The notes under the pieces were generated by a model, which saw only the letters and a list, made by a program, of their open reading frames with translations, was not told where the DNA came from and searched no databases. A DNA stretch of 64,000 nucleotides from Lytechinus pictus (Eukaryota): the NCBI RefSeq assembly GCF_037042905.1, contig NC_087259.1, positions 2,542,001 through 2,606,000 on the forward strand, read 5' to 3'. This document shows, piece after piece, positions 1-64,000 of this stretch. A program made the position numbers and the translations under genes. Position 1 is the first letter of the stretch. Every line of letters begins with the position of its first letter.

Positions 1-13400: not shown

Positions 13401-16261
13401 GGAATATAAGCAAATAAACAAAAACAAAATAGTATTTTGTCAAAAAGAAAAAAAAAAGAAAAAAGAAACAACTTGTAAATTATATACAAATATACACAAT
13501 AAACATAGGAATCATTCGGATAGATATTTTGACAATGAATATAGAGACTGATATCCAAGAAAAGATAAAGCTAACATAAAGAAAGTGAGAGAGGAAAGGG
13601 AAATAAAGAGGGAAGAAGTTCGAAAATGGAGAGAGCGGGAAAGAGAGGAAGAATAGGGGAGGAAGAATATAGAAGTACCTTCTATATAGCATTAGGATTG
13701 AAAACGAGATCACTTGAGTTTTTGTTGTTGTTATTGTGTGTTTTTTTCATATTTATTTATCCCGTCATTTCAAAATTTCGCATGATTTTGAGGACCGAAT
13801 TCTCTCCCAAATTGCCTTTCCTATAACATTATGTGATATGGGGGGCTGTTATACATGAATGCCTTTTATCCACTTCGGCACGCTCCAATAGGCTTCCCTT
13901 CACAATACCTATGGAGGGCCACTCCCGTCACAATTATTTCCCCAAATGTCGCACGAATTTCAAGACATTGGTTTTAGAATCGAAATTACCAATTCCATAT
14001 CGGTATTCTTTGGATCATCAGTATTCTCTCAACGAAAATGCTTTATATAGCTAACGATACAAAACACAACATTTTGAAGACACACTTTACCGCTTTTACT
14101 GATGGTAACATTTAAAGAATATCTTTGCGACAAATAAAAGAACACCGTGGCTTTTAAAGAAATTACAAAAGAAAAGGATATGACGCAGGCCAGAAAACAG
14201 ACAGGGTGTTCTGAATGTAATATTGATGCTATGCTAACGAACCTGCTCTTATATTGCTGCATGAACTTAAGAGATTATATTATGTCTTCGGTCATTAAAT
14301 CAGTATATAATCCTGGAGAAATAATCAGATATTTTATTTCTCCAAGATGTATCTATGTCCTATTTTTACAATCTAACTTCCTGTGAGATTAAACTTACCA
14401 AAAGATATTGGCCATGTTCATATTTTTGGGGAAAATTATTAATTTGCGTCATGTTGGACGATTCTCGCATCAAAAATGAAATTAGCAAGTACTTTTATTG
14501 AACGATTTTCTTTTTGCATATTTTCCATCAAGCGCAGATTACCTTCTTTCTTGAGACTATTTATCTTAAGAAAGATTCTTCAAACAGTAGAATGGATATT
14601 CGTGGAAGGATATTGTTTGAATGAAAGCTAAAATACGGAGATTGTAGGCCTACATTCTAAGTTCTGTCCTTTCCCAAGCTGTATAATGTGTATTAGGTGA
14701 TATTTTTCTTTTTTAATTTAAAGATGATATTTTAAAGTTATTTTTCATTTTAATTCAAAAATAACTTTACAAATATGCTTTATGTAGATCATCCCATTCA
14801 TTATCAGGTTAGGCTTATCTTTAATCGTTAGTACATTTAGATTTATCGAAACATAGGGGCTTAGATGTTGAAGACACCTGGAGACATGTCACAGCCTTGC
14901 AGAACCCCTTCTTTGTCATGTTCATGTTAACGCAGTCAGTCTCATCAGATCTGTATGGAATGGTGTTACATATCCGGAAATACATTGTAAGGTAGTTGTA
15001 GGCCTCCAAGAGGACAACTCCCCCGAGATGGGATTAAAGGGGTGGTTATAATGAGGGAGTTGTCCTCTACCCGGGGACGAAATTGGAAGGGGTGGCTATA
15101 ATGAGAGATTTGTCCTCCAGGGAAAGGTTGACTATTCTCGGATCAAGGATGTATGCCGGGGAGTTGTCAGGATTCAAGAAAGGAAGCGTGAGAGTGAGAG
15201 GGAAGGTATAGGAAATGTATTAAAATTGACAGAAAATGAAGATTTTTTTAAAAAGTAGTATAAGCAATGTAAATAAAACATCTTTCCCAGATTCGCAGAA
15301 CATGATAGAAAGACTCAAGAAAGTGTTGGAAAAACTATGAATGTGCATTAAGCCTACTGCTGTTAGTAGGCCTATAAAATGCAAGTTGATGCTACGCCCT
15401 TTTTTCAACTGTTACTGCGCTTCTGTTTCTGTTATACCCATGTTGTTGCTCCTTCCTTGATTTTAGGAAAAAGCTTAATAACAATATGCAAAACAGCCAT
15501 GACAATATCGGGAACTTTAGGTAAAAGATAAGGAGTTGAAAAGCAAATTGAAGAATGAATTCGGCGAGAATTAAAATAGATAATGGATTCAGACACTGTA
15601 TAAATTTGCACGATTGACAGTGCATATCATCCATCCATTCACGTCAAGCGTGTCAAGCAAAGATAAACGAGGTGATTAGCTCTTAAAATGATTATCTCTT
15701 TACTTCCAACAAGCGCGACTTCCTCTCCCAACTCAATACAACTACAATTACCCTTGAACACTCCCAAACGAGAACTCGAGGTGTGGGTTTTGACGCGCTC
15801 CGTTCCAGAGAAGTGACAATGCCGTGGCCCATCATAATATATCGTGGTCCGTTCACCTCTCTCATGTCCTTCATTTGCGTCCGTAATTAATTACTCGATG
15901 ATTGGAAGTTCAATACGGCTTCTCTTGATGGGAGTCTATTTGCACTTCTCTGGCCCCTTCAGCCGAACAATTTTTGCCTCTTCAGAGTTTTTACCGGGTG
16001 TAGGATGGGCACTTGAGGAGGAATTTTTCGGAGGTAAACTTTGTGCCAGCGCGCGCGCGTTTTGAGAAGAGCCGGAATGACATGCGGAACGGCCGAAAGG
16101 GGATGGCGACACACACTGCATTTGGATGACATACGGTACTGTTTGCGGTGCTTAAACTTTGTTTTGCCTCCTCTTTCGCGGGGACCGCAAAGTATACACG
16201 TTCGGTATCCTTGAGTGGGAAATGGAGAGTGGAGAAATTAGTGTGGATGGTAGGGGTAGAT

Positions 16262-16296
<35 letters not shown>

Positions 16297-17366
16297 TTTA
16301 TAGAGAAAGAGGGAGAGAGAAGGTGAGAGAGAAAGAAAGTGGGTATCAAGATGAAACAGGAAACAAGAAAACAATGAACCACTTTTAATTATAGAATTAT
16401 TTGAAGGTGCGTGCGAGAGCACATACACACACACCCACACAAGGAGAAATATTTGAAGGTCACATGCAGCTGATGAAGAAATTTCAAAGATAAGAAAAAA
16501 ACATATAAATTCTTCTTTACAATGATCAAGAGAATCATACTTCCTAAAATGTAAGTGATGAATACAAATCGGTAAGCCGCAAATGCATGACATACATGTA
16601 GAACTAACATGACTTAAGAATTATAAAAAATATACACTTGATTTTCTTGTCTTAACTATGCCATGAAACGTTTTAAAAAAATAAGAGAGAGGGCGTCACC
16701 AATGAACAGTAGTCTCAGCTTTCTAAGAAATATAATCTTGTTACTATGATAGTAAAAGATAGGAAAGAAGAGAAAGAATGACAGGGAGAAGAGGAATAGA
16801 AGGGAAGAGACAGATAAAAAACGAAAGAGAGAACAAGATTTACGGAAAGGGATGATGTCATAATTATGCATAAAGAGTGCAAAAATAAAGGTCTAGTTTT
16901 AAGAAATCTTTATTATAGAACTAAATGTCACTTTAGCCCTTTCTTAAAACCAACCGTCGTTGTTTACCTCTGTGCCTCAGCCTGACACACGCAATGTACT
17001 AGATATACTTGCTATTTTAAAACCTTCTCCTTCATTTTAACAACTTTAAAGGCGAAGTAGTGGTAATATTCTTCATTTTTTTTTACTTTGGTTGTGAATG
17101 GTTTCAGAAGAGGGTATTAAGAAGCAATGCCACTTCACTTGTACTTTCTTACATACAAGATACATGAACTTTTGGAACCCCGAACCGTTCTTAAAGTACT
17201 CATTTTTTGTAGTCCCAGATGTATGAAATGCACATTGCATGTAACTTTATCATGTTTCTTTAGTATTGCCATAATTCATAGACATTTAAAAAATAAAAAT
17301 GTACGCAAATCCCCATACAAGGTATTGTTAAGACTGCAATCGTATGGAGATAACTCAATTCTGTCT

Positions 17367-17958
17367 TTAAAGGTCAAGTCCACCCCAGAAAAATTATGAT
17401 TTGAATAAATAGAGAAAAATCGAACTAGCAAAACGCTAAAAATTTCATCAAAATCGGATGTAAAATAAAAAAGTTATGACATTTCAAAGTTTCGCTTATT
17501 TTTCACAAAACAGTTATATGCACATCTTAGTGTGAGAGAGTCGATGATGTCCATCACTCACTATTTCATTTTCACTATTTGTTTTTTATTGTTTGAATTA
17601 TACAATATTTCATTTTTTTACAGATTTCACAATAAGGACCAATTTGACTGAACCATATAGTATGAAAACAATGCTAATTTCACACGTTCAAGGAGGAATT
17701 AATCTTTGTTTCACTTGACAATGTGGAGAAAATAGAATATTTTATATTCCATATAATAAAAGAAATAGTGGATGACGTCATCGGTCTCCTAATTTGCAGG
17801 ATGTGCATATAACTGTTTTGTGAAATTAAGCAAAATTTTAAAATGTCATAACTTTCTTATTTTACATCCGATTTTGCTGAAATTTTCAGTTTTATGCGCG
17901 TTGGATTTTTCTCTTTTTATTCAAATCAACTCATGGTTGGGGTGGACTTGTCCTTTAA
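17367..17958. mobile_element. Kolobok/T2-like MITE
   Basis: TTAA-AGGTCAAGTCCACCCC ... GGGGTGGACTTGTCCT-TTAA, with imperfect TIRs of about 160 bp and TTAA at both ends. Confidence 0.85.
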
Positions 17959-18335
17959 ACCACCAGTGACAAGTAGCAGGTCAGAATATCGAAACATAAA
18001 CGAAAAGGGTTACAGTTTTCAATTGAATTCTTTTGTCCAATACAATTGAGGAATGTCAACAGCCCCTCGGCAAACACTGCCGAGATGTGGGCATTTATTT
18101 TGCAAACCATTCACTCTAAACACACAGCTATAATGGGTGAGAAGAATAGCACGAAAGTACAGAGCCCAACCGGCTATGAAATTGTTACAATATTGAGAGA
18201 ATTTGGACGATCTCTACGGAGAGCCATTCCCATTTCAAAAGTCATCCCGCATTGCACTGTGTGGCCTTAAAATTCTGAGATAATGGTTCACATATAGATG
18301 CACTAAAAATGTAGCGTGAACTCTTGCATTCTCTT

Positions 18336-18840
18336 CGAAGGGATGCTCCGGGCTGAAAATATTTATATATGAAGCAAACTGCTGAAAATTTCATCAAAAT
18401 CGGATGAGAAATAATGAAGTTATTGAATTTGAAAGTTTAGCAATATTTTGTGTTATATGCACATCGTCATGAATATTCATTAGGTGGGCTGATGATGTCA
18501 CATCCCCACTTTCCTTTTTCTTATGTTATTACATGAAATCACAATTGTTTCATTTTTTCATACATGTGTGAATGATATATCTCCAGTATAATGAAGTAAG
18601 TTGCATCAATGAATATATAATGCACTTAATCAGTTGTCAATCCAATTTTTTTAGTTCTTGGTAGAGTTTTTTTTGATAAACCCAATTTCATATAATAAAA
18701 TACAAAAGAACAAGTGGGGATATGGCATCAGTTTGCTCATTGAGTATTCATGAAGACATGCCTGGAACCGTTTCACCGGATCTTTAAATCTTTATAATGC
18801 CATAGCTTTGTTATTCCTTGTCCGATTTTTGATAATAGTT
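18336..18840. mobile_element. Degenerate Kolobok/T2-like MITE
   Basis: Begins AAGGGATGCTCCGGGCTG and shares AAATTTCATCAAAATCGGATG, AAGTTAT and GATGATGTCA motifs with the 17.4 kb element. The right end is decayed. Confidence 0.6.
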
Positions 18841-19309
18841 GCATATTGTCTGTTGCTTTCGGAGCTTTTCGCAACGCGTTAGTGGAAGAACGCATTTTGA
18901 AACATTCACACAGAAACGTCAATAAAGCAATGTGAGAATACGGTGAGCAAAGGGCGTTCTTGCATCGACGTAATGGTGCTAAATGCGTTTCACATCGACC
19001 ACATTCGGCAATGAGCAAACACTACTTAATCATTTTTTGTTTGCTCCGGTTCGAATTTAATTAATATAGTGATATCCATTTTCAGATTTATCTTTGCTCG
19101 AATACTCAATATGAAGATAATAACTTATTCTCTGAATGACTACAGAATTAAAAATAAATCCTAATGGACTGTGATTGGTGACCAGTCGAACCCTGAATAT
19201 ATATTTAATCTGAAAGATTTATTCTGAAATATCAAATGATTTACTTTCAAATCTTATAGATTGCAATCTAAATCCAGAGTTTGGCAAGTCACTCACCACA
19301 GCCAATCAA

Positions 19310-19465
19310 GGGATCGTTTCATCGACATATATTTTTTGATAAGTTGCCGATCTCACAGCTTTTTCATATTTTTTTTGGCAGAGATGGACAGTTCCTATGG
19401 TAACATTCGGATAAAACACTTTGTCGAATAAAGCATCAGACAAGTCCTTTAAGAAAACGCTCCCC
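19310..19465. mobile_element. Degenerate short PIF/Harbinger-like MITE
   Basis: GGGATCGTTTCATC ... AAAACGCTCCCC ends, resembling the copies at 49.7 and 62.2 kb. Confidence 0.5.
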
Positions 19466-22400
19466 GGGATAAATCTTAAATGTCCAAAATGTAGAGTGTA
19501 GAAATGTCATATCAGGTGTATGGAAATTATGAAAATATGAAAAGACCACCAATATAGTTTACGTCAACCATAATAATACGGGGAGGGGAGGGGATAGGGA
19601 AGGTGTATTTCTATTAGTTACGTTTTGATTTAGGAACATATCGGGTAACACGGGTAGGATAATTACTATAAAAACTCCCCAGCCGAACAGTTTTAATAAG
19701 AGCACGATAATTTGTTTTGTAAAGATAGATTTGGATAGATTTACTGATATCAGTGTTTTATTTTTTTAATTATGCATGTCAAAAGCACCCCTCCAGGAAT
19801 GCACTGTTAAGAAATCCAGACAAGTTTACATAAACAAATCCCGAGACATTGTAGTATTGTATTGTAGTAACTGAATATTGATTTTCTATAATTTCACGGG
19901 GTAATTATGTTTATCTAAAAGACAGAGAAATGTATTTGTATGCAAGAGTAAAATGCTTTTAGACCCCATTAACAGATTTTCTGCGATTTCGAATAGGATT
20001 TACTCATTTTAAATGACAGATTAGTTTCCTTACCTGTGATAGTTTTTTGTAGCCAAGACTTTTTGTTGATCTTAAAAACGTTTTCTAAATGAACGAACTG
20101 GAATCAACAAAATCCCCCCATTTTAGTTGAAATCTTCTGTGTGTGTTTTTTTCAAGAGAAAATTCAGACACTCCCTACGGTTATTCTTTAAGAAAAAGTT
20201 TATCACGAACCTCAATTTTGAAATAACACAGATGAACACTTCGCGTAGTGTAAATTGTGTTGAAAAATGTGCTGTAAAATTACAGCAAGCATCGAGTCTC
20301 TAACGCTGGCACACTTCTGTTCGTTTTTTTTTCAAGAAAAAATCTAACATTTTGCCTAGATAGGATATTACCTTATACATAAAACCCACCCACCTAGGTC
20401 TCTAAAACAAAACTCCACGATTAGTTGTGAAAATATAGACAGGCAATAATGATTTATTCCTCAATGTGTAATTTACCACTATGATGCATCGCAATACACA
20501 CGTTCCCTTTGTAGACTTGAACTCTATACCAATTTATAATGGCGCCACGATCGAGGCGCCATTTCTTGTTAAGACGACATGATATAGTAACATGCATTGC
20601 AAATGGCCTAGTGCTTGATGGGCCCAAATCTGCACTTTATGTTTGTTGTATATGTCTATCTATCTCTTTGTTTGATTGATTGATTTATTTGTTTGTTGTC
20701 CGTTCGTTTCTTGATTTGTTTGTTTGTTTTTTGTCCGTTATCTTCGATAGTGGCAACAATGCATTGTTTTACATTCATTCTGTAGTAAGAAGCCAGTGAG
20801 TTCGGAGTCCAGTCGGAGTCGGTTTTTTTCTCCCTCTCTCTTTCTTGTCCTCTCTCTTTCTTTCTTTCTTTCTTTCTTCACGTATCAATGTACATGTGTG
20901 TTTCTCTCTCTCTCTCTCCCAGTTCACACCCCTTCTCTCTCCCGCTCGTGTGTGTATTCGTTGTTAAAATAATTGAGACAAACAATGTGATCAAGATTGA
21001 GGTAAAAGTTGACAAAAACTTTTTGTGGGCAAATTTCAATCTTTTAAAATTCGGAACCATATCGAATATCGAAAATCAAATACATTAAACCGAACAACAT
21101 GATAATAGTCATTGGACAAGCTGCTTGTAACAGTACACCTTATTAAGAGGGTTTTAATGGGAGGTGGAGGCTGAAATGCGTGTCCACTGCATATCTATAA
21201 CGTAATCCGTTATCTAAATGTTTCTTCAATTCTTTATATCCGACCACTTGACACTGGCTGTTCCTGTAATTAGGAACCGCTATTTAGTCTCTTGGATGGA
21301 AAATATTTATTCTAAAATCTCTAAATCTTATTATAGCGACCGCATATAGCCAATGTTGACGGAAGTCTTTATAACAAAACAGTAGCGGTCAGCGAGCACC
21401 CGGCTCGTTCTTTCGCCCGCCCCGCTGGGCTGGACGCAGCCTGTCATCCCGTGTTTGGCGTGTGGGGGTCGCGCTGGACAAACCTTCCTGAAATGTATAC
21501 ACAGTACAAGAAAATCTCTAATTTACACTTTTCTTTTCCTCGTTTCACACATAATGGTCATATTAGTGAGTGTCACTTGGAGAGAGGGAAAGAGAGAGAA
21601 TAATCCCGAAGTGTGAATACGGAGCCACACAAACTCATCATTAAGATGTGTCAATATATCTCTTCTCAACCTCTCTCACCATCTCTCCGTTTCTCTCCCG
21701 GACTCCCGCTACTAGGGTACGCATCTGTTTGGTGCGTGAAAGTCTAGCTGGTTTGGCGGGCAAAGCGATTGTCTCCAATCACGCAATACGTGCTCTTTTC
21801 TGTTTGCAAATCTAACGAACGTGACGGCCCCCGACTTTTCATCAATTTCCCCTTTTCTATGAAATATGCGGTTGACACCTGTTTTCTTATTCTTCCAAGT
21901 CCGTTTTCAAGACAACAAGGAATTCTATAATATTCTATATAAGGGGCAGAATATTGAACATGTTGATTTTGAACGAGTTTTGTGGGATAAATCTTGCCCA
22001 TTAAAGTCAATCTTTGACGCATGACTTTAGCCGGATGCCTGTATGGGAAAAAAATCGGTTACATTCGTCAAAAGAAAAAGACTCAATGTTGACATTTAGG
22101 AGGAAGCTTATAATTGGAAAGGTTAGAAATCAAAGACATGAATGTTTGTGTATGTGTGTCTGTGTGTGGTCGGATGTGTGAATGAGAGATATAGAAACTC
22201 AGCATTAGAAAGAGAAAGGGGAGGAGGCTGGAAGAGGGAAGGAAAGAAAGGGATGAGGATAAGGAGATCCCATGTGTTTTACTTTGGAAAGCGATTGTCC
22301 AAGTAAATCTAACTGAACCATTTAGTTTGCATTTTCGAATCACAAAAATATACCATAACCATGATAACGTTTTGTATTTTAACCCCATTCTATTGAAATG

Positions 22401-23668
22401 TGTTTTACCAATAATTCCATTACCCGTACGTAATGGTTTACATAAAAAAAATGCAATTCAAATACTCTTTTTAATGTAAAAAGGAATTGATATATCTTTA
22501 TTTTTTACACATAACAGGGTTTTTCTTTTTCTTGTCGATGTTCGTCTTTGCACAGGACTGAAGACATTTTGTTATTTTTTTTTACCGTAATCCTGCCGCC
22601 TGATCCTGATAGTATTCCACGTGATTACGAAATCGGTATGATTTTTTTCAAAGCATATTCGAGACTAATTGAAGACCTTGGCGTAACAATAAGTGTTACC
22701 TTCCCTCCTGCTATTTTCAGTTCATTCACAGTTAATGCACCGTTTATAGTCATTGTGCAGCAGCAGTACTTCATCGCCATGTAATAAACAACAGTGCCCT
22801 AATACTCCAAGTCGAATTAATCAGTGTAATTATTGTAACACCTTGCGCAAAAATGGCGTGCATTTCGTTAGCGCGTATTCCGGAGTCGGGTTGAGTTACC
22901 TTTCACTATTCTGGATTTAACCTCGTTTGAAGCTAATTAACTATCTGAGCTAAATAATAAATGCGTTAATCTTACAGACCTGCAATTAAGAGATTGGATT
23001 GGCCAATACGATGTGTTTTTTTCTCTTTCGTAGAATGGCCCTTTGCCTTTTAAGAAAAATTGTGATATTTTCAAAAGCGAACTTAAACACAGTGACCCCG
23101 ATCGCTGATGATCAACAGTTCTTGTCAGAAGCAGGGACAGCGCCTGGATAATTTGACGGGGAGGGGGGGGGGGGCTAAAGCGCCTTAATGGAATATAAGG
23201 GGGAGTATACTACACTCCCCAGCCTATTTTTTCCATTCTCCATCTCTACTTTTTTCTCTCTTATTGTGTTTTTTATCTTCTTTTTTGATGGGGTGGGGGG
23301 GGGGGGGTGGGAGGATGTCCCTTGCTCTGGTGGCGCCACCCAGTATATTCATTTTTACTATTACTATTCTTTTACATAATGGTATTCTTTTAAATATTTT
23401 TTCCCTAATTCTAAAAGAGATGATATCCCTATTTTTGAATTTCAAATTTTATACCAAAGTTATAATGCCAGATAATGATCTATGACGACCACGATTCCTG
23501 CTTGTTTTGCCGGTAAACAAATTTAATAGGAAGACTTATGAAAACTAGGATAATATTTTTTATTTTATATATTTCCGTTTCATTTCTGAAATGAAACGGA
23601 AATATATAAATAAAAAATATCCTTTCAGTAAGGATGATGATGATAGAATAGACGGATGTTTTTTTTAC

Positions 23669-24040
23669 GAAGACTTCTACAAGCCAAAGACAGCACGCAT
23701 GACATTTTGCAACCAATTTTCATTGGATGGTTGGGGAAAAGTCTGTATTGTATGGTTTCAGAAAGGGTTTCTTTAAACGAAATATGAAGATGGTCAAGAT
23801 AGTAAGGGGAAGGTCTCATTCTAATTAAATGTCCAAGTTTGCAGTATTATTTAATTTTTATTCTTACTCGACCAAAACACACGTCCTTTATCCCACAGTT
23901 ACACCAACTAAATCATCTCCAAACCGACCGATGGTAATTGGTAATAACATCAAAGCAACATGATTGCTTTGATCGGTCTGGAGTCGGTTTAGGGCGGTGT
24001 GACTGAGCATAGCAATGACCCAACAAAACGGACCAAAAAC
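23669..24040. repeat. Interspersed repeat of about 350 bp, copy 1
   Basis: Clear homology with 46198-46540 (TACAAGCCAAAGACAGCACGCATGACATTTTGCAA...). The 3' part holds an inverted repeat also found at about 56447-56560. Confidence 0.85.
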
Positions 24041-25439
24041 GAATAATAATAATAATAATAATAATGATAATACTTAATTTGTTTATAGCGCATATTATAG
24101 TTAAGTCTCTTAGCGCTCTAAATAAAGAGAGAAAGAAAGAAAAAGAAAAACAATCATATTGAATCTAAATACATCATTATACATGATCTAAATACATTAT
24201 TATACATTATTTGACGAAGAAGAAGAAGAAGGCTACGAAGAAGAAGATGGTGGCGACTCAAGAGAAGAAAGAGAAGAAGGAAGAAGGAGGAGTAGAACGA
24301 AACAAAAGTGGCGGAGAAGGAGCAGAACCAATCAGAACTCAGAACCTTCGCGTCGTTTTGCTTTTTCTTTCTTTTTCCTCTTTTCCAAGAGAAAAAGAAA
24401 TCAAACCTTTTTGTGTTCAGCGCCATTTTAATATTTTTTTAGTACAAAACATAGTTTAAAAAAAGTAATGAAAGAATGGCAAGTATTTCTTTTTACATTG
24501 TGTATTCCTACTATACTGCTATATTACTCCTGACTATTGATACTACTTTATTCAAAACCAGAGCATTGCATTTCAATTTTTAGAACGGAGACATCAATCA
24601 TTAGTATAGGCCCCACATACAAACACACACACACACTCTCTCTCACAAACACAAACACACCCGCACCCACCCACACACATCCACACCCTTCTACGTCACT
24701 TTCGCAACTTTACATTATTCACAGCTAGATACCTATTTCTCCAAATAAATATAGTTCAATAAAGAATTATGAAAGAATGGCCATGCTTTATTTTTCTCCC
24801 TTGTTATTATCATTACTTCTCCCTTTTTTGGTGGGGTGTTTTTAGTTTGCATCTCGTGGTATAAATCCAGACTAAGGACATGAGAATGGCCCACCGTCTT
24901 CATGAGATAAACAAGAAGACGATGACACCCTCATCAACTTGGCAAGAAAACCATTTTAATCAAAGTTTTGTCTGTCGACATTACGACTGAGTTTGCTCCA
25001 TTTGGACCCGATGATGTCATCAGTATAAGTCATGTGAAATCTTTTCAAACACCATCAGCAAATACGATCTTCAAACAGCTCTAATGAAAATGTGCAGTAA
25101 GTGAGACCCATTGACATATTATCTTTTAACCCCAAATTTTGTGAATATTCATTATCGTTTACCATTTTCACATAATTTTGATATTGTAATGATTTTAAAG
25201 ATTGCATTAGAACATTGGTGAACCGTTAACAATGTGCAATGTTGCACCTTTATCATGTTTATGAGCGTCATTGCACCGGGAGGTTGCTCCATGACCGGAA
25301 ATGCATTGTGTCGTGCCTACAAAGGATAAGTTTTTTTTCGTCGAGTGCAGGATTTTCAAGCATGTCATATCTTTATTAAACAATATATAGAATAAGGTGC
25401 TCTCAAAATGATAGATTTATGATTCAGACTGTACTGGAA

Positions 25440-26360
25440 TGAACACGGTATGTTCACAGCGTGTTCACAATGTGTTTACAAAGTGTTCACAATGTGTTTA
25501 CAGTGTGTGTTACAGTGTGTTCTCAGTGTATTCACAGTGTATTCATAGTGTGTTTACAGTGTGTTTATAGTGTGTTCACAATTTGACACGCAGTGTGTTC
25601 ACAGTGTGGTACAGGGTGTGTTTACGGTGTGTTCGTAGTGTGTTCAAGGTATGTTTACGGTGTCTTTATAGTGTGTTCACATTGTATCTATAGTGTGTTC
25701 ACGGTGTGCTCTCAGTATGTTTTACAGTGTGTTCACAATGTGACACACAGTGTTTTACAATGAGATCACAGTGTGTCCAGTGTGTTAACGGTGTATTTAC
25801 AGTGTGTTCATAGTGTAATAACAGTGAATTTATAGTATGTTCACAGTGTGCTCTGTGTTTTACAGTGTGTTCACAGTGTGACACATTGTGTTTACAGTGA
25901 GTTCACTGTGTGCTCACAGTGTGTTCACAGTGTTTTTAAAATGTGTTCATAATTCATAGTATGTTAACAGTGTATTTATACTGTGTTCACAGTGTGCTCA
26001 CACAGTGTTTATAATGTGTTAACAATGTGTTTACAGTGTGTTCAAAGCGTGTTTATTCGTTTTACAGTGTGGTATTTAAATTGAAACCTACACACTATTC
26101 AATTAGCCACATCTATCCTGATAGTGAATAGCATGTTCACATAGTCTATTATGTGAAGACAATGGGAACCCTCACACTGTCGAGGTGTCCACAGTGCTAA
26201 ATTATCTTCACACTTAAATTGTTACCATTTTTACAGTGTGAATTACCATGTTCACATTGTCCGCTATGTGAACATCCTGTGAACACACAATAAACGCACT
26301 GCGCATTATGAACACACTGTGAATACACTGTCGACGCACTGTTAACACAATGTTTGAACT
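25440..26360. repeat. Minisatellite of the same family in reverse orientation, (CAGTGTGTTCA)n, plus a short inverted block at about 26268-26355
   Basis: Reverse complement of the 6.4-7.0 kb unit, more degenerate. Confidence 0.9.
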
Positions 26361-27800
26361 TTTTGGTAACATATACAGTTTTGACTTCACCCAGAGCCCG
26401 ACATTCCAATAAGAGCTCGTATAATTTACGTTATTGTACATTTTTTAAAAAGTGAATTACATGTAGTATAATTTACCAAAATTGTATTATAGATATGTAA
26501 ATAAATTCCCTCGTAAGAGGTTTGAAGAAAAAAAAATAATTTACTTAAATTATTCATTATTAATCGTAATTCTTCTGTGGTGCTTTAGAAGAAAAGAACA
26601 CATTAAAAAATATTATTCTTTTTTTTTAATCATATAGTAGAATTGTCGAAGTATCTGTCCCTCAAAAAAAAAGAGAAAGGTGAAGGGGGGGGGGGGTGAA
26701 ATTGAAAAGAAAACAACATTTGAAGAAATATAACGAGGAGGACAAGTCATTGATGACAATGATGGCGGTCTATATCCAATAACTCACGTGCAAGCAAGCG
26801 TACATTGGTGTAATCAAGGAAAGATACTCAAAGAACGACTTTGAAGAAGTCGTGATTACGTCTTAGTAAAGCCAGTCTCATCCGCGCGGTGCGTGCGTGC
26901 CGCCTTGCTAATAAACATTGATGAAAGCGACAGGTCTGCGAAGATGGTTGGCCGATTCTTGACAGTTTAATCAGCGCCCCATCAATTTACACCTATGATG
27001 GTTTAACCTCAGTATATGGAACATCAACCCAACCGCCATCTTCCTAAAATCACTACAAATACCCTCTTCTTTTTTATCATCTTCCCTCTTCAACAAGCTC
27101 AATATTCTTCCCCTATCGTAACTGTCTTGATCGTCAGGTCTTCTTGGGTGAATTTCTACATAATTCAAAATTCAAGTTTGCATTATTGATTTTCAACAGA
27201 AAAATAACACAAGATTATTACCTTGTTTACATCCGCCCACATAATTTATTTCAAATTAGATAAAGTAAATATGCTTGGTTTATTTTTCACTATGCGTACC
27301 AATATTAAAATTGAGAGAAAAATAAATGCATAATCATGATAATAGGAACAACGAATTAAAAAGAATACAAACATTATTAAAAACAACTACAATACTTCAG
27401 AATGCATTTTGCAAAGCTAGCTCTGTAATATAGCCATTAGAATTTCAATTTCAATTTATTTTATTTAATTTTCAACAGAACAAAGTAATGTGGTCAAAAT
27501 TGTTACAGTGAATTAAGAGGGGGGGGGGGGTGGGCACTACATAAAATAGCTTGTATAATAATAAGAAAAATTGAGATTGCATTAGAGGATTTCCTAGAAT
27601 CAAAGCAAAAAACACACACACACACAAAAGAACAAGGACATGAATAAAAAACAGGGTCAAGAAAGCTAACGCTGTTGGAAGAAAGATAATAATGAAGACG
27701 AAAATGGAGAAGGGGAAACAAAGAAGTAAAAAACAGGCTAATCGTCTTGTGAGGTAATTCATGTGATTAAGACCGATATGCAAAGTTGCAAACAAACATC

Positions 27801-28393
27801 TTAAAGGGGAATGAAACCATTGGAATAAGTAGGCTTGTTTCGAAACAGAAAAATCAAAGAAAAAGAACAAAGACAGTTTGAGAAAAATCGGACAAATAAT
27901 GAGAAAGTTATGTTCATTTGAATATTGCAGTCACTAATGCTATGGAGATCCTCCCATTGGCAATGCGACAAGGATGTGTGATGTCACATGTGAACAACTT
28001 TCCCTGTGAGGGACTATAAAATACCCCTAAAATGTCCCTTTTTGCACTTTCTTATGGTGATACAAACTGTTAATCCATGATGTATTTTTTTAAACTCTGT
28101 ATTACATGCCCTCCTATAGAAAGAACACATGATCTACTGATAGATGTGATAAAAGAGGCAATTTAAGCGAAATATATACTAATTCAATGGGGAGAGTTGT
28201 TCATAAGTGACATCACACATCTCTGTCGCATTGCCAATTTGAGGATCTCCATAGCATTAGTGATCGCAATATTCAAATGCTCATAACTTTCTCATTGTTT
28301 GTCCGATTTTTCTCAAACTTTCGTTGATCTGTTTCTTTGATTTTTCTGTTTTCACACGAGCTATCTTGTTTCAAAGGTTTCATTCTCCTTTAA
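27801..28393. mobile_element. Kolobok/T2-like MITE
   Basis: TTAA-AGGGGAATGAAACC ... GGTTTCATTCTCCT-TTAA, with inverted arms of about 200 bp. Same family as 45394-46167. Confidence 0.88.
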
Positions 28394-29249
28394 GCAGTTT
28401 TAAGTTTGAAGAAATAAAGTGGGCAAAATTAGTTAAAACTTCTGCAAGATTTGTGAAGAAATGTTTTCAGATTATTTTGATAAGAATTCAAGAACGGACT
28501 GTTTTTCTTGTCGAGTAAAAAGGGAGTTCTGAAATTTGAGATCTCCACTCATGATTTACATAAAATGTACTCTTTCCTAAAATAAAGAAAGAAAATGGTA
28601 AGTTACATTCCTTAGATTGAGCAATAAAGGGAGAACGTAGCATCTTATGCATGCGGCAGGGTATTTTCTGTCAAACTAACTTATACACAAATAATTGCCT
28701 TACAATGAAATAGGTACAAGTGGTTTTCAATATTTTCTGGCATGAAGTGACCTTTAGAATTGTCATAAATTTGATATCATCTTGACCATTGTTTTACTTT
28801 GTATGGCGCCTCACGTTTTATTAAAAATAAAAGATGTATCTTTACAGCCTAAAACCATTCAAAGGTCCATAACAGTATTTTATACAGAAGAACGTCCAGG
28901 ATACTCGTCTGGTAAATGATTGATTGATTAAGAAAGAATATTTTTCAAGTCATATTTTCAACAATGAAATTTCAGAGTAAGGCAAATTAAAGTACATGGG
29001 CAAGGCGAGGGGGTGCTTGTTCAGTTTTTACAGTATTAACTTGTTTCATTGATGTCATGCTAGCTCATAAACGGTGTTTTAAATCGTTCCTAATTTCCGT
29101 AATTCTCGTAACTGGTCCCTTAATATTACTCCGGTAATTCATTTCTCCCTCCCGTCCAAAGAGGGGGGAAATAGGCTTCCAGTGACAGTTGGAGAGATGC
29201 AAAAAAGGCGAGCATTTACTCTAGTCATAATAATACGAGCCATGAGCAA

Positions 29250-29470
29250 AACTCGACTGCTGATTGGATAATACACCACGCCCTCCCACGCTCGTAGCCA
29301 ATGAAATGCAGCCAAAGTGATAATGACGTGTGTATGGTCGCGTGCGGAGGCCGCTGACTCGCGCGGGGCAGGACGACTTTTGAAGCCCTCGCGTGTTTCG
29401 TACGTGGCTGCGTTGTCTGATGCGGAGAGATCGTGCGGTTGGATAGCTTACTGCGAAGGGATAACCCCAG
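29250..29470 (+). promoter_or_regulatory. Putative Lhx3/4 promoter
   Basis: CpG/GC-rich island in AT-rich DNA, with CTGATTGG (inverted CCAAT, about 29259), GCCAAT (about 29297) and TGACGT (CRE-like, about 29324). Followed by a GA-rich leader and the first coding exon. Confidence 0.55.
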
Positions 29471-29770
29471 CATGCACGTGTCTCTGTGAGGAGTGAGAGA
29501 AGTACAAACAAGGGGAGAGTGAAAGAGAGAGCGAGATGAAAAATTGAGACCACTGGTGAGGCTGGGATCGCATCTTACCTACATTACCCTCATCTCATTC
29601 ACTCAGGCAGCTACGTTCAAGCTAAGACGACGTACCCGGCTTCGCCTCTTGGAGCTCTGATCCAGTCGCCACATCACCACCACCACCACCATCATCATCA
29701 TCTCTTCCAAGTTGAGAGCGGAATCGAGAAGCTAAGTTTACCACCAGAAGTGCACAGAGGAGATTGTGTC

Positions 29771-29855
29771 ATGAAACAGGATTTGTTTATGGGAGGACCT
29801 CTCCAGATTGAACGAAACATGCCACAGGCGAACAACGACTCATTCCAAGAACAGA
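29771..29855 (+). CDS. Lhx3/4: Lhx3/4 (Lim3) probable first coding exon, MKQDLFMGGPLQIERNMPQANNDSFQEQ
   Basis: ATG at 29771, 28 codons plus 1 nt, then the donor A|GTAAGA at 29856. Phase 1 matches the phase-1 acceptor of the LIM1 exon (A+AA=K, giving [11 protein letters not shown]). It lies just downstream of a CCAAT/CRE-containing GC-rich region. The true start may be further upstream (see findings). Confidence 0.72.
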
Positions 29856-32800
29856 GTAAGAGAGATAGAAAAAAAAACTAATTTTCTTAATTGTCTGTGC
29901 TTTCTCGTCAATATCACATACTCCTGTGTCTACCAGCCGTAATGAATTAGTATAGCGAGGAAACCCCCCAATTACCAACGTCCGACGTTTCAAACTTGTC
30001 ATCTCAATTTCTGATCAAAACTATTTAACCATGAACCTCTCAATATAATTCAAGCTCTTCCTATAATCAGACTAGAATCCGCAACCCCTTGATTTTTTTT
30101 CTTGTCTTCTACCCTTAACCGGCCACTAAAGGTTCTTCTTTTCTTTAAACCCTTGCCAATTCACTTCACAAAAGCTCATGCTCGCCTCATCAGTAAAGCT
30201 GTTATCCAGGCGAACGAATCTAAGTTCCCCATCTTCTTAATGCTCCATCTCGAGCTTTTCAGGCCGTATTTTGCCCAAATTATGCGTCTTTTATCCAGTT
30301 TTCTTCTTCCTATCTTTGTTTGAAACCCCCGTTTCTCTCCCCCACCAACTTGGTTAGGAGTTGAAACTGGAGATCCGTTCTTGGAGAGTTTAATCACATC
30401 AAGCTCGCTTCACCGTACACTGATCAGATTTACCCCCGTTCTAAGCCAATTCCTATATCCATCATAATTCGATTTTCTTTCCTCTTCAATTGAATTTGCC
30501 CACGTTCCAGTCGATCCCGGCACGTAATTATCCTTCATTTTCTCCCCGAATGCCGCATTGCTACAAATTCCTTCATTTTGGAGCAACTTTATAATCATAC
30601 CGCGCTGTATTTCAAGAAAATATTTTAAGTTAAAAACGTTTTGTCCCGATTGTCCTTACTGCCTTTTTCATTGGACGAATATAGATTCATGTTTGTCTCT
30701 TTAAATCCTTACAAAATAATAATGAAACCTTATTGAAATAAAGGTGGGAATCAATTTTTTTCTTTAGAGCATCATTAATGGTCATTTTGTAGGTTAATTA
30801 ATGTACTCGTTAGATTGATTTCTTGATCATTAGTATTGTTTATGGATTAACGTGTTTCGATTTTTTTACTTGATTATTTCACATGAAAATGTTTATTTAA
30901 TTACTTTCTTTTACCAATCATCGAGTGATTTATTTTGCTTTAAAATGCAATGTGCCCAAAAAGTTATAAAGTAGGAAAACACTGACATGAACTTTTATTT
31001 TATTCAATGTTTAAATACTTATTCTCCTAATATAGCGACAGCATACCATTAAAATGTTCTTTGTGTTCTTATTCAAATGAAATCATTTATTTGTTTTGTA
31101 GCCGTACACGGAGTATCATTATTAGTATGCATTGTTTTACAATCGTATTACTATATTATAAAATTATTGATAATTTTATCTGAATTCACTGCGTTTATTA
31201 TTAATGAGGCCTATACAAATCTTATAGCCGAAATGAACTGATCTTATAAGGACCATGCCAAACGAATAAAATCAAGCCAGTTTATTTTTGTCAAGGACAA
31301 GATTATTTTTGTATGTATTCATAAAAACTTTTAAGATGTTCCATTTTCCAGTGAAAATGAAATGAAAAATGTGATTATCATCATTGAAAAAAAAGGAAGC
31401 CCAATAAGTTACATCTTGACTTTATCGATCCTCTATATATAGCAATCAAAAGAATAACACGAATAAGGAGTGTCTCTTTATCATAAATACATGACATTCA
31501 GAAAAGATTAAGTGAAGTAAAATATAGCGAAAGATGACCCTGGGGATTTTAATTAATGTAAATGTCAAATGAATTATACAATGCAGTCACATTAATTTAG
31601 CCAACATTCTCGGCATATTTTGAGGCCATTTCATGCGTTATTTTGAAAAGATGTTTAAATTTCGTGCACAATGTGATATTCCTCTCGGAAATTCATCCAA
31701 AAAGATGAAGATATTTTCATGTCTTTGTTGATAATTCGTTCAAAGAATAAAAAATAGCGCGATGCATTTGAATTGGTTTAATAGAGACCGTGCTTTTGAC
31801 AGCACCCTAGCAAAATACCTAGCGGGAAGCGAGTGAGCCCATACCCATGACAACCGGCTTGGAGTCACGTCTGTGTTCCGTTGTCTAGATGTCGGCCACT
31901 CGCGTGCCGTGTCATGCATACCTACCACGGAATGAAGAGAAGGGCAATTTCATTAACGAAATTAAGTTAGACGACCAATTACTAAATTAGATAGATATAA
32001 TATACACACAACTCAAGTAAGGTTATGTACTATGAAAGGTTTCGAAACACATATCATTATGCAGCTTGTCGACATTTCAGGTGCATAATTATGATTGTTA
32101 TTGTGTTTTCTTATTTTTTTACTCGTCTTAATCTAAAATTTATTTTCCCCATCCCCTATCATTCGGTAGTTTACATCCAAGATAAACTTAACTTTAAGGG
32201 ATTATTTATCATCCATTCACTGCGGTTAAACAATTTATGCATAAATTTGCTGATTATGATTTTATTCCTTTATTATTTTTATGTCTGAATAAATTTTTGT
32301 TTAATCCAACGTATTCGTGATTTGCCGGTTAATACATAAAAGCAGTTGATAGTTTGCATAGCTCAAATATTATTAGGCACGTTCGTTTTGTGGAAAGATA
32401 GAAAGGCAAACTTGCAACGCCCTTCAATGGTTATTTTATCGGTTTGCAATAGCCAAAGTTTTCATAATTACTTCATTGATTTTCTCATCATTAAATTAGC
32501 GACAAATTTGAAACCCATATTTACACACATTCACTTAATTTTGAACGAATGATTAAGCTTGCGTGCGTGCCGAAAAAGTCTCTCTCTTTAAAAAAAAAAT
32601 CAAGCCAGGGTTTGATATAACAAATTTATAAAGGGTAAGAAAGTTACATATTAGGACAGACTGTGAAATTTTCATTGAAGGAATACGAAACAATCTTAAG
32701 TAATTTCATGATTCGTATTGGGTTTTCTTCGGGTGTGGCGTACTGTCATTTTTTTTCTTTCTGCCTTTTTTTCGAGTCAGGTTGGCTTCAATGTTATCAA

Positions 32801-34171
32801 ATTAATTACTCTATCTACTTTTGAATCACAGAATATGCTAATCCTTATCGGTAATTATATTACCATTACTATCCTACTCTATTCAGCATGTTTTATTAGC
32901 AAATTTATTTTGACGATTTTCTTTTTTCATTTTCATAAGTGTCAAGTATATTTGATATTTGATCATGCTAGGCATTTAATAATCACCATGCGTTAAACCG
33001 TTCTTCATTACTAATTAATTCATTTATGATTCTAGACATATTCTATTTCATTATAACTAAATGATATTATGAATTTAATTAATATAAGCCATTATCTAGA
33101 AGGGATTGTTTAAATCAATTTTATGCTGATGCTTGTATCTATCAATATCCTATAATTAGGTATATGCTGTTTACAATTTTAATGTCGATAAGTGCATTTT
33201 TGTCAAGTTGCTTCTTTTCTTTAATATCGATCTCATTTCATGTATTTGGTTGAGGTATAATCTCAAATTACCATTATAATATTTCTTAATTTTGATCAAT
33301 ATGAAATGGTATGAGGGGAAAACCCCATTAAAACCGGTAAAAATTCTGTTCGTACTTGTTTAAAAATATATTATTTCCGGTTAATTATTTAAGCTATGAA
33401 TCCAGTGACCGGGTTATAATAATTGTAAAGCGCTTTGAGCAGTCGTATAGGTCGCTAAATAAAAGTCAATTATTATTATCATTAATAGTAGTATTAGTAT
33501 TATGATACTTAAAAGAATAATTTGTAATGTCTATTACAAACCCTTTACCGACCTGCTATTTTTTCTGATGAAAGTTAAATATACCAAATTCACTATTTGT
33601 ATTGAGAGACTGTTTGTTTTCAAAGGAAGTCATATGTATTTAGACTCATATGATCAATGTGATGTTTTATTATTATTATTATTATTAAAATCTAAATGTC
33701 GATAATTCTATGGTATAGTTATTGATTTCTTGCTTAGTTTATCTTGATCATATCACATGTATCACTTGAAATGTGAACGTTTCAATGTCACCATTACCAT
33801 CATCATCATAATGACATAGATCAATTTTTATTCAGGCATTATCTTTTGGATGGAATGATGAATATAGTATTGTTTCATTTTGACTACCTTTCCTCTCTGT
33901 GTGTAATGCGCTCTGTATCTCTTTAGAAAGTGCGGNNNNNNNNNNNNNNNNNNNNNNNNNNNNNNNNNNNNNNNNNNNNNNNNNNNNNNNNNNNNNNNNN
34001 NNNNNNNNNNNNNNNNNNNNNNNNNNNNNNNNNNNNNNNNNNNNNNNNNNNNNNNNNNNNNNNNNNNNNNNNNNNNNNNNNNNNNNNNNNNNNNNNNNNN
34101 NNNNNNNNNNNNNNNNNNNNNNNNNNNNNNNNNNNNNNNNNNNNNNNNNNNNCTGTTATCATTATTATTAT

Positions 34172-34204
<33 letters not shown>

Positions 34205-34511
34205 CATTATTAGCAGTAGTAGTAGTAATATTGCTGTTGTTTTTGTTGTTGTTATCATTATTATTATCATCATTATTATTATTATTTCTATTGTTATTAT
34301 TATTTCAAAGCAATTACATTTTGACATTAATTATCTTATCCAAGTGATATAATCGGAATACCTTTGCTAGGGAGACGACCCTCTGTATAGCCTATAGTCT
34401 GTCTGACTTGTCATTCATGTCATCGTAATAACCCTTTTTTAAGGAATCATATAATATTGATTAAAATCAAATAAAATCGTTATTCTTTGCATCACCCCTT
34501 TTTTTTTGTAG

Positions 34512-34686
34512 AATCGATTTCTCTATGTGCGGGATGCGACCATCCCATTCTGGATAGGTTTATACTGAAAGTGGTTGATCGAGCCTGGCATGCAAAGTGT
34601 TTGCGGTGTGTTGACTGCAACGCTCAGCTCACTGACCGGTGCTTTTCCAGGGACGGTGGGGTCTTCTGCAAGGAAGATTTTTTCAA
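34512..34686 (+). CDS. Lhx3/4: Lhx3/4 exon encoding LIM domain 1
   Basis: Acceptor ttttttgtAG at 34510-34511. Encodes [58 protein letters not shown], matching the Lhx3/4 LIM1 signature [16 protein letters not shown]...CKxDFFK. Donor AA|GTAAGT (phase 2). Confidence 0.97.
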
Positions 34687-36762
34687 GTAAGTCTGTCGAT
34701 GATGATAATGGAATATAGGGCATTTCTTTCGCTTTGATGATGACCATCATTACTGATGACGGTGATTGCNNNNNNNNNNNNNNNNNNNNNNNNNNNNNNN
34801 NNNNNNNNNNNNNNNNNNNNNNNNNNNNNNNNNNNNNNNNNNNNNNNNNNNNNNNNNNNNNNNNNNNNNNNNNNNNNNNNNNNNNNNNNNNNNNNNNNNN
34901 NNNNNNNNNNNNNNNNNNNNNNNNNNNNNNNNNNNNNNNNNNNNNNNNNNNNNNNNNNNNNNNNNNNNNNNNNNNNNATGATGGTGGTAAAAATGATTAT
35001 TGTGGTGGTGGCAATGTTTATATATAGTCGTGTTGTTGGTGGTGGTTGGTGGGGGTGATGATGATTTTGATGATGATAGTGATGGTGATGCTGATGATGA
35101 TATATTTTGTGATGGTGGTGGTGGTATGGTAATGATGATGATAATATATATTTTTGGTGATGGTGGTAAAGTAATGATGATGATGATGATGATGATAATA
35201 TTTTGGTGATGGTGGTGGTATATTAATGATGATGATACCGAAAGAATATTTATTGAACATATTAATTCATCTGATCATGTTTTACTGTAAAAATTGGATG
35301 GCATAGAAGACAAATAAAGAGATCCGAGGGAGACCGACACAGATAGATATGGGGGGGGGGGGAGAGGGGGGTCGGAGGTCCAAACTAATCAGGCTTATTT
35401 TAGCCTTGGGGATGACTGTTCGCGTCATGTGAATTAGGACGACGCCCTAAAGAGTCACTTTAAAGCAGCTTTTCTCTTCATGAAATACCATGATCATGCC
35501 ACACCCCCTTAGGGTAGGGTTGACACCGCCGCGGACACCCTCCCAACATCCGCTCTGATGAGGTAGGCCAATGGCCGGGGGTGAAGAAATGCTCGGGTAT
35601 TGGCCGCTGATTCTTGTACCCCACCGACTCCCATTTCTTACTCTGATTGCACTAGCAGCAGTTGTGAAAGGGTTAAGCGTGATTTGACAGACCAGACGGA
35701 GCAAGGTTCACTCACCGAGTGGTGTTACAGCGCATCTTCCCCTTTCGACATCGCTTCCAGATATATAAGCCCTTTCGAACCCCAAGCACCCAACACAAGT
35801 AGACACATGCAAGGTGTTTCGGCGCGCGAAATGAAATTTACATCATGTAGCCCGCAGTGGAATGCAAAAGGGTGCGAAATTGAGCTTATCCTTTCACTAT
35901 CTATCGCCCTACGGATAGCGCTTAACTGTGCCCCGGTCGTGCCGAGTCGCGGCGCCAAAACAGATTGCGTTGGCGCCATTTCTGATATTCGCGTGTACAT
36001 TGGCATTTGGAGGTTGTTTACCTTTTGAAGGTGCTATGAATTCTTACTAAAGAAAGTAGCAAGATATGAATTATCTGTTTGCAATATTGATTGTACTAGT
36101 AATGCACTTTTAACAAATAAACTTTCGTTTTCTCTTTTGACCCTTTCTCTCATTCCATATCTGCTTTCATCCCTTTCTCTTTGTACTTAATCCTACTCAT
36201 CTCAACCCTTTCTCCTCCTCATCTTCCTCCACTACTTATTTCCAAAAAATCGCAATGCTCCTTATCTTAATCTACCTAACCCCCCTTGTCTTTCCCACCT
36301 CACCTTCCAAACTTCTTAAACCACTCCTCCAACTTTATCTCTCTCATTCTCATATTCCATCTCATAACATTTCTTCTCTTACTTTCAAATTTTCATTATA
36401 TTTCATCGATGTTGTCTACTCCCTTTTGTTCGCCACCTTAATTGCCCCCTCCTTAATGTATCTTCTTCTCCCTTCACCTTATTTTTTCTTTAATATTTTT
36501 CACGTCACCTCGCGTCCCCTTAATTTGACTTTATTTATTATTTTCCTCTTATACTTCCTTCCCTATAATTACATTCTCCATTATCTTCCTTTTTTCACTC
36601 TCCTCCTCATCTTCTTATCTTTCTCATCTTCGGGAAACATCTTCAACCTTTCCCTCTCTTGTCTAACCCTCTGCATTACCTTTGCCCATGTCCTCCTTCT
36701 CCTCTTCATTTTCCTCTGCCATCATACCCCCTCCCGACATCATCACCACTTACGTCATATAG

Positions 36763-36965
36763 GCGATTCGGCACCAAGTGCTCCTCGTGTGAGAAGGGCA
36801 TCGCCCCGACTGAGATCGTCCGAAGAGCTCTCGACAACGTCTACCACCTCCATTGCTTCTGTTGTATCATCTGCACACGACAACTTTCTACCGGAGACGA
36901 ATTCTTCCTCATGACTGATAACAAACTAGTTTGCAAACAAGACTACGAGGCGGCTAAAGCAAGAG
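36763..36965 (+). CDS. Lhx3/4: Lhx3/4 exon encoding LIM domain 2
   Basis: Acceptor catatAG at 36761-36762. Encodes [67 protein letters not shown]. Donor G|GTAAAG (phase 1). Phases fit both neighbours. Confidence 0.97.
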
Positions 36966-38015
36966 GTAAAGAACATGAAATGAAATTAATCCAATCATGC
37001 CGATAGCAGTTTGAAATATATTTCTGTTTTCTTTGCTCTTATTGGCAACAATGATGCACACGTCACACCAACGTAGCCGACTCCAGGCCGACCAAATCTA
37101 TTACGTTATTTTCAATGACGTAATTGTTCTATCGATCGGTTTAAAAAGAGTCAGATTCATTGGTATGACTGTTTATATTGGATTTTATTGCAATAAAAAC
37201 TATCAAAATACAATCACAAGCAGTCAAAGACTGAAATGAGTGAAAGTTTACATGTACAAATAGAAATATAACAAAATATAAAGTAAACATTATAAATAAA
37301 TATTAAATACAATACACATTCATACAGATGAAAACGAAATGTATCATAAGTAAATATTTAACAAGAGCATTAGCTTTCTATCCTCTAGAAAATGAACTAT
37401 TTCTGTTTATCAAATTTTTTTTAATTTGAACTAAACGGCTGCCAGTGTTGCCTCACTTGCCTGTTTCTCCGAAAACATTAATATTATTGGTTGTACGATA
37501 ATTAGCTAGTCCTTACTCATAAATAGATATAGGAACATTAAGTAACAAACAAGGGCCCTTTATTTTTCATTTCAAATGAGTTTTTCACAATCATCTGTTT
37601 GTCCGAGTGTGCCTGTCAAATGAAACAAAATTGGTTTCTGTTCAAATCATTTCAAGAATAATGCGATCCCCATTGATAAGAAATCAAAGATTTGTAAATA
37701 CAAGTCCTATACATGTCATTTGCTATCGAAAGTACCAATTAGAATTATCATGTGTGGCGTGTGGTTTTGATGTGAATGTTAATGTAACATGAGACAAACT
37801 ACTGAAGAGAAGTCTGATGATGACGAAATGATAGCAGTAATGTCCACTTTTTTCAACATGAAAAGCTGCTTGATTTTAAAAGAGAACATAATTATCATAG
37901 TTTGCCTTTATCATGCATATTAAAAAAAAAATGGCAGAAAAGGATATGTTATGGTGATTTATATTTTTAGTTGATTATTTTGCATGGACTATGAAAAAGA
38001 AAGCTTTCTAGTCGT

Positions 38016-38147
38016 ATCAATCAATGTTGAATCAGTCAGTCAATCAATGAAAATAAATTAATCAATTAATAAATCAATTAATATATCATTCTATCAATTA
38101 GTCAATCAATCAATCAATCAATGATCAATCAAACAAGCAATCCATCC

Positions 38148-38178
<31 letters not shown>

Positions 38179-38234
38179 GTCAGGCAGTCAGTCAGTCAAT
38201 CAATCAATCAACCATTACATTGATAAAAAGTCTG

Positions 38235-38269
<35 letters not shown>

Positions 38270-38349
38270 TATTGATGGATATGTTTTAGTCAAATCAAAT
38301 CAAATCATTAATCTTTCAAATTATCAAACAACCAACAAAGCAATCAACT

Positions 38350-38439
<90 letters not shown>

Positions 38440-38456
38440 ATCAATCAATCAATCAG
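38016..38456. repeat. (AATC)n microsatellite tract
   Basis: Directly visible, with a pure run at about 38350-38437. Confidence 0.95.
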
Positions 38457-41150
38457 TTATCGAAACTATCATACAGTCAATATTTGGTTGACTTCTGTCA
38501 GTTCTGTGAAACTTTGCCGTATCTCAAGTTACCTTTTGAGTAATATGCGATATATAAGATAAGATTAATTCTTCCAGAATGGTGTTATGGAACACAACTT
38601 CGTATAATTTTTTATGAACATGGAACCATTCTAGCGGATAGTGAAAACCTTCAAGTGTTTAAAGCTGTCATTCAGATAATTATAAATGCACATTATCTGT
38701 CATAAATCAGATCAGCGAACTTGCAGCCGATACAAAGTAGGATTAAGTCCATTTTAATTAAGGTTACTATATTAATCCCCGACGACTCTGTATTTTCTGG
38801 TTGATTACATTTCTCGCTTAGTACGGGTGACATCAGTCCTCAAATAAGATATTTTTTCAAATACATTTTTCATCTTTATCTTTAGATACAAACGTGATTT
38901 GATTCAACGTTTTGCAGGCACTTAATTTGACAATTGAAAAGAAATGCTTGTATTTTCGATTTCATAAATTGATTAAAGTGAATATATTCAAGTTTTACAG
39001 TGAAATATAAACATAACATAACAATTTTCATGTATTTTTAATGTAATAAGAAATCCTCCTTTATACAACCTCCTTTGTCTTTTATGAACTTGATCCTTTT
39101 CTTAAACGAGAAAGCAGCATTGTCTTATGAAAGAAAGAAACAAAATGATGTCACATAAAACGATCAATATACATCTTAAAACAGCTAAAAACATCCCCCC
39201 CCAAAAAAAAAAAACTCCAGCAAACGAAAAATGCAAACAATATGAGCGATTTGGGGCAATTTTATGTTCTTCTGCTGTCAAAATTACATGATAATCTTGT
39301 AAAGCAGAGTATGTTGACAAATTGCTTCTAATTACAATAACTCTCATCCCAGAAAAACCAGAGATGCTCTTGTAAGGTTTCATAGCAAATCGCCATTAAC
39401 AGCCGTGCGCTGAAATCGAAGTTAAACACCCTACGAAAAAAGGTGCTTTATGTTGATTTCATTAAAGAGCGAGTATTTAGGGATGGCGTCTCAGCGCGGA
39501 GTTGCGTAATTTCGTGGGAAATTTTCATTTATTTCCATCTGACTTGGTTTCATGATACCTTACTATTTTTTACTCGTTTTGAAGAGATGTTTCATGTTAT
39601 TAGGCGTTTGTTTTGTCTCTGCTTTTTGAAGAAGATTTGTTTTAGATGGATAGCACCTCTCTATTAAGTTATGTTAATCGCTTGAATGATAGATACAAGA
39701 ATGATCTCTTGCTTCCCTCAAAATAATGATTGAAAGAAGTATGAATTTTTTCTTTTCTAATTTTTTTTCTGAAGGAAGACGGCCAGTTTACCGCGTTGAA
39801 AAGGTCTGAAACACTGGTTACGATATACATTAAATGAACAGTTTATAATTTCAAAATGTTTGTTACTAAGTGAAAAGTCGACGGAATCTTGAAAATGTAA
39901 ACTTATTGAAGGAAAATAAATCAAGTCTCGAACGAGACAGAACTCGTATCACTGCGATGGAGAAGGGGATTGAGAGCGATTCATGCGTCATTCCCAAAGT
40001 CAGGAATCCTACTAAAACCCCGTTACCATGGAAACATGCTGCGGTTGACTGTCGATATTGTTGTTTTTGTAATCATATTTCTTTCCATCGTTAAACATGC
40101 GTATCGTAGCGTGTCCTTTAATGCTATCAACAACGCAAAGCGACATGTGATGGTCATTTGTGATTTTCCGTGTTTTTTTTGGTTTTCTATGATGCATGAT
40201 CTCGCTGATGACGACTCAAATACCGCACCACCGTCCGTCACCATTCTGTCAAATAATCCCGGTTTACTGGGTTACCTTATTAGTCCATTCGTTCCAATAC
40301 GATGCCCCCGTCATCACCCTCCCTGAGAAATTGTGACATATGTCTTACTGGTTTTATTTCGAGAAAATTACTCAATTTTCCCACGTCAATATATTAACGG
40401 GTATCATGGGTATAGTAACGGGCGCCTGGCCCATCGTTTCGTCTCAATCACCACATTTCCAACGAAACTGGCCAATTTTCCCACATAAATATCAAATAAG
40501 AATTTTATTACCTCTAAGTAATAGAATAGAATAGGGATAAATGAATTAACTAATTGACACGGTGTCTTCATCTAGAAAATATCTTCACCTCAAAACTCAT
40601 CGTAATAATGTGTTCTTTTTTGGCGGTAACCAAAAATTCCCTTGATAATAATAAAGAAAATATGATTATGTATTTGTTTAAATATATAAATGTTTCTCAA
40701 TTATACCCCCCCTTTTTTTTTTGGCCTGAGAGCATGCACTGAGCACCGACGTGATGCATAAATTGTCTCTGGCTAGACTTTATAAAGAAAAATAACGTTT
40801 TGTTTTTTTTATCTGTATTTTATCTCGTAGGGATTTGCCGAGATCCACAAGTGCATCTCAGTCAAGGTATTTAACAAATTCAAAATTTCAAAAAAGAAAG
40901 ACATATATATTAATTAACAATTTTAATATGAATGTGTTACCTCCATGTCTATATATTCCCTACTTCGAAATACCCATATCGCATAGTGTGCTAAAATTCA
41001 AGTGCTTAGATTAAATAATTAAACAACAGATGTTTTTCTTTTATTAAGAACAAAATCATATAAGTACACCAAAAAAAAAAAATAATCGAGAGATCATTCT
41101 CCATCGTTACATTGTGAGATAATAAAAATTTCGGGGGACTTGAATATAAA

Positions 41151-41410
41151 AATAGTAATAATAATAGCGCCATCTATCTAGAAACAATCTATTCCGAGGC
41201 GCATTGTTATCATTATTACTACCCCGGTTTTAGCTCGAGCTGCCTTTCAGCGCTCGTGCATTCAAGGATTTAATCCTGTCGGGTACCCATTCACCTCACC
41301 TGGGTCGAGTGCAGCACAGTGTGGATAAATTTCTAGCTGAAAGTAGGATTCGAACTTACGATCCTCTGTTTGAAAGGCGAGAGTCAGAACCGCTAGACCA
41401 CGACGCGCCC
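41151..41410 (-). mobile_element. tRNA-derived SINE in Lhx3/4 intron 3
   Basis: The minus strand begins GGCGCGTCGTGGTCTAGCGG (A box) and has AGTTCGAATCC (B box). It shares CATTCAAGGA and CGGGTACCCAT with the 1.5 kb copy and ends in an (ATT)n tail. Confidence 0.85.
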
Positions 41411-41419
41411 ATGCATAGT

Positions 41420-41480
41420 ATGTTGGCTCAGCTGGATAAAGCATTCGCCTTCCCGGGTCATGGGTTCGAATCCGGGCATT
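41420..41480 (+). pseudogene. tRNA-like fragment or SINE head
   Basis: TGGCTCAGCTGG (A box) and GGTTCGAATCC (B box) are present, but the anticodon arm is truncated and there is no acceptor stem. Confidence 0.55.
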
Positions 41481-44400
41481 CAGACCTTAAGAATGAAGCA
41501 CAAACTATATTTGTTTGTCCTCTTCGGATCCCAATATTTTGCGAACTTTTGATGTATTGATGTGTTCCGTAATAATTTGGTAGTTATTTCTATTGCGCAA
41601 ATGACATGGAAAAAACGACTACTCTATGTACATGTATTGTTAGTTTTATTCCAAGAACAACTTTTAATCAAAGAACAAATAATTGAAATGATGAACATCA
41701 ATTTCAATTCCCGGAAAAATTCCCAACGAAACGTGATATAAACTAACGGGAGTTGGTTGGGGGTACCTAATATGGGGTCAATATTGATGAAGATAATCGT
41801 GGGAAATTCATGTAAAGCGTGCATCACTCTCATGGAGCTAATAATAGCTAGAAAGCTAATTGAACTAATAGTAATTGAAGCGATTTTCGTTGATCATTCC
41901 CTAATCAAGTGCCATTAGAATATTGTTGCGACGAAATTAATGAGTCGTAACATCATGTGATTATCATGTTTTACTCTCCAGCGAGAAAAGATATGCGTTG
42001 GACTATAGGGTGGCCATTATTATCATGATTTTGCTGAACTAGCATTCATATTTACCTGATCTACGAAGGAAACAAACGTGTCGATTAAATTAAGGGATTA
42101 TATTGTAAAAGCACAGTTTATCATACTGAATTTCATTCTTCTTAATTGCAACATACTGCTTCACAGATTTCGAGCATTCTTCATGTATATGATTATAGTA
42201 GTATTCAGTGATTGTAAAAATATTATCTTACCATACCTAATTTCAAATGCGTCAGGTAATTTTGGATCTGCGCTTTACTTTTTAAATGAAAATATGTAAA
42301 ACTAAAAATAAAAAATTTATATATATATATATATATAAAACTAATATGATTATTTTTATGGAGAAATGGAATAAAGAATTGAATTGAATTGAATTAAAGC
42401 ACAATGTTGATTCAAAGTCAAACGAAGAGCAATAATACATAAACAGCCACAACAATTACAATGAAATTTTAATCAATTGATCAGAAATGTCTGCATCCGC
42501 GTAAATTTTGTTTAAAAAACCAACCTGATTTTTTAAACTAATTCTCAAAGTAAAGTATAACAAATAAATAGCCTAACGGTTTTTTTTTTTTTAAACTTTA
42601 ATGTGTTTCTGTCTCTCGCTGTTTGATTGCATTTTGTTTGTGTATATTTGATAGACTTTGTTTCTTTTATTTCAAAATCTTATATGTTGTCTTTCACTTT
42701 ATTTTATTATCTGATGGTGTTAGGATTGTTTCCAAGTTTGTTTGATCGTTTGATCAATATGTTCATTTCTCCCTTATTTCATGTTCAACCCTTGTATTAC
42801 AAGCCTACAATACCTTTTTACATATTCTTGTTAAATATTATATATATTCGATTCTTTCACCATGGAGCTAGCTAGCTCCATGATATTTTCCATGCGGTAA
42901 AGTAAAACACAAACACTAACAATGAATTCCTTTTTAAGTACAGAATGTATATAAAAAGACTTGTAGCTACTGTTTTGACGATGAAAGTGTAACAGGTTGC
43001 ACCTACTCTCTTCCGCGTGCAGTACTTAAAAAAAAATGATGACTGCCGTATTCCTTTCCCCTCATATTGCCACCATTAAATATTCATCGGCTAAAATGCA
43101 CCCCGATAAAATACTAATGATTATAGTCCTCTCAAGCTTACTTCTACGCTCGCATCTCAGATCATCAATACAGTATATCCCCGACTTTCTATGAAAATGT
43201 GCCAGGATTTTTTCATCTGATGGTGATGATTACTCTTCTATCTTGTCTCCTTCTCTCGACGGAATAGAATAAAATGACGTGATCATTTTCAAAAGCCATT
43301 CCGTCATCCCCACCCCCGTTTCAGGACAATGTTATTTGTGGTTCATACATTTTCATATACCCATTATGTCCATTTTCCCGGGCTCACCGCACTCTTTCCA
43401 TCTTTTTTGCTGGTGTACTGATGGTTGATACGCTATTCTATTCAATGTTGGGTACCTGGGGCTATTACAAAATCATGTGAATATAATTTATTGAAAAATA
43501 TGTGCGTCCGCCGCCAAGCGAAACGGCTTTTGCATTATTTTGTTCCTCTCTCTCTCTCGTCGGCATGCATTACCCAACTCAATGATTAATACATCTATTA
43601 TCCGCCATTTCTCCCCATCTCTCCCTCTCCCTTTCTCTCCTCCCCTCCCTCTCTCTCTCTCTCTTTCTTCTCAGCATCATACATCTCATACCTTCGCCTC
43701 TTCTCTCCCACTCCTCTCCCTTTCATTTTCCTATACCCCGACCACCTATCCTCTAAAGTTCTGGCAAGCTCGGCGAATTTCACCAAGTCCGTATACAACT
43801 TGATGATCTTTTTTTTTCACGGGCTATTGACTCGAACCACCATACTATACGACATCATCCCTATTAATATTTCTGCCATCAAACCGCATGGAATGATAAT
43901 ATGACATTATCCCGTCATCCTCCTTCATCCCTAATGGCCATGGTTACGATTGCTTAGTTATCTCTTCACAATGGCATATGAGTCCCGGGGGTCTAATCTT
44001 TTTTTGGCACATAATATAAATTATGCTCTCTCTGCATCAGATTATAAAATTGTACCAATAGGATTTTTTGCAGTTGAAACGGGGACGTATTCTAGAACGT
44101 AGTAAATCTATTGAAAATGCCCGTCAAATGACAATGAATAGCTGAGAGGTCTTTGTCGAAAATAGGTGAACCGGGACAGCAGATCGTCCTAAGATTGAAA
44201 GCTGACGAAAATTGCAAATATATCATTTATCCAGAGTCTAGGACGACACTGATGTATTGTATCATCGATTTTCGACAAAGACTCTTTATTGTCGTGAAGG
44301 GCTTTGGCGATAGATTTTCTATGTTCTTGATGCGTCGTGCGTGGTGGAAACGAACCCCCTAATGGTCGAACCCTGCATGTTGGCCATATTGCAGTAATGT

Positions 44401-44575
44401 GAGAGTTATTCTATTAAAAATGGAACAGATCATTCTTGTCTTCTTTTGTAAATATCTGGATTAACGACAACGTCAGCCGTGTCGATTAATTTTGAGGGAA
44501 CTCAGAACATGGCCTATAATATACCGATGTTTGAAATAAATATATTTTTTTTGTTATAGTGGATAGCATAAATAA

Positions 44576-44944
<369 letters not shown>

Positions 44945-45393
44945 TAATGTTCACAGCCGGATGAGATCTTTTTCCGAATGGGTGGAAGCTATAGTATAAA
45001 GCGTCTAAAAATGAAGGAAGACTTTGATCTGTAAATAAGGAAAACACGGAAAGAGGACTTTGGTTGTACACGGTGCATTTCATCTTTGCTTAGAATTGGT
45101 TTTCATTCTGAAGCATTGATTTACGTCTAGTTGGTCAGCATCTTCGTTTTCCCCGATTACCTCAAAGCCATAAATGCTGAAATTTCCGTTCATTTATTAT
45201 TTATCTTAATGAGAAAAACGGAGAAAAAAAGAAGGAAGAGGAGAAGAAGAAAAAGATTTTGCATCAAGTTAGTCATCTTCGTCGATGTGAAGACCTATAT
45301 ACAGGCCAGATGACGATTTGCCGTCTACCAGTTAATTAAGTGGAAGACTTAATTCTTGACGAAATTCATTAACAAAATCCAATTCAAGTTTTT

Positions 45394-46167
45394 CCCTTGA
45401 AACCAGCTGAATCCATATAAAAGAGAAAAATCAAAGAAACATATTGTTGAAAGTTTGAGGAAGATTGAATGAATAATAAGAAAGTTATGAGCATTTGAAT
45501 ATTGAGATCACTAATGCCATGTAGATCCTCCCATTGGCAATGCGACCAAGATCTGTGATGTCACACACGTACAACTCCCTCATTACTTTAGTACTTATTT
45601 CACTTATATTCTCACTTTTATAGAGTCTATCACAAGGTGAGGTGTCCTCTTTATGAGAGGACAATTACAGAGGTTTCACAACATTATATCATTGATGAAT
45701 CGTTTGTCATATGATTAGAATTAGCAAAAAGAAATGTTTTGGGGTATATTTTCAGTGTCCAAAACTGGACAACTCTCTCCTTTTGGACACTGAAAATGTA
45801 CCCCAAAACATCTCTTTTTGCTCATTCTAATCATATGACAAACGATTCATAATTGATATAATGTTGTGAAACCTCTGTAATTGTCCTCTCATAAAGAGAA
45901 CACCTCACCTTGTGATAGACTCTATAAAAGTGAGAATATAAGTGAAATAAGTACTAAAGTAATGAGGGAGTTGTACGTGTGTGACATCACAGATCTTGGT
46001 TGCATTGCCAATGGGAGGATCTACATGGCATTAGTGATCTCAATTTTCAAATGCTCATAACTTTCTTATTATTCATTCAATCTTCCTCAAACTTTCAACA
46101 ATATGTTTCTTTGATTTTTCTCTTTGATATGGATTCAGCTGGTTTCAAGGGTTTCATTCTCCTTTAA
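45394..46167. mobile_element. Fold-back Kolobok/T2-like MITE in the homeobox intron of Lhx3/4
   Basis: Near-perfect inverted arms of about 370 bp (45394-45764 against 45781-46151) with a 16-bp spacer. The right end is TTTCATTCTCCT-TTAA; the left terminal 16 bp are missing. Confidence 0.9.
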
Positions 46168-46197
46168 GTTATCTATAGATATCTTGTTCTCCATACT

Positions 46198-46540
46198 GAA
46201 GACTTACAAGCCAAAGACAGCACGCATGACATTTTGCAATCAATTTTCATTGGATGGTTGGGGAAACGTCTATATATTGTATGGTTTCAAAAAGGGTTTC
46301 TTTCAACGCAATAAGGGGAACGTCTCATTGTCAATTAAATATCAAAGTTTGCAGTATTATTTTATTTTTATTCATACCCGACCAAAATACCCGTCTTTTA
46401 TCCCACATTCGCACGAACCATGCAAACCAAATAATCTCTAAACCGATCGATAGATTGTTATTTGTAATAACATGATTGCTCGGTCTGGAGTCGGTATTGC
46501 TGGTATAACAATGACCAAACATAACGGAGCAAGACCTAAA
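46198..46540. repeat. Interspersed repeat of about 350 bp, copy 2
   Basis: Same orientation and sequence family as 23669-24040. Confidence 0.85.
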
Positions 46541-46686
46541 GGAATACTCTTTAAAAAAAGAAGAAAAAAAAAAGATAAACAAATAAAATATCAATCCAGT
46601 CAACGATACATTAAAAAGCATTCATGCCATCAATGTTGCTATCATCTTACTGACCAATCATCATCGCTCTTTTTGCAATCACACAG

Positions 46687-46897
46687 GTCTGGTTCCAAAA
46701 CCGTCGGGCGAAGGAGAAACGGCTCAAGAAAGACGCCAACCGCCAGCGATGGGGTCACTACTTCCGGAACATCAAAAGGGTCAACGAGGCGAGTAGTCCG
46801 GCCAGTGGTCCTGAACCTCTTGCGTCACCGGTCAAGCTGGAACCATCCGATCTGGACGATACAACCGTCTTTGACGGTGAGCTGGCTTTTGAAGATG
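46687..46897 (+). CDS. Lhx3/4: Lhx3/4 exon encoding the homeodomain recognition helix and Lim3-specific motif (not in the ORF track in this frame)
   Basis: Acceptor cacacAG at 46685-46686. Encodes VWFQNRRAKEKRLKKDANRQRWGHYFRNIKRVNEASSPASGPEPLASPVKLEPSDLDDTTVFDGELAFED. Donor G|GTGAGG after 46897, with an alternative same-phase donor after 46876. Confidence 0.94.
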
Positions 46898-47428
46898 GTG
46901 AGGGAGGTAGACGGGTTGAGAGGAGGAGCCCCGAATATTCAAACTTTCATTTCACCCCACCCCCATAGAAAAAAATATAAAATAGAAAGAAGTTATAATG
47001 TTCAGCTCGTGCATTTCAGTCATGTATTTTTCGTTAATATTTACAGCATTTATCAATTTACAGAACATTTTGTACATTATGTCACTTTTTGTATAGAAGC
47101 CATCGTTTTTAATTCGAATATCTTTTTGATACCACAGTTTTTTTTTTGCAAAACAGATGAATTAAAGTCTCAGTAGTATTATGATTGCTTTTGTCATGTT
47201 TGTCTTATTTGTGTTAAATTTGATTATTAAGTGTATCAGAACACAACGGCAGCGATAAAATATTACTTCAGACACGTCGAACTATTGTTTTTAATGGAAA
47301 TTGGAAAGTTGATGATTTCAAGATGTGTTTCGTTTCCTTAGAATACATCACTGTGAATAAATTGAAGCAAAAATTATAGTTAACAATGACAATAATGACG
47401 TTCTATGTCTCTGTTTTAATTGTAACAG

Positions 47429-47916
47429 AACACTCACCAAGCATGCCTGATCATGGAACCCCGTTTCCGAACGAAAGACATCAGCATGGACCGCCCGGCG
47501 TACCCGTCTCTAGCCCGTACATGAATCACTGCGAATCGTTTCTCTCTCCCCCACCAACCGCCCCTTCAGTGTCCGGTGGTTACCCTGTTAACAACCCCTC
47601 TCCAACCCTACCCGTTCAACTTTCCCCGAATCACCTCACCAACGGCATTGGTATGCCGGGAATTCCCTTCTCCGAAGCCGCCGGCATCCCGGGGATCATG
47701 AGCGCCGCCAGCCATGGCTTGGGAGAGGCTATGCGTGCCGTCGTCAACCCAGGAGGTGATATGGGCGTGGTGACCCCTCCACCACCACCAGGAAGTTTTC
47801 ACGAGGAGTTCCCCCACCCCCACCCCCACCCCGGTCCTTGGTTAGAGCATCATCCCCACCCTCATCCACAGTCTCATCCTCACCCCCACCCTCATCCGCT
47901 CCCACATCAGTATTAA
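47429..47916 (+). CDS. Lhx3/4: Lhx3/4 terminal coding exon, Pro/His-rich C-terminus
   Basis: Acceptor gtaacAG at 47427-47428, phase 1 (G+AA=E). Encodes EHSPSMPDHG...PWLEHHPHPHPQSHPHPHPHPLPHQY, stop TAA at 47914-47916. GC-rich coding composition. Confidence 0.88.
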
Positions 47917-50830
47917 AAGAACGGTATCCACACTCTGTGAACGACTGGACGCGCTTCAAGACGAGCGTGAATGAACTCTAAGCAAGTGGATGCTGAAGGA
48001 ATGAATATGCATGATATGCAAAATGACCACACTCTTATTATGGATGATTGAGCTCTGATGGACTTTACATAATAGCTGCATGGACTTTGCAAGAATGGCG
48101 GCGGAAACAATTTGTTGATTATGTCTAGTAGGCTCTTATGATCGATGGTGACGACTGTCGGTTAATATTGTTATCAAACATTGTATCATATAGCGTGCAA
48201 TTTGTCAATGAATTAATCACATAAAATATATAATTTTAAGTAAATGATTTTCTTGTGATGTGATGTTTTGCAATGCCATCAACTTCAGTTTGCCATGTGT
48301 TTGTTATGTATGGATTATGTTTTGACTAATCTATTTCACTATATTTGCAATTGAGTTGGACAAAATGTGGTCATCTCCTCCTTGAGTCTAACAAAATGTA
48401 ATCCCAGTTAATATTGACCATTATTACTTGCCGTGCTATGCAATTCATTCAGAATGTATAAATCAACTCATTTCTATTGTAAAGTCGTTTTTCAAAACTG
48501 TGCAATTTTTCTTTTTCCAAGAAGCATTATACAATCACGGGGCTATGCAATATGTGCTATACAAATTTCGACAAATACGGGCATTGTTCTCATTATGCCA
48601 GGTTCTGATTTTTTTTTAAATAAAGATATTATATAGCAGTTTCTTTTAATTCATAATATAACTTGGCGTTGTTAATTGTAACCTGATATTTCAAATTATT
48701 CTTCAGTATATTAAGAATGTACCACAGAACATCTGTTATCAAGGTCAATTCACGAGCCACAGTCATGTATCTTTATGCTTAACTATGCAGACTTCTAGTT
48801 TTGTTGGGGGATATGAGTAACGCCCCGAATTTTAAACAAAATAAAGTAAACATATTAAATTATAACTATCTTTTCACATACCGTACAAAGTCAACATATG
48901 CCATATTAGTTTTGAAGAGCATTACCTCGGGACCTAAACTACTCTGGCACATTACCCAGGATGCAATATTTTGGTCATCTAGTCTTATGATTCACACCCA
49001 TTAGAATAATTCAGAATAATTAAGAACCGTCTGTTACGCTTTACAACATTCATAAAACAATATAATCCGAGAAGAAGCAACAAGATTCAGAATGCCTCCC
49101 AAAATTAATATTTTCGAACAATTGAAAATGATCATCATCACATTTTCGCTAAAAACTGAAAATATATTTCCCATTGTTTTATGATAAGGTGTGTATCAAG
49201 GCTATCATAAAGCACATGAGTCTATGTCAGGAGGTTTCACTTTGTGTTGATATTCATGGAAGACAGTTCCAATTCAAAACAAATCAACAAAACTCACTAC
49301 CAAAACAAGTGACCATTTAGGAAATCGAAAACGGCGAGAATTCACCCAGTTTTCATTCCATATCAGTTGAAAGAGTACATTACATTTCAATATCGCATTT
49401 TTTTAGCATGATGGTAAGACATCATAGCAATTAGTGCAATCACAATGTTTAATTCGGTTCAAATTATTTGGTTTACAATATATTGAAAATTCAGGACTTG
49501 TGCAGTAGTCACTAATGACAGTACTTAATGAAAGTAGATCGTTCCATATTTTTAAACCTGTATTTCGTTTAATTGCAATAGCAGCAAATCCATTCCACAC
49601 AATTTGATTTTCGATAGAAGTCGTTGTCCACATGTACTTTATTCGTCAAACATGTCCATTGTTTGCTTGAGGAACGTCAGGATCTTGAAACATTCCACGG
49701 GGCATTTCATGAACAATTATGTCAGTGATTTTCACTGACAATTGTTATAAGCTACTGAAAATCTTTGCCTCTGATTGGCTGATGTGAAAAAAGTCAGTGA
49801 AAAATCAATGACAACATTTTTCATGAAACGCTTCCCAGAGAAACACGTGCAATACTTCGCAATTGGATACTCCTCAGAAGTGTCATGATTTGAACATTAT
49901 TTGTACATCTTTATCGTTGTTTTGTACGGTCTAGAAATTATCAGCAAAAAATCTAGATCTGCAATCGTGTTCGGCAAGCACAATAACATTCAAGTTTAAT
50001 GATTTGTAACGAAATGATTTCGAATAGGTCTATATTGTTTATTGCAGGAATTTATGTTGGCAAGATGACTTAACAATTTTACAGAAATGCCGAATTTTGA
50101 TTGGCCTATCAACCCATAAAGAATATATATATTTCTTTCTTATTCAGGCAATGTTGGAACTTTATTCTATCTTGATTTTATGGCAGATGATTTTCAAAAC
50201 CTTCTTAAATATTAATCGCCTCGAAGACGTATATTAATTCGGTTTCGGTGTCTTTTTAGGGTAATTTCTAACCGAGGGCTTCAAGTGCCAAGGGATAATT
50301 TACTATATACACTGACATAGCGAACGTACCATGGATCATTTCATAACTCATTGATTTTTTTTCTTGGACTTCCTCAGTTATAGTCGCCATAAAATACAAA
50401 GTTGGTTGAATCTGTAAGATTAAAAATCTACCAAAATTCATTACGGCCATTAGTTTTTCCTTTTCTTTTGAGATGGAATCTGCTCGTTTGTGGTGAGATT
50501 TTGAGTTAATTTATTCATGTGCAGGGTTTTTTCTTAGGAGAGAGTTTAAATTTTACTCTTCAACGGTTGATTTCCCCGATCTATACGACAAAGTGACTTC
50601 GATTTTTTTAAATGAATTTTCATTCATTAGACATTTCGCGTTGAATGTATTCGTCTTTACATTTTCAACAACTTTATTTATTTATTTGTGTGTTATACGA
50701 GCACTCTCTTGCCCACGTGTGCAGTTTCGTTACTACTTTGTTCGTTCACGTTTCGCAATATGTATCGACGGAAGTATATACCTGATTGTGTATTATTTAT
50801 TGATCAATTCAAATAAAAATGTAAACAGAG
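47917..50830 (+). other. Putative long 3'UTR of Lhx3/4
   Basis: AT-rich sequence after the stop codon. AATAAA occurs near 48619, 48840 and 50812; the last is followed by a GT-rich stretch. The true 3' end cannot be fixed from sequence alone. Confidence 0.5.
49699..49836. mobile_element. Short PIF/Harbinger-like MITE in the putative Lhx3/4 3'UTR
   Basis: GGGGCATTTCATGAA ... TTCATGAAACGCTTCCC with an internal CTGATTGG. Similar ends occur at 19310-19465, 50875-51045 and 62197-62317. Confidence 0.65.
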
Positions 50831-50874
50831 AAATGCTCAGTGTGACTTTGTGGTCGGTTGTTTTCCCTAGTCCT

Positions 50875-51045
50875 GGAGGACCGTTTCATAAAAATGATGG
50901 AAGTTGTCAGCACGAGTTGCAATCAATCGCAACTTTAAAAAAATCATGCGCAACTTGATATTCAACCAATCAACAGCGCGCATTTGGGACTTGCGATTGA
51001 TGTTGGGGCTTGCGTTTAAACGCAACTCTTTCTGCAACGGGCCCC
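50875..51045. mobile_element. Short PIF/Harbinger-like MITE, possibly composite
   Basis: GGAGGACCGTTTCATAAA ... TCTGCAACGGGCCCC ends with an internal CCAATCA. Confidence 0.5.
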
Positions 51046-52630
51046 TGGAAAGATGTCTTATTCCGACAGTTACTATGGTAAGAGTCAGAGGCCAGTGCTT
51101 CTTCTTAGCCAAACAAAAACCAAGCATGTGTCGACACTGACAATAATTAGTCAGTGCTGACAACTTTCCGAACACCCCAGAACTTGGGGGGGGGGGGGAG
51201 GACCTCATTGTCATGTCTTTCTCAATGAAAAAGTAGGGGTATTTGACAACACAACTGCCCTCTCTTTTTATATTGCTCCTTTTTTTCTTTTTCTCGTTTG
51301 CCCCTTTCTCAACTTTTCATTTTTTTATGTGGCACTGGCAGTTGCTTNNNNNNNNNNNNNNNNNNNNNNNNNNNNNNNNNNNNNNNNNNNNNNNNNNNNN
51401 NNNNNNNNNNNNNNNNNNNNNNNNNNNNNNNNNNNNNNNNNNNNNNNNNNNNNNNNNNNNNNNNNNNNNNNNNNNNNNNNNNNNNNNNNNNNNNNNNNNN
51501 NNNNNNNNNNNNNNNNNNNNNNNNNNNNNNNNNNNNNNNNNNNNNNNNNNNNNNNNNNNNNNNNNNNNNNNNNNNNNNNNNNNNNNNNNNNNNNNNNNNN
51601 NNNNNTTAGTGATGGTGATAATTCAAATGAGCGGATACTATTCATGGAGGTATATACCATAATTTTCATTAGCATTTACTGATCAGTATATATGTATTGA
51701 AACCAGTAGTTATATTTTTTTCGGAGCAACCCAAAGGAGTGTAAACGATAGAGGTCGCTATTCCTATCTAAGAGCTGTGTTGCATTGCTCTGATAAAGGT
51801 AGGGTACAGGAAAGACATTTCAATAACTTGCATTAGATTTATCTATTAAAACCTTAAAATCATTATTTTGGGTCTATCAGCCACAAAATATTCAACAAAG
51901 AAAATATACGGATATTCTGTCAAGGTCAAGCGCTTCGTTTTGGAGCTGAATGCAATAATCGATCGCCTATGTTAGATCTACAATACTGTTCAATAATCGA
52001 GCCCTTTTCCCGGACCTCAAGGCTCGCCAGATAATGTATAATAAAATATAGAAATAATATCATTTTCTTCGAAAATTAAAGGAGGGACCTGATTTTGTGT
52101 AAATACCATACAACAATCAAACCAATAAAAGAATACCCAAAGACTCCTTCATCTCTACATATTTTATTGTTGCCTAATATCCAGATCATGATTTTAATTT
52201 CCAACTCGGTTGGTTATATATCTCAATGCATTTTCAGTACATGATTACAAAGATAGTTATTCAGAATACCTATATTTTCAAGAACAATCATTTAAATCGG
52301 TCCTGCATTGAAATTCGGGTATTGAATACGGAAAAAACGAAACTTTGTTCAATTAGCTTATAAGTACTATGATTTAGAAATAACTCTCCTCTGTAATAAA
52401 TTACAACGTAGAGGAAATTTTTCCTCATACATCTTTTTCGTTATACGTCCAATAATGAAACTTTTCTATCAAACGGAATCAAAATCTTATTCATCTTGTG
52501 TGATAAGCTGAAAGAGATAATTCATTGATAATGAAATCTATTTTTATGCTATTAGACATTCTCTTGATAAAAACATGTACGGTTGCTCTAAAAATAAATA
52601 TCATAGACAAATGATCAATGCATTTTATGG

Positions 52631-53219
52631 AAAGGAAACCAAAACCCAAGAAGAGAAGCAATCTTATTGGAAAGAGTAAAATGAGAGGAACAATTAAAAA
52701 AAAAGTTTCATCAAAATCGGTTATGAAATAAGCAAGTTATGGAAGTTGGAAAACTCTTGTTGTAGTTTCTATGGGGATCCTAAAATTGGCAAACGTGCTT
52801 CAAAATGGCTGATTTTGTGGACAACTCTCCATGTGTTTTGTACACAAATTTTCAGATTTTCCTCATTATCTTTCAAATTGCATCTTGCCTCCTTTTGAGC
52901 ACAATATATATCATGGAAAAATATGATTCACACCACATATGTCAAAGTCAGGGGAAGATAATGTAAAATATGTAAAATAAAGGGGAAAATCTGAAAATTT
53001 GTGTACAAAACAAATGGAGAGTTGTCCACAAAATCAGCCATTTTGAAGCACGTTTGCCAATTTGATGATCCCCATATAGAAAGTACAACAAGACTTTTTA
53101 AACGTCCATAACTTGCTTATTTCATAACCGATTTTGATGAAACTGTTTTTGAAATTGTTTCTCTCATTTTACTCTTTCCAATAAGATTGCTTCTCTTCTT
53201 GGGTTTTGGTTTCCTTTAA
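52631..53219. mobile_element. Kolobok/T2-like MITE just downstream of the ODAD3-like stop codon
   Basis: AAAGGAAACCAAAACCCAAGAAGAGAAGC ... GCTTCTCTTCTTGGGTTTTGGTTTCCT-TTAA, with inverted arms of about 230 bp. Confidence 0.88.
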
Positions 53220-53300
53220 TTCATTTGGCAGCTGTATCAGATGGAGACTTCTTCTCCCATAAGACGTCGACATGATTACTTCTTATGTTTTTAGCTTTAT

Positions 53301-53419
53301 TTAGTTTTTCTTCTTTCTTCGTTTTGATTTCTTAGCATTCATTAGATTTTGGCCTTGTCTCTTGATGTCTGCATTGGTCAGCATATCCTCATTATCTTGG
53401 CTGTCGTAACCGAACTCAT
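53301..53419 (-). CDS. ODAD3/CCDC151-family terminal exon
   Basis: cag|(D)EFGYDSQDNEDMLTNADIKRQGQNLMNAKKSKRRKKKN, stop TAA at 53303-53301. An acidic stretch followed by a basic tail, as in the CCDC151 C-terminus. Confidence 0.88.
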
Positions 53420-53824
53420 CTGAAACAAAAGAAAACAAAGTTCAACACGCTACTGATGATGGCCACTAACCCCAAACATACTGCATATTTATACACACTT
53501 AAACACCCAAAAAATGTTGCTATGAAATTATCCAGAATCTTTTTTTTTTAATTCAGTTATCTAAAAAAAATCAAATTCTTTTTTTTTTATTTGAATTTTC
53601 TCAGTCGTGAAAAATTACCAAAAAAGTTAAGTAAATTTTCGGAATACAACCGTGGAGAGTTTTGTATAAAGATTTCCCTTTAAATGCACCTCTGAAAATC
53701 AAGCACATGTCATAATTGGGCGTTTTTTTATTGGTTAAAAATCAAGTTGTGTATGATTTCAATTCTTCCTGCAATAGGTCCCTGATCAGTTTTTTTTTGT
53801 AAGAAAAAAAATGAATGTAGTTAC

Positions 53825-53903
53825 CCGAGTCATAAGCATCTGGTTCATCCATCCGTATTCGAAGATTTTCAGGCTCCAAATGATTCTCCATAAATTCCTG
53901 AAA
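53825..53903 (-). CDS. ODAD3/CCDC151-family exon
   Basis: tag|FQEFMENHLEPENLRIRMDEPDAYDS+G|gtaact. 79 nt, phase 0/1, with the NxRI motif. An in-frame alternative acceptor lies 6 nt inside. Confidence 0.82.
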
Positions 53904-54335
53904 CTATTGCGAAGACAAATTATAAAACGATAAACTAGCGATAATTAAAATGAAAATGGATGCGTTCAGGGCCGGCACCACAAGGAGACAAGGGGGCGAC
54001 CGATCCGATGATTTTTGAAGTAGTGCAGCAAAATAAAACAACACAAAAGTAGAGAAAAGGGGGATGAAAAAGAAATAAGGAGAAGTAAAAATTACGTTAA
54101 AGGCGAGTTTGGGGTCATTCAACTCTAAAAAAAACTTACTGTTCGATTTAAAAAAAAAAATGACGTAACCTTTAGGTTTGTCTCAACTTGCCCCCCCCCC
54201 CTCCCCTATCAAAACATCCTGACGCCCCTGAATGTATTCGTGTTGTTATATTGGAATTTTGAAATCATCACGGCTGCATTTAATTTCATTATTAGTTTCT
54301 GTTTCAACAAAGAAAATGGAAAATTGGTTATTTAC

Positions 54336-54473
54336 CTCTGGACTGTTTTTAACTTTCCAGAATGTTGTAGAATCTTTGACGTTGGCTTGTTGCATCATAT
54401 GAAGAAGTTTGATCTCACAGATGTTGAGTTGTTCTACTGGATCATCACTTAACATGGTCATATTACGAAGAGA
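54336..54473 (-). CDS. ODAD3/CCDC151-family exon
   Basis: cag|SLRNMTMLSDDPVEQLNICEIKLLHMMQQANVKDSTTFWKVKNSPE|gtaaat. 138 nt, phase 0/0. Confidence 0.82.
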
Positions 54474-55170
54474 CTGGTAAGAGAATGTCAATTCAATTTA
54501 ATTTAATTTCAGTTTATTAGTCTGCATAGAAATACTTTCTCCGCTTGCTTTTACATAAAAAATCAACATAGAAATGCCACAGTTAGACATGACTATTACA
54601 TTATAATAAATGCAAAAAAAGAGGAGGGGTGATAAAAGATTACTTTATTATTATTCACAGTTTACGTATAATATTGTGTGTCATGTGGAAACTCAATAAA
54701 TCAAATCTAATCAAATGAAAACAAATAAATTCGATTGTATTAAAGCCCCTCCGAAGTTTTGGTATATAGATCTTCCAAAAGTGTCGGTAATTATAATTAT
54801 TTCTGTGTAAGTTCTAAATCTGGTGTGGACGATATTATTATAAACGTGTATAGTGGAATTTGCGATTTACAATTCATAGCGTACTAAGATAAGTGAAAGG
54901 GTTTATTGAAGAGAAATGAAACGGTACTTAAGAGATAAATGATAAATATCATTAGAGGTACAATAACTGTTCGTATTAAACGAATCGATAGATAACAAAT
55001 TAAACAAACGGTCAATACAACTTTGCAAGAATATTAGACAATACTCCGATATAATACACATTGATGATGACTTTAAATGTATAGAATAAACTTTCAAAGT
55101 TCGAGAATGTAGTTAGAACTGATCTCACCACACGACCACATCACAATGAACATCATCCTAACCTCCTTAC

Positions 55171-55333
55171 CCCTCTAACTTTGATGTCTTTGAGAGTATC
55201 CACAAGGTGCTTGATGCCGCTCTTGAGGTTGGAAAGTAACTTGTAAGCATTCTCAAGGTTCCTCTTAGCAGTGTCTCTTCGTACCGTCTCTTTCTCAAGA
55301 TGATCTTGCATCTGCTCCAACAGTTGCTCCCCT
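55171..55333 (-). CDS. ODAD3/CCDC151-family exon
   Basis: cag|(Q)GEQLLEQMQDHLEKETVRRDTAKRNLENAYKLLSNLKSGIKHLVDTLKDIKVRG|gtaagg. 163 nt, phase 2/0. Confidence 0.9.
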
Positions 55334-55432
55334 CTGAAAAAACACACACAAAATTACTAAGATGGTACCAAACAGCATACAAACCATTTTTTTTCAAACC
55401 CGAAAGGAAGTGTAGCGCCTATTCGGCGTGGT

Positions 55433-55577
55433 GGGTGCATGTTTCATAAAGCTGTTCGTAAGTTAAGAGCAACTTTAAGAACGACTGGAGAACCTTTCTT
55501 TTGGTAAATGGTATCACTGGCAATGCTTTAGCGCGTAAGTTGCTCTTAACTTACGAACAGCTTTATGTAACGGCCCC
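55433..55577. mobile_element. Short PIF/Harbinger-like MITE
   Basis: Inverted arms CATAAAGCTGTTCGTAAGTTAAGAGCAACTT / AAGTTGCTCTTAACTTACGAACAGCTTTATG, ending in CGGCCCC. Confidence 0.7.
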
Positions 55578-55674
55578 TGGATCAGTAACTCTCCCCCATA
55601 GAATTAAATACCCCGAACACTCCCCATATTGCATACAAAACAAACAGTATTGATCAAGAAGAATCGGAACTCAC

Positions 55675-55835
55675 TGAGACATTTTACTTTCGCCGCTGTA
55701 TTTGAGGGCCTCATACTGCTCTAAGAGTTGTCTGTTCTGTTCCTCAAGCCATTTCCGTTGCTTTTCACCGCTTTGCTTTTGTTGTTCCAGGTGCTCAAAG
55801 GTGTTGTTCTGACTTAGAAAACGGGCCTCAATCTC
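55675..55835 (-). CDS. ODAD3/CCDC151-family exon
   Basis: cag|EIEARFLSQNNTFEHLEQQKQSGEKQRKWLEEQNRQLLEQYEALKYSGESKMS+CA|gtgagt. 161 nt, phase 0/2. RFLxQxxTF and LKYSGE motifs as in CCDC151. Confidence 0.92.
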
Positions 55836-56626
55836 CTGAAAATGATAGGGATNNNNNNNNNNNNNNNNNNNNNNNNNNNNNNNNNNNNNNNNNNNNNNNN
55901 NNNNNNNNNNNNNNNNNNNNNNNNNNNNNNNNNNNNNNNNNNNNNNNNNNNNNNNNNNNNNNNNNNNNNNNNNNNNNNNNNNNNNNNGATGGAATGATGA
56001 TGATAATGGTGACGACGATGATGATGATGACGATGATGTTGATGATGATGATAATGATGATTGTACTGATGATCATAGTGATGACAGCACAAAGTTGGTC
56101 TGAATAAAATTAGAATCAATATTACCAAGATTGTTCGCCACCCAAGCAATGATATAAATTCCGTTGCTTTAGGTATTTTGGGTATTTTTTTTGCTTCACA
56201 ATGATTAAATGTTGTTTATTATAGAATTCATATTTTAGGGTACTTCTCGCATGTGACGTATCATATTAAAATATTAGTGTATATAGTGCAACACAGTAAC
56301 CACGGTGAGAAAATGACAACTAGGTAGGATGTAGTACAGCACAAAACCCACCGCGGACACGCCTGAATAGTTTATAGTAGGCCTACAAGATTATCTTTAA
56401 ATCTAATTTTGATATGAATGTACCGTCAGCGACTGTGGAGGAGCAACGTAACAGTCACACCAAGAATACCCACTCCAAACCGATCAATGATTTGCCTCCA
56501 TTCGAGATAGTGTAATAGATAGGATCGGTTTGGAGTCGGTTTCGTTGGTGTGACTGTTAGGCACATTGAACGATGCCAAAGGGGGACTAGAGTGACTGTC
56601 AAGCTGGGTGTGACAGCGCCCCTTAC

Positions 56627-56733
56627 GTTTATGTCGGAGACACCCGTCGCATCCTTTATCCTCTGGAAAGCTTCCTCGTACGTCGTCACCTTAACCCAAT
56701 TATCTTCATCCATTTGTGACTGGCGCTTGGTAT
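56627..56733 (-). CDS. ODAD3/CCDC151-family exon
   Basis: cag|(D)TKRQSQMDEDNWVKVTTYEEAFQRIKDATGVSDIN|gtaagg. 107 nt, phase 1/0. Carries the conserved FxxIKDATG motif. Confidence 0.92.
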
Positions 56734-57146
56734 CTGAGGTAATGATGGAAGGAAAATGAATGGCCTTTCGTAGTATTTTCTACGAAATACATGTATAGAC
56801 CAGTTCGTAGTTACTTCATGAACAATTTTGGTCAAATGACCTTTCATTTCTTCCATTGTAATAGGCAGATTTAAAAGCAAGATATTACGTAAGCATGCCT
56901 TACATAGCAGGATGAAGAAATGAACAGAATAGCACACCAATGAACACCATTTGTTGCATTTCTTCTTTGAATGCATATTATGGTATGCTGTACATTGTAC
57001 TGGCAAACTGTGAAATACCAGTCGTTCGTGGACGCATTGTTGTTTTTTGTGGATGTAAATGAAAAACACAATTAAAAAGAATATATGAATAATCAAGACA
57101 TCAAAGTTGGTGCTTATCTCGTCAAATTTCAAGCCACCATATCACT

Positions 57147-57693
57147 TATTTATTTATTTATTTCTTTTATTGATATATTCATATTCCACAATCATCAAAG
57201 TACATTTATAATAAATCATTTTAACACTGAAAAAATGCATAACACACAGGATTGAAACGTAGCAATGAAATGAAAAAAGTGGAGGGGCCTACTAAAAAGC
57301 AAAGCTTGTAAAATGTAGACCCCCTATCAAAATTTTATACAAGGGTAATATGATATAAGTAGAGTAAAATAATCAGCAAAATTCTATAAAATTATATATA
57401 AACACTGTAACACAAATGTATTTACACTATATACAAAATTAAATATTGACTTTAAAATAATCAATACTACCGTGGGTAAGTATGAGGTTCACAAAATATT
57501 TGATTGAATCAATAAGAATTCAGAATAAATATTTTGATGAGTAATTTAAATCGGTTTAGATTAGCTGCCTCTTTTATTATTCTGTCCAGAGAATTCCAGA
57601 GTTTTGGTCCTGTGAAAAATACAGTTTTGCTAGAAAATACTGTTCTACTTTTGGGTAAGTGATAGTCATTTGAATGTCTCGTATTATATGAAT
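57147..57693 (-). mobile_element. 3' end of a CR1/L2-group LINE (ORF2 C-terminus, 3'UTR and (AAAT)n tail), continuing at about 60720-60760
   Basis: The minus strand reads SYNTRHSNDYHLPKSRTVFSSKTVFFTGPKLWNSLDRIIKEAANLNRFKLLIKIFILNSY*, the typical HxYNTR...GPKLWNSL...FK end. A stem-loop with ACAAGCTTTGCTTT lies at about 57283-57325, with the tail at about 57147-57163. Confidence 0.85.
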
Positions 57694-60600
57694 TAGTCCA
57701 GGATAGAAGGGGTCGAACCTTGTTTTTTTATATATACAATGTTTTTTTATGGTTTCTTGTCAATTCGAGGGTGCTGATTCCGAATCTGAATGATGCCACT
57801 CGTGTAACCTTGAGCATTTTCTGCAAATTGGCAAAATCCAATATGGCCGCCAAAATATTCAAATTACCCATGAAAATCATAAAATTGTCCACACATTGGT
57901 TTTAAAGTACATGCAATTGTGCTGCCGGAGTGAAATAATATCTGAAAAAATGATTTTTGTCAAAATATTTATATTCTTGATATCAAAATGGCCGCCATCA
58001 TAGACCCCTGTACAATATGAATGGGGAAAATTAATTTTTACAAAATTGAGCACTGAAATGCAAGTAATTATGATCTATGAGTGAAGCAATGTCTGTAAAC
58101 ATGATTGCTAACGATATATATCATTTGTTATGTCAGTTATGTGATAAATCCTGTATTTTGATATTCAAAATGGCCTTCAAAAGCCCTAACACTATTATGT
58201 ACAATGTGAATGGTGACACAAGAAAATCACAAGAGTGAGCACTAAAATGCATTTTGTTGAGATAAACGAGTGGAATACTGACTAAAAACATTATTGTTAA
58301 CGAAATTTATTATTTAACATGCCATGTATGTGATAAACCCTGTATTTTGATATTTAATATGACCGCCAAAGGCCCTAAAATTATGATCTACGATGTGAGA
58401 GAGGACAAAAACAATCACAAGGTGAGCACTAAAACGGAATCTTTTGTGGTAAATTAGTGGAATACTGTCTTCAAATATAATTTGCAACGAAATATATTAT
58501 TCGGGTTTCATATTTGTGTTAAATATTGTATTTTGACTTTCAAAATGGCCGCCAAAAGACATTGACTGTATTATGTAGAATCGATATGGGAAACCAATTT
58601 TCACATGAGTCAGCACCATAACATGCATATAATTGTGATTTAAGAGTAAAATATTGTCTGAAAACATAATTCCTAACAAGATATACCATTCATTCTGCCA
58701 GGTAGGTGATAAATAGTGTATTTTGAAAGATAAACTGGCCGCTACAGGCCCTAACGGTAGGCCTATTATGTACTTTGTGAATGGGAACATATAATTTTAA
58801 CCGAATTTGGCTTTGCTTGACTAAATGGTGTTCCATGTATGAGTGAAATATCGTCTGAAAATATGATTTTGTAACAAATAGATTATTTCTTATGTTATTT
58901 AGGTGATAAATGCTATATTTAAATTTCAAAATGGCTGCAATATGTTTCTTTGTGGAAATTATCTTTCCCCATTCAAATTTTACATATTAAGATAAGGGAC
59001 TATGGCGGCCATTTTTCATTTTTAAAAGGCTGCATTCATCACCTTTATGACACAAGCTATGATATATTTCGTTAGAAATCATTGGGTTTAGACAATACTT
59101 AACACTTACATCAAAATTAAGCCATTTTCATATTAAAAATTTTGTCAAAATTATCTGTCCCCAGTTACAATGTACATATGGGCTATGACAGCAATTTTGA
59201 ATTTCAAAGTAAGGCCTTTATTACCTTCTCAACCATTATGTGATGTATTTAGTCAGAAATCATGTTCAAGACCAAATTTTACCTATACATCACATAGTTA
59301 CGTGCGTTTTTGGTTCTCATTCTGGTGATGATTAGTTTCCCTATACGCATATTACAGAATTTGTAGGGGCTTGTGCGGCCGTTTTGAAAGTCAAAATACA
59401 GTATTTATCACCTATGGGAGAGGAAATGTTATATTTCATTAAAAAAATCACGTTTTCAAACAATATTTTCCTTATACAACATAATTATATGGATTTCATA
59501 GTCAGGCAAATCCTAATTCTTTCAAAAGTATTTGTCCCCATTTACATTGTAGATAATACTTTAAGGGCCCATAGGGGCCATTTTGAATTTTACAATACAG
59601 CATTTATCTCATGCATGAAAAATGAAATGATATGTTTCGCCAGAAATCATGTGTTTAGACAATATTTCACTCGTATAGATTACAATTACATTCATTTTAT
59701 TGTTTTTACTCTTAAGAAAATTAGTTTCTCCATTCGCTTTGTTCATAATACAGATAGGGCCTATGGCAGCCATTTTGAATGTCAACATGCAGCATAATTA
59801 CCGAAATTGCAAGGGAAATGATATGTTTCGTTAGAAATTCTTGTTGTCAGACAGTGTTACACCAATATTTCGCAGTTATTGGCATTATAAAGTCAAACAA
59901 ATTCAAAGGTTGTGAAAATTATTTGTCCCCTTTTATATATTGTACACAGTATAAGGGGTCTATGACAGCCATTTTGAATATCATAATACAGCATTTATCA
60001 CATCAGATAGTATACAAATGACATAGTTTTGTTAATAGTCATGTTTTCAGACAGTAGTCCACTCGCAGGTCACAATCACATGCAGTATTAGTGCTCTTGT
60101 TTGAAAAAATATTTTCCCCATTCATATTCTACATAATAAAGTATACAGGGGTTATGGCGGCCATTTTGAATATCAATAAAATAAATATTTTGTCAAATAT
60201 CGCTTTTCCAATTGGTATTTCACTTCTGCACAACAACTACATGCATTTTATAGCTAATGTGTTGGCAATTTTATGATTTTCATGGGTAATTTGCATATTT
60301 TGGCGGCCATATGAGATATGATGACTTGTTTATTGTATCTATTTTGAACTTCAACAAGAACGATATGATTAGTATATTATATATATATATTGTTTTTTGC
60401 ATTAAGTCTTATTTATTAAAGGAAACCTTCAATAACAAGCTTTGCTTTCCAGAAGGTTCCTATTTCATTTCAAAATGTTATATTATATTTTGCTTTACTT
60501 TGTAACTTTGTTGAAATTTTGAAATGAATAAATTCGTTGTCAATCAATCAATCAATCATATTGGATTTTGCCAATTTGCAGAAAATGCTCAAGGTTACAA

Positions 60601-60719
60601 GAGTGGCATCATTCAGATTCGGAATCAGCACCCTCGAATTGACAAGAAACCATAAAAAAACATTGTATATCTAAAAAAACAAGGTTCGACCCCTTGTCTA
60701 TGGGGCCTATCCTGGACTA
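57694..60719. mobile_element. Non-autonomous DNA transposon, Academ-like (3026 bp)
   Basis: TIRs longer than 200 bp beginning TAGTCCAGGATAG and ending CTATCCTGGACTA. 3-bp target duplication AAT (57691-57693 and 60720-60722). The interior consists of subrepeats of about 190 bp with no transposase ORF. TAG..CTA ends with a 3-bp TSD fit the Academ superfamily. Confidence 0.85.
60313..60561 (+). mobile_element. 5'-truncated retroposon 3' tail inserted in the right TIR of the Academ-like element
   Basis: Absent from the left TIR. Flanked by CATAT repeats (60308-60312 and 60557-60561). Contains the ACAAGCTTTGCTTT stem-loop, AATAAA and a (CAAT)n tail. Confidence 0.8.
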
Positions 60720-61298
60720 AATGTAAAGTATTGTACTTTAGTACAAATGATCTTTCTCTGATCATGCGTAGAGTGGAACTACGAACTGGCTTAATGGGGG
60801 AGAGGAGACTGCTGTTTAAAATGAAATGCCTTGCCCAGTTGGCAAGTAAAACCACATTGCAGAGCAAATAATAGTAATGGAGGGTTAGGTGGGGTCGGTT
60901 TCCTAATGACGGGGGCGAAATATACATGGGAAAAATTATATAAAATGATGAATAGGACTCTCATTTTCTATATAGGCATACTACGATATTCGCTTAGATG
61001 TACTTTCGCATTGTTGATCATGAATAAAAAGCAGTCAAACAAATTTGAGAAAGATATGAACAAAATAAAAACGAAAAATAGATGGATCCCCCTAAAATAA
61101 AATAAAAAGAAAGAAGGAAAAGAATGAAAATAGAAATAAAAAGGACAAAAAACGAGGAAAGGAATAAAATAAAGAAAGAAGAAAATAGATTCAGAAAGAA
61201 ACAAGGAAACTAAATAGGGGACAATGGAACAGGAAGAAAGAAAAGAAATAGATATAGACCCAGAAAGAAAGAAGAAGAGAAGGAAATATGAGGACTAC

Positions 61299-61458
61299 CT
61301 TGCGTTGCATCATCCGTCTGCAAGGTCGCTCTCGCTCGTCTTTCTATCTTCTCTGCCATCTCTTTCTGTCTCTCTGCTTGTTTCTTCATCCGGGTCAGAG
61401 TACGATCACGTGATCGCTTTGCTTCTATCATCTTCTGCTCCAGTTGGGTTAACTCTGA
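61299..61458 (-). CDS. ODAD3/CCDC151-family exon
   Basis: cag|SELTQLEQKMIEAKRSRDRTLTRMKKQAERQKEMAEKIERRARATLQTDDATQ+G|gtagt. 160 nt, phase 0/1. Confidence 0.88.
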
Positions 61459-61808
61459 CTGGAGGAGGAAAAGAACGAGAAAAGGAACAGAGGGAAAAAA
61501 TCCTGGCGTTTAAAAGAGCGTGTTCTTTCCAATGCATTAAATATCAAAATTGATTTTGAGTTTGCAATGGTTTTTATACAGTTACAGAAGTATGTAGCTC
61601 AAGAGTATGAATATACGAAACACAAAGGAAATACAAAATATTTACTTATGAAGTTGAGGTTATTTTAAATGTTTAAAATAATTAGTTGTTAGTCATGTTA
61701 TTAAAAGTAAATTAGCATTAATGCTATATTTGGGTGATATGAACAAGAATGCATCCCCCACTATCGTACAATAAAGAAAGAAAGAAAGAAAAAAAAGTGT
61801 ACTAATAC

Positions 61809-61931
61809 CTTTGCCAAGTCCTTTTTAACATGAGCATCTTTGTTGATGTCTTTCAACTCAACAAGCTCTTTTCGCTGCTCTTCTAGAGTTCTCTCCAAAC
61901 AACGCAGTTTCTTAGGGAGGGTAAGGCGTTC
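61809..61931 (-). CDS. ODAD3/CCDC151-family exon
   Basis: tag|ERLTLPKKLRCLERTLEEQRKELVELKDINKDAHVKKDLAK|gtatt. 123 nt, phase 0/0. Confidence 0.88.
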
Positions 61932-62196
61932 CTATAAAATGGTGAGTGAAAGCAGAGAATATGACAGAAATATTGCAGGATTTCTTATTCATTATTTTAA
62001 TTTCTTAGGCCATTAGATACAGATTAAATAGAATGCGACGTTCATGTAAAAAAAAAAGAAAAACAAACAAACAAAAACGATAGTAGATGAATAGGCCGTC
62101 TTATTTCTGCAAACCTAACCTTTAAAAACAATTTTCCGCAACAAAAAATCCCGGAGTTATTATGGGACGTATATGCGAACAAGACAATTGAATTCC

Positions 62197-62317
62197 GGGA
62201 GCATTTCTTGTACAAATCAGCAACAGTTTCGCTCTAAGCCAATCAAATTAAGAATTTCTATAGATTATAACATACAGTATAAAAATTGCAGATTTGTTGT
62301 TTCATGAAAAGCTCCCC
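62197..62317. mobile_element. Short PIF/Harbinger-like MITE
   Basis: GGGAGCATTTCTTG ... TTTCATGAAAAGCTCCCC with an internal GCCAATCA. Confidence 0.6.
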
Positions 62318-62427
62318 TGGTTTCCAAATATGGCAAGCAAATATCATGGACATAATGGACGAATAAAATAAAAAACAAAACAAAGTTTTGCAGTGAGTGG
62401 ATTAAAAAAAAATCAAGTCGGACATAC

Positions 62428-62532
62428 CTCCTCTAAACATTGAAGAATTTCAATATAATTTCGTTGTATCTTCGTGGCCATATCGTGCTTGATTTTTGCC
62501 TTGTCAAGGTTGTTTTCAATCATACGGATTGT
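62428..62532 (-). CDS. ODAD3/CCDC151-family exon
   Basis: cag|TIRMIENNLDKAKIKHDMATKIQRNYIEILQCLEE|gtatgt. 105 nt, phase 0/0. Carries the conserved RxxENxLxKAxxK motif of the ODA docking complex family. Confidence 0.9.
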
Positions 62533-63223
62533 CTGAAAAAAGAACGTTTGAATGAAATAGTCTATAAACAAATTCATTTTTAAGTAAAACGTTGGATATT
62601 AATCCCTATGAACCTTGTCTTGGATCCAATATGCTTTTGATATAGCGCATTTTCCTTTACAAAGCACTGCAAAAACACACACAACTCCATTGTTGGGCCA
62701 CTGAAACAATAATTTTTAAAACCTCACAATGATCAGCTTGGTCCAATGTCCTCTTCGTAAAATAGATAAGATCTTGAAAGCATTTTGTTATTCTTATATA
62801 TATATTTCTATCACTAATTATCTTCATCGCATGTTTTTCCCCTCTTTCTTTTTCTTATTTTAGTTATTATTCTCCGTTCACCTTTTCGTCCCTTTTTTCT
62901 TCTTCTTCATCTCCTCATTTTAACTTTTTCTTGAACCTTTATTAAGTTTTCCTAAACACCTCCCCTTTCTATTTATCAGGCTTGTTCTTAAAAAAGTTGC
63001 AGAGGGAGAGAGAAAATAAAAGAGAAAGAAAAAGACAGACTGTGGGAGAGGTGAGGGGGTCATAACTTTTCAATACACATCGCGGTGTTTTATTCATTCC
63101 ACATAAAATAAAGTATGTCCCTCCCGTGCCTCCATTGTCCTGTATGATGAGTGGCAAAATTAGATTAATGACTTTCCCATCCCATCTCACCTCTGTATTT
63201 CAACCAGCCCCCCTTTAGCTCAC

Positions 63224-63394
63224 CTGTTGATCATATTTTGCAAGTTTTCCGTGCTTTTTCAGAGCAGATTTTTCTTGCGCCATAGACGCGTCCATGTCAG
63301 AAATACTTTGCATCTTTTGCAGTCGTTCATAACGAAGAAGATTCAGTTGCTTCGCTTTCTCGCACACCTTTAGATCCAGTTCATGAATTGCATT
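63224..63394 (-). CDS. ODAD3/CCDC151-family coiled-coil protein, first exon visible in the window (gene continues beyond 64000)
   Basis: cag|NAIHELDLKVCEKAKQLNLLRYERLQKMQSISDMDASMAQEKSALKKHGKLAKYDQQ|gtgag. 171 nt, phase 0/0. Resembles the CCDC151 LDxxxxEKxKQxNxLR segment. Confidence 0.85.

Positions 63395-64000: not shown

What the first reader, a model, noticed from the sequence alone, without database searches (positions are those of the whole stretch)
48195..49965. Cluster of 11 miR-92-family seed matches in the Lhx3/4 3'UTR
Seen in sequence: TGCAAT occurs 11 times on the sense strand. There is one 8-mer GTGCAATA (49847), three GTGCAAT (48195, 48500, 49434), three TGCAATA (48546, 48962, 49574) and four 6-mers (about 48269, 48346, 48439, 49960). 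My rough hand estimate at about 35% GC is around one chance hit in 2.9 kb. Known: GTGCAATA is the complement of the miR-92/25 family 5' end (UAUUGCAC), a bilaterian family. Inference: this mRNA may be a strong, multi-site miR-92 target.
Basis: partly seen in the sequence, partly recalled or inferred. Interest (0 to 1): 0.7.

Follow-up and report, generated by a model that had tools for sequence, protein, structure and literature searches.

The report
miR-92 site cluster in Lhx3/4 tail
The transcribed tail of a sea urchin Lhx3/4 developmental regulator gene carries eleven docking sites for the conserved microRNA miR-92, about nine times more than chance, so this gene is probably held down strongly by that microRNA, although repression itself has not been tested.

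Summary
The genome rate predicts about 1.2 in this 2.9 kb 3'UTR (Poisson about 6e-8). It is the most enriched of all 4096 hexamers there. The antisense strand has 2, and 12 kb of the gene's introns have 4. No tandem or dispersed repeat underlies the sites.

The gene is an Lhx3/4-class LIM-homeobox gene. A spliced transcript contig joins its last two exons, and coverage stays even to about 50.73-50.85 kb, so all sites lie in the mRNA.

The genome encodes four clustered miR-92 hairpins whose mature arms start UAUUGCAC. Three of the four mature arms match published sea urchin miR-92a and miR-92c. Among 36 echinoderm microRNA seeds, miR-92 is the lone strong outlier.

In two other species, the unalignable sequence downstream of the same last exon carries two GTGCAAT each (expected about 0.15-0.18). 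Three of these four are full 8-mers.

Verdict: a credible multi-site miR-92 target. It is a new member of a known kind. Repression, co-expression and conservation within urchins are untested. Earlier notes of this scan report other multi-site microRNA 3'UTRs elsewhere in this genome.

The parts
46687..46897 (+). Penultimate coding exon (end of the homeodomain, WFQNRRAKEK, plus linker)
   Evidence: Pfam Homeodomain positions 46-57. Spliced to 47429 in an X1 contig with GT..AG ends.
47429..47916 (+). Last coding exon with stop codon TAA at 47914-47916. It holds the conserved C-terminal block ...PSPTLPV...IPFSEAAG..GLGEAMRAVV and a His/Pro-rich tail.
   Evidence: ORF; splice junction; alignment with last-exon relatives from other species.
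47917..50830 (+). 3'UTR of about 2.9 kb. The 3' end is approximate, just after AATAAA at 50812.
   Evidence: X1 depth is about 41-79 from the exons to 50689 (apart from the repeat bin 49700-49864) and 29 in bin 50690-50854. The intron and 46400-46564 are at about 0. AATAAA is at 50812.
48195..48201 (+). miR-92 7mer-m8 site GTGCAAT
48269..48274 (+). miR-92 6mer site
   Evidence: Its 12-nt context ATGTTTTGCAAT is identical to the site 142 nt past the stop in L008/L009.
48346..48351 (+). miR-92 6mer site
48439..48444 (+). miR-92 6mer site, overlapped by CTATGCA (miR-153 7mer-m8 match) at 48436
48500..48506 (+). miR-92 7mer-m8 site GTGCAAT
48546..48552 (+). miR-92 7mer-A1 site TGCAATA. An upstream CGGGGC can pair with the microRNA's CCCGGC, giving the best predicted duplex (-18.5 kcal/mol). 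It is overlapped by CTATGCA at 48543.
48619..48624 (+). Candidate proximal poly(A) signal AATAAA after a T-run. A short isoform ending here would still keep the six proximal sites.
   Evidence: The spliced X1 contig ends at 48613. Use of this signal is not shown.
48962..48968 (+). miR-92 7mer-A1 site TGCAATA
49434..49440 (+). miR-92 7mer-m8 site GTGCAAT
49574..49580 (+). miR-92 7mer-A1 site TGCAATA, inside the palindrome ATTGCAAT, which also gives one of the two antisense hits
49847..49854 (+). miR-92 8mer site GTGCAATA
49960..49965 (+). miR-92 6mer site
50812..50817 (+). Distal poly(A) signal AATAAA at the point where transcript coverage ends

Best explanation
The 2.9 kb 3'UTR of this sea urchin Lhx3/4 mRNA is a multi-site target of the miR-92 family. 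Argonaute loaded with miR-92 (5' end UAUUGCAC) would pair its seed with up to eleven TGCAAT-core sites: one 8mer, three 7mer-m8, three 7mer-A1 and four 6mers. Six of them lie within 355 nt of the proximal UTR. The summed and partly cooperative effect would be lower mRNA stability and translation wherever miR-92 is abundant, so that Lhx3/4 protein appears only where or when miR-92 is low or transcription is strong.

Shown here: the sites, their enrichment and strand bias, their place inside the transcribed UTR, and the presence of cognate microRNA genes. Inferred: binding, repression and the biological role.
For: - Count and enrichment: 11 sites against about 1.2 expected, the top hexamer of 4096, and none of 3000 first-order simulations reached 11.
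- Strand and location: 11 sense against 2 antisense; 4 sense in 12 kb of introns; none in the coding exons.
- Independence: no repeat underlies the sites.
- Transcription: a spliced contig and even depth through about 50.7-50.85 kb place every site in the mRNA.
- Cognate microRNA: four hairpins (-35.6 to -44.7 kcal/mol) lie within 5.5 kb on contig C3, with the mature sequence on the 3' arm. Three of the four mature arms (two hairpins share one) match spu-miR-92a and spu-miR-92c as printed in PMC4669494. The best Rfam matches are all miR-92-family models.
- Expression of the microRNA: miR-92 has been measured by qPCR in sea urchin embryos (PMC11076791).
- Specificity: among 36 echinoderm seeds miR-92 has P 6e-8, and the next, miR-153, has 0.006.
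- Other species: downstream of the homologous last exon, L007 has two GTGCAATA and L011/L012 have GTGCAAT plus GTGCAATA, with about 0.15-0.18 GTGCAAT expected in each. L008/L009 have one site in 224-352 nt. None has an antisense match. GTGCAAT is the best 7-mer across the three species that is not low-complexity.
Against: - No experiment or CLIP data exist. Co-expression of miR-92 and Lhx3/4 is unknown.
- Four sites are weak 6mers. G before the core (4 of 11) is not significantly enriched (P 0.12).
- Run X1 is kept as unstranded contigs broken into pieces, so one continuous sense transcript across the whole UTR is inferred from even depth, not shown.
- Three raw RNA runs did not cover the gene at all.
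- In the other species the hexamer count itself (2 against about 0.9 expected) is not enriched, their UTR limits are unknown, and the UTRs cannot be aligned. This is recurrence, not positional conservation.
- Dense clusters of some hexamer are not rare in this genome if any hexamer is allowed.
- The hairpins score below Rfam's gathering thresholds.
Confidence: 0.65

Rival explanations
1. The UGCAAU repeats are recognised by another trans-acting factor: a sequence-specific RNA-binding protein, or a different small RNA that shares the hexamer. The match to the miR-92 seed would then be coincidental.
For: The shared core is exactly six bases. The bases on either side show no significant preference. 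Two sites sit in a longer shared motif, CTATGCAAT.
Against: No RNA-binding protein with this motif was identified here. In the other species the recurring word is the longer GTGCAAT(A), which is what seed positions 2-8 plus A1 predict. miR-92 genes with that seed are present in four copies.
Confidence: 0.15
2. The cluster is a chance or compositional cluster with no function, picked out because many windows and many words were examined.
For: Allowing any hexamer, clusters of 11 or more in 1771 nt were seen at one locus in about 260 kb of genome even after a flank filter. A third-order model trained on the UTR itself reaches 11 or more in 7 of 3000 runs, but that model contains the signal.
Against: For this particular word the largest count elsewhere is 4 in about 517 kb of strand sequence. 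Poisson P is about 6e-8, or about 2e-6 after correcting for 36 seeds. The cluster is strand-specific and confined to the transcribed UTR. The 7/8-mers recur independently in two other species, with a joint P of about 1e-4.
Confidence: 0.12
3. The sites are a DNA-level regulatory element, a 3' enhancer with repeated binding sites for a transcription factor such as a bZIP half-site GCAAT or a POU-like ATGCAAT.
For: GCAAT-containing words resemble known transcription factor half-sites (general knowledge, not tested here). Developmental genes often have nearby enhancers.
Against: Binding to double-stranded DNA should not favour one strand, yet the count is 11 to 2. The cluster begins and ends within the transcribed UTR. 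There is no extended motif beyond the hexamer.
Confidence: 0.04

Closest known systems
Classical multi-site microRNA targets: lin-14 with lin-4, lin-41 and hbl-1 with let-7 in C. elegans, HMGA2 with let-7 in mammals (from general knowledge)
   Same: A developmental regulator gene has a long 3'UTR holding many (about 6-8 or more) seed matches to one conserved microRNA family. This gives strong, switch-like repression.
   Different: Those interactions were demonstrated genetically and biochemically, whereas this one is a prediction. The pairing here (miR-92 with Lhx3/4) was not found in the literature searched. More than a third of the sites are 6mers.
Known miR-92 roles in neural progenitors: Drosophila miR-92a/b repressing jigr1, mouse miR-92 repressing Tbr2/Eomes (from general knowledge, not read here)
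   Same: The same microRNA family and seed. The proposed logic is also the same: a progenitor-expressed microRNA restrains a differentiation regulator.
   Different: The target gene and phylum differ, and those targets carry few sites. Nothing here shows where miR-92 or Lhx3/4 are expressed in the urchin.
Other multi-site 3'UTRs noted by this scan in the same genome: s1-313785 (let-7, miR-125 and miR-100 sites behind a Hunchback/Ikaros-type gene) and s1-327717 (six miR-124 seed matches)
   Same: The same genome and the same architecture: clustered seed matches for a conserved microRNA in the UTR of a regulatory gene.
   Different: The microRNAs and genes differ. I did not check those notes.

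Membership tests
Canonical animal microRNA target (seed-match rules) | Perfect complement to microRNA nucleotides 2-7, strengthened by a match at position 8 and/or an A opposite position 1 | tested here: met
   11 cores: 1 8mer, 3 7mer-m8, 3 7mer-A1 and 4 6mers.
Canonical animal microRNA target (seed-match rules) | The sites lie in the 3'UTR of an expressed mRNA, on the sense strand | tested here: met
   Spliced contig and even depth to about 50.7-50.85 kb in X1. The stop codon is at 47914-47916. The strand is inferred from the splice and the gene orientation.
Canonical animal microRNA target (seed-match rules) | The cognate microRNA is encoded in the same genome | tested here: met
   Four hairpins at G000:C3:41216017-41221464 have UAUUGCAC on the 3' arm.
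Canonical animal microRNA target (seed-match rules) | Sites are preferentially conserved in orthologous UTRs | tested here: inconclusive
   GTGCAAT occurs twice in each of two other species against about 0.15-0.18 expected. The UTRs cannot be aligned, their ends are unknown, and no congeneric urchin could be compared.
Canonical animal microRNA target (seed-match rules) | The microRNA and the mRNA are present in the same cells, and repression depends on the seed | not testable with these tools
   This needs small-RNA and in situ data, reporters or CLIP.
miR-92/25 microRNA family (the hairpins on contig C3) | A stable hairpin with the mature sequence UAUUGCAC... on the 3' arm | tested here: met
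   Folds of -35.6 to -44.7 kcal/mol with the mature sequence on the 3' arm. Three of the four mature arms match spu-miR-92a and spu-miR-92c in the table of PMC4669494.
miR-92/25 microRNA family (the hairpins on contig C3) | Reaches the Rfam gathering score of a miR-92-family model | tested here: not met
   No hit at gathering thresholds. Below threshold, the best hits are mir-310 (40.2 bits against 48, E 4e-7), mir-92_2, ciona-mir-92, mir-92 and mir-312. These models are built mostly from other phyla.
Lhx3/4 class of LIM-homeodomain proteins | Two N-terminal LIM domains followed by a homeodomain | tested here: met
   Pfam LIM (7e-17 and 8e-19) and Homeodomain (1e-12), in separate exons in the expected order.
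Lhx3/4 class of LIM-homeodomain proteins | Closer to Lhx3/Lhx4 than to other LIM-homeodomain classes | tested here: met
   Among solved structures both LIM exons match Lhx4 and Lhx3 best (E 1e-24 to 5e-34), against Isl1 at about 1e-17. No phylogeny was made, and not every LIM-homeodomain class is in the structure bank.

The most novel reading that the evidence does not exclude
Echinoderm Lhx3/4 genes may ancestrally carry one or two strong miR-92 sites. This urchin lineage would then have expanded them to eleven. That would turn Lhx3/4 into a switch-like, heterochronic-style target, whose protein can appear only once miR-92 falls in differentiating cells. It would be a counterpart of the lin-4/lin-14 and let-7 switches, built on a different microRNA. 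The overlapping miR-153 matches (CTATGCAAT) would add a second, mutually exclusive input.
Probability: 0.25. Interest if true: 0.6.

Novelty: new member of a known kind. Interest (0 to 1): 0.45.

Why it matters
Lhx3/4 is a conserved regulator of cell identity; the vertebrate Lhx3 and Lhx4 genes act in motor neurons and the pituitary. Its post-transcriptional control outside vertebrates is essentially undescribed. If confirmed, eleven sites for one deeply conserved microRNA would be among the densest single-family site clusters on a developmental regulator. It would give the sea urchin gene-network field a clean, testable link between a microRNA and a transcription factor, and a first strong target for echinoderm miR-92. 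It would also offer a case for studying how the number of sites grows within a lineage. If the reporter test fails, it is a useful warning about seed-match clusters.

Tried and rejected
- Rfam at gathering thresholds found nothing at the miR-92 loci. Only the permissive search gave family hits.
- Two further pattern matches (L005, L006, one mismatch each) do not fold as hairpins and were dropped.
- Three raw RNA-seq runs (X14-X16) gave no coverage of the gene, only of repeats at 49725-49760 and 50914-51050. They say nothing about transcript ends or strand.
- Protein searches with the last exon found only six relatives. The representative search gave one true hit and one spurious repeat protein, P0003.
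- The long contigs carrying P0004 and P0007 could not be fetched. L013-L015 have only 122 nt after the stop.
- The metagenome scan only found L009 again.
- An alignment of the UTR starts of four species showed no alignable blocks. The best BLAST hit between UTRs was 29 nt around the first site, at E 0.078.
- The 20 variants that X1 shows in the UTR all miss the sites. Only about 0.5 hits were expected, so this carries no information.
- Runs of a second organism (X5-X9) hold 6-9% of the UTR's words.

Full report
**Observation.** A search for TGCAAT gives 63 matches on both strands of the 64 kb window, which is what shuffles predict (60.8 +/- 7.6). Eleven of the 33 plus-strand matches, however, fall between 48196 and 49965.
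- In the 2914 nt from the stop codon to the distal poly(A) signal, the expected count is 1.2 from the rest of the window. A 200 kb sample of 18 other contigs gives the same (0.41 per kb per strand). A first-order model of the UTR itself gives 1.9.
- Poisson P is about 6e-8 to 8e-8. None of 3000 first-order simulations reached 11 (maximum 8).
- TGCAAT is the most enriched of all 4096 hexamers in the UTR, and the runner-up, at P 1.7e-4, overlaps it.
- Outside the UTR no 1771-nt stretch of either strand holds more than 3 in the window, or more than 4 in the genome sample.
- The antisense strand of the UTR has 2, one of them from the palindrome ATTGCAAT at 49572. The gene's introns have 4 sense and 6 antisense in 11,953 nt, and the coding exons have none.

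**Not a repeat artefact.** Tandem Repeats Finder and the repeat finder show no repeat family containing the sites, and all eleven have dissimilar flanks. This matters because raw clusters of some hexamer are common in this genome owing to minisatellites. Even after a flank filter, 3 of 1537 hexamers of similar frequency reached 11 or more, all at one locus, in about 517 kb of strand sequence. The cluster is therefore remarkable only because the word was specified in advance as a seed match, not as 'any word'.

**The gene.** On the plus strand lie exons that Pfam calls LIM (34523-34687, 7e-17), LIM (36764-36967, 8e-19) and Homeodomain (44690-44827, 1e-12; its end is at 46687-46722). Both LIM exons match Lhx4 and Lhx3 best among solved structures (E 1e-24 to 5e-34), against Isl1 at about 1e-17. 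The reading frame ends with TAA at 47914-47916. 'Lhx3/4' is therefore justified, although no tree was built.

**Transcript.**
- Run X1, kept as Logan contigs, contains a 2156-nt contig that skips 46898-47428 with GT..AG ends and continues to 48613. X1 is therefore RNA, and the proximal UTR is joined to the coding sequence.
- Word depth is about 41-79 in every bin from the exons to 50689, apart from one repeat-inflated bin at 49700-49864 (433). It is 29 in bin 50690-50854. It is about 0 in the intron, upstream of the exon and beyond 51185.
- An AATAAA lies at 50812.
- I infer one 3'UTR of about 2.9 kb that contains all eleven sites. This is an inference because the distal pieces are separate, unstranded contigs.
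- An AATAAA at 48619, after a T-run where the spliced contig stops, could give a short isoform. That isoform would still keep the six proximal sites (48196-48551).
- Three raw RNA runs (X14-X16) did not cover the gene.

**The microRNA.**
- A pattern for the conserved body of miR-92 finds four perfect matches within 5.5 kb on the minus strand of contig C3, at 41216017-41221464.
- Each sits on the 3' arm of a hairpin of -35.6 to -44.7 kcal/mol and begins UAUUGCAC. Two single-mismatch matches elsewhere do not fold.
- Three of the four mature arms (two hairpins share one sequence) match spu-miR-92a and spu-miR-92c as printed in a table of PMC4669494.
- Rfam gives nothing at gathering thresholds. 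Its best sub-threshold hits are all miR-92-family models: mir-310 at E 4e-7, then mir-92_2, ciona-mir-92, mir-92 and mir-312.
- miR-92 has been measured in sea urchin embryos (PMC11076791).

**Specificity.** I took the first eight bases of the 36 echinoderm microRNAs in that table and counted their seed matches in the UTR.
- miR-92 stands alone with 11 against 1.2 expected (P 6e-8).
- miR-153 follows with 5 against 1.1 (P 0.006), and miR-1 with 3 against 0.55 (P 0.018).
- After correcting for 36 seeds, the miR-92 result remains at about 2e-6.

**Other species.** The last coding exon has relatives (39-49% identity, with a conserved GLGEAMRA block) on short contigs from other samples.
- L007 has 2.1 kb after the stop and two GTGCAATA 8mers.
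- L011 and L012, which are the same or a very close species, have 2.0 kb with one GTGCAAT and one GTGCAATA.
- L008 and L009 have 224-352 nt with one TGCAAT 142 nt past the stop, in a 12-nt context identical to the window's site at 48269.
- None has an antisense match.
- GTGCAAT is expected about 0.15-0.18 times per 2 kb, so two in each of two species has a joint probability of about 1e-4.
- Across the three species GTGCAAT is the best 7-mer apart from simple repeats.
- The UTRs cannot be aligned, so this is recurrence or turnover of sites, not positional conservation. The UTR limits in those species are unknown, and their plain hexamer count (2 against about 0.9) is not enriched.
- The evidence suggests an old miR-92 input of one or two strong sites, expanded to eleven in this lineage.

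**Site quality.**
- Local A+U content around the sites is 57-78%.
- Five of the ten gaps between neighbouring sites are 45-93 nt.
- The site at 48546 has an upstream CGGGGC that can pair with the microRNA's CCCGGC. This gives the best predicted duplex, -18.5 kcal/mol, against a UTR background of -6.7 +/- 3.4.
- G before the core (4 of 11) is not significantly above expectation (P 0.12).

**Mechanism and rivals.**
- The best reading, at about 0.65, is summed and partly cooperative repression of Lhx3/4 mRNA by miR-92-loaded Argonaute. This would restrict the protein to cells or stages with little miR-92.
- Another factor that recognises UGCAAU (about 0.15) cannot be excluded by sequence alone.
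- Chance (about 0.12) is disfavoured by the strand bias, the restriction to the UTR and the recurrence in other species.
- A DNA-level element (about 0.04) is disfavoured by the 11:2 strand asymmetry.

**Novelty.** Multi-site microRNA targets among developmental regulators are a well-known kind (lin-14, hbl-1, HMGA2). A full-text search for miR-92 together with Lhx3 returned 18 papers, none with either term in its title or abstract, and none was opened. This is a new member of a known kind. It is of moderate interest and directly testable in a model embryo.

Noticed in passing
outside the window: G000:C3:41216017-41221464 (minus strand); loci L001-L004: A cluster of four miR-92 hairpins lies within 5.5 kb. 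Two have the spu-miR-92c mature sequence, one has spu-miR-92a, and one is a variant ending ...GGCCAGU. All score below Rfam gathering thresholds.
   Followed up: partly
window 48436-48444 and 48543-48551 (also 48783): The composite word CTATGCAAT occurs twice. Here a miR-153 7mer-m8 match (CTATGCA) overlaps a miR-92 site, so the two microRNAs could not bind at once. A third CTATGCA stands alone. miR-153 matches number 5 against 1.1 expected (P 0.006).
   Followed up: partly
window 49354, 49591, 49691: There are three CATTCCA matches to the miR-1 seed, one of them the 8mer ACATTCCA at 49690. L007 and L011 each also have one miR-1 7mer-m8 match downstream of the stop.
   Followed up: no
window 49702-49831: A short inverted repeat (31-nt arms, 84% complementary, 68 nt apart) sits inside the 3'UTR. 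Reads from many other genomic copies pile up at 49725-49760 with opposite-strand joints. It looks like a miniature inverted-repeat transposon fragment, and the 8mer site lies 16 nt beyond its right arm.
   Followed up: partly
window 50914-51050: A highly repeated element with very high RNA and contig depth (thousands) and many opposite-strand joints lies just downstream of the UTR end. It is probably a common foldback or MITE-type repeat.
   Followed up: no
window 45485-45664 (-) and 45881-46060 (+): Two nearly identical 180-nt stretches lie in opposite orientation in the intron before the penultimate exon. They were seen as twin 59-aa ORFs differing at 2 residues. This is a foldback repeat of unknown kind.
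   Followed up: no
window 47800-47913: The protein ends in a long His/Pro repeat (HPHPHP...). L007's ends in a His-rich tail, and four of the other relatives' end in SWIEQPQY. The tail is lineage-specific, low-complexity coding sequence.
   Followed up: no
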